Shown here piece by piece: positions 1-50,070 of a stretch of DNA of 50,070 nucleotides. Location: IMG/VR virus record IMGVR_UViG_3300034072_002243, positions 1-50,070 of that record. One strand, 5' to 3'. A program made the translations under genes and the position numbers. The notes beneath the pieces were generated by a model that was given only the letters and a program-made list of their open reading frames with translations, had not been told where the DNA came from and did no database searches. Each line of letters starts with the position of its first letter. Position 1 is the first letter of the stretch. This DNA is from a virus (lineage: Duplodnaviria; Caudoviricetes).

Positions 1-531
1 CTATGGCTCCAATTCGGTCCACCGCTCGGGATAGCCGAGCATCCTTTCGGATATCCGGGCAATCGCCTCGGGCGAATAGTTCAGCAAGGCCAGGCGTGTC
101 CAGAACCTCTGCTGGTAGCCTTTCAACTCCATGGACGCTTGTGTGGCCACTGAAAATTGACCGATCGTGAAACCATCGGTCTTGAGCGGCGTAGGCCACA
201 ATCCAGACTCTTTCCCGGTAGTGTTGGGCACCAACCGCCGCAGCCGGTATGCAATGCCATTCCGCATCATACCCGACCTCGGCCAGGTCGCCGAGAACAC
301 GTCCGAACCATCGGCCTGGTTGGTCGTCCGGGCCAGCAAGGAGGTTCCAGACGTTTTCCATGACTGCGTATAGGGGTCGTAACTCGCCAATAAGGCTGCA
401 AATTTCAGACCATAATCCCGAACGCTGACCTTCAATTCCAGCGCGGCGACCGGCTGTTGAAAGGTCTTGGCACGGGAAGCCGCCGGTGATGACGTCGACA
501 GCTGGAATTCCATCTGCTCGCAATCGCTCAT
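1..531 (-). CDS. C5-methyltransferase beta polypeptide, nested in an alternative frame of the alpha gene
   Basis: 176 aa with WPRSGMMRNG and LWPTP motifs and C-terminal ERMLGYPERWT resembling motif IX, which the alpha frame lacks. Confidence 0.75.
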   Translation of the reverse strand: MSDCEQMEFQLSTSSPAASRAKTFQQPVAALELKVSVRDYGLKFAALLASYDPYTQSWKTSGTSLLARTTNQADGSDVFSATWPRSGMMRNGIAYRLRRLVPNTTGKESGLWPTPLKTDGFTIGQFSVATQASMELKGYQQRFWTRLALLNYSPEAIARISERMLGYPERWTELEP

Positions 532-715
532 GTGTCAGCTCCCGCACATCGCGATAAAGAGGGACATCTGGCCATTGCTTGCGCAGCACATGACCGCAGA
601 ACGGCTCAATCTCGCAAAAGGCGACTGTCCGGAACCCTCCTGTCCGCTCGAAACCCAGAGAAAAGCCGCCGATGCCAGAGAACAGATCCAGCACCGAAAG
701 CTTGTGACGAGGCAC
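1..715 (-). CDS. DNA (cytosine-5) methyltransferase, alpha polypeptide (3' end runs off the window)
   Basis: Not in ORF track; hand translation from GTG at 715 (GAGG upstream) gives LDLFSGIGG (motif I), GGFPCQD (IV), MENV (VI), QHYRERVWIVA (VIII) and VDRIGAI.. (start of X), with no stop. Confidence 0.92.
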   Translation of the reverse strand, partial: MPRHKLSVLDLFSGIGGFSLGFERTGGFRTVAFCEIEPFCGHVLRKQWPDVPLYRDVRELTHERLRADGIPAVDVITGGFPCQDLSTAGRRAGIEGQRSGLWSEICSLIGELRPLYAVMENVWNLLAGPDDQPGRWFGRVLGDLAEVGYDAEWHCIPAAAVGAQHYRERVWIVAYAAQDRWFHDRSIFSGHTSVHGVERLPAEVLDTPGLAELFARGDCPDIRKDARLSRAVDRIGAI

Positions 716-948
716 TGCCTCGCAAACAAAGATTGACTCCACACGCGCGCATCCTGATAACGCCCGCCATCTGCGAGAGGCAGAATCAGACCTTCGGGTC
801 TGATCGCGGGGCGGTGAATGCGCTTGCCATCGAGGCCGGGACGATCTTGGCGGATAGGTCCGGCCTGCCGGGGAGCACGCCCCCGGCACCCGCGTCAGCG
901 GGATCTCAGAAATTCGGATTGACGTTCTTTGCGTTTCTGGCGATGTGA

Positions 949-963
949 GAACATTACTGGAAC
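949..963 (+). promoter_or_regulatory. Alphaproteobacterial LexA (SOS) box
   Basis: GAAC-ATTACTG-GAAC, 15 bp before the ATG at 979; TTGACG at 919-924. Confidence 0.7.
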
Positions 964-978
964 AAAGAGCTGCGCCAG

Positions 979-1188
979 ATGCCACACCCCACGCTTGACG
1001 AACACCTGCCCATCACGGTCGAAGCCCTCGACGAAACGGGACGCATCGTCGAGGTGATCGCGCGCTGCGCGAATGTGACCGTCGCGCGCGGCGCATTCGA
1101 CGCTGCGAAGACCTGCCGCCAGGGCGTCGAGATCATGATCCGCGACCGCGCGCGTGTGATCGCATCAGAATTTCTACCCTTGGCTTGA
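979..1188 (+). CDS. Small hypothetical protein, probably SOS-inducible
   Basis: 69 aa ORF with normal composition directly behind the SOS box. Confidence 0.7.
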   Translation: MPHPTLDEHLPITVEALDETGRIVEVIARCANVTVARGAFDAAKTCRQGVEIMIRDRARVIASEFLPLA

Positions 1189-1195
1189 CAACCCC

Positions 1196-1282
1196 CCTTT
1201 ACAACGCGGAATTTCCGCACTATATTCAAATCATCGCCAAGGTGCGATGCGGGCGCCTCGCCGATACGGAGGCAGGAGACAA
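1196..1282 (+). repeat. 87-bp promoter/operator/RBS cassette, copy 1
   Basis: CTTTAC-N17-CTATAT with GCGGAA-T-TTCCGC palindrome in the spacer and GGAG RBS; 81/87 identical to 3109-3195. Confidence 0.9.
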
Positions 1283-1286
1283 GACC

Positions 1287-1730
1287 ATGGCCCTCTACGA
1301 CATCGAATATTCCTGCGGCCACAGCGAAACCAAGCAGCTCTACGGCAAGCACGACACCCGCCACAGCTATCTCGCATGGGCCAAGGCCTCCGGCCACTGC
1401 CCGGCCTGCCGCGCGCAGAACGACGAGCTGTACTGCGCCGGCGTCGAGGCCGAGCACAGCCTGCCGCCGCTGACCGGCTCCGAGAAGCAGGTCAAGTGGG
1501 CGCGCGATATCAGGGCCGAGAAGGTGGCCAAGCTCGCCGCCTCGATGGCCGAGCGCGCCGAGAAGTGGTCGCCGGAGAATGTCGCCGAGCTGACCGCCCG
1601 CACCGAGGTGATGTTTGCCGCCCTCGCCGCAAAGACCGAGGCGCGCTACTGGATCGACGCGCGGAACCTGACCCCCGATGTGATCGGCGCGAATGCCTGG
1701 CGCGAAGCCACAAAGGAGGCCGGCAAGTGA
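1287..1730 (+). CDS. Hypothetical protein with a putative Zn-binding motif
   Basis: ATG after the cassette RBS; YSCGH...CPAC motif; LTGSEKQVKWARDIR. Confidence 0.8.
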   Translation: MALYDIEYSCGHSETKQLYGKHDTRHSYLAWAKASGHCPACRAQNDELYCAGVEAEHSLPPLTGSEKQVKWARDIRAEKVAKLAASMAERAEKWSPENVAELTARTEVMFAALAAKTEARYWIDARNLTPDVIGANAWREATKEAGK

Positions 1731-2638
1731 CGGCAAACCCCATCACCAGGACCCTCGCGCGGCTCATCGCCGCGCAGGGCAGCCCGGTCAAGTCCGTGAC
1801 CCTCGCCGCCCCCGCCATCCATGGCGACACCATCATTGCCGTCGACTGGGCCGAGTTTGCCGACGAGCCGGTCGAGGTGGCAGAGCGCGGCGTGACCATG
1901 ACGGTCAGGAGCCGCCTGCCGACCGCAGCCGCGACGCTGCCCCCCTCGCCGCGCATCGAGCAACTGGCGCTGGAGACCGCCTGGGGCTATGGCGCATGGG
2001 ACGTGCTGCGCACCTATATCGCCCCCGGCTACAGCGGCCCGCTGCCGCCCTACATGGCCGGGTTTGAGGCGGCCGCGCGCGAACAGGGCTACATCACCTG
2101 GAGCTGGCGCCCGATGATGGCCGGCCCCGAGTTGCGCGCGAAGGCCTGGGCAGACAAGGACCGGACGCTCTGCCGCTACACCCTCGGCCGATCCGGCGCG
2201 CTGCCAGATCTGGCCCTGCGCGTGGCGCAGCCAGCTTCGCAGCTGGTCATCACGCTCGGCGCGCAGGCAACCCCTGCCAGCACCGCGCCGGATCGGGCCG
2301 GTCACAGCCCCCGCGCCGCGCGGGGCCGTCGCTGGTCCAACTGGACCTACACGGCGACGCAGGCCCAAAGGCAAAAGCTGCTGTATCTCATGGACCAGGC
2401 CGGCCAGCGCGAGGAGATCCCCGACAACCTGACCCGGGCCGATGCCGCGCGCTGGATCAACCGGCTCATGTCGGGAGGCACGCTCTCCAGCCTGAGTGGC
2501 CCCGCACCCGCCACACCCGAGCAGCGCGGCTATCTCGGCCGCCTCCTGCGCAAGGCCGGGCTCTCGGACGCACTGCCGGACGACCTGACCAAGAGCCAGG
2601 CAAGCCGCTGGATCGACCAGCTGAAAGGCAATCGATGA
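1727..2638 (+). CDS. Hypothetical protein with two C-terminal DUF3072-like helical repeats
   Basis: GTGA overlap with upstream gene; repeats ATQAQRQKL..LTRADAARWINRL and ATPEQRGYL..LTKSQASRWIDQL. Confidence 0.7.
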   Translation: MTANPITRTLARLIAAQGSPVKSVTLAAPAIHGDTIIAVDWAEFADEPVEVAERGVTMTVRSRLPTAAATLPPSPRIEQLALETAWGYGAWDVLRTYIAPGYSGPLPPYMAGFEAAAREQGYITWSWRPMMAGPELRAKAWADKDRTLCRYTLGRSGALPDLALRVAQPASQLVITLGAQATPASTAPDRAGHSPRAARGRRWSNWTYTATQAQRQKLLYLMDQAGQREEIPDNLTRADAARWINRLMSGGTLSSLSGPAPATPEQRGYLGRLLRKAGLSDALPDDLTKSQASRWIDQLKGNR

Positions 2639-3102
2639 CCTACATGCACCACATCACCCTCAACACCGGGCACATGCACAAGCAGGCGCGCGTCAGCGAG
2701 GGCAGCATTGCCGTCATGCTGGAGTTGCTGGATCCGATCCTGCTCGGCGGCGACGTGCCGGTGCCGGCAGAGCCGGGCGTCATCGCGCGCGGCCATCATG
2801 TCGGCCGGTCGCTGCTGGTCACGCTGATCTCGGCCGAGCATAACGCGCCGCTGCTGACGACCGGCATTGCACTGCGCTCGACCGCCGCCAAAGGGCTCTG
2901 GAGCCTGCTGCACCGGTCCAGCTCGACGCCGCTGCGCACCAGCATCGACGACATGCCCGCCGCCCCGTGGATCGCAGACCGCATCGAGGACAGCATCGCA
3001 GCCTATCCGGAGGCTCTCGCCTGGACCGGGGCCTGGGCGGCGTCCCTCGGCTGGGCGTGGATGGACTATGCCGGGGCGGACAAAAAAGAGCCGCAGCGCT
3101 GA
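2635..3102 (+). CDS. Hypothetical protein
   Basis: 155 aa, ATGA overlap with upstream gene. Confidence 0.7.
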   Translation: MTYMHHITLNTGHMHKQARVSEGSIAVMLELLDPILLGGDVPVPAEPGVIARGHHVGRSLLVTLISAEHNAPLLTTGIALRSTAAKGLWSLLHRSSSTPLRTSIDDMPAAPWIADRIEDSIAAYPEALAWTGAWAASLGWAWMDYAGADKKEPQR

Positions 3103-3108
3103 TTTACT

Positions 3109-3195
3109 CCTTTACAGTGCGGGATTTCCGCACTATATTCAAATCATCGCCAAGGGGCGGTGCGGGCGCCTCGCCGGTACGGAGGCAGGAGACAA
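3109..3195 (+). repeat. 87-bp promoter/operator/RBS cassette, copy 2
   Basis: CTTTAC-N17-CTATAT; spacer GTGCGG-GATTT-CCGCAC inverted repeat. Confidence 0.9.
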
Positions 3196-3199
3196 AGAG

Positions 3200-3571
3200 A
3201 TGACCGATTACAGCACCTGGACGGACGCCGACCTCGACGCCGCCCTGAAGCGCATCGCGGCAGAGCGGAGGCACTACATCAACGCGGTTGGCCGCGAGCA
3301 CGAAAGCAACCACACCATTTACGACAACGAGCTGCACGCCCTGTCCTCGGAGATCGTTCGTCGCCGCCAGGCCGCTGAAGCCGCACAATTCGCCGCCGAA
3401 TGGACACTGGATGTATTCAACGCCCGTCGCGCCGCATGGAATGCAGAGGCCGTCAAACTGCCGCGTAAAGGCAACAGCATCGACATGAAACACATTCGCG
3501 CCCTTGAAACCAAGCTCGGCATCAAGATGGACGACCTCAGAAGGGCCAAGGCTCTGCTTGGCGTAAACTGA
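3200..3571 (+). CDS. Hypothetical protein
   Basis: ATG after cassette RBS (MTDYSTWTDADLD...), 123 aa, helical. Confidence 0.8.
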   Translation: MTDYSTWTDADLDAALKRIAAERRHYINAVGREHESNHTIYDNELHALSSEIVRRRQAAEAAQFAAEWTLDVFNARRAAWNAEAVKLPRKGNSIDMKHIRALETKLGIKMDDLRRAKALLGVN

Positions 3572-3596
3572 CCGGCTCCGCCGGCTGAAACACCAA

Positions 3597-3626
3597 AACA
3601 GCCCGCTCGTTTCCGGGCGGGCTGTT
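3597..3626. terminator. Hairpin, probable terminator
   Basis: AACAGCCCGCTCG-TTTC-CGGGCGGGCTGTT after the 3200 gene. Confidence 0.6.
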
Positions 3627-3776
3627 CCCACGACCCTGCAAATGCAGCGCCACAGCTCAAAGAATATTTCGATCCACTGCAACAGGCAGGACTGCCGCAG
3701 AATTGCCAGCCCCTTGCGCTGACTGGATCAGGCTATGTCCAGATCAGCCAGGCTGTCAACCTCCAAGGAAAAGACC

Positions 3777-4160
3777 ATGCAGGACCATCTCGCTCAGGCT
3801 CTCATCATCCGCGCGATCGCCCGCGACGACGCCGAGCGCCCCCTGATCGGAGCGCCCCTCGCCGCCCTGCGCCGGCAGGTCGCAGCCGGCGAACACGCCG
3901 ACCATCCGGCAGCCCTGACCGCAGAGGCGGTCCGGCAGGAGATCATGGGCCTCGGCGTTTGCGACATGCCCCCGGCGACCGACCTTGTCGCCACCCTGCT
4001 CGAGACGCTGTCACAGCGCCTCGGCGGCTACGGGCACAACGCCGCATGGGGGGCCATCGGCATCAAGGGCACGCGCGGCCGGGACCTGCTCGCCCGCTCG
4101 GCCGCAGCCGTCGACTGGCCGATCTGGAAAACCTTGAGGGATGCCGCGCTGGGAGATTGA
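3777..4160 (+). CDS. Hypothetical protein
   Basis: AAGGA RBS then ATG; 127 aa. Confidence 0.7.
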   Translation: MQDHLAQALIIRAIARDDAERPLIGAPLAALRRQVAAGEHADHPAALTAEAVRQEIMGLGVCDMPPATDLVATLLETLSQRLGGYGHNAAWGAIGIKGTRGRDLLARSAAAVDWPIWKTLRDAALGD

Positions 4161-4184
4161 CAACATACACCATTGGTGTATGTT
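4157..4184 (+). promoter_or_regulatory. Promoter overlapped by a perfect 23-bp palindromic operator
   Basis: TTGACA-N16-TATGTT; AACATACACCA-T-TGGTGTATGTT at 4162-4184. Confidence 0.75.
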
Positions 4185-4235
4185 TGGAACTGCGCAGAGG
4201 GACAGCCCTCCGCATGAGGTAATGGAGACCTGATC

Positions 4236-4637
4236 ATGATCACCAAGTTTCAATCCGAACTTCCCGCCGGTCGCGCGCGGTTCTTGGCCAGAGGGCGGCA
4301 TTATGCCGACGCCGTGAACCAGATCGCAGAACGCGGCCTCGAAGCCGCGCTTGAAGCCACCGCCATTTTGGGAGGCGTCCGGCAGCCGAAAGGCATTGCA
4401 CGGAGTTTGGTCAAGGCCGTTGCCAAATCCGGCCCCGTGCCCGCGCACCGGATATCCAGGCGCGCTCGTCGCCGCTATGAGGATGGCGCGCCGGTTATCG
4501 ATATCGTGGTCGAGACGCCGCAGTTGACATGGAAATATCGCGGAGACCGGCAGATAGGGATGATCGAATGGCTTCCTGCATTTGTTGTCACCGACCGCTG
4601 CAGCGCACCAGTTCTTCGCTCCCCGTTGCCAGGATGA
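4236..4637 (+). CDS. Hypothetical protein (first gene of a two-gene module)
   Basis: GGAG RBS; 133 aa. Confidence 0.65.
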   Translation: MITKFQSELPAGRARFLARGRHYADAVNQIAERGLEAALEATAILGGVRQPKGIARSLVKAVAKSGPVPAHRISRRARRRYEDGAPVIDIVVETPQLTWKYRGDRQIGMIEWLPAFVVTDRCSAPVLRSPLPG

Positions 4638-4640
4638 ACC

Positions 4641-5069
4641 ATGGCCACCACATTCTCTTTACTGTCACAGATCTGCGGCCTCTCTCATCGAGAGGCCGCC
4701 CAGCTCCTGAACGTGCGCCTTGACACTGTGAAGTCATGGTCCACTGGACGCAACCGCGTGCCCAACGCCGTCCTTGCAGAGCTCGCGGAATTGGCGGCGC
4801 GGATCGAGACGGCGGCGACAGAAACGCTGAAACAGATCGCGGACGCGTCTGAAAAGCACGGACCACCGTCCGAGATCGAGCTGGGCATTGCAAGCGACGA
4901 CGCGGAAGCGGTTTCCATCGGTTGGCCATGCGTCGGCGCCCAATCCGCCTGTCTCGGCCTTGTCCTCGCTCGCGGCATTCGAAAAGGCTACCAGTTCAAA
5001 GTCATCCCGCGCGGGTCGACTGTCGCCACAGCAGCCGCCGCCGATGCGCATGACTCCGGCACAAGATGA
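4641..5069 (+). CDS. XRE-like helix-turn-helix protein
   Basis: GLSHREAAQLLNVRLDTVKSWSTGRNRVP at the N-terminus. Confidence 0.75.
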   Translation: MATTFSLLSQICGLSHREAAQLLNVRLDTVKSWSTGRNRVPNAVLAELAELAARIETAATETLKQIADASEKHGPPSEIELGIASDDAEAVSIGWPCVGAQSACLGLVLARGIRKGYQFKVIPRGSTVATAAAADAHDSGTR

Positions 5070-5110
5070 GACTTGGTCGGGCCACCGGCACGCCAGGCGC
5101 CGAAGCCCCC

Positions 5111-5293
5111 TCAATTCACCCGCCCCGGCCGGTCCACCTCCCCTGACCTGAAATCCTCCGCTATGCCGGCGAGCCAGTGACCGAAGGTCTCGGCCGGCAG
5201 GCCGAGAAGGGCATAGGCGGAGAGGATGTGCTCGACAGCGGCGCGTGCCGCCGTCTGCCGGTCCTCGTCGGCGGGCGCCTCATGTGCTGCCAT
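5111..5293 (-). CDS. Small hypothetical protein, last gene of the late operon
   Basis: 60 aa, overlaps the end of the upstream gene. Confidence 0.5.
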   Translation of the reverse strand: MAAHEAPADEDRQTAARAAVEHILSAYALLGLPAETFGHWLAGIAEDFRSGEVDRPGRVN

Positions 5294-5630
5294 GACCGCC
5301 CCCCTTGCCGCCGCGCCAGATGGCCAGCACGTCGCGCGCCGTGGCGAGCGGGTCCCGGCTGGCCCGGAGCATGAACACCGCCCAGTTGCGACCCGTCAGC
5401 GCGAGGCCGGCCGCGACTGCGTCGGACCAGGACGGGTCCAGATTGAGAAACTGGCGGATCGGATCCGCGAAGATGACCGCCGCGCCGATGCCGGCGGCCA
5501 GCGCCAGCAGGCGGCCGGAGAGGGTGAGGTCACGCTGCAGCATCGCGCCGAGCACCGCGAAGCCGATGATCACGGCCCATTTGGTCAATGATGCATGGGC
5601 CAGCCAGCCCAGCCATTCCTGCTGCCGCAT
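5280..5630 (-). CDS. Putative holin
   Basis: 116 aa, 2-3 hydrophobic segments, GGAG RBS, basic C-terminus. Confidence 0.55.
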   Translation of the reverse strand: MRQQEWLGWLAHASLTKWAVIIGFAVLGAMLQRDLTLSGRLLALAAGIGAAVIFADPIRQFLNLDPSWSDAVAAGLALTGRNWAVFMLRASRDPLATARDVLAIWRGGKGGGHGST

Positions 5631-5701
5631 TGATGTCTCCGGAGATTTGCGCCGCAGCGCGGAAGGAAAGGTCCGCCGCCCTGCGCGGGCGGCGGCAAAG
5701 G

Positions 5702-6172
5702 TCAGACGGTGACGATGTCCGCCTCGGTCAGATTGCGCAGCCGCTCGGCATAGATCTCAGACCCGCTCCAGAGCGGCCAGACCCGCTTTGCCAGCGCCTC
5801 AACCGGATAGGCCGGATTGCGCCACAGCACGAAGGGCTGTTGCGGCGCGGCACTTGCCAGCTCGATGTCAGCCACGGCCACCAGAGCCGGCAGCGCCAGC
5901 GGCACAGCAGCGCGGATCGTGAGCCAGATGCCGGCCTCTCGCACGGCAGGCGAGATCTCGTTGCCGTCACCGTCAAAAACCGCCTCGGCGGCGATCACTT
6001 CGCAGCGCAGGCCGGCATAGCGCCGGCCTTCGAACACGCCCGAGAATTGCTGCGCGATGGCGGGCAGTGCCAGAGCCCCACCCTCCTCGGCTGGTTGGAT
6101 ACCGAGTACCTGCAGGTTGACGTCTTCCGGGCGCAAGAAATGCAGGATGTGGTCAATGGTCATCTTTGTCAT
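5702..6172 (-). CDS. Hypothetical protein, possible fibre-assembly chaperone
   Basis: ATGA-coupled behind the lectin-like fibre gene. Confidence 0.55.
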   Translation of the reverse strand: MTKMTIDHILHFLRPEDVNLQVLGIQPAEEGGALALPAIAQQFSGVFEGRRYAGLRCEVIAAEAVFDGDGNEISPAVREAGIWLTIRAAVPLALPALVAVADIELASAAPQQPFVLWRNPAYPVEALAKRVWPLWSGSEIYAERLRNLTEADIVTV

Positions 6173-7509
6173 GCTGCAGCCACCGCGTTGAACAGGTTGA
6201 GCGCGTCGGCGTCGGACAAGGCGAAACCGCCGATACCGGCTATACGGGTTTGGGAGTTGAGCCTGTCTTGGCCGTTTGCCCCGTTGCAGGCAATTCCGAT
6301 GCCGGCTGGGGTGCCCACCATCATCGGCCGAGTAATCGTACCAGGACTAACCGAACCCGCCTTGACCCACACCGCCCCGTCCGGCCGCCACGTTGCGACC
6401 ATTGTAAACTCAGTACCCCTCGGCAGCTGTGCGAGGGTCCCTAGACCCGGACCGGACGTCGGGCCGTTCGAACCCACGGTACTACCCACGCCACCGTCCG
6501 AAAGGCGGCGGAACAGAGTAAACCGGTTATTTCCATCCGCACGGATATCCACGAAATGTACGAACGGGGGAGCAGACTGGTAGTCGATGCCGCGCCATAC
6601 CATCGTTAAACCGGTCACGCTCGGGTTTACCGCCAATCCCGCAGCAGATGCGGGAATAAAGAGCGCATCCGGGGCGACTGTGTTTGACCCAAACGGCATA
6701 AGGTAAGGCGTCGCGGTGACCTGAGGTGCTGCCAGAACGCAGGTGAAATCGATGAAGTTTCCTGCGACCCAGCCGGATGAGCCGCCGGAGATCAGTCTCA
6801 GGCGCACTCGGCTTGCGCCGGCGGGGCAAACCAGTGACGCTGATTGGAGATCGGGCGTTGCCGGGCTGATGAACTGCGAAGGCGTCGAGACCAGGATGCC
6901 AGAGACATAGGCGCTGGACGGAGCGGATCGCCACGAAACCTCAAGTTGCGGCGCGCCCGGACCAGGACACTGCCGCTCTGCGATGACCATCGAAGACGTG
7001 TACGTCACGCCCTCCGTGAGGCCCTGCTGCTCGCCCGGACGCAGCTCCCAGAACGTCCCATTCCAGACGCCATAGACGCGGACGCGCGCCGCTGGCAGGC
7101 CCCGGTAGGTCAGCAGCTCGACAACCTCCGTCGTCAGACCGGCTGTTGCAACGCCCGTCGCGGACCAACCCGGCAATGACCCGCCAGCACCAATAACGCC
7201 GAGTGTGGCCGTCGCAAAATCGGCAGCGCCGACCAGATTGATCCAGCCCTCACGCGAGTCATACCCCAAGTCCGTCCGGGCCATGGCACCATTCGCAAAC
7301 GGCAAAGATATGCCAGCGCTGTTCACGGCACGCCGCTCAGAGGCGCGGGTGTGATAGCCGTCAATCGTCTCCATCGACACGCGCCGGCCGCCGAGCCGGA
7401 CGAAGCCGGACCGGAAATCCGCCGCGAACTGGAACGGACGCATCCAGGCCGGGCCGGTGGCGCCCGAGACCATGGGGCCGATGCCCCAGGCCCCAAGTTT
7501 CTTGATCAT
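6169..7509 (-). CDS. Putative fibre/spike protein with beta-sandwich carbohydrate-binding-like domains
   Basis: 446 aa rich in G/S/T and aromatics; visibly lower GC than neighbours. Confidence 0.55.
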   Translation of the reverse strand: MIKKLGAWGIGPMVSGATGPAWMRPFQFAADFRSGFVRLGGRRVSMETIDGYHTRASERRAVNSAGISLPFANGAMARTDLGYDSREGWINLVGAADFATATLGVIGAGGSLPGWSATGVATAGLTTEVVELLTYRGLPAARVRVYGVWNGTFWELRPGEQQGLTEGVTYTSSMVIAERQCPGPGAPQLEVSWRSAPSSAYVSGILVSTPSQFISPATPDLQSASLVCPAGASRVRLRLISGGSSGWVAGNFIDFTCVLAAPQVTATPYLMPFGSNTVAPDALFIPASAAGLAVNPSVTGLTMVWRGIDYQSAPPFVHFVDIRADGNNRFTLFRRLSDGGVGSTVGSNGPTSGPGLGTLAQLPRGTEFTMVATWRPDGAVWVKAGSVSPGTITRPMMVGTPAGIGIACNGANGQDRLNSQTRIAGIGGFALSDADALNLFNAVAAA

Positions 7510-7521
7510 GGTGATGGTCCT

Positions 7522-8250
7522 TCAGATCGCGAGATCGCCGGAGACGAGCCACTGCGCCGCCGTGCCGCCCGCATTGGCGATGACGACCGCCGCTGCCGCA
7601 GCCCAGCGGGCCCGGGTGCGGGTCACGCCGTCGACATTGACGACGGTTGCCCCTGCCCCGGCGGTCAGGTTGACCCGGCCTGTGCCGGCCTGGACGAGAA
7701 CGAAGTTGAAGCCGATCGGGAGGTCCGCCGGCAGCGTGACTGTGCCGTCAGCCGATCGGCCGATGACGACAGTGCGGCCGATGGTGCCGGCGTCCGGCGT
7801 GTAGGTGGCCGCCGTGCTGGTGATGATCCCGGCGCTGTAGTCGACAATGCCTTGCGGGCCGATCGGGCCGACGGGGCCTTGCGGACCAACCGGGCCTTGC
7901 GGGCCGAGCTCCCCGGGGATGCCGCGCGCGCCTTGCGGCCCTGCAGGACCAACCGGTCCACGAAGGTCGACAGCTGTGCCAAGCGTCCCGTCGGGGTTGC
8001 GCAGCGCCAGGCTGGAGCCTGTCCACGCGTGGCCGGGAACATGCGCTGCAACCGCCGCCGCCACTTCCGCCGCGACTTGCCGCTGCTGGTGCAGGGCATC
8101 CTGTGCATTGGCGGCGGTGGCGGCCGCTGCGCTGGCGGCGCTTGCGGAGGCTGCAGCACTGTCGAGCGTTTCACGGTGCAGCCGCACCACGTCACCCTGA
8201 AGATCTTTCGCGATCTGCAGGGCCACGCGCTCTGCCGTCGCGGCGCTCAT
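7522..8250 (-). CDS. Collagen-like fibre protein
   Basis: Twelve G-X-Y triplets [37 protein letters not shown] after an Ala-rich coiled coil. Confidence 0.75.
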
Positions 8251-8507
8251 GCCCGCACCACGACAACGGTCGCCGGTCCCGAAGCCCCGGCGACAAACAC
8301 ACGATCCCCGGCGGCCAGAAACGCGAAATGCACCGCGGTCCGGGACGCCCCGCCAAGCAGCAGCGCCGGGGCGTCTGCTGCCGGCACACTTGCGCCGACA
8401 TGGACGCGCACGTCTTCGACACTCAGCCGCTGGATGAGCACGTCAGGCGAGTTGTTCGCCACTTCGGTCCAGGCGGTGGTGATTTCAAATCGCAGGGTCT
8501 CAGTCAT
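8247..8507 (-). CDS. Hypothetical virion-associated protein
   Basis: 86 aa, ATGA-coupled on both sides. Confidence 0.65.
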   Translation of the reverse strand: MTETLRFEITTAWTEVANNSPDVLIQRLSVEDVRVHVGASVPAADAPALLLGGASRTAVHFAFLAAGDRVFVAGASGPATVVVVRA

Positions 8508-8728
8508 CGGGTCCCCTCACATCTCGATTGCAGGTCGCGGACGACGCTCAGGCTGTCGGCGAGCTCGTCGCTCACCGTGTCGGCATCGGCCTCGGTCCAG
8601 TGGATCTCGGAGAGCAAGGGAGCCAGCTGGTCACAGCTTGCGGGAGCCGTGCTGGCGGGCAGCGGCATGCTCCCGCAGCCGGCGGCGGCGCTCGTCAGGA
8701 GGCTGACGGCGAACAGTTTCGCGCGCAT
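8504..8728 (-). CDS. o-spanin (Rz1-like lipoprotein)
   Basis: Signal peptide with lipobox AAG|C; overlaps the 3' end of the Rz-like gene. Confidence 0.65.
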   Translation of the reverse strand: MRAKLFAVSLLTSAAAGCGSMPLPASTAPASCDQLAPLLSEIHWTEADADTVSDELADSLSVVRDLQSRCEGTR

Positions 8729-8864
8729 TGGCAATGTCCTGTCTGATCTTCTTGGCGGATCGGGCGAGCTCGTCGGCCCGGGCGAGACGCTCGCGGCGCC
8801 AGTCGGCAACCAGCGCGGCGAGCACCCTGGCGACCACCGCCGCCAGGATGTCGATGAGCATCAC
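8631..8864 (-). CDS. i-spanin (Rz-like)
   Basis: N-terminal hydrophobic helix plus charged coiled coil, in the lysis cassette. Confidence 0.6.
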   Translation of the reverse strand: MMLIDILAAVVARVLAALVADWRRERLARADELARSAKKIRQDIANARETVRRQPPDERRRRLREHAAARQHGSRKL

Positions 8865-9349
8865 CGGTCGGTGAAGCCGACGCGGCCATCGCCGTCGAGG
8901 TCGAGGCCGAGCCGTGCCTCGAGGCGGCGGGTGACGCCCGCCTTGTCGATGCCGAAATACTCAAGCGCAGTTGGCACGGCCTCGATCACATAAGTCGTGG
9001 CCTCGGCCAGCGCCGTCGACCGGACATCGACCCGCACCCCGCCCTTGGCCGCGTGCATCGCCTTGGCGGTGCCATAGTCGATGGCCCGGCGCATGGCGTC
9101 GTCGACGCGGGCTTTCATCTGCTCGTCGAGCCGGATGTTGGTCCGATCCTCCATCTCGGCTAGGAACCGGCGCACGGCCCAGACGGCGACACCGCTGACG
9201 ACGAGCGCCAGCGTCTCGATCAGCGACGGCAGGAGCGCGCCGAGGTCGACAGTGGTCTCGGACGCGAGCGCGGGATGCGGCACCAGCGCGAGGAGGAGGA
9301 GAGCGATCAGCGCCGGGGCGGCCAGCGCGAACAGGTCAAACGTCTTCAT
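8861..9349 (-). CDS. Holin-like membrane protein
   Basis: Two N-terminal hydrophobic segments; directly after the endolysin. Confidence 0.55.
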   Translation of the reverse strand: MKTFDLFALAAPALIALLLLALVPHPALASETTVDLGALLPSLIETLALVVSGVAVWAVRRFLAEMEDRTNIRLDEQMKARVDDAMRRAIDYGTAKAMHAAKGGVRVDVRSTALAEATTYVIEAVPTALEYFGIDKAGVTRRLEARLGLDLDGDGRVGFTDR

Positions 9350-9374
9350 GGGTCTGCTCCGAATGAAGAGGCGC

Positions 9375-10067
9375 TCAGGCCTCGTTGGTGGTGACTGTGC
9401 CCGATGCCGGGCGCAGGACGGGGCGGATGGGCGGGCGCGGACGGGTGGCCGGCCAGCGAAGCCCAAGCAGCCGGTCGCGGTGGATGCGCGCGATCGTCAC
9501 CGCGTTGGACTGGTTCCCGCCCAGCACATGGATGTGCGTCGCGTCCTCGCCGGCGTAGAACCCCACATGCCCGGAGGTGCCGGACTTGGTGCCGCGCCAG
9601 AACACGGCGATGGCGCCGAGCGCCGGACCTTCGATGCCGACACCGGCCTTCAGCCAGTTCCGGGCAAGGTAGGGATTGCCCGGCAGGATCTCGTCGGGCA
9701 GCGACAGGGCAAGGCAGGTCTCGACGAAATCGCCGCACCAGGGCAATCGGGACGGGTCGCCGAGCGTGCGCCCGTCTGATCGGAGCCAGGCCAACAGCGA
9801 CGTGTTGTTGCGGCTCTCATGCAGGCCTAGCTTGGCCTTTGCGATTTCGTACCAGGCGGGCGGCGGCTCGATGGCCGGGCCCTTCGACGGGGTGACCGCC
9901 CCCAGCGCCCGTAGCGTCTTCGGCCCGACGATGCCGTCCGGCTCGAGCCCGCGCGAGCGCTGGAACCGGACCACCGCCGCGCGGGTGGCCCGGCCCGGGA
10001 TGCCGTCGACGGGGCCAGGGTGGAACCCCGCTGCCGCCAGCGCTGTCTGAACCTCTTTCCAGGTCAT
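9375..10067 (-). CDS. Endolysin: peptidoglycan-binding domain plus CHAP/NlpC-P60 (TIGR02594-like) domain
   Basis: VDGIPGRATRAAVVRFQRSRGLEPDGIVGPKT; PWCGDFV; GHVGFY; LGGNQS. Confidence 0.9.
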   Translation of the reverse strand: MTWKEVQTALAAAGFHPGPVDGIPGRATRAAVVRFQRSRGLEPDGIVGPKTLRALGAVTPSKGPAIEPPPAWYEIAKAKLGLHESRNNTSLLAWLRSDGRTLGDPSRLPWCGDFVETCLALSLPDEILPGNPYLARNWLKAGVGIEGPALGAIAVFWRGTKSGTSGHVGFYAGEDATHIHVLGGNQSNAVTIARIHRDRLLGLRWPATRPRPPIRPVLRPASGTVTTNEA

Positions 10068-10080
10068 GGGTCTCTCCAAC

Positions 10081-10110
10081 AAAAAACCCGCTGGGCAGGG
10101 CCGCAGCGGT
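10081..10110 (-). terminator. Intrinsic terminator between tail and lysis genes
   Basis: CCGCTG...CAGCGG stem followed by T6 on the minus strand. Confidence 0.55.
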
Positions 10111-10135
10111 TGGGGTAACGGGGATGTCTGGTGTG

Positions 10136-11176
10136 CTATTCCTCGCGGGTATCCTCTCCGGCGCCCTCGCCTGGCTCGCCCAGCTCGAGCGACGTCGTCG
10201 TGCCGCTGCCGCGCGAGCCCTGGTGCGTGACCGAGCGGATGCGATAGACGCCGTCGACGCCGGGCCTTGCCCCTCGCAGGGTGAACAACCCCTCGGCCTG
10301 GGCTTCCGGGGTCGCATCGAGCACAACCGTGCCCTCGCCGCCGCTGCGGGCCATGTCGGTCGCCTGTGCCTCGGCCATTGCCTTCGCCTGGTCCTTGTCG
10401 GCGGCCGGGCTGCGGATCAAAAGGCGCGAGGGGCTGTTGGTCTTGTTGGCGGCCTTGTCGCCGAGATCGACCTCGACGTCCTGCTCCTTGAAGCTGGCGC
10501 TCTCGCGGTCGAAATAGGTGACGGTGGCCTTGGTGAAGCCGGGCCGCGTCGTGAAGGGCGCAATGCTCCAGCTGATGACATTGCCACCGGACTCGCTCAC
10601 GGTGCCGGTGACGCCGGGCAAACCCAGATCGAGCCCCCGGCGCACCAGCACGGCCTCATTGCCGCGCAGTTTGAACGTGCCGCCGAGCTCGCGGGCGAGG
10701 CGCTGGCCGGTGTGCAGCAGGCTCTCGCCATCGGCGGCGAGATAGGGCCGCACCATCTTCGCGATCTCCGGGACGACCTTGACGTCGAACCCGGCCTTCT
10801 CCCCGAGCTTCTTGAGAAAATCGCCGATCGTGCCTTCGTCCTGGTGCAGCTGTTGCGGCTCCTTGGCCTTGCCCGCCGGGTCGAAGCCCTTGGCGGACAC
10901 GCTCAACGTCCGTCCGCCGCCGCGCGCGCCGCTCGAGCGGCAGCTGTCGACAAAGCCGGAAAAGACCTGCGCACCCTGCAGGGCGACGGTCAGTGGCGCG
11001 CCCTTGCGCGGCAGCCGGATCTGGCCGCCCGCGTCGTCAATGCTGATCTGGCAGCTGTCGCTTTCCTGCCCTTCCTTGTCGCTGACCGAAATGCTGAGGA
11101 GGTGGGGGCGCAGCCGGTCGGTGATGTCCTGGCCGTCAACCGTGACGGACCATTGTACTGTCCAATGCGATGTCAT
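10136..11176 (-). CDS. P2 gpD-like baseplate hub / late control protein
   Basis: DITDRLRPHLLSISVSDKEGQESD; position after gpX. Confidence 0.85.
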   Translation of the reverse strand: MTSHWTVQWSVTVDGQDITDRLRPHLLSISVSDKEGQESDSCQISIDDAGGQIRLPRKGAPLTVALQGAQVFSGFVDSCRSSGARGGGRTLSVSAKGFDPAGKAKEPQQLHQDEGTIGDFLKKLGEKAGFDVKVVPEIAKMVRPYLAADGESLLHTGQRLARELGGTFKLRGNEAVLVRRGLDLGLPGVTGTVSESGGNVISWSIAPFTTRPGFTKATVTYFDRESASFKEQDVEVDLGDKAANKTNSPSRLLIRSPAADKDQAKAMAEAQATDMARSGGEGTVVLDATPEAQAEGLFTLRGARPGVDGVYRIRSVTHQGSRGSGTTTSLELGEPGEGAGEDTREE

Positions 11177-11187
11177 GGGCTCCACCT

Positions 11188-11409
11188 TCAGCCGAACAGG
11201 GTGACGAGCTTGCGCTTGACCGGCTCCGCCGGCGGCAGGTCAGGCACCAGCACGATCTCGCCTTGCGGCAGAACCGGGCCACGTCCGCCGAGCCCGGGGT
11301 TGAGGATGAGCATTGTCTCGACGAGTTCCTGACCGCGCACGCCATAGAGCCGCCAAAGCAGCTGGTCGGCTGTGACATTGTCGCCGTTCACGCGGATTTC
11401 ACGGGGCAT
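11188..11409 (-). CDS. P2 gpX-like tail protein
   Basis: DQLLWRLYG..LNPGL..PVLPQG..LFG. Confidence 0.85.
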   Translation of the reverse strand: MPREIRVNGDNVTADQLLWRLYGVRGQELVETMLILNPGLGGRGPVLPQGEIVLVPDLPPAEPVKRKLVTLFG

Positions 11410-11434
11410 TCACGCCTCCCCTTTTGAGGGCTTG

Positions 11435-11878
11435 TCAGAGCCCGTCGAACATGGACAGGAGGCCGGAGATGAGCTGGCTGCCGCCTGCCCCGTCCGAGTC
11501 CTCGTCCTGCACCCGCTTCAGGGTCAGGGACCAGGCGACGATGTAGCCGACGCCATCGCGCCCCAGTTCCTTGTGGGTTTCACTTGCCCGGGTGATGGCA
11601 TGGGTGCCGAGCCGCTCGCCGTCGCCGCGCATCACCGGCACGCGCGCCCCTTCACGCCGCATCTGGTGGATGGTCTCCACCTCATCGAGCCCGCCGAAGC
11701 GGAAGGGCACCAGCTGACCGGAGAGTGTCAGTTCCTCGCCGCCATCGCCCATGAACTCGCTGGGCGCCAGCCCGCCAATCACCGGCTTTTCGGCGAGGTC
11801 CGCCGAGCCCGAGCGGCTGAAGTCGCCCGGGCCCATCGGCCTTGTGTCGATCTGTAATGTTCCGATCATGTAGAGCAT
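11435..11878 (-). CDS. P2 gpU-like tail tube initiator
   Basis: Position after tape measure; EFMGDGGEELTLSG motif. Confidence 0.85.
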   Translation of the reverse strand: MLYMIGTLQIDTRPMGPGDFSRSGSADLAEKPVIGGLAPSEFMGDGGEELTLSGQLVPFRFGGLDEVETIHQMRREGARVPVMRGDGERLGTHAITRASETHKELGRDGVGYIVAWSLTLKRVQDEDSDGAGGSQLISGLLSMFDGL

Positions 11879-11896
11879 CGGCGCCCCTCACGTTGA

Positions 11897-14395
11897 TCAG
11901 CCAATCGAATAGGCCGTGTCCGCCTGCAGCCCGGCCAGTTCCTCGCGCAGGCGCTGGCCGATGTGACGGGCGATAGCCTCCGGATCCTGAACGCCCTGGA
12001 TGACGATGCTGCCGAAGCTGACCGAGACCGGGCGAGGCCCGCCAAGCATCGACCGGGTTGCATCCGCGTCATGCACATGGCCGGAGCGGCTCGGCGTCAC
12101 CAGCTCGGGTCCATACTCGCCGACGAGATAGGTGCGCCCGCCGACAATCGGCCCACCGGCCGCACGGGCGCCGGAGATGGCGCTTTCGGCGGCTTCTGTC
12201 GCCGCAGCGCCGTCTCCGCCACCGCCCCAGAGGGACGGCAACTTGATCACTCCACTCAGGTCAATGCTGCCGATGGCATCAACAACCCGTCTGGGCAGAC
12301 CGGCGAGCCAGGCCCACAGCTCGTCAAAGGCCTTGATAATTCCGTCGATGAGAGCCTTGCCGGCCTTGGTGCCCGCTTCCGCGAACTGGCTGACCAGACC
12401 CGAGACGTCGACAGGGCCGATCGCATCGGCGATCCAGCGAGGGAAGGCTGCAAGCCATTCCCGAACGCCGCTGAAGCCGCTCAGCACCTCATCGGCCAGC
12501 GCCTTGCCGATGCGCTTGCCTGCCGAGCGGAACTCGGCTTCGGCCGCGTCCGAGTAATCCTTCATCGCGAAGAGGTCGGCGATCCAGTTCCCGACCCTTG
12601 ACGGCATATCCGTGATCATCTTTGCCATTTGCGCGAGGCTCTGCGACAGGCTCGATACGGCGAAGTCCAGGGCAAACTGCATCGTCGCCTCATCGACGCC
12701 AAGCCACACCCCGAAGTCGATCAGCTTCTGGCCGGCCCAGCTGCCAACTTCAGCGGCCATCCGCGCGCCGAAGTCGGCAGCCGCCGTCACTGCAGCGGCG
12801 AGAGCATCGGTTACGCCTTCCGCAAAACCGCTGAGGAAGTTGCTGATCGGTTCCCAATAAGTATAAACAAGGATACCGAGCGCCGCGACAGCGGCCGCCA
12901 GCGCCACCACCGGCAAGGTGACGGTGCCGAGAGCCGCGCCGATCGCGCCGGCAGCTCCCGTCAGCGTGGTGACGAGCGTTGCCATGGCGCCCGTGCCGCC
13001 GGTCGCAGACAGCAGCGTCATGGCAAGGCCGACGCGGCCGATCATGGCCGCCAGATGGCCGAGAAAGGCCGCCCCGCGCCCGAGCGCACCGATGGCGCGG
13101 GCGATGCCGAGCGCGCCGGACAGCATGCCGCTCTTCAGGAACAGCCAGGCAAAGCGCGCCGCGATCAGCGCCACGTTGAGCCCGATGACAGCGCTGGTGA
13201 CCGAGACAATCCCCGCCGTTACGTTCGGGTACGTCCCAGCTAGCTCCGCCAAAGCATGGATCACCGGCAGGATGCTCCCCATCAAACTTCGGATACCGGG
13301 CAAGAGAGCGTTTCCGATCTGAGCTTCTAGCTCACGGAGACCGTTCATGAATATCGTCCAAGCGGCATCGAAGGTCTTGAGCTTGTTCAGATATTCTTTA
13401 CCTGCCGAAGTGGCGTATTTACTCTCGTCCGACACTTGGCCGAGCGCATTGGCCAGAAGATCGGCATTCTCGATGAGCGGCATGATCGCGCGGGCCTCAG
13501 CACCAAAGAGGTCCGTAATCGCGCTCGCCTGCATCTCTTTTGGCAGCTTGCGGATGCGGGCGATCACATCGGTCAGCGTGCCGACGGCGTCCTTCTGCAG
13601 CCGCTTGGCCACATCCGTGGCACTCAGCCCGAGCTGCTTGAACACCCGCCGCTGTGCCGGCGATGCCGAGGCGCCCCGCGCCAAGGCCATGCCGACATTT
13701 CGAAACGAGGTTGCCGCTACATCCGACTGGGCCCCGGCGGCGACCATCGCCGAGCCAATGGCCGCTGTCTGCACGGCGGTGAAGCCGTATTGCTTGCCCG
13801 TCGAGCCGACGCGGCGCATGAAGTCGAGGAGGTCGGGCGCTGCTGACGCGCTGGTGTTGGAGAGATGGTTCATCGCATCGGCGAGCAGGCGCGTGTCGTC
13901 GATCGACAGCCCCAGCGCGGTCTTGATCTTGGCGAGCGATTCACCTGTCTGACCCGCCGACATGTCGAAGGCAACGCCAACCTTGGCCGCCAGTTCAGCA
14001 AAGCTCAGCAATTCATCGCCGGCCATGCCGGCCTGACCGGCATCCGCAACGATTCGCGCGAGGTCTGTTGCAGCCATCGGGATCTCGCGGGTCATATCAA
14101 GAATGTCGCGCTGCATCTGCGCCAGGCCGTCAGGCTGCGGAAAGTCGACGACCTTTGCGATATCCGCCATGGCCGACTGCAACTCACTTGCTGCGCGAAC
14201 CGGTGCACTGATGGCATGACCGAGTGCAAAGGCCGCTGCACCAGCGCCAAACAAGTTTCCTCGGGCCGCAGCCAGCGCCTGATTGTTGGCCGCGATGCTG
14301 CGCTGCAGGCCGCTGATCTGCGCCGAGACTGCCCGCGCCGGAGCGGAAACCCGGTCCAGCAGGGACACGACCAGTTGCGAGGTAAGTGTTGTCAT
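11897..14395 (-). CDS. Tail tape measure protein (TP901-like core)
   Basis: 832 aa, Ala-rich, SAMADIAKVVD, hydrophobic mid-region, GARAAGGPI motif. Confidence 0.92.
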   Translation of the reverse strand: MTTLTSQLVVSLLDRVSAPARAVSAQISGLQRSIAANNQALAAARGNLFGAGAAAFALGHAISAPVRAASELQSAMADIAKVVDFPQPDGLAQMQRDILDMTREIPMAATDLARIVADAGQAGMAGDELLSFAELAAKVGVAFDMSAGQTGESLAKIKTALGLSIDDTRLLADAMNHLSNTSASAAPDLLDFMRRVGSTGKQYGFTAVQTAAIGSAMVAAGAQSDVAATSFRNVGMALARGASASPAQRRVFKQLGLSATDVAKRLQKDAVGTLTDVIARIRKLPKEMQASAITDLFGAEARAIMPLIENADLLANALGQVSDESKYATSAGKEYLNKLKTFDAAWTIFMNGLRELEAQIGNALLPGIRSLMGSILPVIHALAELAGTYPNVTAGIVSVTSAVIGLNVALIAARFAWLFLKSGMLSGALGIARAIGALGRGAAFLGHLAAMIGRVGLAMTLLSATGGTGAMATLVTTLTGAAGAIGAALGTVTLPVVALAAAVAALGILVYTYWEPISNFLSGFAEGVTDALAAAVTAAADFGARMAAEVGSWAGQKLIDFGVWLGVDEATMQFALDFAVSSLSQSLAQMAKMITDMPSRVGNWIADLFAMKDYSDAAEAEFRSAGKRIGKALADEVLSGFSGVREWLAAFPRWIADAIGPVDVSGLVSQFAEAGTKAGKALIDGIIKAFDELWAWLAGLPRRVVDAIGSIDLSGVIKLPSLWGGGGDGAAATEAAESAISGARAAGGPIVGGRTYLVGEYGPELVTPSRSGHVHDADATRSMLGGPRPVSVSFGSIVIQGVQDPEAIARHIGQRLREELAGLQADTAYSIG

Positions 14396-14458
14396 GCCAG
14401 TTTCACCAAGGGTTGCAAATTTCCCGAAAAAGGCGGCCCAGAAGTGGAGGCACACGCA

Positions 14459-14755
14459 ATGGCGCAGGTCATTCGCACGGAGACGCGACAGCGCGGTTTC
14501 TTCGGCAAACTGTTCAAATGGACATTCATCATCTTCAACATCGCCATGGTCCTGTGGCTGGTCTCCTATTGGGGAAACATCGCCAGACTGTCCGAAGGGC
14601 TGACATCGAATGCAGAAAAGGCCGGGACGGTCATTGGCGCTACGGCCGGAACCGGGGTTCTGGTCTTTGTCTGGGCTGCCGGGGATATCATCCTCGGCCT
14701 GTTCGTGCTCCTGACCCGGGGCAAGACCGTCATTGTCGAGGAGACAGTCGCTTGA
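14459..14755 (+). CDS. Small two-TM membrane protein (moron, possible superinfection exclusion)
   Basis: GGAGG RBS; 98 aa with two hydrophobic helices; antisense to the tail operon. Confidence 0.75.
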   Translation: MAQVIRTETRQRGFFGKLFKWTFIIFNIAMVLWLVSYWGNIARLSEGLTSNAEKAGTVIGATAGTGVLVFVWAAGDIILGLFVLLTRGKTVIVEETVA

Positions 14756-15075
14756 GGTTCCTTGCCCTTCTTGTGTGCCTCTGCGCGTTTTCCGCGCCGG
14801 CCCATGCCTGGTCCGCCCTGGAGCGGATGAACGCGGCGACCAAGCTCGGCTCCGTCCTCGGGTCGGAAGACCTGTGCGGGCTGACCTTCAACCAGGACGC
14901 CATTTCCGCCTATATCGACAAGACCGTGCCAGCCGATGACATGGAGTTCGCCTCTATGCTTTCCATGATGTCGGACGGAACCAGCTTCCAGCTCAAGGAC
15001 ATGACACCGTCCCAGAAAACGGCGCATTGCCGCCAGACCGAGCGGGTGGCGAAATCCTTCGGGTTCATTCCGTAA
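14752..15075 (+). CDS. Secreted/periplasmic protein (moron)
   Basis: TTGA overlap; signal peptide ending APAHA|W; two Cys in the mature part. Confidence 0.7.
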   Translation: MRFLALLVCLCAFSAPAHAWSALERMNAATKLGSVLGSEDLCGLTFNQDAISAYIDKTVPADDMEFASMLSMMSDGTSFQLKDMTPSQKTAHCRQTERVAKSFGFIP

Positions 15076-15099
15076 CGACTGCAATCGCCACGCGCGGGC

Positions 15100-15303
15100 T
15101 CACTTCGGCCCGCGCGACCGCGCCTCTGCCCGCAGCACCCGGGCGAGACCCGTGGCGTAGTCGAGGAACTTGTCGATATCCCAGTCCTCGACGCGGTCGA
15201 TGTCGGTGTTGAGCTCCCGCGCCAGACGGATGATCAGGTCGCGCCAGCGGACGCTGTCTGCGGATCCGTCAGCGCTGCCTGCAGCGCGGCGGCCCGCTTT
15301 CCC
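15100..15303 (-). CDS. -1 frameshift extension of the tail chaperone (gpGT / gpE+E'-like)
   Basis: Slippery G-GGA-AAG at 15303-15297; the -1 frame is open to 15100 (..WRDLIIRLARELNTDIDRVEDWDIDKFLDYA..). Confidence 0.8.
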   Translation of the reverse strand, partial: GKAGRRAAGSADGSADSVRWRDLIIRLARELNTDIDRVEDWDIDKFLDYATGLARVLRAEARSRGPK

Positions 15304-15557
15304 ATCAGCGGCACCGAACGCTCCACCAGTGTCTGGAGATCGTCCATGTCCAGTTCGGCAATGACCGCGCGGTCGACGCCGGCAAGTGCTGCATAGAGCC
15401 GGAACCCGGCCTCGGCGGAATTCTCGAGCCCCTCGGCCAGCAACGCGTCCTTGGCGCGCATGCGGCGCAGGGTCAGGGTCGAATAGGTGACGCCCGCAAC
15501 CTCGACCGGGAAGGCAAGCTCTATGGTTACAGCGCGCTGCGAAATGTCCTGCGTCAT
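15234..15557 (-). CDS. Tail assembly chaperone (P2 gpE / lambda gpG-like)
   Basis: TIELAFPVEVAG..LTLRRMRAKD..ELDMDDL; between tube and tape measure genes. Confidence 0.85.
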   Translation of the reverse strand: MTQDISQRAVTIELAFPVEVAGVTYSTLTLRRMRAKDALLAEGLENSAEAGFRLYAALAGVDRAVIAELDMDDLQTLVERSVPLMGKRAAALQAALTDPQTASAGAT

Positions 15558-15568
15558 GATGCACCTTG

Positions 15569-15600
15569 AAAAAAAGCGGCCGCCCCGCGTCAGGGCGGCC
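15569..15600 (-). terminator. Intrinsic terminator after the tail tube gene
   Basis: GGCCGCCC...GGGCGGCC stem plus T7. Confidence 0.65.
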
Positions 15601-15632
15601 AGTTGGAGGACGGCGAGAAGTGCGTTGGCGGG

Positions 15633-16148
15633 TCAGCGCCCGAGGGCCTCGCGGATCGGGGCCCAGAGATCCTTGCCCTTGAAGCGCAGGATGCGCTCGG
15701 CTTCGTCGGCGTAGATCAGCTCGGTGCCGTCGAGATGCAACTCGAAATGCGAGACCTCGGTGATCGCGTGCGAACAGCCCTGGAAATCCTCCGGGTCGGT
15801 CTCGTCCGGCTCCCAGCTCGTCACCGCGCCCTCGATGACGCAGCGACCGGGAACCGAGACGCCTGTGCGCTTGTTGCGATAGGCGCCGGCGAAGGTCCAG
15901 CGGTCGATCTCGCCGAACCCGGTGAAGACATCCGTGTCGATGCCCTTCACCGCAAAGGCCGGTTCGATCTTCTCCAGCCGCGGCAAGGTCACATCGCTCG
16001 ACAGGACGGACCCACCAGGACCATGACTGGCTTTCGCCAGCTTGATCGCCGGGATCGTCAGCTTGCTGAGGATGATCGAGCGATCGGCCGAGGTGTCGCT
16101 GTCGCGGCGCACATCGACCGCCTGCAGGACGTAGAGGGGAAGCTGCAT
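15633..16148 (-). CDS. Major tail tube protein (P2 FII-like)
   Basis: 171 aa after the sheath gene; AAGGAG RBS. Confidence 0.8.
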   Translation of the reverse strand: MQLPLYVLQAVDVRRDSDTSADRSIILSKLTIPAIKLAKASHGPGGSVLSSDVTLPRLEKIEPAFAVKGIDTDVFTGFGEIDRWTFAGAYRNKRTGVSVPGRCVIEGAVTSWEPDETDPEDFQGCSHAITEVSHFELHLDGTELIYADEAERILRFKGKDLWAPIREALGR

Positions 16149-16168
16149 GGTTGGCTCCTTGGGCTGCA

Positions 16169-17401
16169 TCAGGCCGTGGCGTTGAGGCGCGCGATGATCT
16201 CGCTGACGAGGCCATCGACGGCGGGGCGGTAGCGGCGGATTTCGTGGCTGGCCAGCTTGAAGGCCGGGGCCGGCTCGACGCCGATGTCCAGCTTCAGGTG
16301 ACCCATGCGGATCTGTTCCGGGCTGTTCTGGCTGCGCCGGAACATCGTCTCCTTGGGCGAATAACCAAGGATCCGGTTGGCCGCCTTGTGATCGCGCAGG
16401 GCGAAGGCGATGGAGTTGATCCAGGCCTCGACCAGCCCCGCGCTGACCTTCCGGCCCAGGAACTCGCGGGTGATGGCGATGATCTGGGTGACGATGTAGT
16501 CGGTGGCGCGAACCTGGTGGATCTGCTCCCAGAGCTCGCCGGTCTGCGCGTTGTCCGTGCCGATGAACCGGTAACCGCCATCGGCGGCGGCGGCGTCAAC
16601 GCCTGCCTCGCCCTCGACGACGATGGAAACATTGGCCGCCAGAAGCTGCTGGCCTTCGGTCGAGCCGTCGAGCAGGGAGAACGGGATCTTGCGCGCGACC
16701 CCGGCCAGCCCGAACACCGGGCGATTGGCGAAGGGATCGAAGGGGAAGCCGCCGTTTTCGTTGTCCACGCGGGCGATCAGTCCGGCAATGCGCGGGGCCA
16801 TCGACCGGGTGACGACGGTGGAGCCCTCCCAGACGCGGGCCTCGCTGCCGATCGGCATCAGGCGCTCGCTGGTCATGGTCTCGCGCGCGTCGATGGAATT
16901 TGCCTTGCTGGTCGCGTCCACATCGACCGGCGCGATGGCCAGAATCTTCGGCAGGTTCGCCTCGAGCGCGGCAATGACCGGGTTGGTCGTGTTGAGATCC
17001 GGCCGCCAGGCGGTGCGCCCGGCAACCACGACGCGCGGGGTGGCGTTGACCGCCGAGGGGATCGAGGCGAGCCCGTTGACGATGGCCGCGATGGCCGCGC
17101 AGGTGGCCGCCGCATTGGCGCCCTCGGCCACGCGCACGACCGTGACATCCGCGCCCGCGTTGATCGAGGTCAGCTGGTCATTGATGCCCCGCACCGCATC
17201 GCGCAGGAGGCCGGTCCCGAGGGCGGCGACCGCATCCGTGTCGGACGAGGCGATGCGCTTCGGAGTATCGAGCGGATACTCAGTGGCTGACGCATCAGCC
17301 GAGGTCTCGATGACGAGGATCTTGGAAAAATCCGCGCCGAGCGCAGGCACCGGCTCGTCCTGCGGCCGGGTGAACTGCATGCCGAAAACCGGTGCACTCA
17401 T
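16169..17401 (-). CDS. Tail sheath protein (P2 FI-like)
   Basis: 410 aa; APRIAGLIARVD, GYRFIG, NSPEQIRMGHL motifs. Confidence 0.9.
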   Translation of the reverse strand: MSAPVFGMQFTRPQDEPVPALGADFSKILVIETSADASATEYPLDTPKRIASSDTDAVAALGTGLLRDAVRGINDQLTSINAGADVTVVRVAEGANAAATCAAIAAIVNGLASIPSAVNATPRVVVAGRTAWRPDLNTTNPVIAALEANLPKILAIAPVDVDATSKANSIDARETMTSERLMPIGSEARVWEGSTVVTRSMAPRIAGLIARVDNENGGFPFDPFANRPVFGLAGVARKIPFSLLDGSTEGQQLLAANVSIVVEGEAGVDAAAADGGYRFIGTDNAQTGELWEQIHQVRATDYIVTQIIAITREFLGRKVSAGLVEAWINSIAFALRDHKAANRILGYSPKETMFRRSQNSPEQIRMGHLKLDIGVEPAPAFKLASHEIRRYRPAVDGLVSEIIARLNATA

Positions 17402-17436
17402 TATTCGCTCCTGTGGTGATAGGGGCCCGAACGGGC

Positions 17437-17463
17437 AAAGAAAAAGCCCGCCGAAGCGGGCCT
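17437..17463 (-). terminator. Intrinsic terminator with cUUCGg loop
   Basis: GGCCCGC-TTCG-GCGGGCT followed by TTTTCTTT on the minus strand. Confidence 0.75.
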
Positions 17464-17487
17464 TGATCAGGGTGTGTGGTCAGACCG

Positions 17488-17919
17488 TCAGGCGGGCCAG
17501 CCTGCCATGATGTCGATGGTGTCGAGCTCCGCGTCGTCCTCGGCCGCCGCCACCAACAGTTTGAGGTCGTTCGCATGGACGACGAGCAAGCCCTCTCGAG
17601 CTGCGAGGCGGGAGCCGAACATGAAGACCGTCTGCGCGTCCATCGAGACGCGGCTGTCATCCGCCGCGATCCAGGCGAAATCGACGGGCTCGCCGTGCCA
17701 GCGGAGATTGCCCGGCTGGGCCCCTCCTGTGATCGCCCCAAGTGCAGATATCCGGGCCCGGTCGATGCGCTCGCGGCTAACAGGGTCCGCCTGAAATGCG
17801 ACGCCGCTGAATGTGAACGGTGCGTCGATGCGGCGGTCCCGTTCGGCGTTGATCTTCTGGACCATTTGATCGCGGCGACTGAGAACCAGCGCCGGGCGAA
17901 AACGTCTGGCTGCCATCAT
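17488..17919 (-). CDS. DUF4376-like tail fibre assembly protein
   Basis: INAERDRRI..FQADPVSRERI..WIAADDSRV..AGWP. Confidence 0.75.
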   Translation of the reverse strand: MMAARRFRPALVLSRRDQMVQKINAERDRRIDAPFTFSGVAFQADPVSRERIDRARISALGAITGGAQPGNLRWHGEPVDFAWIAADDSRVSMDAQTVFMFGSRLAAREGLLVVHANDLKLLVAAAEDDAELDTIDIMAGWPA

Positions 17920-19322
17920 GCACCCCACTGGAAGACGGTGCCGGCGATGCGGGCATCCTTGCCGCTGGCCGCAACGTGACGATAGACCATGCTCGATCCT
18001 GCTGGCTGGCCGGAGATGCTGGCGCTGCCATCATAGACAACGCTGCCGTCCATGAGCGTTTCAACCGGCTCCAGCGTTACTGCTGTCCAACTGACCCCGC
18101 CATCGCGACTGACGGAACTGACCAGATCGCTGTTGACTGCCACCGCCCCGCCGGTCTCTGGCGGCAGCAGGTGGAGGGCCAACCGGGCGAGCGACGGGTT
18201 GACGACATCCGAGGCAAAGGACACTGACCGTGCTGTGTAGCCCTGAAGCAGGCCTTCGAAGAACCGGGCCTCTATGACCTGCCAGAAATTGTTTGGCGCG
18301 TTGGACGTCGCCAGGACGCGCCACCACCGATGCGGACCAGCGGTTTCCGGAATGGTGATGGTGCTCACCCCGCTCGCTGACTGGTTGAGCGGCGCACCCG
18401 CGACAGCAGGCGTCCAGCTCGACCCGTTGTCGGAATACTGGACAGCGACCTGTGTCGGCCGGTCTCCGGACGATGATGCGCTGTTGACAATCTCGACCCG
18501 TGCCAGCAACCGCGCAGACGCGAAGATCTGGCCGATCCAGGCCGAACCGCTGATGGCCCCATTCGGCGAGTTCCAACTCGTTGAGGTCGACCCATCGAAT
18601 GCAGCTGTCGCCGGGTTTGTACCGCTGGCCTCGCCCGATGCGATGGCTTGAGCAGGCGTTGCAATGCTCGCCCCCGCCACGACCAAAGACCGGATAAATC
18701 CACCTGCAACCGACGGCACGGATGCCAGATCACTGGCGTCCGTGTAGGGGTCGACGATGCCGTCGGCCATTCCCATCCTGTCGCCGCGCAGCTCGGCGAT
18801 CGTCAGGGCGAGCATGCGGATTTGTCGAGACAAAGCGCTGACCGCCGCTTGCCGTTGTACCGCCTCAGCTTCGACGGCGCTTGAGCGGGCAGCCGTTTCG
18901 GCCGAGATAGCAGCTGACAGCGTGGTGTTGAGTGTGCTGATGGTGGTCACCAGCCCGGCGAGCGCGGCCTGGACGTTCGTTCCCGTCAGCCCGGGGATAG
19001 GGCTGACGGGGACACTCTCGGCAAGAATTCCGCGCTGCTCGAGATCCTCAAGCAGCGCGACTGCTTCAGCTGTCGCAGCCTGGATTGCAACGAGCTGGGT
19101 TTGCGCCTCGGTGATGAGCGGCAGCAAAAGCGCATTCAGGCGAGCCAGACCCAGTTGCCCGATCTCGGCTGCCAACGCCTGAAAGTTGAATGCGAGCTGT
19201 TCGACTGCGTTCAGGCGCTGGTGAATTGACAGAAACCTGCTGTTCAGCTGATCGGCATCCAGCCGCGTGATCCCGTCGCGAAACCGGTACTCCCTGTCGA
19301 AGTCGACAGACGGGGCGCTCAT
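17916..19322 (-). CDS. Tail fibre/receptor-binding protein with a discoidin (F5/8 type C)-like domain
   Basis: Coiled-coil N-terminus; AFDGSTSTSW, VQYSDNGSSW and HRWWRV motifs. Confidence 0.75.
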   Translation of the reverse strand: MSAPSVDFDREYRFRDGITRLDADQLNSRFLSIHQRLNAVEQLAFNFQALAAEIGQLGLARLNALLLPLITEAQTQLVAIQAATAEAVALLEDLEQRGILAESVPVSPIPGLTGTNVQAALAGLVTTISTLNTTLSAAISAETAARSSAVEAEAVQRQAAVSALSRQIRMLALTIAELRGDRMGMADGIVDPYTDASDLASVPSVAGGFIRSLVVAGASIATPAQAIASGEASGTNPATAAFDGSTSTSWNSPNGAISGSAWIGQIFASARLLARVEIVNSASSSGDRPTQVAVQYSDNGSSWTPAVAGAPLNQSASGVSTITIPETAGPHRWWRVLATSNAPNNFWQVIEARFFEGLLQGYTARSVSFASDVVNPSLARLALHLLPPETGGAVAVNSDLVSSVSRDGGVSWTAVTLEPVETLMDGSVVYDGSASISGQPAGSSMVYRHVAASGKDARIAGTVFQWGA

Positions 19323-19561
19323 GCCCCGCCTCCGGTCGCGTCCTGCCGCTCCCGCCCTTCCGGCGGGATGACGCAGGCGCCAGGCTCGCGCGGTGTGTAG
19401 AGCACCGCCTCGAGGACATCCTCGCGGATCTCCTCGAGCGCCGCGCCCAGCAGCCGGGCGGGCACGTTCGGGCGCAGGATGACGCCCGGACCGCGCGGGA
19501 TGACCCGGCGCACGCGCACCATATAGACGGCGGCCGGGTCAATCGTTTCAGGGATGGTCAT
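19319..19561 (-). CDS. Hypothetical tail protein
   Basis: 80 aa, GAGGAG RBS, ATGA-coupled to the fibre gene. Confidence 0.6.
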   Translation of the reverse strand: MTIPETIDPAAVYMVRVRRVIPRGPGVILRPNVPARLLGAALEEIREDVLEAVLYTPREPGACVIPPEGRERQDATGGGA

Positions 19562-19575
19562 GGCGTGTTGTCTCC

Positions 19576-21864
19576 TCAGAGAGCCTGCTGAAACAGCGCG
19601 GCGCCGTGATAGGTCGCGACCGCGCTGTTGGTGACGCCGTCAACCCGGATCCGGTAGGTCCGCGTCGGCGCCGCCAGGTTGAAGACGCATTTGAAGGTGA
19701 AGGCCTTCGGATCGAAGGGATCCGGCTCGACGACGACACTGTCTGCCGTCTCGACCGTTTCACCGGCCCCGGCGAGCAGGCTGATCGTGCAATCGTGGAT
19801 CGCTTCGTTGTAGGCCTCCACGCGCAGGTCAACCTGCACCTGCGTCGTGGTGATGCCCGCGCCGAGATCGAACAGCTGCGAGATCCAGCGGAAATCCGTG
19901 CGTGGCCGCCAGGTGTTGTACTGGCTGAGCCCCACATCAAGCCCCGGCATGTCATCGGTAGACCCGAGGAACACCGCCCGAAGCTGCAGCAAGGCCGGCA
20001 GACCGAGCAGCGGCGTGGCACTGTTCTCCCCGCCGATGGTGTCCACCGGGTACCAGATGCCGTCCTTCTTGTACTCCCAGACCAGCTTGGTCGACTGCGG
20101 CGTTGCGCCAACGGTCAAAAACTTGACGTTGGCGATGCCGTTCTCAAGTTCCAGTGCCTCAAAGTCGACTTCGATCCGGGTACGGTCAAACTTGGCAAAG
20201 CCGACCTCGAAGGCCATGTCCCGGTTGAGATCACCCTGGAACCAGGCCTGATCCGTCGAGTGGAACAGCGTACCTTCGGCAAACTTGTTGCCGGAGATCG
20301 TCGCGATGTGGTGATTGCCGCCGGTGATCAGAACAATGCCATAGCGCCGTCCGGGCGCCAGATGCGTCGGCAGGAAATCGACACGGGTCGCCTGAGGCCA
20401 GGCGCGCAGGTTTGCGGCTGGAACAGTGACCTTTGCCAGCGTCTTCTCAGGCGCCGGGCTGCCGCTCGGTGTGATCTCCGTGATCAGCACATGCACGTCA
20501 CCGGACGTGTCGACCCGGTTGAAGAACAGGTTGACATAGATCATCCAGCCGGCATTGGCATTCAGGAAGGTCTGACCGATGACCGAGCCGTTGAGGCCCT
20601 CGGTGATGGTCTGTGCTTCCCAGTAGGTCTCGGTCCAGCTGTCGGTCCAGACCTGCTGCAGCCGTACCTCGAGGTGATCGCCTGCCTCGTTGTTGTTCGG
20701 ATCGAAGTCGCGGCCCGTGAACTCGACATTGAAGGTCTCGCCGTCGCGCCGCAACGTCTGGCTGATCGCATCATAGGTGCCGTTATAGAACTCCGCCCTG
20801 TTGGTGCAGGTGGTGTAGCTCGGGCCATAACGGGTGGCCGAGCGGCTGATCGACTTTTTGACCTGGATGGTGGTCTGGTGCTGAAACTGGCTGATCGACA
20901 GCTCGCCGTCATTGCCGACGACCGATATCCGGGTGTTGTCGGTATGGGCCGGCAGCACGAAGCTTCCCGACCGGCGCAGCTTGGGGTCAGCCGGGTTGAG
21001 CGGCCGCAGCAACGCAATCCGCTCCTGGGCGGCCGGGAACCGGATTCCCTCCTCGACGCGAGCCAACCACAGCGGATGCGTAGGCGCAGACCCGGAATTG
21101 TTCAGGAAATAGTCGAAGCTGTAGCTTTGCGCGAGATCGGACAGGCCTTCTCGCCGCTTCAGCCGCGAAATGTCACGGATCATCCGGCGATGGATGTGCG
21201 GGCTGATGATGCCCTGCGTCCGCTGCGTCAGGTCGGCGATGTCGGTGGCCAAGCTGTCGATCCGGGCGCCGGCGTTCTCGCGGAAGCCTTCCAGCGCAAT
21301 GATGTCGCTGCGCAGCTCTTCCATCGACCGCAGCTTGTTGGCCGTCAGCATGGTGATCGTCACCACACCGGACGGGCTCAGCAGCACATCGGCGCAGGCA
21401 ACCGCACCCGGAGCAATGACGGCACGGACCGGATTGACGGCCTCAGCCCCATAGATGACCTCGACCGTCATGGTCCGGCGGCGCTCGCGCGGCGCCGTGC
21501 GGGCTTCCGCCGCGCCGGTCGTCTCGTCGATGATGTAGTCGCGCGGCTGCAGATCCGTGTCGATCTCCTGGCCGGCGAGCACGACGGTCGCGATCCGCGT
21601 GAGCGTCAGCGGCAGGTTGGACGTCAGGGTGAATTCGGTGTCGGTGGTCCGCTCGAAGGTCTTGCCAGCCACCCGGACACGGCCCGGGGCAACGTTGATG
21701 ACCGCCGCACCGTTCTGCGTCACGTTGGCGCCGGAAAAGAAATTGCCCGAACCGACAGCGTCCTGGACAACAGCGTCAACGGCAGCTTGCGCGAACTTGC
21801 CGATCTTCGTGAGGTCACCGCCGGTAACCTCCTGATACTCTTCCACAAGCACGAGGCTGGACAT
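19576..21864 (-). CDS. Large baseplate/tail fibre protein
   Basis: 762 aa directly after the gpI-like gene (TAATG overlap). Confidence 0.7.
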   Translation of the reverse strand: MSSLVLVEEYQEVTGGDLTKIGKFAQAAVDAVVQDAVGSGNFFSGANVTQNGAAVINVAPGRVRVAGKTFERTTDTEFTLTSNLPLTLTRIATVVLAGQEIDTDLQPRDYIIDETTGAAEARTAPRERRRTMTVEVIYGAEAVNPVRAVIAPGAVACADVLLSPSGVVTITMLTANKLRSMEELRSDIIALEGFRENAGARIDSLATDIADLTQRTQGIISPHIHRRMIRDISRLKRREGLSDLAQSYSFDYFLNNSGSAPTHPLWLARVEEGIRFPAAQERIALLRPLNPADPKLRRSGSFVLPAHTDNTRISVVGNDGELSISQFQHQTTIQVKKSISRSATRYGPSYTTCTNRAEFYNGTYDAISQTLRRDGETFNVEFTGRDFDPNNNEAGDHLEVRLQQVWTDSWTETYWEAQTITEGLNGSVIGQTFLNANAGWMIYVNLFFNRVDTSGDVHVLITEITPSGSPAPEKTLAKVTVPAANLRAWPQATRVDFLPTHLAPGRRYGIVLITGGNHHIATISGNKFAEGTLFHSTDQAWFQGDLNRDMAFEVGFAKFDRTRIEVDFEALELENGIANVKFLTVGATPQSTKLVWEYKKDGIWYPVDTIGGENSATPLLGLPALLQLRAVFLGSTDDMPGLDVGLSQYNTWRPRTDFRWISQLFDLGAGITTTQVQVDLRVEAYNEAIHDCTISLLAGAGETVETADSVVVEPDPFDPKAFTFKCVFNLAAPTRTYRIRVDGVTNSAVATYHGAALFQQAL

Positions 21865-23123
21865 TATCGGGTCTCCACTTGCGCGCCGCAAATCACGTCA
21901 CCGCAGAGCTGGGAGAACCCCGCGCGGACGACCTGCGTGCAATTGATGTTGAGATAGATCTGATCGCGCAGCGACTTGGCCGCTGCGGTCGCCTCAAGGA
22001 TCTCTGCGAGTGCTGCCTGCTCGCCGGGATAGGCGTGCCCGGCACCGGCAAAGCCGCCGGCGTAGAGCTTGCGGGCCCGTGCCGGCTTGCTGATGCGGAC
22101 CTTGACGTCCGCCGTGTAGGCCGGCTGGCCGAGGCGGGTGACGCTCGAGAAGAACCGGCCGCGCCGTGGCGGCACATGCCGGCCCGGCACATAGAGCCAG
22201 ACCGTGTCATAGATCCGCAGGAACGCCGACGACGGCATGATGTGGCGGCCTGCCCCGGCATGCGACGCACCGGCGAAGAACTTGAACCGCGACACTGTCC
22301 CGGTGCCCGCCCCTTCGACGGGCGTGGGGTCAATCGGCGTGAGACCCGGCGAAACTGTCAGACGCCGCCTGTCACCACGGATTGCGCCATACGCCACAGA
22401 CTGCTGCAGGGTGATGGTCGATGCACGAACACCGCCGCCAGCGAACCGACGCCGCCGGGCAACTCCAGCCGCCAGGGCGAAGGGCTTGAAGACCTGTAGC
22501 TGGATCACCTCCTCACGGACGGCGATCCTGTCGTCCTCGACCGCCGTGACCACAGTCACGGACAATTCGGTCTCGATTCCTCTGTCGTTGAGGAATGCCC
22601 GTCGCCCTGCCCTGTTCTCGGCGGTCGAGGGGACGAGCGCGGCCGCATGCGGGCCTCGCGTCACCCCGGCATGCGACGCACCGGCGAAGAATGTGCGCGG
22701 GCGCGAGGCCTTGCCGCGAAACGGATAGATGCGCAGCTCCGGATAATGCTTGAGCCATGCCGCCCGGTCCGATGCGGTAAAGTCTGCGCCGACATAAGCC
22801 GTCGAGGGCGGACGCTCAAACCGCAGCACCTCGCCACCGGCGCAGTTGATCATCTCGCTGAGGGCCGCTGGCGAGCCTTTTAGCTTGTGCAGCTGTAGGG
22901 ACCGAGCCACCGCCCGCCGTTGTTCGCTCTCTCCCCAGCTGCGCAGCCAGACGTCAACCGACAGGCCTTGCGCGAGGAATGGCAGGAAGGTGGCCGGAAC
23001 CGTCTGCGGATCGACCAGGCTCTCGATAGGGGCCTGGATGGAGACGCTGCGGGCGGCGACCTGCTCGATCGCCCGCTCGAGCGGCGTGCTCTGCGGCGGC
23101 AGGATCGATGCCACGTCGCTCAT
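21864..23123 (-). CDS. P2 gpI-like baseplate protein with C-terminal extension
   Basis: SILPPQSTPLERAIE..FLPFLAQGLSVDVW..LHKLKGS. Confidence 0.85.
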   Translation of the reverse strand: MSDVASILPPQSTPLERAIEQVAARSVSIQAPIESLVDPQTVPATFLPFLAQGLSVDVWLRSWGESEQRRAVARSLQLHKLKGSPAALSEMINCAGGEVLRFERPPSTAYVGADFTASDRAAWLKHYPELRIYPFRGKASRPRTFFAGASHAGVTRGPHAAALVPSTAENRAGRRAFLNDRGIETELSVTVVTAVEDDRIAVREEVIQLQVFKPFALAAGVARRRRFAGGGVRASTITLQQSVAYGAIRGDRRRLTVSPGLTPIDPTPVEGAGTGTVSRFKFFAGASHAGAGRHIMPSSAFLRIYDTVWLYVPGRHVPPRRGRFFSSVTRLGQPAYTADVKVRISKPARARKLYAGGFAGAGHAYPGEQAALAEILEATAAAKSLRDQIYLNINCTQVVRAGFSQLCGDVICGAQVETR

Positions 23124-24001
23124 TACCGGACCTCAATGTCGAGAGTAGCGGACTGCAGCCGGGCGATCTGGCTACCCGACGTCACAACGTCGCCGGCGGG
23201 CGCGCTCCGGATCACGGTCTCGACGCCCGGCACCTTCAGGGCCGCGTCGATGCCGACGCTGTAGACTGTCTGTGCAATGCGATCCCGGCTCGCGGCATAG
23301 TCGAGCAACGCCGACATCGCCTCCTGCCGGATCGTTTCCGGGTCAGGACCGCGCGGAATGACCAGCCGTGCGGCAACGCTGTAGGGGATGACGTCAGCGC
23401 GCCGGACCGACACGCTGTCTGTCAGCGGCGTCTTGTCTTCGAAGGCAAAGAGGTCGATCAGACGGGCAATGACCGCATCCGGAACCTCTTGCCCCGGCAG
23501 CGCGGCAAGAACCACCTCGACCCGGCCCGGCGCTTTCTGCCAGGCCCAGCAATCGTGCACGGACGGGTCGATTGTCAGCCCGTGAAAGATGTAGGCGCCG
23601 CGCGGGCCGCCCATCGAAAACGCCTCGGGAGCGTACTGAAGCCGACGACGAAAACGCTCGTCAGGCTCCATCTCCTGCGTGCCGTCGGGCAGGGTCCGCA
23701 CGACCAGGCGCACAATCCCGAACAGGGCGCCGAGATGGTCGAGGTCCGGGCCGCGAGCGAAAGCCAGCATCGTTGCCCGGGCCGCATCGTTAATGCGCGC
23801 CCTGAGCAGGGTCTCGCGGTAGGAGAACACCTCAAGCAGCATCGTGACCGGACTGCCCTCGAGGGCAGTCAGGTCATAGTCCGGCCAGCGTGCGACCAGG
23901 TCGGCCTTCAGCTCGGACAGGATCTGCTGATAGGACAGAACCTCGACAAGCGCCGGCGGCGGCAGCCGCGACAAGTCAACCGCTGTCGGCGCATAGGTCA
24001 T
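23123..24001 (-). CDS. Baseplate J-like protein
   Basis: VDLSRLPPPALVE..YRETLLRARINDAARATMLAFA..DLDHLGA. Confidence 0.92.
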   Translation of the reverse strand: MTYAPTAVDLSRLPPPALVEVLSYQQILSELKADLVARWPDYDLTALEGSPVTMLLEVFSYRETLLRARINDAARATMLAFARGPDLDHLGALFGIVRLVVRTLPDGTQEMEPDERFRRRLQYAPEAFSMGGPRGAYIFHGLTIDPSVHDCWAWQKAPGRVEVVLAALPGQEVPDAVIARLIDLFAFEDKTPLTDSVSVRRADVIPYSVAARLVIPRGPDPETIRQEAMSALLDYAASRDRIAQTVYSVGIDAALKVPGVETVIRSAPAGDVVTSGSQIARLQSATLDIEVR

Positions 24002-24390
24002 GACGTTATCCTGAATTGTCCGGATTGCAGTCCGGCCACGAGCCGGAGCGAGCGGTCGACACGCATGTCGCCCTGATAGGCGCGCGGCCTGTAATCCGCC
24101 TCGATGACGAGACCGGCATGGCCGCGTCGCAGCGCTTCGGCGCTGCCGGTGACAGATACCCGCCGCACCTTGAGCCGCTTTTCCCAGAGATCGATTGCCG
24201 TGCCGATGAGCTGCCGCCAGGCCAAGAACAGCGGCGGTGTCAGCGCCCGGCCGAGCAGCTCGGCAACGCCCCCGCCATACTGGCGCACCATCACGCGGCT
24301 GCCGATCGGGGTGGACAGGAGGATCTCGACGGACTGGTAAACAGACTCCAGATTGTCGATCGGGCGCCCGGTCCAGCGGTCCATGTCCAT
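23998..24390 (-). CDS. Baseplate wedge protein GpW/gp25
   Basis: MDRWTGRP..QSVEILLSTPIGSRVMVRQYG..WEKRL. Confidence 0.9.
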   Translation of the reverse strand: MDMDRWTGRPIDNLESVYQSVEILLSTPIGSRVMVRQYGGGVAELLGRALTPPLFLAWRQLIGTAIDLWEKRLKVRRVSVTGSAEALRRGHAGLVIEADYRPRAYQGDMRVDRSLRLVAGLQSGQFRITS

Positions 24391-24572
24391 CAGCCGCTAG
24401 CCTCCGAGGCAGCCTTCGCGTCCCGCTTCGGCATGGCGACAGGCTCGATCCGCCCGAGCGCGAGGTCATATGCAGCCTCGCCATCGGAGAGGCGCACCTG
24501 CCGGTTCGCAGGCACAGGGGCACCGTTCACGTGGCCGATCCCCTCGGCCACGCGGTAAATTTTCTGCTGCAT
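24390..24572 (-). CDS. Small hypothetical protein
   Basis: 60 aa with AGGAG RBS. Confidence 0.65.
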   Translation of the reverse strand: MQQKIYRVAEGIGHVNGAPVPANRQVRLSDGEAAYDLALGRIEPVAMPKRDAKAASEASG

Positions 24573-24582
24573 GATTGGTCTC

Positions 24583-25095
24583 CTAACCGACCGGGACGTC
24601 GGTAATCGCGCCACCCGGCGTGATGCCGCCGTGCTTGTGCGTGTCGCCGGTGTCTGTCCCGTTGTGGCGGACGTGACCGCCCTCGAAGTCGACGTTGCCC
24701 TGGACGAGCAAATCGCCCTTCAGTGTCACCTTGCCGTCCTTGATCGAGATCTCGACACCGAAGGCCTTCAGGACATTCGCTGCCATATCCGTGCTTGGTG
24801 GACCGTTACCGCCGAAGCCGCCCCGCAGCAGCACGCCCTGACGCGGATCGCCGCCGGGGTTGATGACCCCGACGATCTGGCCAACTGACAAAGGCATCCA
24901 GCTCTCTGTCTGACCGCCGCTTTCCGGGTGCGGGTACCAGGGTGAAAGGAACGGCCCATCGGCCCCTTCACCCAGCTTGAGGCGATAGCCCTTCTGGGCA
25001 TCAACCTCGTGCACTGCCCCGACACGCAAGCTGCGCCCGAATGCCGACTTCAGCATCTCGATGTCGGTCCGCATGCCGAGGAAAAGCTCATACAT
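24583..25095 (-). CDS. Baseplate spike GpV
   Basis: OB-fold-like N-terminus; C-terminal HxH iron-binding motif THKHGG. Confidence 0.88.
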   Translation of the reverse strand: MYELFLGMRTDIEMLKSAFGRSLRVGAVHEVDAQKGYRLKLGEGADGPFLSPWYPHPESGGQTESWMPLSVGQIVGVINPGGDPRQGVLLRGGFGGNGPPSTDMAANVLKAFGVEISIKDGKVTLKGDLLVQGNVDFEGGHVRHNGTDTGDTHKHGGITPGGAITDVPVG

Positions 25096-25894
25096 CGCCG
25101 ACCTCCGCCGCCGGACGTCCGCCGACCGCGATCTCGATGCCCGCCAGCTCATCACCGATCATGTCGACCCCGAACGCACTGACCGCCTCATCGCCCGTCA
25201 GGCCGAGCTTGCGGCTCACAACTGACGCTGCCGATGCAGGACCAACGATAAGATCTTGCAGAACTCCAACCAGCTCCGCTTCCTCCGACCCCAGAGCTGC
25301 ATATCGCTCAAAGAAGCGGGCCAATGGAACCTTCGGGTCAAGATCGTCTTCGTCGACCGGATCAGGCAGGAGGCTGCACGAGATCGCAATCTGATGCGCT
25401 GCAAAGCGCTGCCCGGTCTCAGCTGAAGCCAAGCATCTCCGCTCAATTTTTCTGACACTGGCGACGAGCCCGCGCCAGATCTCGGCAAACTCCCCGCTTC
25501 CATGCGAAAGAGTTGAGAGGATCTGCCGGGACAGGATGTCGAGTACCACTTCAAAGCCGCCGGATGCGTCGGGAACACTCGGCACAACTACGTTTCGCAC
25601 GGCACCTGGGTTCTCGGGGTCTGGCTCAGTAACGACCATGGTGTCCGCAACACCCATTTGAAGGATGAGGACAGTATCTCCATTTTCGTTGAGGTCCCGG
25701 ACATGCTGAACGGTCGCCGTCGCCTGATCCGTGTAGATCGCAACAAACGGCTTGTTGCCGGACACAACGGTCCGACCGTACTCATCGACCGAAATTGCTC
25801 CGATCTCACTGTCAAGAACCGCGTCGCCAGCCAGTGTCTTGCCGCGCAATGCTTCGACGCAAGCCTTGCGCAGAGCGATCCGAACGATGCTCAT
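25088..25894 (-). CDS. Putative tail completion/neck protein
   Basis: 268 aa between head and baseplate genes. Confidence 0.6.
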   Translation of the reverse strand: MSIVRIALRKACVEALRGKTLAGDAVLDSEIGAISVDEYGRTVVSGNKPFVAIYTDQATATVQHVRDLNENGDTVLILQMGVADTMVVTEPDPENPGAVRNVVVPSVPDASGGFEVVLDILSRQILSTLSHGSGEFAEIWRGLVASVRKIERRCLASAETGQRFAAHQIAISCSLLPDPVDEDDLDPKVPLARFFERYAALGSEEAELVGVLQDLIVGPASAASVVSRKLGLTGDEAVSAFGVDMIGDELAGIEIAVGGRPAAEVGDV

Positions 25895-26265
25895 GCGTCA
25901 CCCAGTCTGATGATCAGTCGAAGATGAGAACGCACATCAATCGACAGGACGCGCCAACGTGGTTGCCCTGGACGATCCAGAGCAACCACGAAGTCACCAA
26001 CACGTAGATTGGCCGCTGCAGGCTCGTTCGGGGTCAACCGGAGCACTGCGCCCGATGCCAGCTGTGGCACAGTGAGCTGCTGGCCTCGTCCGCTAGAGGA
26101 CCGCGGCTCAAGCTTTTCCGACCGCAAAACACCGATGATCTCGACAGCCGGGCGCGTTGCGTCGGCGCGCGCGTTATCGATGTAGTCGAGACGAATGCGT
26201 TCCCCCCAGACAGCGTCGACACCTGCCCTAAGCTGCGACCGAAGACCCAGGAACGTGCTCATCAC
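25891..26265 (-). CDS. Putative head-tail joining protein
   Basis: 124 aa, position after the capsid genes. Confidence 0.6.
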   Translation of the reverse strand: MMSTFLGLRSQLRAGVDAVWGERIRLDYIDNARADATRPAVEIIGVLRSEKLEPRSSSGRGQQLTVPQLASGAVLRLTPNEPAAANLRVGDFVVALDRPGQPRWRVLSIDVRSHLRLIIRLGDA

Positions 26266-26534
26266 GTCTCAGCCGGCGGGGGGCTTTCAGGCCCTGGCGT
26301 CTGGTCCGCTTCCTTGCCATCGGCTTCCTTGCCATCGGTTTCCTTGCCATCGACAGCATAGGCAAACCGGTCATGGATCAGATGCTCGGCGTATTCGCGC
26401 CGCAGCTCGACCGGTTTATGCGGCTCCACGCGGAATGCTTCATCCGTGTCGCTTTCGCCTGCGGGAATGATCCCGCCATAGGTAAAGGCCACCGTGAGCG
26501 TCGAGGACGCCGGTGTTGTCTTCTTCTTGGACAT
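26262..26534 (-). CDS. Hypothetical protein following the major capsid gene
   Basis: GGAG RBS; 90 aa. Confidence 0.65.
   Translation of the reverse strand: MSKKKTTPASSTLTVAFTYGGIIPAGESDTDEAFRVEPHKPVELRREYAEHLIHDRFAYAVDGKETDGKEADGKEADQTPGPESPPPAET
26310..26354. repeat. Three tandem 15-bp repeats (DGKE[T/A])
   Basis: TTCCTTGCCATCGGC / TTCCTTGCCATCGGT / TTCCTTGCCATCGAC. Confidence 0.9.
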
Positions 26535-26545
26535 GCTGGTCTCCA

Positions 26546-26576
26546 GAAACGAGAAAGGCCCGGACATCCGGGCCAT
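26546..26576 (-). terminator. Probable terminator after the major capsid gene
   Basis: GGCCCGGA-TG-TCCGGGCC then TTTCTCGTTT. Confidence 0.55.
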
Positions 26577-26602
26577 TTCTCAGGGAGTTGCGGCTATCTG
26601 GA

Positions 26603-27616
26603 TCAGGTCAGCGTCAGGCGACGCAGGGCCTGCGGCATCGTGCAGAGCGAGATCGGATTGGACTGCACCTCGAAATGACGACCCTTGCCGTTCGACATCG
26701 CCCACTGCTTCATGTAGCGGGGCAGACCATTGGTGTTGACGGTCTCCTCATAGTCGGCCGGGGCGAACCGCGTGATGAACAGACCGGATACACCGCGCGG
26801 CGCAACCCGCGCCTCGTTGTCGGCGATGTAGGCCGCACCGGCATCTGTGGTGGCGCGGCGCCCGGTCTTGTAGCGCTCGAAGGTGAATTTTCCGACCTGG
26901 AACCGGTCCGGGACAGGACCGCGCAGCGCGGCCGCGCCTTCGGTCGCCAGGAACGTTTCGCGCAGGCGCGGATGGTTCCAGAGCTTCAGGTGAAAATCGC
27001 GCCCGGTCAGAACGTACAAGCCGTCGTAAAAGCTGTCGAGGCTGTCCTCGATCGACCAGCAGACGTCCTTCTCGAGGACCTCGTCAACCTTCGTCGAGTC
27101 CACGTCCAGCTCAAGGCTGATCGCAGCCGGCACCGCGATGCCGAATTTCGAGTAGAGGTCATGGAGGACCGTGCCGCTCTTGGCAGTAACGATCCCCTTC
27201 ATGGCGCCGACGCGGGTGAACTCCAGCGTCATGTCGAGGTCGGCCAGGTGCCGATCCATTTTCTTCATGACCCGGTCGGTCACCGTTTCCAGCTCCGAAT
27301 CTGTGCCGAAGGCACGGACGTTCTGGACCTCGTCCGCCATGACAGCGTCATCGCGCTGGTAGTGGTCAACCCGAAACGGGATCATGTCACGCGGGGTGCT
27401 GCCGGTCGTTTCGCCCGGGCCTCCGCGCGGGCTCGGCTCGACGAGACCGAGCATCGCGCCATCGCGTTCGATGGAAACGGTCGTCGTGTTGACACTGTCT
27501 TCCTCGAACAGGCCCATGGCACTGACCTGGCCAGGACGATACGGGCGCTCATTGACTGTTGCGGTCAGGGACTGCACCGAAAAGGCGTCGTCCTCGAAAA
27601 TGTTCAAAGTGGGCAT
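26603..27616 (-). CDS. Major capsid protein (lambda gpE-like)
   Basis: DAFSVQSLT..PRGGP..ADEVQNVRAFG..QSNPISLCT; TAAGGAGG RBS. Confidence 0.92.
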   Translation of the reverse strand: MPTLNIFEDDAFSVQSLTATVNERPYRPGQVSAMGLFEEDSVNTTTVSIERDGAMLGLVEPSPRGGPGETTGSTPRDMIPFRVDHYQRDDAVMADEVQNVRAFGTDSELETVTDRVMKKMDRHLADLDMTLEFTRVGAMKGIVTAKSGTVLHDLYSKFGIAVPAAISLELDVDSTKVDEVLEKDVCWSIEDSLDSFYDGLYVLTGRDFHLKLWNHPRLRETFLATEGAAALRGPVPDRFQVGKFTFERYKTGRRATTDAGAAYIADNEARVAPRGVSGLFITRFAPADYEETVNTNGLPRYMKQWAMSNGKGRHFEVQSNPISLCTMPQALRRLTLT

Positions 27617-27626
27617 TCGGACCTCC

Positions 27627-28007
27627 TTAACGGACCTTGATGCCAACGCCGGCCAGCTGTTCGGCCTTCGCCGTGCGCTTGGCCGCGTCGTTGACAGTTG
27701 CGTGGTAGGCGAGCTCCGGTGCCTTCACCTCGGCATCGGCATCGATGACCACGGCCTTGGCATCGGCACTGGTCGCATCGACGCGGTAGGCGAGGATCGC
27801 CCGCGCCACTTCGGCCCCCTCCTTGCCGGCGGTGCTCGCATTCGGCGAAGCGACCATCTTCTTGCTGGCCGTCACGCGGCCAAGCACCGTGCCCGGCTCA
27901 AGGATACCCTCGCCGCTGGCGACGGTGACCGTCTGGCGCGAGCGCGAGCCCGTTGCCTCGGTCAGGAGGAACGAAAGGTTGCGCCCACGTTCAGTCAGCG
28001 TTGTCAT
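27627..28007 (-). CDS. Head decoration protein (lambda gpD-like)
   Basis: SRQTVTVASG..PGTVLG..GIKVR; between protease and capsid genes. Confidence 0.85.
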   Translation of the reverse strand: MTTLTERGRNLSFLLTEATGSRSRQTVTVASGEGILEPGTVLGRVTASKKMVASPNASTAGKEGAEVARAILAYRVDATSADAKAVVIDADAEVKAPELAYHATVNDAAKRTAKAEQLAGVGIKVR

Positions 28008-28008
28008 G

Positions 28009-29037
28009 TCAGGCTCCCTTCATCGCCTTGGCGCGCGCATCGAAGATCGCACTCGCCGAAATGGTCTTGGCCGTCGGACGCTCGCCGCCGTCCGGCAGCG
28101 CCTGGCCGCGCGCCGAACTGCGCTGACGGTCGTAGGACTGCGGATCGGTTTCCGCCTGCTTGGCCGTCGCCGGTGTCACGGCAAGCAGCGCCTTGACCTC
28201 GTCAACCGACATCGCGGTATTGAAGGCCAGGTGCCGAGCAACATCGGCGCGATCCTTGGCCTCCTCGCAATCGAGGATCGCCTTGATGCGCGCCTGCGCG
28301 TCATTGGCCGCCTGCGCCTGCAGGGCAGCGACGTCGGGCTTGTCGGCGGGTTTGCCGTCCGCCGTGGTCTTGTCAGTCATTTTCCGTTCCTTCTGACGTT
28401 TTGCGGCGGACGCCGCAGTGAGTTTCTCGCGGCACCAGCCATGCTCGGCCGCAAGGGCTGCAAGCCGCTCGGGCGCGGCTGCATAGGTCCGATAGTCAAA
28501 CGCGCTCACCCGGCCCGACACCGCTGTGCCGGTCGAGGTGGCATAGCCGGTGGCCACGGCTTCTGGCCCGGTCATCCAGGTCGTTGACGCCATCGCAGCC
28601 AGAACGGCATCCAGCGTCTGGCCTGACCGCTCTGCGTAGATCTCCGCCATCAGCTGGCCCTGCTTGCGCAAAACCCCTGCGGTGGATTCCATGTCGCTGG
28701 CCGTCCCCCAGCTTGCGGTCGAGGGCTCATGGATCATCATCAACGCGCCCTCGCGCATGATGATGTCCTCGCCAGCCATGGCGATGACCGATGCAGAGGA
28801 CGCGGCCATTGCGTCAATCTCGACCGTCACGCGACCCTTGTGAGCAACGAGCGCGTTGTAGATGGCAATCCCGTCGTCGAGATAGCCGCCACCAGAGTTG
28901 ATCCGCACAGTCAGGTCGTTCGAGCGTCCGTGCTCGGCCAGAGCCTCAAGGACTTCTCGGGCGGTAAAGCCCTCGTCCCAATAGTTTTCACCGACGAACC
29001 CGTAGAGCACGAGCTCGCCGTTCACATAGACGGGCAT
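28009..29037 (-). CDS. ClpP-type head maturation protease with C-terminal scaffold
   Basis: RINSGGG, AMAASSASVIAMAG, MMIHEP; internal RBS and Met (MTDKTT) could start a nested scaffold protein. Confidence 0.92.
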   Translation of the reverse strand: MPVYVNGELVLYGFVGENYWDEGFTAREVLEALAEHGRSNDLTVRINSGGGYLDDGIAIYNALVAHKGRVTVEIDAMAASSASVIAMAGEDIIMREGALMMIHEPSTASWGTASDMESTAGVLRKQGQLMAEIYAERSGQTLDAVLAAMASTTWMTGPEAVATGYATSTGTAVSGRVSAFDYRTYAAAPERLAALAAEHGWCREKLTAASAAKRQKERKMTDKTTADGKPADKPDVAALQAQAANDAQARIKAILDCEEAKDRADVARHLAFNTAMSVDEVKALLAVTPATAKQAETDPQSYDRQRSSARGQALPDGGERPTAKTISASAIFDARAKAMKGA

Positions 29038-29046
29038 GATGTAACC

Positions 29047-29307
29047 TCAGCTCCAGCGCACGGACTTGGCAAAGCGCGTGCGCGTTCCACCGGTTTTTGC
29101 CGCGCATTGCGCGTCGTACTGATTAATCAGCTGGCGCAGGGCCGGCAGGCTGGCCCGCGAGTAGGTGATCCGCTCGCCGTCGATCTCGACGCTTTCCACC
29201 GAGCCCCCGGTTGCAATGCGCAGCTCTGTCTTTTTGAGAGCCCGCACCATCGCGCAGGGATCGTCGATGTCGACGGGTTCGCCCCCGATGACAACCGTGT
29301 CAGTCAT
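29047..29307 (-). CDS. Head completion protein (lambda gpW-like)
   Basis: RIATGG..GERITYSRASLPALRQLI. Confidence 0.7.
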   Translation of the reverse strand: MTDTVVIGGEPVDIDDPCAMVRALKKTELRIATGGSVESVEIDGERITYSRASLPALRQLINQYDAQCAAKTGGTRTRFAKSVRWS

Positions 29308-30932
29308 CGCGCCCGCCTCCTGTCCTGCTCGTCATCATCTTCGGCATCCATCTGGCTTCCGCCTCCGGCTCCGGGATGCGGATCGTAAGGGGATCGCATG
29401 CCCGCCGCCCGGTACTGTTCATGCTCCGCCCGGCGCTGTTCAAAGATCTCGTCTGCATCGAGCCCGAGCTCGGCGCATTCGATGGCAATGGACGAGGTGC
29501 CGTTCGACAGACGTTCAGTCGAGGCCTTGGCGCTCTTGCCGTCATCTGCCGTCGGTTTCGCCGGCCCCTGCCACTGTGCCCAGGAGACAGCCGCTGGATC
29601 CCGGAGAAAGGCGCGATAGCCGCCCTTGAAAGGGATGCGGCCGGTGCCGATCATCTCGTCCAGCCATTGCTCGTACACGGCCTGACAGATCGGGGCGGCA
29701 ATGCGCTCGCGGCGTCGCATGACGACAGGCCAGAGCGTCGAGACCTCCATCCGGACCGACGAATAGGTCGCATTGCTGTGATCCATCGTCAGGCTGCCAT
29801 AGGTCACCCCGATCGCGCGCGCCATGTCCCGCGACAGGGCCGCAGAGAATGGCAGGTACTGTCCGCCGGGTGTGCCGGCGGTCTTGAGGTCGAAGCTTTC
29901 CCCGGGCGCGAGATGCGAGATTCTCGGATCCGAAGAGAACGAAACACCACTGTCGGCCGCGCGCTCGATGCTCCCTACGAGATACTCGGTGAAAGCGTTT
30001 GCGAACTCATCTGCACCATCAACGCGGTTGTTTTTCAGCGTCTCGATGGCTTCAAACGCATCCATTGATGGGCGTTCACTTGTCAGAACTGCCGCAAAGA
30101 TCGTCTGTAAAGTCGCGGTCTGCAGCGTCACATCATCAAGCCGCTCGTGCTGCAGATGTTTCCGAATTGCTGCCGCAAGAACTGATATCCCGCGTACGTC
30201 AGTCGCTTCGACCGGGTCGAAGACATGCAAGAACACCTGACGCCCGCTCGCATCCCGGCTGGGATAGCGTTGGCGCTTGGCAATGCCACGAACGCGATCC
30301 TCGAGCAGATAGCCGGTCGGACGACCGTTCCCGTCATGCCAGACGCCCTGGTAGAGCTGCTCGACCTCATTGGTCTCGCTGAGCAGCCGCGAGGCCGGGA
30401 ACAGGTTCAGCTTGGTGCCTGTCCGGATCCCATAACGCGAGCGCTCGCCCTGCTCCATGTACTCGAGCAGGCCAGTCACCTCGCCATACACGATGTACGC
30501 TCGCAGGGCTAAGTCCACGAGCTGCGGGAGCGAAAACTTGCCACGCAAGTCCACTTCAGCGGGTGACCAGGCAAAGCGTTTCCATTCAGCCTTGACCAGA
30601 CGACGCCACTCGGCGGCCTGCTCCGGCGAGTAGCCGAACCTGGCCAGATCGGGCTGCGGGTTAAGCTGAAGCTCAACGCCGACCGTATCGGCAATGACCT
30701 GGTCGACAGCTCCTTTGAGACGCCCCGAATTGTGGATGAGATCAGCGGCAATTGCCGCCGCCCGCCGCCAGGACCGCCGGATCTCGTCACGGCTCTCGCT
30801 GAGCGAAACGCCACGGGCATCAATGATCCCGCTGTCCGTGTCCCGAAGGTAACGGGCCTGCGCCCGAGGCGCTGAAACCGGCGCGACGCGGCCGGCAGCG
30901 ACTGCGGCCTTTCCGCGTCTGCGTTTTGTCAT
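29304..30932 (-). CDS. Portal protein (lambda family)
   Basis: 542 aa; VRGISVLA and DHSNATYSSVR motifs. Confidence 0.93.
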   Translation of the reverse strand: MTKRRRGKAAVAAGRVAPVSAPRAQARYLRDTDSGIIDARGVSLSESRDEIRRSWRRAAAIAADLIHNSGRLKGAVDQVIADTVGVELQLNPQPDLARFGYSPEQAAEWRRLVKAEWKRFAWSPAEVDLRGKFSLPQLVDLALRAYIVYGEVTGLLEYMEQGERSRYGIRTGTKLNLFPASRLLSETNEVEQLYQGVWHDGNGRPTGYLLEDRVRGIAKRQRYPSRDASGRQVFLHVFDPVEATDVRGISVLAAAIRKHLQHERLDDVTLQTATLQTIFAAVLTSERPSMDAFEAIETLKNNRVDGADEFANAFTEYLVGSIERAADSGVSFSSDPRISHLAPGESFDLKTAGTPGGQYLPFSAALSRDMARAIGVTYGSLTMDHSNATYSSVRMEVSTLWPVVMRRRERIAAPICQAVYEQWLDEMIGTGRIPFKGGYRAFLRDPAAVSWAQWQGPAKPTADDGKSAKASTERLSNGTSSIAIECAELGLDADEIFEQRRAEHEQYRAAGMRSPYDPHPGAGGGSQMDAEDDDEQDRRRAR

Positions 30933-32899
30933 CGGTTTGCGAACCTTTCCCGAATACTCGGCTTGTTCTGGCGATCATCAGTCTTGGCAGGAGGCGTGAC
31001 TGCTGGCTTGGGAGCCGTAGTCGGCAACCTTCCGAGCAGGTCTTCAATATCCCCTTGCTCAGGCTCTTGCGGGGTTTCGCGTTCCTGCTCGTACTGGTCC
31101 CAAAGACGATCAAGCATGTCGCGAACACCGAATCGGATCGCTGCCGCCTCGGCCTGGTTCATCGTGTCCAGTCCTTCGTTGGCCTGCGACGGATCTTTCT
31201 TCCAGCGATAGACTTCAAATCCGTCACGGTTCCGCTCTCCGACCCGACGCTCGGAAGTCACCTGCCGGTAGTACTCGTCTTCAAGACCACGCGGGAATGC
31301 GATGTATCCTGTCTCGAGCGGATCCTGCTTCCGCGCATTGCGGTAGAGAGCCATCTTCAGAACCGAGCTGTTGAAAGTGTAGAAGCGCTTGGAATAACGC
31401 AGCTTCTTGCCCGTTCGATGGTTGGTCTCCTTGCTGACCTTCTGCAGCAATGGTGCTGTGTCCTGATTGCCGCCACGCACCATGATGACCCGGCTTGCCG
31501 GATGGCGTCTGACCCAATCCCAAACTTCTTCGGTGTAGGCATTGCCATCGATGGCGAGCATGTCCAGCTTCAGCCGGTTGCCCGCGCTATTCACCCAGGT
31601 TTGGTGCAACAGCTGGTCGAGACGATCCCGAGTGGTCTGTTCGGAAATGTGCCCTGGGATCACGCCGTAATCGATCACGAACCTGTTGCGCGACCGGCCC
31701 CAGCCGATCAATTGCCACTCAACCCGATCCTGCTGGCAGTCGACGCCGGCAGTCAGGATCAGCGCGCCGGGAGGCACCTTGCCACGGTCGTAAACGGATT
31801 CCGCTCCACGATTGCGCAGCTCCTCCCAAGGCGGAGCCTCGCCGAGCGCCTGATATGCCTGCCCGACCACATCGTTCAGAAACGTCTGCTCGCTGGCCGG
31901 ATCGCCCTTGGCCTTGAGCCAGGATCGCGCGATGCGCTCCCAGCTCTGCAGGATCGAAAATGCTGACCAAAGCTCAAAGCTGCGATGGTGCCGCTTTGCC
32001 TTCGGATTGTGCGCTCGCCATTCATGCTGCCGCATCATCTGAGCGCGGTGATGCTCCTCGATGACAGCACCGCAATCGGGGCCTTCGCAGACAAAATGCG
32101 CACGCTCCGGCGCATCCTCGTCGAGGTTGGCCAGCATGTTCTCCCAGCGCAATACCTGCATGTATCCGCAGTGCGGGCACGGGAGATAAAGATACTCCTG
32201 ACTGCCGTCTTCAAAGTTCTTTGTGATGCGGCACCCTGGAATGACCAGAGGTGTCGAGATTTTCAGGATCTTGGCGAATTCGTGCGCCTGTGAGCGGCTG
32301 TCAGCCTGCGCTTCGGGATCACCCGCGCTGTTGTTTTCCCACTTCGACAGATCGTCCTGGACCTGTCTTTTCATCGCGACCTGCGACAAGGACGCCGGCG
32401 AGTTCGCGCCGGTGATCAGGATCGCACCTTGACCATCGACCCGCTCCTTGTACAGGACCGAGTCATGGCCATCACGCGCCTTCATCGGGAATAGCGCGCT
32501 CAGAGACACCGTGCCTTTTAGCATCGGTGCCAGCTTCATTTTTGACCAGCGCTGCGCGTTGTTCTCGGTCGGATGGACATAAAGAATGTCACCCGGGTCC
32601 ATCGCAATCGAGCCACCGGTGAAGACGTTCGCGAGAACCGTCCCCCCGAGCTGCGCCGACTTCTTGAGCGTCACGATCCGGCAAGGATCTTCCGGCGAAA
32701 GAGCCCGCAATGGCTCGTCGAAGTAGGGAAACAGGTCTCGGTTGTATGGTCCTGGATAGGGGCTCTCACGCTTCGAGAAGACGATGTTCTGCTCGGCCCA
32801 CGTCAAATAGTCCACCGGCGGCGGCGGCTGCCAGACGGCTGCCATTGCCTCGAGAGCAAGCCGCTCGGCGTTCGCCGTATGCACGATCATATGCGACAC
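30929..32899 (-). CDS. Terminase large subunit (lambda gpA family)
   Basis: KSAQLGGT, KISTP, LPCPHCG, LTAGVDCQ and NEGLD motifs; start is GTG 32899 or ATG 32890. Confidence 0.95.
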   Translation of the reverse strand: MSHMIVHTANAERLALEAMAAVWQPPPPVDYLTWAEQNIVFSKRESPYPGPYNRDLFPYFDEPLRALSPEDPCRIVTLKKSAQLGGTVLANVFTGGSIAMDPGDILYVHPTENNAQRWSKMKLAPMLKGTVSLSALFPMKARDGHDSVLYKERVDGQGAILITGANSPASLSQVAMKRQVQDDLSKWENNSAGDPEAQADSRSQAHEFAKILKISTPLVIPGCRITKNFEDGSQEYLYLPCPHCGYMQVLRWENMLANLDEDAPERAHFVCEGPDCGAVIEEHHRAQMMRQHEWRAHNPKAKRHHRSFELWSAFSILQSWERIARSWLKAKGDPASEQTFLNDVVGQAYQALGEAPPWEELRNRGAESVYDRGKVPPGALILTAGVDCQQDRVEWQLIGWGRSRNRFVIDYGVIPGHISEQTTRDRLDQLLHQTWVNSAGNRLKLDMLAIDGNAYTEEVWDWVRRHPASRVIMVRGGNQDTAPLLQKVSKETNHRTGKKLRYSKRFYTFNSSVLKMALYRNARKQDPLETGYIAFPRGLEDEYYRQVTSERRVGERNRDGFEVYRWKKDPSQANEGLDTMNQAEAAAIRFGVRDMLDRLWDQYEQERETPQEPEQGDIEDLLGRLPTTAPKPAVTPPAKTDDRQNKPSIRERFANR

Positions 32900-32900
32900 G

Positions 32901-33563
32901 TCAGGCCTCGGCTTCGACTGGACTCTCAACCGCGTCCGGCGTCTCGCTCGCCCGCCTTGCTGCCTCAACGGCAGCCTTGGCGCGGACATGGCGGAACTCG
33001 GCGGTCAGCAAAAACAGCACATCCCTTTGCGGCACTTTGAACTTACCCGAGATCGCCGAAGCAAAGTCCGCCAGTGCACCTTCGAACGTCTGAACCATCG
33101 TGGATGCCAATGTGGTCATCTGGTTTCGAGCCGCAGTTGTCTCGATAAACCGGCCACGACGCGCCTGTTCTTCCTCGGCAAACCGCCGGTTCTGGAACTG
33201 TGCAGCCTTCAGCTTTTCGCGCTTGATCTGGCCTTCAATGCTGAAGTCCTCGGTCAGCGCCTGCGGCGCGGGCGCAGCGGCTTCGGCCTGCTGCGCTGGT
33301 ATCGGCAATGCCGTCTGAATAGCCACGGCATCCAGCCGTGTCTCGATGCCATTGCCGAGACGTTGCGAGATGTCGAGCGATTGGCGCAGCTGCGCCTTCG
33401 CCACTTCCGCGCGGATCTTCGCCATCCGGCCTTCGCCGGCCAGCGCAGGGCCGTGGATTTTCCCCTCGGCGATCAGCTGCGACACCCGGCCAGGGCTCAC
33501 ATTTATGAGTTTCGCGAACTCGCCCTTCGAGACGGGCGTCTCGCCGGCAAGCACGGCACTCAA
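32901..33563 (-). CDS. Terminase small subunit (Nu1-like)
   Basis: N-terminal HTH SKGEFAKLINVSPGRVSQLI; directly upstream of the large subunit. Confidence 0.85.
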   Translation of the reverse strand: MSAVLAGETPVSKGEFAKLINVSPGRVSQLIAEGKIHGPALAGEGRMAKIRAEVAKAQLRQSLDISQRLGNGIETRLDAVAIQTALPIPAQQAEAAAPAPQALTEDFSIEGQIKREKLKAAQFQNRRFAEEEQARRGRFIETTAARNQMTTLASTMVQTFEGALADFASAISGKFKVPQRDVLFLLTAEFRHVRAKAAVEAARRASETPDAVESPVEAEA

Positions 33564-33576
33564 TTTGCGCTCCCAG

Positions 33577-33715
33577 TTTAGCGGGTTTCTTTAGCGGGGT
33601 TGTTTAGTTCTTGAATTCTTTAGGCTTTTCTTTAGTCGTCAGACTGGCCAAATTCGGCAGGTCCCCATGCCCGCTGGGGAGCAAAAAGGGGGTACGGTCC
33701 CTAGCAGGGGGGGGT
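33577..33715 (-). other. Putative cos packaging region
   Basis: Five TTTAG repeats, a GC-rich 12-mer and a cosQ-like GGGACCG upstream of the small terminase gene. Confidence 0.5.
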
Positions 33716-33734
33716 AGGCCAGCCCGGCGAGGGG

Positions 33735-34301
33735 TCAGGCGAGGAGCCGGGCGATGAGGCGGTCGACGCGCGCTGGCAGGACCTGCTCTGCCTCGACGCG
33801 GAAGCTCTCGGCGGATGCAGCCCGCACCATCTCGTCGGGGATGCGCACCTGCGAGCGGACCTGATGGATGTGCATCCGATCACCATGCCGTGCCCAGACG
33901 TGGCCACCGAAGTATTCCACGTCCTTGCGGTTCGGGAACTTGCCGCCGCGCATGAACGATCCCGGATACAGCCGTGACTTACCGAAAGGCTTGGCCACCA
34001 CACCGCGCCGGGTCTCGCGGGGCTTGAGATACTTCAGGCGGATGAACCCGCCCCGTGTCCGCAATGCATAGAGCAGCTGCCCGGGCTTGGCGGTCGACGC
34101 CTCAAGGACAGCCTCATGGATCACCTTGCGATCAAGGCCCGTCTGCTTGACGAGCGCCCGGATCACGCGGGTCTTTGCGCGGCGCCCGACCTGGTTCACC
34201 GTGCGGGCGAGAGCGAGAGGAAAGCGGGTTTCCAGCTCCACCATCTGCCGCTCGAGCTTTTCCAGCCCGCTAACATCGCGCCAGTGCAGCGTGTAGGTCA
34301 C
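33735..34301 (-). CDS. Minor tail protein Z-like
   Basis: ALARTVNQVGRRAKTRV..KQTGL..YPGSF; basic, 188 aa. Confidence 0.65.
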   Translation of the reverse strand: MTYTLHWRDVSGLEKLERQMVELETRFPLALARTVNQVGRRAKTRVIRALVKQTGLDRKVIHEAVLEASTAKPGQLLYALRTRGGFIRLKYLKPRETRRGVVAKPFGKSRLYPGSFMRGGKFPNRKDVEYFGGHVWARHGDRMHIHQVRSQVRIPDEMVRAASAESFRVEAEQVLPARVDRLIARLLA

Positions 34302-34335
34302 ATCTCAGCCCCCTTTGACCGATGGACACCAGCCC

Positions 34336-34373
34336 AAAGAAAAACCCCGGCTCGCGAAGGCGACCGGGGTTTT
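34336..34373 (-). terminator. Intrinsic terminator at the head of the late operon (tR'-like)
   Basis: CCCCGG-TCGC..GCGA-G-CCGGGG followed by TTTTTCTTT. Confidence 0.75.
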
Positions 34374-34419
34374 GATCTGATTTACCGTGGATGAACATGC
34401 TCCAAATTCCAGACGGACG

Positions 34420-35313
34420 TCAATCCCCTTTTTTGCGCTTTGCGGGCCGGCCAGTGGCGCGCACGGTCACCAGACCGGCCACAGGGCGGCGATTGGGCAA
34501 TGTGGCCAAGGGGTTGGTGGCGGTGCGGTCGCGCAGGACGCGGCCCGAATTTGTCTCCCAAGGCCGCTCGCAGAGTGTGGACGGCAGCAGCTCGACGGCC
34601 TCAAGGCTCCCGGCAAGGTCTTCGACCAGCACATCGAGCGCCGCACGCCAGACTTCGGCTTCCATGCGCGCGACAAGAACATCGACCGGGCATGGATCGA
34701 GATAGGTCTTGCCATAGGCATCCGGATACGGCGCCTTTGCCTTCGGGTCATAGCCATCAACCTCGACCTCATGCACCTCGCCAAAGGCCCCGACGCTCTG
34801 GATCTTGCGGAACCAACGGGGCTTGCCGTTCGCTGCCACGGCCACCCGCTGCTCCGGCTCATCGAGCGTCAGGTCCGGGAGACCGAGAATGGCAAAGTTG
34901 CGGATCAGCACCGACAAGGGCCGTCGCAACCGGAGCCCCTCGCCGCCCGACATGAACACGCCGGCCAGCACATCCCGAGCGACCTCAGCCGCGCAGGGGC
35001 CAAGCTCCAGGTCGGCAAACCCGCCCCAGTCCGCCGGCAGGTCCGGTGCCAGGCTGTCCAGCGCCAGAACCGCCGCATGGATCGCCAGCGCATCGGCATG
35101 CGGTGCGCCGTCGCCGCCACGGTCCGGCACCACGCCATAGCGATTGTCCGGCACGGCCCAGAGGTCCGCCGCTTCCGCAGCCGCCTCATGACCCCCGCGC
35201 AGCCGCGCCGGGCCGCCCCAGGCCGCCGGGCCACGGGCCTCGACCTGCGCCTTGGGCAGCTCGTCGCGATAGGTCCAGCGCAGCGCATCCTCAATCGTCA
35301 TCGTCTTCCGCAT
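34420..35313 (-). CDS. Hypothetical protein in the late-regulator (Q) position
   Basis: 297 aa between the replication origin and the late operon. Confidence 0.65.
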   Translation of the reverse strand: MRKTMTIEDALRWTYRDELPKAQVEARGPAAWGGPARLRGGHEAAAEAADLWAVPDNRYGVVPDRGGDGAPHADALAIHAAVLALDSLAPDLPADWGGFADLELGPCAAEVARDVLAGVFMSGGEGLRLRRPLSVLIRNFAILGLPDLTLDEPEQRVAVAANGKPRWFRKIQSVGAFGEVHEVEVDGYDPKAKAPYPDAYGKTYLDPCPVDVLVARMEAEVWRAALDVLVEDLAGSLEAVELLPSTLCERPWETNSGRVLRDRTATNPLATLPNRRPVAGLVTVRATGRPAKRKKGD

Positions 35314-35344
35314 GGTGAGACCCCTTTTCCGGTGGTTTGACGCC

Positions 35345-35656
35345 TCAGGGAGGCAAGGGAAGCTGGAAACACCCGTTCCGGCTTGCTTCCCTGCTTGCTT
35401 CCCTGTTTCAACCCATTGGCTTCATTTGATTATTTCCCCTAAAACCCTTCTCAGGGACGATAGGGAGGATGTTTTCAATAAAACGCGTGAGAGAGGTTTC
35501 AGAAAAAAGAGGGAGTATCCCCTTGCCCCCTTCTCACACGCGTACCTGCGACAATCCTCCCTAGCGTCCCTACCGTCCGAACCTGTTGAAATCCTTCGCA
35601 CTTCCTCAGGGACGCAGCGACGGCAGGGACGGTGCTTGCTTCCCTAGCCTCCCTGA
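35345..35656. repeat. Putative replication origin with nested inverted iterons
   Basis: Many AGGGA(C/G/A)G motifs in both orientations around an AT-rich core, downstream of the helicase gene. Confidence 0.7.
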
Positions 35657-35726
35657 AATCCGGCTGTTTCGGGCAGCATTGCCGGATCCCGGGCGCCGAC
35701 GGGGGTGCGAGAGGGGGCGAGCGGGC

Positions 35727-37655
35727 TCATGCGCCGGGCCACGGCTCCCAGTCGCCGGTCTTCTCGATCGGCTTCAGGCGGATGCCGCGATAGACGGTGC
35801 GCCCGTCGGTCTTGGCCTTGCGGAATCCCTTCTTCACCGCCTTCATCGGCAGCTGCCGGGTGAAGGTGCTGGCGTTCCAGATGTTGACCCCCTGCCCCTC
35901 GCAGAACACCTTGAACCGGGTGTAGAGATCGCCCGGCGAGGCCGTGTCGCTGTCATCCCCCGTCACCTGGCATTCCGCGTCGATGAAGGCCCCGATCGGG
36001 TCACTCTCCTCGCGGTAGGTGTCGGTTGCGGCGCGCACCGCGTCCGGGATCATCAGCCCGTGGGTGAGGTATTCGAGCGCGCCTTCCAGCAGCCAGTTGA
36101 GCACCCCTGCCCGCTCGCCCCACAGCCGGTCGGGCAATTGCCGGTCTACCTCGGCAACGGGGATCTGCACCTCCCATGGCACCAGCAGCACGCGCCGCCA
36201 GATGCCGTCGTCCGCGCCGCGCACGTCCGGCTTGTGGTTGCCCGAGATGACCAGCTTGAAGGTCGGGTAGACCTCGTTGAACTCGGCATGCAGGCGGCGG
36301 ATCAGGATCGGCTCGCCGGAGGTGAGCGACTTGATCATGCTCTCGCGGAACTTCATGCCCTGCTCGGGCTCGGCCGCACGCACCAGGCGCGCGCCGGGCA
36401 CACGGGCGAGATCCGGCGTTGCCTCACCGCCCTTGCGCCGGTCGTCGCCGGCCAGCGTCTCGAAGGGCACGGTGGTCGAATACTCACCCATGATGCGGGC
36501 GATCAGGTCGACCAGCGTCGACTTGCCGTTGCGCCCCTCGCCATAGAAAAACACGAACACCTGTTCGGTGGTCAGGGCCGTGAGGGCATAGCCGAAATAG
36601 CGCTTGAGGAACCCCCGTATGTCGGCCTGCGGCTGCACGCGCTCGAGGAAGGCGAGGAACGCCGGACAGGTGGCGAGCGGGTCATAGTCCACCGGCACCA
36701 GCTTGGTGATCATGTCCTCGCGCACATGCGGGCCATGCTGCAGCGTCCACAGCCGGCGCACATAGGCCGGGTCCGGGCTGTCCGGATCCTCTTCCGAGGT
36801 AAAGCGCATGGTGCCGGACAAGAGGTTGATCGCCAGCGGCTCCCGGTCCATGTCGCGCAGCAGCTGCGAGACATAGGGCTCAGCCTCACGCAACATGTTG
36901 TCCACCTTGCCGCTGGATCCGGATGTCTTGCCATAGCGCCGCCGCGCGGCCTTGCGCGAGGCAACGGCCTTTTCCGCTTCCGCCCCCTGGCGCAGGGACT
37001 CCTCGAGACCCATGCGTTCGGATTTCTGCTCCGGTGTCTCGTCCTTGGGCTTTGGCCAGGTGCGAAGCAGCCGCAGGGCGTCCTTGCCGGCGTCGATGGC
37101 CAGCTGTTCGCGCTCGCTCGGGCGGATGAAAAACGTCTCGGCGGCGATCAGCTCGGAGGCCTGATGTGCCAGCTTGCGCGTCTGGGTGTTGTTGCCGACA
37201 TCCTCGGCCCAGCGGGTGCCGTCATAGATATACCAACCGACGTTCGCCACATGCACCACGTCGGCGCGGAACCGGTGCAGGAAGCGCCGGCCGTTGCCGA
37301 TGTCGGTCTCCGGCTCTCCGGCGCAGACCTCGAGGTGCGGATCAGCGCCCGCGCCATCGTCAATCCCGTCGCCCGCGTCGAAGACCGGCTCCCAGTCGCC
37401 ATCGGGCATGCCGTCGAACCCGCCCGCATCTTCGCCCATATCCCCGCCCATATCGCCGCCCGGCCGGGGGTGGCGCGAGGGGGCAACGCCGGACGCGGCA
37501 ACAGGCGTGGAGGCGTCCCAGGTGTGGCTGTCGGCGCCGTCCACCAGCTCGAGGATCTGGCGATCAGCGTCCGACAGGGCCGGACTTCCGGCAGCCGTCG
37601 TCATCGCCGGCGCGTCTTGCTGACGGCCCGGGCCTTGCGTCTTGCCCTCATCCAT
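35727..37655 (-). CDS. P4-family/D5-like SF3 helicase (primase-associated)
   Basis: TDIGNGRRF, Walker A YGEGRNGKST, IKSLTSGE, DDGIWRR. Confidence 0.93.
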   Translation of the reverse strand: MDEGKTQGPGRQQDAPAMTTAAGSPALSDADRQILELVDGADSHTWDASTPVAASGVAPSRHPRPGGDMGGDMGEDAGGFDGMPDGDWEPVFDAGDGIDDGAGADPHLEVCAGEPETDIGNGRRFLHRFRADVVHVANVGWYIYDGTRWAEDVGNNTQTRKLAHQASELIAAETFFIRPSEREQLAIDAGKDALRLLRTWPKPKDETPEQKSERMGLEESLRQGAEAEKAVASRKAARRRYGKTSGSSGKVDNMLREAEPYVSQLLRDMDREPLAINLLSGTMRFTSEEDPDSPDPAYVRRLWTLQHGPHVREDMITKLVPVDYDPLATCPAFLAFLERVQPQADIRGFLKRYFGYALTALTTEQVFVFFYGEGRNGKSTLVDLIARIMGEYSTTVPFETLAGDDRRKGGEATPDLARVPGARLVRAAEPEQGMKFRESMIKSLTSGEPILIRRLHAEFNEVYPTFKLVISGNHKPDVRGADDGIWRRVLLVPWEVQIPVAEVDRQLPDRLWGERAGVLNWLLEGALEYLTHGLMIPDAVRAATDTYREESDPIGAFIDAECQVTGDDSDTASPGDLYTRFKVFCEGQGVNIWNASTFTRQLPMKAVKKGFRKAKTDGRTVYRGIRLKPIEKTGDWEPWPGA

Positions 37656-38850
37656 GGGCAGCCTCCTTGACGTGATCTTTCAGAATGTCGTTGAAATCCT
37701 TGCCCTCCGGCGCCCAGGCCGAGCGGTCGGTGAGGCCGGGGCGGGCCCATCTGGCCCGGGCGCGCTGGTGGACCTGCTCGGCGGTAAACCGGTCGCTGTC
37801 GCTGTCGCCGAGGCGCAGAACCTCGGTCACATGCGGCGGCAACAGCACCGCGGTGTCGTCGTCCATGTCCGGCACCGGGCCGGGGACCATCAACGCGCGG
37901 CCCGTCTTCGTCTTCAGGGTCGGATGCGGCACGGTCGCCGCCGCCTTGCCGCCCATGTGCTGCAGCGAGATCGACACCCAGTAAGCGGTGCGGGCATAGC
38001 GCTCCGGCGCACCGCGCATCTCGGACAGCATCACCGACAGGGTCGTCTCCCAGCCCTCGCCGATCACGATCCGGTCAAAGATGCGCGGCTGGTGCAGCAC
38101 TATGACACTGCGGCGCTTCGAGCCCCTGATCTTGCGCGAGGGCAGCGCCTCGCCGCTTTCGGGGCAGGTCACGCGCATCTTGTTGCCCGGCTTGAACGGG
38201 TCGATCCAGGTGATGTGCACGCCCTGGACGGCATCGGGCCCGAGGATCGGCAGGATCAGCGCCGGGCCGGAGAACAGCACATAAGGCGCGTCCTTTCCGG
38301 CCTCGTCCTTGCGGGCATGCCAGTATTTCATATGGGCGACGAAGCGCAGCGGCAGGGCCACCGGGCACGGCAGCAACCCGCGCCCGCGCATGTAGTCCGC
38401 GCCTTCCGTGCCGCGCACAGGGCCACCGAGGCTGAGGATCTCGCGCGCCTTGCGGATCTCCTTGGCCCGTTCCTGCTCCGCATAGCGCTGCTGCTCGGCG
38501 CGCCTGGCCTCGCGCTTGCGTTCCTCTGCCGCCAGCTCCTCCGGCGAGGGCGGTGGCGCATCGAGCCGCCCGCCCAGCTTCTCGACGGCCTCGTGAAACG
38601 ACAGCCCGTCGAGATCCATGACAAAGCGGATATGGTCGCCGGAGGCGCCGCAACCGAAGCACTTGTAAACGCCCTTGGCGTCGTCGACATGGAAGCTCGG
38701 GCTTGTTTCCGGGTGGAACGGGCAGCAGGCCCAGAAGTCCCGCCGGCCAACGTTGGTCTTGGCCCGGTCCCAGGTGACGCGCCGGCCAACGAGATCGGAC
38801 AGGGGCTGGTCCTTGATGCGGTCGATCTCGCGCGGGGAGACGGACTTCAT
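37648..38850 (-). CDS. DNA primase with CHC2 zinc finger and Toprim-like domain
   Basis: CCPFHPETSPSF..YKCFGCGASGD; IGEGWETTLS; LGDSDSD. Confidence 0.9.
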   Translation of the reverse strand: MKSVSPREIDRIKDQPLSDLVGRRVTWDRAKTNVGRRDFWACCPFHPETSPSFHVDDAKGVYKCFGCGASGDHIRFVMDLDGLSFHEAVEKLGGRLDAPPPSPEELAAEERKREARRAEQQRYAEQERAKEIRKAREILSLGGPVRGTEGADYMRGRGLLPCPVALPLRFVAHMKYWHARKDEAGKDAPYVLFSGPALILPILGPDAVQGVHITWIDPFKPGNKMRVTCPESGEALPSRKIRGSKRRSVIVLHQPRIFDRIVIGEGWETTLSVMLSEMRGAPERYARTAYWVSISLQHMGGKAAATVPHPTLKTKTGRALMVPGPVPDMDDDTAVLLPPHVTEVLRLGDSDSDRFTAEQVHQRARARWARPGLTDRSAWAPEGKDFNDILKDHVKEAAHG

Positions 38851-40445
38851 GCCGCCACCTCGCATATTTCCGTGCCCGATTTTTGTGTATCGAATACACA
38901 TTTCACACTTGCGCGCGCGGGAAATCGTGTGTATAAAATACACATCGAAACGGAGAGAGCGAGGTGCGAAGCAGCGAAGTCATCCGGAAGATCGAGGCGG
39001 CAGGTTGGAGAGAGGTTCGCGTCAAAGGCTCCCATCACCACTTTCGCCACGACACCCGGCCCGGGACGGTCACCGTCCCCCACCCCAAGGCGGACATCCC
39101 GAAAGGAACGCTCGCCAACATCGAAAAGCAAAGCGGTGTCCGCCTCCGGTAGGCGGGCACCCAGCCCCGGATGACCCGCTTGCCGCACCTTGAGACAGGA
39201 CAAGAGACCATGAAGACCCAGTACATCGCCGTCGTGCACCAGGACGCCCCGGAAGGCGTCTTCGGCGTCAGCTTCCCGCATGTTCCGGGCTGCGTTGCCG
39301 TTGGCGACAGCCTCGACGAGGCCCTCGCCAATGCGGCGGAAGCCCTCACCAGCCATCTGCAGGTCTGCCTTGATTTCGGCGACCCAGTGCCCGCACCGCA
39401 GGGCAGCGTCACCCGCGCGGATATCGATCCGGAGGGCTTCGTCCTGCTGACCCATGTCGAGGTCGAGCGTCCGGCCGTGGTCAAGCGCATCAACATCAGC
39501 ATGGCTGAAGATCTGCTCGCCAGCATCGACGCCGCCGCCAGCGCGCGCGGCCTCACCCGCAGCGCCTATCTGGCCGAAGGCGCAAGGCGGCTGATGCAGG
39601 AGGGCTAAGCCCCTCCCCTCGCCGGGTGCAGCGGAATCATGCACAGTGACACGCAGAACCGCAGTCTTGCCACCGGAGGCAGCATGACGAAACTGAGCGA
39701 CCATAAAGTCGCCGCCGCTGCCCTGTGCGCGGGCTCCGTGCTCATCGGCCTGTGCATCGGCGGCATGGTAACGAACTGGGACAAGGCTGCCGAGTGGATG
39801 AGCGCAACGGGCGCATGGTTTACAACGCTCGTTGCTGTCGTGTCCGTCGTATTCATTTATCGGGAATTCAGGGCAACACAGGACGACGGAGTAAAACGCG
39901 ACATCGTTACGATAACCAACGCCCGCCATTTTCCGCGCCGAATCCGGACAGAGATGCGAGCCTATCTCACCGCCTTGGATCGACCGTTTACCGAGATCAA
40001 GCAACTGATTGAAGGCGCACAAATCGGATATCGAGACCTTTGCAATCTCGCTCCGTTGCACTTGCCACCCAATCCGCTGGCGGATGATCTCAGGCTGGCC
40101 ACAGCAGGTCAGGCACTTGCCGAGCGGTTGGTCGGTCCTCATAAGGGCTGTCAAACACTTGCCGAACGACTGAGCGCGGTTACAAAAATCGAAGCATCTG
40201 ACCCACAAGGGAAGAAGCGCGCGATCATCGCATGTCAGAGGTCCTTCAAACGGAAAGAAGCCCTGCTCGAAGATGCTCGCATAGAGGTGCGCGCTCTGAT
40301 CGAAACCGCAACATGCTACATTGCCGCTCTTGACGAGGCAGAACAGCGGCTCACGGCCCAACTCGCCGGGTACAAACTGAAACGCGCTGAATAGCGCACT
40401 GATCGCCACATCAATTGGCGCGAAGTCGCTCAAAAGATCACGCAT
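38847..40445 (-). CDS. Candidate antisense 'bridge' ORF (532 aa) spanning hicAB and the next gene
   Basis: GGAGG RBS; ATGCGTGA overlap with the upstream methylase stop and ATGA overlap with the primase start; protein looks like shadow sequence. Confidence 0.4.
   Translation of the reverse strand: MRDLLSDFAPIDVAISALFSAFQFVPGELGREPLFCLVKSGNVACCGFDQSAHLYASIFEQGFFPFEGPLTCDDRALLPLWVRCFDFCNRAQSFGKCLTALMRTDQPLGKCLTCCGQPEIIRQRIGWQVQRSEIAKVSISDLCAFNQLLDLGKRSIQGGEIGSHLCPDSARKMAGVGYRNDVAFYSVVLCCPEFPINEYDGHDSNERCKPCARCAHPLGSLVPVRYHAADAQADEHGARAQGSGGDFMVAQFRHAASGGKTAVLRVTVHDSAAPGEGRGLALLHQPPCAFGQIGAAGEAARAGGGVDAGEQIFSHADVDALDHGRTLDLDMGQQDEALRIDIRAGDAALRCGHWVAEIKADLQMAGEGFRRIGEGLVEAVANGNAARNMREADAEDAFRGVLVHDGDVLGLHGLLSCLKVRQAGHPGLGARLPEADTALLFDVGERSFRDVRLGVGDGDRPGPGVVAKVVMGAFDANLSPTCRLDLPDDFAASHLALSVSMCILYTRFPARASVKCVFDTQKSGTEICEVAA
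38884..38944 (+). promoter_or_regulatory. hicAB promoter with two palindromic operators
   Basis: TGTGTAT-CGA-ATACACA (38884-38900) and TGTGTAT-AAA-ATACACA (38928-38944); TTGCGC-N17-TATAAA. Confidence 0.8.
38964..39152 (+). CDS. hicA: HicA family toxin (mRNA interferase)
   Basis: GWREVRVKGSHHHFRH..VTVPHPKADIPKGTL. Confidence 0.95.
   Translation: MRSSEVIRKIEAAGWREVRVKGSHHHFRHDTRPGTVTVPHPKADIPKGTLANIEKQSGVRLR
39210..39608 (+). CDS. hicB: HicB family antitoxin with C-terminal RHH
   Basis: FGVSFPHVPGCVAVGDSLDEA..KRINISM..TRSAYLA. Confidence 0.95.
   Translation: MKTQYIAVVHQDAPEGVFGVSFPHVPGCVAVGDSLDEALANAAEALTSHLQVCLDFGDPVPAPQGSVTRADIDPEGFVLLTHVEVERPAVVKRINISMAEDLLASIDAAASARGLTRSAYLAEGARRLMQEG
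39684..40394 (+). CDS. Membrane-anchored hypothetical protein (moron)
   Basis: GGAGG RBS; two N-terminal hydrophobic helices then a helical domain; lower GC. Confidence 0.7.
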   Translation: MTKLSDHKVAAAALCAGSVLIGLCIGGMVTNWDKAAEWMSATGAWFTTLVAVVSVVFIYREFRATQDDGVKRDIVTITNARHFPRRIRTEMRAYLTALDRPFTEIKQLIEGAQIGYRDLCNLAPLHLPPNPLADDLRLATAGQALAERLVGPHKGCQTLAERLSAVTKIEASDPQGKKRAIIACQRSFKRKEALLEDARIEVRALIETATCYIAALDEAEQRLTAQLAGYKLKRAE

Positions 40446-41178
40446 CCCCAGCCTCCCCAAACAAGGGCCCGGCGTCTGCGGCAGGGCTCACGCTGCGGGC
40501 AAGGGCAAGGTCGCTGAGGCGGCTGTGCCGCTGCGGGGCGCCGGGCGGGATCCACACCGGCGGACGCGGGGCCGCGCCATCAAGGCGCCAGACCACCCAG
40601 CAATAGGCTGTTGCCGTGCTCGCGTCCGGGTCCCAGCCGCCGCGCACCAGCGGCACGCGGTCACAGAAGATGCCGATGACATGCGGCGGCCGGGGCAGGA
40701 ACAGCTCGCGCCCGCGCTGGATCGTCTCCAGCCAGCGCAGCTGGACGAAGACGGCGATGCCCACGCGCGGGGCCAGCTCAAAGGCGCGCTCGACAAACTT
40801 CTGTGGCAACTCGCCATAAGGCGGATTGGTGATGATCCAGTCATGACCGCAAGGCGCGGCCTCGGCCTCCGGCAGCGGGCGCAGGAAGTCCCATTCCGGC
40901 CCGGTCAGGCCGAAGCCCCGGTCATAGAGATCGCTCGCCAGCACCTGCCCGAAATACTCGGCCAGCGGCACGGCCATGTGCCCGGCGCCGCAAGCCGGCT
41001 CCCACACGCTCCACGCCTGACGCTCGCCAATGCCCAGCACATCGACGCAGAGCGCCCGGGTGGCCCAGGGCGGCGTGGCGTAATAGTCGCCCAGCCCCTT
41101 CGGCTCGACGCGCGAGGCCATGACGGCGCGGGCATTGGCAACGCGCGGACCAGTGGCGGGCGCACCTGCCTCACGCAT
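40438..41178 (-). CDS. Orphan amino-(N6A/N4C) DNA methyltransferase
   Basis: DYYATPPW, WEPACGAGHM (SAM-binding) and IITNPPY (catalytic). Confidence 0.85.
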   Translation of the reverse strand: MREAGAPATGPRVANARAVMASRVEPKGLGDYYATPPWATRALCVDVLGIGERQAWSVWEPACGAGHMAVPLAEYFGQVLASDLYDRGFGLTGPEWDFLRPLPEAEAAPCGHDWIITNPPYGELPQKFVERAFELAPRVGIAVFVQLRWLETIQRGRELFLPRPPHVIGIFCDRVPLVRGGWDPDASTATAYCWVVWRLDGAAPRPPVWIPPGAPQRHSRLSDLALARSVSPAADAGPLFGEAGDA

Positions 41179-41560
41179 GACCGGCCCTCGCGCGCTTGCC
41201 CGCCCGGCTGGCCGATTGCAATTGTCTTGCTCTTTCAACAGGTTTCACACCCTGTAGTCTGTGAAACACCCTGTATTCGCCCTCATCGCCGCAACTGGGC
41301 GCGGTCAGGTGGGCTGGCTCCTGCTCCCGCAGAAGCTCGAACGGGTTAAGGTCCGCCCAGATGCACAGGAGCAGCAGCGGGCCGGTGGTGATCTCGATGC
41401 CGACACAGGCCCGGCTGACGGACGCGCGCGAGATCCGCGTCTGGTCCTGCACCTGTTGCAAGGTCACGCCGCGCGCCGCGATGACGGCCTTCAGCGCCAG
41501 CCCGAGCCGCCGGTAATCGAGGACAGCGCCTTTGAGGAGATGGGCATAGTCAGTGTTCAT
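41171..41560 (-). CDS. XRE-like HTH protein
   Basis: GVTLQQVQDQTRISRASVSRA. Confidence 0.65.
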   Translation of the reverse strand: MNTDYAHLLKGAVLDYRRLGLALKAVIAARGVTLQQVQDQTRISRASVSRACVGIEITTGPLLLLCIWADLNPFELLREQEPAHLTAPSCGDEGEYRVFHRLQGVKPVERARQLQSASRAGKRARAGHA

Positions 41561-41844
41561 GCCGCCGCCCTCCCCGCGTCCTGCCCGGCGGCAGCCCTGA
41601 CAGCCTCCGCCTCGCCGCCGAGGGCCACGAGCGAGACGTCGTTCCAGCGGGCCAGCGCCACCTGCGATGAGGCAGAGACCAACGCCGACCCGCCGCGCAG
41701 GACGGCGTTGACCTCCGCCACGGTGACGCCGGCTTCCGCCGCCACCTGGCGCGGGGTCATCCGGCGGTGGATCTTCAGGGCCATGGTGAACAGCCGCAGC
41801 AGATGCGGCACGCGATATCCGGGACGAGTGTCAGACGTGCTCAT
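41557..41844 (-). CDS. HTH protein
   Basis: MTPRQVAAEAGVTVAEVNAVLRG; ATGA-coupled. Confidence 0.6.
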   Translation of the reverse strand: MSTSDTRPGYRVPHLLRLFTMALKIHRRMTPRQVAAEAGVTVAEVNAVLRGGSALVSASSQVALARWNDVSLVALGGEAEAVRAAAGQDAGRAAA

Positions 41845-42647
41845 GCGGTCCTCCGGATGTTGATCTCGCCCCGGCGCAGGGGCATTGCGCGGGGCTGCAT
41901 TTCGGCCTTCAGTGCGGCGGCGGTGGTGTAGACGCGCAGGGCGTGGCAGGCGCAGTAGGAGCCGCGCGACACCGGCGCGCCGCAGAACAGGCTGGCAATG
42001 CCGCGTGGGTCATGGCTGACCGGATAGCGGCAGGACCGGGGTGCCAGATCGAGCAGCGGCACGGGCCGGGCCTCCTCGGGCAGCAGCTCCGGTGCAGGCC
42101 GCGCCGGAGCCTCCGGGGCGGTGACCGGTGCGGCAACGGCCTCGGTCTCGGCGGACGCGTCAGCCACGGGCGCAACCAGCGTCAGCCCGGGCTTTGCGGC
42201 GCGCGCGCGGGCGCTGATCTTCTCGGGCGCGCGGCGCGGATCGGACGCGTGAAGCCGGATCTTGGCGCGGGAGACGACGCCGATCACCGCGCCGCGCGAC
42301 ACGCGGCCATGCTTTAGGCTCAGCTGCCCGGCGATCTGGCCGGCGCTGAGGCCTTGCGCGGCCAGCTTGCGGACGGCAGCGGTCTTTGCCTCCGGCGGCA
42401 GCAACCGCCAGGTGAGCTCGTCGACGGCCACCTCAGGCAGCGCATCTTCCGGCACTGTCCAGCCGTTCTTGCCACGCGCCACGGCGATGCCGCCGCGCTG
42501 GCAGAGGCCGATGACCGAGCGCCGGTTGATCTCGCCATAGGTTTTCGACAGAACGGCCACCATGCCGGAATAGCTGAGGCCTTGGCTGGCAAGCGGGCGC
42601 AGCAGGGCCTGCCGCTCGGCGGTGCTGAGATCGAGCCAGGCGGTCAT
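41841..42647 (-). CDS. GcrA-like regulator with a duplicated N-terminal HTH domain
   Basis: Two QGLS..R..VIG repeats; C-terminal LLDLAPRSCRYPV..FCG..SYCACH. Confidence 0.85.
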   Translation of the reverse strand: MTAWLDLSTAERQALLRPLASQGLSYSGMVAVLSKTYGEINRRSVIGLCQRGGIAVARGKNGWTVPEDALPEVAVDELTWRLLPPEAKTAAVRKLAAQGLSAGQIAGQLSLKHGRVSRGAVIGVVSRAKIRLHASDPRRAPEKISARARAAKPGLTLVAPVADASAETEAVAAPVTAPEAPARPAPELLPEEARPVPLLDLAPRSCRYPVSHDPRGIASLFCGAPVSRGSYCACHALRVYTTAAALKAEMQPRAMPLRRGEINIRRTA

Positions 42648-43186
42648 CAGCGGCCCCCATCCACGAGATGCAGCGGGCGCTTGATCTTTGCGACCTCCTG
42701 TCGAAGCTCAGTCAGCGTTTGGTCGAGGGTGCCAAGCGCCCGGTCGGCCAGCTCCGCCTCGGTCGGCGTGATCACCATGTCTTCGGTGCCCCGGGCCACG
42801 GTGGTCATCACCTCGCCAAAGGCGCGCATCAGCTTGGCATGGGCGGCGTAGAACCCGGCTGTCGTCGCCTCCCCGTCCGTCTCGGGCTCGGCGATGCGCC
42901 GGCCATTGACCTCGGCCATCACCGCCGTCACCAGCGCCAGCCCGCATTCGGATTCCAGCACCAGCGCCGCCGGGATCGAGATCGTGTCGGCATGGGCAGG
43001 CGAGGTCAGGCGCTGCATCTGCGAGGTGGACAGGCCGCATTTCTTGCCGGCGCGCTCAAGCCCGCCGCACAGCTTCACCAGGTCGCGCGTTGCGCCCTTC
43101 ACCCGATGGAACCACTCGTCGGCAATGCCGCAGGGGGTTTCGCGCGGGGTGTCACCGATGTGTTTGCCGATAAATTTGGAAGACAT
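42647..43186 (-). CDS. CII-like phage regulatory protein
   Basis: KGATRDLVKLCGGLERAG..ALVLESECG..ITPTEA; position downstream of cro. Confidence 0.6.
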   Translation of the reverse strand: MSSKFIGKHIGDTPRETPCGIADEWFHRVKGATRDLVKLCGGLERAGKKCGLSTSQMQRLTSPAHADTISIPAALVLESECGLALVTAVMAEVNGRRIAEPETDGEATTAGFYAAHAKLMRAFGEVMTTVARGTEDMVITPTEAELADRALGTLDQTLTELRQEVAKIKRPLHLVDGGR

Positions 43187-43252
43187 CACGTTGCTCCCTT
43201 GAAAGGGCTTGGTGGACCGGACCCGGCCGCGCCGGGCAAAAGGCAAAAGGGT

Positions 43253-43291
43253 CCCATAAGGGGAAAAGCTTGGTGCTTTTCCCCTTATGGG
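43253..43291. repeat. Perfect 17-bp inverted repeat
   Basis: CCCATAAGGGGAAAAGC-TTGGT-GCTTTTCCCCTTATGGG. Confidence 0.9.
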
Positions 43292-43312
43292 AAAACAGGC
43301 GGACTGCGAGGA

Positions 43313-43489
43313 TCAGCTCATCGGAACAACCCGGCCGGGCGGCCACAGGCGATGATGCACCGGCCCCCACCGCGAAACGACGAGGACGAGACGATGAGCA
43401 ACGCGAGGAACAACACCCCGGCCCGGCAACGCCTGCGCGCCGCCATGGGCCGCCTGGCGCTGGCCGAGGCGGTGCAGGATACGGTTCAT
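43313..43489 (-). CDS. Small ORF (58 aa) starting in direct repeat copy 1
   Basis: Hand translation MNRILHRLGQRQAAHGG...; GAGG RBS and ATGA overlap. Confidence 0.4.
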   Translation of the reverse strand: MNRILHRLGQRQAAHGGAQALPGRGVVPRVAHRLVLVVSRWGPVHHRLWPPGRVVPMS

Positions 43490-43500
43490 GGGACGACCTC
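43428..43500. repeat. 73-bp direct repeat, copy 1
   Basis: 71/73 identical to 44166-44238. Confidence 0.95.
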
Positions 43501-43788
43501 GCTTGTCGCGCCCTCCGGCGACAGCGGGCCCGCGCCAAAGCGGGCCGCTGCCGCGCGGGCTTCCGCCGCGCCGGAAAGGCCTGCCTGCGCGGCCAGCGCA
43601 CCCGCCGCCAGCCCCATGGCCAGCCCGGTTTCGAAGCCGGTTGCCGAAGGCGGCATCAGCTCCCGGACCATGAACGGATCTCCGCTCTGGATCGCTGCCT
43701 GCGCGGCTTCCGCCGCCATGCGGCGCGGGTCGGACCAGGGCAGCCGGTCACAACCCGACAGTTGTAAAAGCGACTGGATTTCACGCAT
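43486..43788 (-). CDS. Hypothetical protein (100 aa)
   Basis: GGAG RBS; MREIQSLL...EVVP; coupled at both ends. Confidence 0.55.
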   Translation of the reverse strand: MREIQSLLQLSGCDRLPWSDPRRMAAEAAQAAIQSGDPFMVRELMPPSATGFETGLAMGLAAGALAAQAGLSGAAEARAAAARFGAGPLSPEGATSEVVP

Positions 43789-44227
43789 GCTGCACGCTCC
43801 CGAACATGGAGGTCCCGAAATGGCTGGAATTGACAGACACACAGGCAAGGTGATCGGCCGGGCTGAATCGATCCGGCAGAGCATCGACATCATCCTGCGC
43901 ACCCCACAGGGCACCCGCGTCATGCGGCGGGAGTTTGGCCTTGCCTGCCTCCACGAGGACGGAACGCCGCGGTCCGGGCTGGTCGGCAGCGTGGTTGCCG
44001 AGGAAGCCAGACAGGCCCTTGAGACCTGGGAACCGCGATGCAGCTTCCTCGCAGTTTCGGCCCTGCTCGACGCCACAGATGAGCTGATCGCCATCAACGT
44101 CACGTACCGCGACACAGAAGCCGCCGACGCGGAGCCACAGACCACCCAGGTCCTGTTCCGCAAGTAACGCCTGCGCGCCGCCATGGGCCGCCTGGCGCTG
44201 GCCGAGGCGGTGCAGGACAAGGTTCAT
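43781..44227 (-). CDS. Candidate antisense 'bridge' ORF over the gp25 paralogue
   Basis: ATGA overlap with the cro stop and ATGCGTGA overlap with the next gene; in codon register with the + gene. Confidence 0.4.
   Translation of the reverse strand: MNLVLHRLGQRQAAHGGAQALLAEQDLGGLWLRVGGFCVAVRDVDGDQLICGVEQGRNCEEAASRFPGLKGLSGFLGNHAADQPGPRRSVLVEAGKAKLPPHDAGALWGAQDDVDALPDRFSPADHLACVSVNSSHFGTSMFGSVQHA
43820..44167 (+). CDS. Second GpW/gp25-family protein, outside the tail module
   Basis: GGAGGT RBS; MAGIDRHTGK..SIRQSIDIILRTPQGTRVMRREFG..ALETWEPR, aligns by eye with 23998-24390. Confidence 0.85.
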   Translation: MAGIDRHTGKVIGRAESIRQSIDIILRTPQGTRVMRREFGLACLHEDGTPRSGLVGSVVAEEARQALETWEPRCSFLAVSALLDATDELIAINVTYRDTEAADAEPQTTQVLFRK

Positions 44228-44238
44228 GGGACGACCTC
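44166..44238. repeat. 73-bp direct repeat, copy 2
   Basis: See copy 1; includes the end of cro and the next RBS/ATG. Confidence 0.95.
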
Positions 44239-44514
44239 CGCGATGGAAGGTTCCGGCGCGGAGCCCGCTGCCACGGATGAACCTTGCATTCGAGGCCGGG
44301 AGACGCCTTCAGGCCAATGAGTGGCCTCGGGCCAATGATCGGCAAACCAGCGAACGGCGTTGTCAAAGCGGATGTCGGTGATCGCGCCGCCCGCCCGCAG
44401 ACGATGGGCAGTGTTCGTCGTTCCGGTTGCCCGCTTTGAAGCGGTCGTGACCGGAACCCCGACCGCATCGGCATAGCTCTGCATCAGCAGGAGCAACTGT
44501 TCTCCTAAGCGCAT
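44224..44514 (-). CDS. Cro-like protein
   Basis: 96 aa divergent from the repressor; RLRAGG..WFADHWPE..WPEGVSRP. Confidence 0.75.
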   Translation of the reverse strand: MRLGEQLLLLMQSYADAVGVPVTTASKRATGTTNTAHRLRAGGAITDIRFDNAVRWFADHWPEATHWPEGVSRPRMQGSSVAAGSAPEPSIAEVVP

Positions 44515-44539
44515 AGGACCCTCACAGGTGTTTGCGCCA

Positions 44540-44600
44540 TTAAGGGAACATATGGACCCATATGTCAAATCATTTGTTCCCCTCGCCTGTACCCGTAAAC
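44540..44600. promoter_or_regulatory. OR-like operator/promoter region
   Basis: GGGAAC-ATAT-GGACCC (44544-44559), half-site GTTCCC at 44576-44581, minus-strand TTGACA at 44568-44563. Confidence 0.65.
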
Positions 44601-44618
44601 ATTTGTCAGGCTGCGACC

Positions 44619-45359
44619 ATGAGCGAAGATTGGATTTCCATTGTCGAACGCGAGGCGGAAGCACGCGGCATGACCCTGCAGGCGTTGGCCCGCAAAGCCG
44701 GCCTCAATCGGGCTTATTTCCGCATTGTGCGCCAGCGGCCAACCCCGTTTCCGCGCGGCGACACGCTGCTGCGGATATCGGAGGCGCTCGGAGTGAACAT
44801 CACGACCCTCTTGAAGAGCGCTCTTGAGGAAAAAACGTCAGCGCCTAGGCCCGAGACACAAAGGCCAGAGCGAGCACAGCCAACAATGACCCTCGTTCCA
44901 GAACTCAATGTGAAGGTTGGCGCGGGCGGTGGCGGCGTACCATCCCTGCTCATGGAAAACGGCTATGAGTCACAGGATGAGACCGAGGCCTTTCGCGAGC
45001 GGTGGGGCTTGCCGGACAGCTACCTCAGAAACGAAGCCAGGGTCGCATCGGAAGCCGCCTTCATCATGGAGGTCATGGGTGATTCCATGATCGACCCGAC
45101 ACAGCCGATGTCACCGGGTAGCTTCCTGCCAGGGGATCGGGTGATCATCGACACAAACGACCGCATCCCGTCGCCTCCCGGCCCCTTCGTCGTTTGGGAT
45201 GGCTACAGCATGGTGCTGAAGATGGTTGAGATCATCCATGGAACGGACCCTGTCCGGATCCGGCTTTCGTCGAAAAACCCAGCCTATCTGCCCTATGAGG
45301 TGCTGATCGAGGAAGCCAACATAGCCGGGCGCGTAAGAGGGCGAATCACGATTTTCTAA
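44619..45359 (+). CDS. CI-like repressor (HTH plus S24 peptidase)
   Basis: MTLQALARKAGLNR HTH; GAG cleavage region; VMGDSM and LKMVE catalytic motifs. Confidence 0.92.
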   Translation: MSEDWISIVEREAEARGMTLQALARKAGLNRAYFRIVRQRPTPFPRGDTLLRISEALGVNITTLLKSALEEKTSAPRPETQRPERAQPTMTLVPELNVKVGAGGGGVPSLLMENGYESQDETEAFRERWGLPDSYLRNEARVASEAAFIMEVMGDSMIDPTQPMSPGSFLPGDRVIIDTNDRIPSPPGPFVVWDGYSMVLKMVEIIHGTDPVRIRLSSKNPAYLPYEVLIEEANIAGRVRGRITIF

Positions 45360-45370
45360 GCGGCATTATT

Positions 45371-46222
45371 TCAAGCAAGACTTACGACAACGAGCAACGC
45401 CAGCGCCGCCCAGAACATCCACCATCGCCAACGCCGGGGCCGGCGTTCGCCATCCGGCAAGCCTGCGTACTGGTCTGAATCCGCTTCGCTCCGGCCAGAG
45501 GCATCGGCTCTGGTGCCCTTGAAACTCTGGAACAGACCCGGCTTGTGGCCAATCGTCTTTTCTGCGCCAGCGGCCTTCAGGCCATCCCGGACATAGCTGT
45601 AGACCGCTGTTCGCCGGCTCTCTCCGTTATGCAGTTCTCCATCAGGTGACTTGTACTCGCCGAACCAACGCCACGCGTTGCTCGAAGAACTGGCGGCGCG
45701 CTTCAAAGAGGAGACAAGCTGGGGATTGGCGCAAATTGCATCGGCTATGGAATCGAACATGGGGTCAAATGGATCATCCAGACCGCCGATGCGCCCCTTG
45801 TTGAACTCTGCACGATACAGCCGATAGACATACCAACGGGCCAGATCCTTGACTGGCCCCTGCCGGACCTTGTCGAGGACCAAGTAGTAGATCTTCGATT
45901 TTGAGGCGAAGTCCGTGACCTCGACACGCATCTTGCGGGCGACTTCCCGCGTCTGCGCGTCCGCAGGCTCCCTCCCCTTCTTCGCGTTGCTGATCAGGTC
46001 GCTCGCCTCATCAAGCGTCAGGGGGCGTGTCACGCGCACTTTCAGGTCCGCCAGATACGCTAGCTGCGGGTCCGTCGCCGGGCGAGGAACCAGCTGCTTG
46101 ATACTCTCCGCAGCGATGCCTTCGCAGGCCAGCCACTCCAGCAGCTCCGCCTCGTCAAATACAGCGCGCTTGCGGCGCTTCAGGCGGCCTTTTTCACGAA
46201 AGGCAACTTCGAACTCCGGCAT
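45371..46222 (-). CDS. Hypothetical protein with a C-terminal membrane anchor (moron)
   Basis: 283 aa; PATDPQLAYL..LTLDEASDLI motif; terminal WWMFWAALALLVVVSLA. Confidence 0.7.
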   Translation of the reverse strand: MPEFEVAFREKGRLKRRKRAVFDEAELLEWLACEGIAAESIKQLVPRPATDPQLAYLADLKVRVTRPLTLDEASDLISNAKKGREPADAQTREVARKMRVEVTDFASKSKIYYLVLDKVRQGPVKDLARWYVYRLYRAEFNKGRIGGLDDPFDPMFDSIADAICANPQLVSSLKRAASSSSNAWRWFGEYKSPDGELHNGESRRTAVYSYVRDGLKAAGAEKTIGHKPGLFQSFKGTRADASGRSEADSDQYAGLPDGERRPRRWRWWMFWAALALLVVVSLA

Positions 46223-46290
46223 CACGGGACCCCAATAGCTTACGCAACCCAAGGTTCAGACCATGCCGGACAGCCCGCAAAACTGTAAAC

Positions 46291-46346
46291 GGGAACAATT
46301 GAGCTCATTCTCTTCTTGACTTGGGGAACTTTTGGTCCCCTATATG
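46291..46346 (+). promoter_or_regulatory. OL-like operator/promoter region
   Basis: GGGAAC-AATT-GAGCTC and GGGAAC-TTTT-GGTCCC; CTTGAC..CTATAT. Confidence 0.65.
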
Positions 46347-46373
46347 TCCCCATTCAGCCGAAGGGGGACAGTC

Positions 46374-47093
46374 ATGAAAGGCACGCCAGGCACAGGTCCT
46401 AACAAGCAGGATCCGGTCACAGACCAATCGCGCTTGAGCTCCCCCTGGACGCTCACCCAGACCGGCCGCGCGGTCGACTTGCTCGCCCCGAGGCCGGGCA
46501 TGATCGACATCCGCGGCGACATCGCCCCGGCGCTGGGGCGCATTGCCCGGTTCAACGGCCAGGTGCCCGGCGGGGCCTATTCCGTGGCCCAGCACTGCGT
46601 CATCGGCGCCCGCGCGCTGCTCGACGAGACCAGCCGCCCGGATCTCGCCGCGGCATTCCTGCTGCATGATGCCCATGAGGCCTATATCGGCGACCTGACG
46701 ACGCCGGCCGCTGACGCGCTGGCGTTCAGCATCTCCCGCCTGCTGTTGCAGGCGGGATGTGAAGCGCGGATCGCGCAGCACATCCTGCAATCGGCCCGCC
46801 GCGACATCGCCGACCGGCTCGACCGCGCCATCTGGCGCGCCGCCGGGCTCCGCTGGCCCCTGTCCGATCCGGACCGCTACGCCATCAAGCGCATGGACGC
46901 CAGGTGCTTGGGCCAAGAGGCGCGGCAGCTGATGCCGGCCAGTGACCGTCCCTTTCCGGCCACCGGCCTGCCGCCCATCCGCATGCGCGGCAAGCTGACG
47001 ATCCTGACCGCCGCCAAGGCGACCGAGGCGTGGCTCGAGCTGTTTGACCAGCTGTGCCCGGCCGCCCGGTCCGTCACCGCAGGTGCGGCATGA
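46374..47093 (+). CDS. HD-superfamily phosphohydrolase (YfdR/YfbR-like nucleotidase)
   Basis: RFNGQ..YSVAQHCV..LLHDAHEAYIGDLTTP. Confidence 0.88.
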   Translation: MKGTPGTGPNKQDPVTDQSRLSSPWTLTQTGRAVDLLAPRPGMIDIRGDIAPALGRIARFNGQVPGGAYSVAQHCVIGARALLDETSRPDLAAAFLLHDAHEAYIGDLTTPAADALAFSISRLLLQAGCEARIAQHILQSARRDIADRLDRAIWRAAGLRWPLSDPDRYAIKRMDARCLGQEARQLMPASDRPFPATGLPPIRMRGKLTILTAAKATEAWLELFDQLCPAARSVTAGAA

Positions 47094-47344
47094 CCGCGCC
47101 CGCCCTCACCCCGGCCCTCACCCCGGCGCAGCGCGACCTGCTGACGACGCTGGCCCGGCGCGGCGTGGCCTTTGCCCGCGCCAACGGCTGGCGCGTCAAG
47201 GGCGAGCACGGCTCCCGCTCCAGGCAGACCGCCGAGGCGCTGATCGCGCAGCGGCTGGCCACCACCCTCACCGGCGCCGGCACGCTGCGCCTGGTGCTCA
47301 CCGACGCGGGCCGCGCGCTCGCCACCGGCCTCAAGCGCCGGTAA
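47090..47344 (+). CDS. Hypothetical protein (winged-helix-like)
   Basis: ATGA overlap; LTPAQRDLL..LTDAGR. Confidence 0.65.
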   Translation: MTAPALTPALTPAQRDLLTTLARRGVAFARANGWRVKGEHGSRSRQTAEALIAQRLATTLTGAGTLRLVLTDAGRALATGLKRR

Positions 47345-47359
47345 CTGACGGAGGACGAC

Positions 47360-47485
47360 ATGAACCCCTTCAACCTGCGCAAGATCGCCGACGACCTGAC
47401 CGCCGTCACCGTCAATCTCGCTGTCGGCCTTGCCACCGGCGCCGTGCTGGCGGAGTCCGTCTGGCGCGTGATCAAGGCGCTGTGA
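47360..47485 (+). CDS. Small hydrophobic peptide (41 aa)
   Basis: Not in track; GGAGG RBS; MNPFNLRKIADDLTAVTVNLAVGLATGAVLAESVWRVIKAL. Confidence 0.6.
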   Translation: MNPFNLRKIADDLTAVTVNLAVGLATGAVLAESVWRVIKAL

Positions 47486-47487
47486 CG

Positions 47488-47922
47488 ATGATCATCGCCC
47501 ATCGCTACAACTGGGCCCGGCGCCAGCACGTTCCCTTGCTCCTCATCACCCTCATTCCGCGCAATGCGGTCTGGCGGGTCGGCAAGGGCGACAGCTTCAT
47601 GACCTACTGGTACGCGCTGCAACCCGGCCGCGAGGAGGGCAGACAGGATGGCGAGCCCTTCCTTGATGTGCGCCGTCTGCCGGGGTTTGACGAGGCCAAG
47701 GACAAACACATCCTGTCAAAGATCGTGTCCGCCGGCTTTGATGCCGCGCCCGCACGGGAGAGCCGCCTGATCAATGACCACCGGCATTATCACGCGCAAT
47801 GCTTTGCCGCTGCGCTCAATGCGGGCCTCGATCTGGCACAGCACGCAATCGCCATGCGGGCGGCTGTTGAGCAGGAGGCGCGGCGGATGCGTCACCCGCA
47901 GAGCCGGAGCAGCCTGACATGA
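47488..47922 (+). CDS. Hypothetical protein
   Basis: MIIAHRYNWARR...; follows the previous stop directly. Confidence 0.6.
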   Translation: MIIAHRYNWARRQHVPLLLITLIPRNAVWRVGKGDSFMTYWYALQPGREEGRQDGEPFLDVRRLPGFDEAKDKHILSKIVSAGFDAAPARESRLINDHRHYHAQCFAAALNAGLDLAQHAIAMRAAVEQEARRMRHPQSRSSLT

Positions 47923-48137
47923 CCCTCACCACCCTCGCCGCCCTGCCCCTGCTGATCAGCCTCACGTTGTGCTGCGCCGTGCTGGCACTCGGCATCCTCC
48001 GCGCCCGGCGGGTGCGTGAGGACGATCCTTACGAAACACCGGTTGATGACGCTCACCTCCCAGGCGTCGTCAACAGCCCCCGGCCGCGCGTGTCCTCCCC
48101 GCGCGGCCGGGGCACCCAATACAAAGGAGAGCTGTGA
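47919..48137 (+). CDS. Small membrane protein
   Basis: N-terminal hydrophobic helix; ATGA overlap. Confidence 0.55.
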   Translation: MTLTTLAALPLLISLTLCCAVLALGILRARRVREDDPYETPVDDAHLPGVVNSPRPRVSSPRGRGTQYKGEL

Positions 48138-48799
48138 TGGCCGGACCGTTCACCACCCAGATCACCGAGCAGCTGGCACAGCGCGGCATCACCGCCCGCG
48201 ACGTGCGCCTGCAGATCGCCATTGCCGAATTTCAGAACAACGGCGGCACGTTTGAGCAGGCCGAGGCCCTGCTCCGCGCCGCCTACACAGATGCAGCGAA
48301 GGGCCATCTTTCCGTCGCCGACAAGGCCATTGAGAATACGCCCGACGCTGCACCCCTTCGGGGCGCGGGCCACCCCCGAAACGCCAGCAAGGCCAGGTTT
48401 CAAGCGCCCGCCGCCCCGATCCCGTCCACCCGGAGCGGAGGCCATGGACGGCTTGCCGATGAGGCCAAATTCGCCATGCCGCCCGCTCCGCAGACCCGGC
48501 GGGAGGTGGCCGCTGGCCATGCCCGCCGGGGCCTTGCCGCCATCGCCGCCGCGCAGGCCCCTGTCGCCCGGTCGCTGTTCGACGGCACCCGCCTGCCGGA
48601 CGGGCGCACCCTGCGCGAGGTGCATTGGGCCGAATGCCCGCGCCTGGCGCGCCAGTACCGCCACCTTGCCCGCGTCCTGCACGCAATCCACAGCCACGCC
48701 ACGCCATCCGATCCGGCCGCCACGCTGGACGAGATCGTCAGCGAGGCGCAGCTGAAAGCCATCATCGCCACAGCGGAGCGGGCCAATGATCTTGACTGA
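48137..48799 (+). CDS. Hypothetical protein whose central linker is encoded by three guide-RNA-like units
   Basis: AAGGAG RBS; folded-looking N and C parts joined by P/A-rich sequence over 48292-48490. Confidence 0.7.
   Translation: MAGPFTTQITEQLAQRGITARDVRLQIAIAEFQNNGGTFEQAEALLRAAYTDAAKGHLSVADKAIENTPDAAPLRGAGHPRNASKARFQAPAAPIPSTRSGGHGRLADEAKFAMPPAPQTRREVAAGHARRGLAAIAAAQAPVARSLFDGTRLPDGRTLREVHWAECPRLARQYRHLARVLHAIHSHATPSDPAATLDEIVSEAQLKAIIATAERANDLD
48292..48490 (+). ncRNA. Stem-loop TIGR-like array, units 1-3
   Basis: Each unit is stem-GGCCA-N9-YG-CC-N5-GG-CCA-N9-YG-CC-stem; spacers TCTTTCCGT/TTGAGAATA, CCCCCGAAA/GGTTTCAAG, TGGACGGCT/AATTCGCCA. Confidence 0.8.
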
Positions 48800-49778
48800 C
48801 ACACACGAGCTTCCGGGGAACGGAGGGGCCATGCTGCAATCGCCGAAAGGCCAAATGGTCGACGCCCCCCGTTCCCTGGAGGGCGAAGCGGGCCTAACGA
48901 GTATCGTCGACGAGACCATTAAATCGGCGCCAGCTTCGCCCGCCCTTCAGTGCCTGCTGGACCAGCTGGCCGAGCTGCAGCTGCGCCGGAAATTCTACAT
49001 CTCGCTCACCAACAAGCAGGTCAACGCCATCCGCGCGCTGACCCGCCGCGCGCTCGGCTGGCGCGCCGACGACGACGGACGCGAGAAGATCAACGCCCGC
49101 GCCGCCCGCATTGTCGCCAGCGCGCTCGCCGGCAAGGCCCAGAAGCCCGAGGACGAGGCCGCCTTTGCCGCACTGGCCGCAGACCTTGCCGTCTGCGCCG
49201 CCGTGCTGCAGCCGCTGGCCGAGGCCCGGGCCGAAGTGGAAAAGGACATGCGCCGCGCCGCCCGCAAGCTGCCGGCCTATGCCTTCGCCAAGTCGGTGAA
49301 CGGCCTTGGCGACCTCGGCCTTGCCGTGCTCGTCGGCGAGGCGGGCGATCTCGCCAGCTATCCGAAGAAAGGCCACCTCTGGAAGCGCCTTGGTCTTGCG
49401 CCCGTGCACGGCCAGGCGCTGAGCACCTGGCGCCGGACCGGCGGGCTCACGGCAGACGACTGGACGGCCGCAGGCTATTCGCCGCGCCGCAGGGCCGAGG
49501 TCTATGCGGTGATTTCCGAGCCGCTGTTCCGCGCGCAGAGCGTGGCCGATGGCCCTTACCGCGCCATCTATGACCGCCGCCGCGCCGCCACCGAGGCCGC
49601 GCATCCGGACTGGTCGAAACTGCACAGCCACATGGACGCCCTGCGCGTCATGACCAAATCACTCCTGCGCGACCTGCGCAACGAGTGGCGGAGGGCCAAT
49701 ATAGTCGTGCCTCACGGCCAGACTGCAGGCGCCCTCCGCACAATTCCCGCTGAAGCCGAGGAGACCTGTGATGGCTGA
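48786..49778 (+). CDS. Nuclease-less IS110/Nop-domain protein, TasA-like RNA-guided DNA-binding candidate
   Basis: Coiled coil then SVNGLGDLGLAVLVGEAGDLASY..LWKRLGLAP..YRAIYDRRR..ALRVMTKSLL (Transposase_20/Nop-like); no N-terminal DEDD RuvC domain and no catalytic SG after GLAP. Confidence 0.8.
   Translation: MILTDTHELPGNGGAMLQSPKGQMVDAPRSLEGEAGLTSIVDETIKSAPASPALQCLLDQLAELQLRRKFYISLTNKQVNAIRALTRRALGWRADDDGREKINARAARIVASALAGKAQKPEDEAAFAALAADLAVCAAVLQPLAEARAEVEKDMRRAARKLPAYAFAKSVNGLGDLGLAVLVGEAGDLASYPKKGHLWKRLGLAPVHGQALSTWRRTGGLTADDWTAAGYSPRRRAEVYAVISEPLFRAQSVADGPYRAIYDRRRAATEAAHPDWSKLHSHMDALRVMTKSLLRDLRNEWRRANIVVPHGQTAGALRTIPAEAEETCDG
48812..48941 (+). ncRNA. Stem-loop TIGR-like array, units 4-5 (inside the 5' end of the Tas-like gene)
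   Basis: Spacers TGCTGCAAT/AATGGTCGA and AACGAGTAT/TTAAATCGG; outer stems GGGAACGG/CCGTTCCC and GGGCGAAGC/GCTTCGCCC. Confidence 0.8.
49688..49739 (+). ncRNA. Stem-loop TIGR-like unit 6 (inside the 3' end of the Tas-like gene)
   Basis: GCGGAGGG-CCA-ATATAGTCG-TG-CCTCACGG-CCA-GACTGCAGG-CG-CCCTCCGC. Confidence 0.8.
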
Positions 49779-50070
49779 GACATCCAGCATCGAATGGACC
49801 GACGCGACGTGGAATCCGGTCACCGGCTGCACGTTGGTGAGCGAGGGCTGCCGGCATTGCTATGCCGCGCAGCTGGCCGCCACGCGCCTGAAGAACCACC
49901 CGAGCCGCCAGGGCCTTGCCCGGCTGAACGCCCAGGGCGAGGCGAAGTTCACCGGCGAGGTGCGCCTCAACGAACAGTGGCTGGACGAGCCCCTGCGCTG
50001 GAAACGCCCGCGCCGCATTTTTGTGTGCGCCCATGGCGACCTGTTCCACGAGGCCGTGCCGGATGAGTGG
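49771..50070 (+). CDS. Phage Gp37/Gp68 (DUF5131) radical-SAM-like protein, 5' part
   Basis: Not in track; hand translation MAETSSIEWTDATWNPVTGCTLVSEGCRHCYA...RRIFVCAHGDLFHE; GAGGAG RBS. Confidence 0.9.
   Translation, partial: MAETSSIEWTDATWNPVTGCTLVSEGCRHCYAAQLAATRLKNHPSRQGLARLNAQGEAKFTGEVRLNEQWLDEPLRWKRPRRIFVCAHGDLFHEAVPDEW

Follow-up and report, generated by a model that had tools for sequence, protein, structure and literature searches.

A probable relay reading frame, kept open rather than conserved in product, crosses reversed cargo genes in a phage early operon

The early operon of a lambda-like temperate phage was found to carry three reversed cargo genes between its methylase and primase genes, and the strand opposite this cargo was open throughout as one long frame joined at both ends to its neighbours. 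We consider it likely, from comparison with related prophages, that this bridge is translated as a relay ORF within a noncontiguous phage operon and that selection acts on its openness and not on its product. The same arrangement was found at 29 further sites, and the cargo genes of the 14 loci in the primase clade lacked the three codons that would place a stop in the opposite frame.

The window analysed here, a viral DNA stretch of 50,070 nt, had as its closest relative a prophage of Pannonibacter tanglangensis. The early or replication operon ran on the minus strand in the order cII-like gene, GcrA-like gene, two small genes, methylase, primase and D5 helicase, as a chain of genes with overlapping stop and start codons (Table 1). 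The methyltransferase, for which no Pfam match was obtained, was the member of the coupled chain upstream of the bridge. In the primase a Toprim_3 match fell slightly below the cut-off, and the D5-like helicase was the next gene in the chain, joined to the primase stop as ATGnnTGA. The genes hicA, hicB and mem, the last encoding a predicted membrane protein, were inserted in reverse on the plus strand between the methylase and the primase and helicase. This is the layout of a noncontiguous operon, in which a single transcript would cover the antisense stretch together with the genes on either side. A terminator scan gave one terminator-like site, with 2.0 expected from shuffles.

Table 1. Positions of the bridge ORF, its neighbours and the cargo genes in the window.
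Feature	Position	Strand	Evidence or remarks
D5-like primase-associated helicase	35727..37655	-	D5_N 7.3e-20; DUF5906; Pox_D5
Phage DnaG-type primase	37648..38850	-	Zn_ribbon_DnaG 2.5e-25; DUF7146
Bridge (relay) ORF	38847..40445	-	532 codons, ATG start, TGA stop
Two 18-nt palindromes, TGTGTAT-NNN-ATACACAT	38884-38901, 38928-38945		Repeat search
Cargo gene hicA, toxin of toxin-antitoxin pair, GTG start	38964..39152	+	HicA_toxin 4.9e-22
Cargo gene hicB, antitoxin with ribbon-helix-helix tail	39210..39608	+	HicB_lk_antitox 1.4e-23
Cargo gene mem, predicted membrane protein, 251 aa (236 aa from 39684)	39639..40394	+	GC3 0.61-0.62
GGAGG Shine-Dalgarno core	40452..40456	-	Inside last methylase codons, 6 nt before bridge ATG
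DNA methyltransferase gene	40438..41238	-	phrog_799 match, 3.4e-47; likely start ATG at 41178

The cargo had the properties of a moron insert, being located between adjacent operon genes, absent in relatives and deviating in composition. The mem region had 55% GC against 65-73% in its flanks, and the GC3 of mem was below that of its neighbours. No match to the mem protein was found in Pfam, PHROG or PADLOC. Blastp gave no match at 1e-5 between mem and the mem-like cargo family of the relatives described below, and hhalign aligned the N-terminal membrane segment only (probability 44%, E = 2.4e-4, 51 columns). The member of that family at locus L003 carries a DUF4760-containing label in its UniRef source record; Pfam reported no DUF4760 in the family at E <= 0.01. 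The genes hicA and hicB, 57 nt apart, form a predicted HicAB toxin-antitoxin pair, in which the ribbon-helix-helix match of hicB was weak and an alternative hicB ATG was present in the same frame at 39171. Both palindromes lay in the 114-nt divergent spacer between primase and hicA, through which the bridge ORF reads, and they probably serve as operator or promoter of hicAB. A promoter scan, which does not model alphaproteobacterial promoters, gave no sigma-70 consensus site.

Measured from stop to stop, the bridge frame spanned 547 codons (40487..38847). The methylase TGA (40440-40438) was overlapped by the bridge ATG (40445-40443), which begins 5 nt ahead of that stop's first base, reading ATGCGTGA. 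At the other end the bridge TGA (38849-38847) overlapped the primase ATG (38850-38848) as ATGA, with GAGGTGG preceding the primase start. Both ends combined a stop/start overlap or abutment with a Shine-Dalgarno sequence in the upstream coding sequence, as in a coupled chain, and the two junctions resembled the five at which real genes of this operon meet. All cargo starts, at 38964 (hicA), 39210 or 39171 (hicB) and 39684 or 39639 (mem), were multiples of three and fell on bridge codon boundaries, so that each bridge codon is the reverse complement of one cargo codon. The GC contents of the three bridge codon positions were 0.69, 0.48 and 0.65, without the GC3 peak of real genes in the window. 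An earlier note on this DNA had described an ATG with a GGAGG ribosome-binding site overlapping the methylase stop, a frame open for 532 codons through the membrane gene, hicB, hicA and the intergenic DNA, a bridge stop overlapping the primase ATG as ATGA and an exact codon register of the three plus-strand genes, all of which we recovered from the sequence. Its odds of 1 in 27 for the register hold if the primase ATGA is taken to fix the bridge frame, and become 1 in 9 if only a common frame is asked.

By itself the window is weak evidence and only mildly unusual. The earlier note had cautioned that in-register antisense frames are often open in GC-rich genes, and its caution was justified. 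At 65% GC, the in-register antisense frame was open throughout in 8 of 17 high-GC3 reference genes of the window, among them the helicase (642 codons), the primase (400) and the methylase (266). Under phage codon usage the chance of zero antisense stops was 0.84 for hicA, 0.64 for hicB and 0.54 for mem, and the 252 nt of non-cargo DNA within the bridge were open in 3.7% of shuffles. The mem gene contained no TTA, CTA or TCA codon, for which its own composition gave P = 8e-6. What sets the bridge above chance comes from its relatives.

To define these relatives, 34 non-redundant full-length primases were compared, and the 20 with at least 49% identity were taken as the clade. Fourteen independent clade loci had cargo on the other strand immediately ahead of the primase; L001, which nearly duplicates the window, was counted together with it. 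In all 14 primary loci a co-directional frame of 247-760 codons was open over the entire cargo, from the upstream stop to the primase start. The cargo itself varied among hicAB, pentapeptide-repeat proteins recognised by Pfam, DUF6161 and a divergent, fast-evolving membrane protein family. The expectation of the earlier note that different inserts in related prophages would keep the frame was confirmed, as stops in the crossing frame occurred in none of the 13 other cargo-bearing clade loci. A long frame ended at the primase start in 20 of 20 clade loci; in the cargo-free loci L004, L008, L010, L014, L087 and L090 a real upstream gene ended at or overlapped that start.

The upstream stop overlapped the bridge-frame start (ATGA, GTGA, TGATG, TAATG or ATGnnTGA) in 13 of the 14 primary loci, the exception being L005 with its bridge ATG 13 nt after the upstream stop, and a Shine-Dalgarno core was present at the bridge start, in the same place as in the window, in 13 of 14. 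The bridge stop overlapped the downstream start as NTGA, at position 1 relative to the primase ATG, in 12 primary loci; it was located 1 nt before the ATG in L082 and at 11 in L011. Close relatives of the window were also compared. Window and L001 differed by 111 substitutions in 1599 nt, with no indel; about 4.2 changes that create a stop would have been expected, but there was none (P = 0.015). A 93%-identical metagenome contig carried a +1 and a -1 indel 4 nt apart in the 5' spacer of the bridge. In a second metagenome contig the mem segment of 619 nt was replaced by 1423 nt, a difference of 804 nt or 3 x 268.

Further sites were located through the cargo, by searching 132 host-family genomes with an HMM built on its membrane protein family. 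This gave 26 matches, six of which were primary loci. The other 19 distinct sites comprised 16 in which the gene was embedded and three in which it was not embedded or unclear. An open bridge of 255-752 codons was found in 16 of 16 embedded sites, spanning in one of them two tandem cargo genes at GC3 0.38-0.40, and its start overlapped the upstream stop in 14-15 of the 16. All three non-embedded or unclear sites had stops, numbering 12, 1 and 1. The downstream genes differed across sites and included primase, DnaB, DUF1376 and TSCPD genes. An awkward case was L222, a cargo homologue with same-strand neighbours whose antisense frame was yet open over 239 of 253 codons. The 30 sites all belong to prophages from a single bacterial family and are not fully independent, because some share junction motifs.

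We infer from the evolution of the bridge that it is translated, and the following mechanism is proposed. The 1.6 kb of operon mRNA antisense to the cargo would be kept as one ORF, whose translation would start through coupling to the methylase stop, from a Shine-Dalgarno sequence of its own, and would end with ATGA on the primase start. The selected property would be an unbroken run of ribosomes, the product not being conserved. Three benefits may be envisaged. The transcript would not be naked to Rho termination and could not pair with cargo mRNA; terminating ribosomes would be passed to the primase start; and cargo expressed in lysogeny could reside in the operon with no terminator and no read-in to the replication genes. 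A role of Rho is compatible with its presence in 5 of 5 host genomes tested. Bridge RNA was C-richer than primase mRNA (mean C-skew +0.017 versus -0.099); the bridge RNA of the window was itself slightly G-rich (-0.053), a poor proxy for a Rho site. The coupling to primase put forward in the earlier note is supported by the overlap of start and stop codons seen at either end of almost all bridges. The primases have their own Shine-Dalgarno sequences, so reinitiation, to which we attribute a possible role, may not be strictly needed. A hairpin masking the Shine-Dalgarno sequence and AUG of the primase was present in some loci only, with z-scores mostly near 0. The model does not account for the cost of a junk protein of 250-760 residues per infection.

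Translation of the frame might instead serve to protect the RNA from pairing with cargo mRNA, from RNase III or from other decay, with Rho not involved and the primase coupling incidental. Overlapping transcripts of excludons and noncontiguous operons are described in PMC11034616 as substrates of a double-strand RNase. The ORF moreover always covers the whole antisense stretch, and reinitiation alone needs just a short leader ORF. Against this explanation stands the bridge end, which has NTGA at offset 1 in 24 of the 29 sites for which a downstream start was identified. Since other terminating frames are viable too, as in L011, ribosome hand-over itself looks selected. The present evidence does not separate effects of Rho from those of RNase, and we regard RNA protection without hand-over as unlikely.

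A true antisense overlapping gene with a functional protein, like gene 10 of phage Fc02, would also give a long ORF with a Shine-Dalgarno sequence and a start, conserved as an ORF. A predicted-protein record exists for the bridge of L006 (491 aa), and Fc02 gene 10, in an early operon opposite exclusion genes expressed in lysogeny, is reported to be active (PMC9936078). The dN/dS of the bridge frame was, against this, 1.04 between the window and L001 and 0.92 between L012 and L208, whereas the cargo frames gave 0.21 (mem), 0.06 (hicB) and 0.11 (hicA) in the first pair and 0.12 in the second; the two pairs were the sole ones close enough for the calculation. Pfam matched 0 of 11 bridge ORFs, and the bridge of the window matched no PHROG. 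Bridges over different cargo shared no sequence, and in blastp between loci the similarity of bridge to bridge was always weaker than that of the cargo frames, for example 6e-8 versus 4e-26. Neither purifying selection, as estimated from the two pairs, nor homologues of a second protein were found for the bridge, and we consider a protein-coding function very improbable. The earlier proposal that translation rather than the protein is selected gains from these values and from the codon usage of the cargo.

The stops of the in-register antisense frame are the cargo codons TTA, CTA and TCA, so it alone among the antisense frames can be cleared by purely synonymous changes. The cargo genes of the 14 primary loci contained none of these in 4613 codons, at GC3 values of 0.36-0.70. 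In 13 cargo genes (2925 codons) CTA was used in 0 of 203 cases, TTA in 0 of 54 and TCA in 0 of 77; in the same genes GTA (32/191), ATA (36/192) and CCA, ACA and GCA together (154/589) were common. The trinucleotides TTA, CTA and TCA occurred 240 times in the other two phases, so that motif avoidance is not the cause. Control genes did contain these codons. At least one was present in 10 of 10 Pfam-supported or long co-directional upstream genes (29 in 4625 codons), in 16 of 20 primases (29 in 8156 codons) and in 8 of 9 host pentapeptide paralogues, the two with low GC3 having 14 and 8. The control rate was about 0.6-1.1%, and at its lowest value (0.63%) the probability of 0 in 4613 is 2e-13.

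These counts bear on the possibility that the bridge is a compositional artefact, a shadow ORF that is open because TTA, CTA and TCA are rare in GC-rich DNA and whose junction overlaps are coincidental. Nearly half of the window's reference genes behave in this way, and at GC3 0.76-0.83 codon usage explains the openness over hicA and hicB. The relatives' cargo, however, has a GC3 of 0.36-0.66 and yet no such codon, in comparison with 0.63-1.1% in controls from the same loci and hosts, which separates the set as a whole from shadow ORFs. The spacers were open too: 1887 nt of non-cargo DNA within the 14 bridges were stop-free (product of shuffle probabilities 1.3e-13). Over the 30 sites (11,525 codons, GC 41-61%) the bridge frame contained 0 stops and the other two co-directional frames 360 and 593, and both junctions overlapped in almost every locus. 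A compositional origin for the whole set is hardly credible. No more plausible is that the absence of the three codons serves the cargo genes through rare-codon or tRNA-dependent control of translation unrelated to the other strand: TTA, CTA and TCA all need tRNAs with a U at the wobble position and TTA-dependent regulation is known in other bacteria, but host genes and adjacent phage genes use these codons, non-embedded homologues have them (12 in L220), and neither the absence of stops in the spacers, nor the register shared by two or three cargo genes, nor the start/stop overlaps would be explained.

A relay ORF kept open for ribosome passage thus accounts for the observations best, and it may, tentatively and with less probability, be extended to a rule that holds generally where bacterial transcription relies on a ribosome following behind. 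In this three-part reading, an operon may accept a reversed gene only where the message antisense to that gene can still be translated, and embedded genes would for this reason be in register, purged of TTA, CTA and TCA and joined stop to start with their neighbours. Cargo may also move as a ready-made in-frame cassette carrying both junctions, candidates for which are GGAGG-N-GGGGTGATG on one side and GTTG..GGGAGTC..ATGA on the other. If true, such movement would make the site a hotspot, free of terminators, for genes of defence and exclusion. Noncontiguous operons could then be recognised from sequence alone by the three-codon purge, which would also flag long ORFs of a kind that ought not to be annotated as proteins.

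Several known systems share features with the bridges. Phage morons are likewise extra genes of deviating composition between two operon genes, absent from relatives, with cargo of toxin-antitoxin or membrane-protein type. Morons are usually co-directional with their surroundings and have their own promoter and terminator. The cargo described here is reversed, and terminators were not above shuffle expectation. In leader peptides and upstream ORFs it is the passage of the ribosome and not the peptide that is selected. These are short and regulatory, whereas the bridges comprise hundreds of codons within an operon and constrain synonymous codon choice on the opposite strand. In Pseudomonas phage Fc02, gene 10 and olg1-olg2 also pair an early lytic ORF with genes on the opposite strand that are expressed in the lysogen from their own promoter and exclude other phages (PMC9936078). 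Gene 10 itself is reported to have an activity that is lost when a stop codon is introduced (PMC9936078), unlike the bridges, which show no protein-level constraint.

Shadow ORFs, abundant in the window, share with the bridges a register and an openness that come from absent TTA, CTA and TCA codons. They are driven by composition, end at gene ends and lack start signals, whereas the bridges stay open at GC3 0.36-0.66, cross spacers and several genes, are led by a Shine-Dalgarno sequence and overlap their neighbours at the junctions. Classical stop/start coupling through ATGA or TGATG is exactly the kind seen at both bridge junctions. It joins two protein-coding genes, whereas here one link, 250-760 codons long, is an ORF that lies over opposite-strand genes and has no conserved product.

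The closest layout is that of noncontiguous operons and excludons, known from the men operon and prophage 80alpha of S. aureus and from Listeria, in which co-directional genes are split by an opposite-strand gene. There too the operon transcript runs antisense through the inner gene, and expression of the two is mutually exclusive. The founding paper on noncontiguous operons is that of Saenz-Lahoya in 2019. Four noncontiguous-operon units are given for one prophage in an S. aureus atlas (PMC11034616). In that description the antisense stretch is treated as untranslated, and its tolerance is ascribed to uncoupled 'runaway' transcription in Gram-positives (PMC11034616). The sites described here differ in that the hosts are Alphaproteobacteria with Rho, and in that the antisense stretch is one stop-free ORF, led by a Shine-Dalgarno sequence and joined to both of its neighbours.

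The earlier note on this DNA had described an antisense open reading frame, here called the bridge, that runs from a DNA methyltransferase gene to a DnaG-type primase gene opposite the plus-strand genes hicA, hicB and mem (the cargo). Checked on the window sequence, its description of the frame, the junctions and the register was correct in all details. The bridge comprises 532 codons and is preceded by GGAGG 6 nt 5' of its ATG, and its stop overlaps the primase ATG as ATGA. The starts of hicA, hicB and mem are all divisible by 3, the same as the bridge codon boundaries, and because of this shared register every bridge codon is the reverse complement of a cargo codon. The window (50,070 bp, 65% GC) has a lambda-like layout with reversed cargo within the replication operon; a CI-like repressor gene diverges from the early operon, and terminase, portal and tail genes follow on the same strand. 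All seven successive junctions of the early operon from the cII-like gene to the helicase gene overlap (TGATG once, ATGA three times, ATGnnTGA three times), with an SD-like run at each. The two bridge junctions are indistinguishable from the five between real genes of the operon. The bridge also runs through both 18-nt palindromes of the divergent primase/hicA spacer, which probably serve as hicAB operator or promoter. A scan for terminators gave one candidate site, with 2.0 expected by chance. The GcrA-like gene and the DNA methyltransferase gene near it in the early operon form a pairing reminiscent of the host GcrA/CcrM system.

Features of the bridge and its surroundings in the window
Feature	Position	Strand	Remarks
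Early operon	37648-43246	minus	cII-like, GcrA-like, 95-aa ORF, 129-aa HTH protein, methylase, bridge, primase, helicase
Bridge stop	38849-38847	minus	TGA
Bridge start	40445	minus	ATG in ATGCGTGA; the TGA there is the DNA methyltransferase stop
DNA methyltransferase	upstream of bridge	minus	phrog_799, 3.4e-47
18-nt palindromes (two)	38884-38901, 38928-38945		TGTGTAT-NNN-ATACACAT; 44 nt apart in the 114-nt primase/hicA divergent spacer
hicA	38964-39152	plus	Pfam, 4.9e-22
hicB	39210-39608	plus	Pfam, 1.4e-23
mem	39639-40394	plus	251-aa predicted membrane protein, without family match
GcrA-like cell-cycle regulator homologue	41841-42647	minus	Pfam, 1.1e-25
CI-like repressor	44544-45359	plus	HTH and peptidase S24

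In the in-register antisense frame of a gene, only the sense codons TTA, CTA and TCA read as stops, and these are rare at high GC3. The caveat of the earlier note that such frames are often open in GC-rich genes was borne out, as this frame was wholly open in 8 of the 17 reference genes with high GC3 that were taken from the window, among them the genes for helicase (642 codons), primase (400) and methylase (266). Elsewhere in the window, two antisense ORFs measure 702 and 818 codons from stop to stop. Long ORF pairs open on both strands were also seen at 954-1742, 1160-2653, 5570-6583, 7180-8706 and other positions, and were taken together as GC-rich shadow ORFs. With the phage's own codon usage, the probability of having no antisense stop was 0.84 for hicA, 0.64 for hicB and 0.54 for mem. 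Outside the cargo, the window bridge has 252 nt, which were stop-free in 3.7% of shuffles, and the odds of a common register of the three cargo genes lie between 1/9 and 1/27. By itself the window evidence is weak, suggestive but post hoc, and the case rests on relatives.

Relatives were collected with the primase as query. Among genome contigs, 534 of 600 matched stretches encoded relatives; the best 80 of the 534 were kept, 14 of them full length. Viral contigs gave 30 loci. Full-length primase relatives came to 42 loci, or 34 after removal of near-duplicates. A metagenome scan with the primase alignment kept 80 loci, all with the N-terminal zinc ribbon only (host DnaG-like) and none full length, and none was used. 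The clade was delimited at a primase identity of at least 49% and comprises prophages of Pannonibacter, Roseibium, Labrenzia, Stappia and Breoghania; L001, L003 and L006 come from lysogens of Pannonibacter tanglangensis or Roseibium, non-pathogenic Alphaproteobacteria of marine origin.

Six loci of the clade (L004, L008, L010, L014, L087, L090; L-numbers denote related prophage or viral loci) are without reversed cargo, and in each a co-directional gene, for example for a Bro-N protein or a DnaA_C-HTH protein, ends on the primase start. Reversed cargo lies immediately 5' of the primase in 14 independent loci, here called primary: the window, counted together with its 93% identical copy L001, and L002, L003, L005, L006, L007, L009, L011, L012, L013, L082, L083, L088 and L092. 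Their cargo includes hicAB about 40% identical to that of the window (L011), pentapeptide-repeat membrane proteins (L006, L007, L082; Pfam), a DUF6161 protein (L092; Pfam), a 399-aa protein without significant Pfam match (L083) and a membrane protein family of 230-260 aa with members 13-26% identical (L002, L003, L005, L009, L012, L013, L088, L092). The upstream genes vary from Dcm-type and N6 methylases to a sliding clamp and a ParB-like protein. The earlier note had proposed to check whether different inserts in related prophages keep the frame. They do: with cargo and upstream gene varied, the frame co-directional with the primase was open over the entire cargo in 14 of 14 loci (247-760 codons), always in the cargo codon register, and no frame-breaking insert was found at the primase site among them. 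Eight distant primase relatives (28-39% identity) have co-directional upstream genes and no evident reversed cargo, and speak neither for nor against the bridge as a relay for ribosomes. A DNA search of a phage collection with window positions 37000-42000 returned two records of one phage, matching 3% of the query inside the primase only.

Two metagenome contigs show changes at the window site itself. One, 93% identical across the stretch, carries +1 and -1 indels 4 nt apart in the bridge 5' spacer (40404/40408). The other, from run X4, was compared with window positions 39797-40417; 1423 nt replace 619 nt of the mem segment, a length difference of 804 nt (3 x 268). The third cargo gene has thus been exchanged between close relatives, since the X4 contig keeps primase, hicA and hicB.

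The junctions of the bridge were similar among the primary loci. At the 5' end, the upstream stop overlapped the start of the bridge frame (ATGA, GTGA, TGATG, TAATG or ATGnnTGA) in 13 of 14 loci; in L005 the bridge ATG lies 13 nt past the upstream stop, behind GGGAG. An SD core of 4-5 nt lay a few bases 5' of the bridge start in 13 of 14 loci. At the 3' end, the bridge stop overlapped the primase start as NTGA in 12 of 14, the exceptions being L011, where it lies 14 nt within the primase, and L082, where it lies 1 nt before it. A junction of about 25 nt, GTTG-N5-6-GGGAGTC-N5-6-ATGA, is conserved before differing downstream genes (primase, DnaB, DUF1376) in L003 (5975-6004), L207, L213, L215, L223 and L224, and a 5' junction GGAGG(T)GGGGTGATG follows differing upstream genes. 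It is possible that the cargo moves as an in-frame cassette with both junctions. In L002, L003, L005, L006, L007, L009, L012, L013, L088 and L092 no more than 24-45 nt separate the cargo start from the primase ATG, so that the cargo promoter would have to sit either within the primase coding sequence or in the short junction that is conserved. A hairpin over the primase SD and AUG was seen in L003, L088 and L013, and most of 21 z-scores ranged from -1.4 to +1.0.

Cargo starts were placed by ORF and HMM boundaries. The cargo genes of the primary loci, with GC3 of 0.36-0.70, have TTA, CTA or TCA at 0 of 4613 codons. In 13 of these genes (2925 codons), comparable A-ending codons were common (GTA 32/191, ATA 36/192, CCA+ACA+GCA 154/589), and CTA (0/203), TTA (0/54) and TCA (0/77) were absent. 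Avoidance of the trinucleotide motifs was ruled out, as the same genes contain TTA, CTA and TCA 240 times when read in their two other phases. Under a null of each gene's own composition, the probability of finding none ranged from 0.74 (window hicA) to 6e-13 (L006), and was at most 6e-4 for low-GC3 cargo. At least one such codon was present in 10 of 10 co-directional upstream genes with GC3 of 0.63-0.78 (29/4625 codons), in 16 of 20 primases (29/8156) and in 8 of 9 host pentapeptide paralogues (41/3734); two of the latter, with GC3 of 0.38-0.42, had 8 and 14. At the lowest control rate (0.63%), 29 would be expected in the cargo, and the probability of none is 2e-13. The 1887 nt of non-cargo DNA in the 14 bridges were also without stops (product of shuffle probabilities 1.3e-13). 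An origin of the cargo by overprinting on an old co-directional gene was rejected, as the HicAB and pentapeptide families are themselves old, and a frame no longer in use would have closed by the time cargo identity had fallen to 20-30%.

A further explanation would be that the bridge encodes a useful protein, and the earlier note had proposed that translation rather than the protein is selected. This proposal agrees with the substitution pattern. Window and L001 differ by 111 substitutions and no indels over 1599 nt, and dN/dS was 0.21 for mem, 0.06 for hicB, 0.11 for hicA and 0.13 for the primase, as against 1.04 for the bridge frame. L012 and L208, the only other pair suitable for this comparison, gave 0.12 for the cargo frame and 0.92 for the bridge frame. 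Between window and L001 no substitution created a stop, as against 4.2 expected when each was matched for segment, codon position and its effect on the cargo (P = 0.015). Cross-locus blastp was far stronger in the cargo frame than in the bridge frame (4e-26 vs 6e-8; 2.5e-32 vs 1.5e-16), none of 11 bridges had a Pfam match, and the window bridge had no PHROG match. A primase-trained sense/antisense codon log-likelihood and an amino-acid composition score failed to separate cargo from bridge strand and both misassigned L006, and Pfam matches and cross-locus blastp were used instead. A public collection lists the L006 bridge ORF (4472-5947, 491 aa) among its predicted proteins, and not the L006 pentapeptide cargo with the chosen start; gene callers can choose a relay ORF over a real gene.

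Independent sites were obtained by searching 132 host-family genomes with an HMM built from alignment A2 of the membrane cargo family, which gave 26 matches in 20 genomes. Six of them were primary loci, as judged by identical primase identities and cargo sizes, and the other 20 represent 19 distinct sites, 16 of them embedded between co-directional ORFs. The in-register crossing frame was open in 16 of 16 embedded sites (255-752 codons), leaving out as outside the gene the N-terminal extensions to which the stops in the cargo ORFs of L213, L219, L224, L225 and L227 are confined. These extensions were left out because they lie beyond the HMM match and beyond the start of the downstream gene; their exclusion is a judgement call in favour of the relay. 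Two sites have tandem cargo under one bridge, L214 (699-700 codons, cargo GC3 0.38-0.40) and L218/L226 (752-753 codons). The downstream genes encode primases, DnaB-type helicases (L213, L227), a DUF1376 protein (L224), a TSCPD-domain protein (L225) and unknowns. A downstream start could be assigned at 15 sites, and at 12 of these it is overlapped by the bridge stop as NTGA; the upstream stop overlapped the bridge-frame start in 14 of 16 (15 of 16 counting L207; L210 is N-masked). Over all 30 sites, which come from prophages within a single bacterial family and in part have common junction motifs, stops in the three co-directional frames numbered 0, 360 and 593 in 11,525 codons at 41-61% GC.

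Three sites that are not embedded or unclear all contain stops (12 in L220, one each in L222 and L221). L222 (G079:C408, cargo 1153-1914) is a homologue of the membrane cargo family with same-strand neighbours and an antisense frame that, at GC3 of 0.51, stays open for 239 of its 253 codons. Non-embedded but nearly open, it does not sit neatly with a relay, and may derive from a formerly embedded site. L225 and L208, about 1.5 kb apart on the same contig (G010:C1), are two separate bridged cargo sites in one operon of one prophage. PADLOC gave no match for 9 of 10 proteins, and the sole one was a weak 'gop' match (1.8e-5) for the L003 cargo (5219-5956, minus), which is annotated as a hypothetical protein and named DUF4760-containing by one source. 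The weak match and this name hint at a role of the membrane cargo family in exclusion or defence. Aligned with this family by hhalign, the window mem gave a probability of 44% over 51 columns, in the membrane segment only. Searches of phages by tblastn gave no match for a mem-like protein and generic repeat matches only, in 22 records, for a pentapeptide cargo.

As comparative sequence evidence, these sites show a stop-free, in-register, SD-led frame that is joined to both neighbours and maintained by selection across unrelated cargo and neighbours, with its protein unconstrained. We infer that the frame is translated. Ribosomes would then cover the antisense RNA over the full gap from the upstream stop, which is suggested by the frame always spanning the whole gap; for reinitiation alone, a short leader ORF would do. 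The likely benefit is therefore that the RNA is shielded from Rho or kept from pairing with cargo mRNA; Rho was present in 5 of 5 host genomes examined, and mean C-skew shows bridge RNA to be richer in C than primase mRNA (+0.017 vs -0.099). Terminating bridge ribosomes would be handed over to the next start. Of the 29 sites whose downstream start is identified, 24 have the frame ending as NTGA on that start; termination in another frame would be harmless too, and this preference points to selection for hand-over. The reversed orientation would let cargo be expressed in the lysogen without read-through into the replication genes, and with no need of a terminator, which would block the lytic transcript. 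The in-register frame would be the natural choice, because only there can all antisense stops be removed synonymously (Leu, Ser). The junk-protein cost of translating the bridge is not accounted for by the relay.

If bridges act as relays, translation of the opposite strand can dictate the synonymous codon choice of a gene, a new constraint that is detectable from sequence. Some long 'hypothetical proteins' would then be relay ORFs, which gene callers may prefer to the real cargo. Temperate phages would have a terminator-free route to hold lysogeny-expressed defence or toxin-antitoxin cargo in a lytic operon, and reversed cassettes within synthetic operons could follow the same design rule.

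A search of the main texts of full-text literature found no description of stop-purged bridging ORFs. In phage Fc02, an early-operon gene lies opposite exclusion genes expressed in lysogeny, and this gene is reported to be active as a protein (PMC9936078). The opposite-strand layout is the same, whereas the bridges are without protein constraint. The noncontiguous operon, or excludon, has the transcript layout that would be expected here. The S. aureus atlas of such operons counts four units in prophage 80alpha and raises the puzzle that transcription must continue over a long untranslated stretch; its answer, for Gram-positives only, is that transcription is uncoupled and runs ahead of the ribosomes (PMC11034616). 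The stretch described there for S. aureus is untranslated, whereas that of the bridges is kept translatable. These prophages suggest how a noncontiguous layout survives where Rho polices naked RNA, namely by keeping the antisense stretch translatable. The bridges can be classed as a variant of the noncontiguous operon combined with classical translational coupling.
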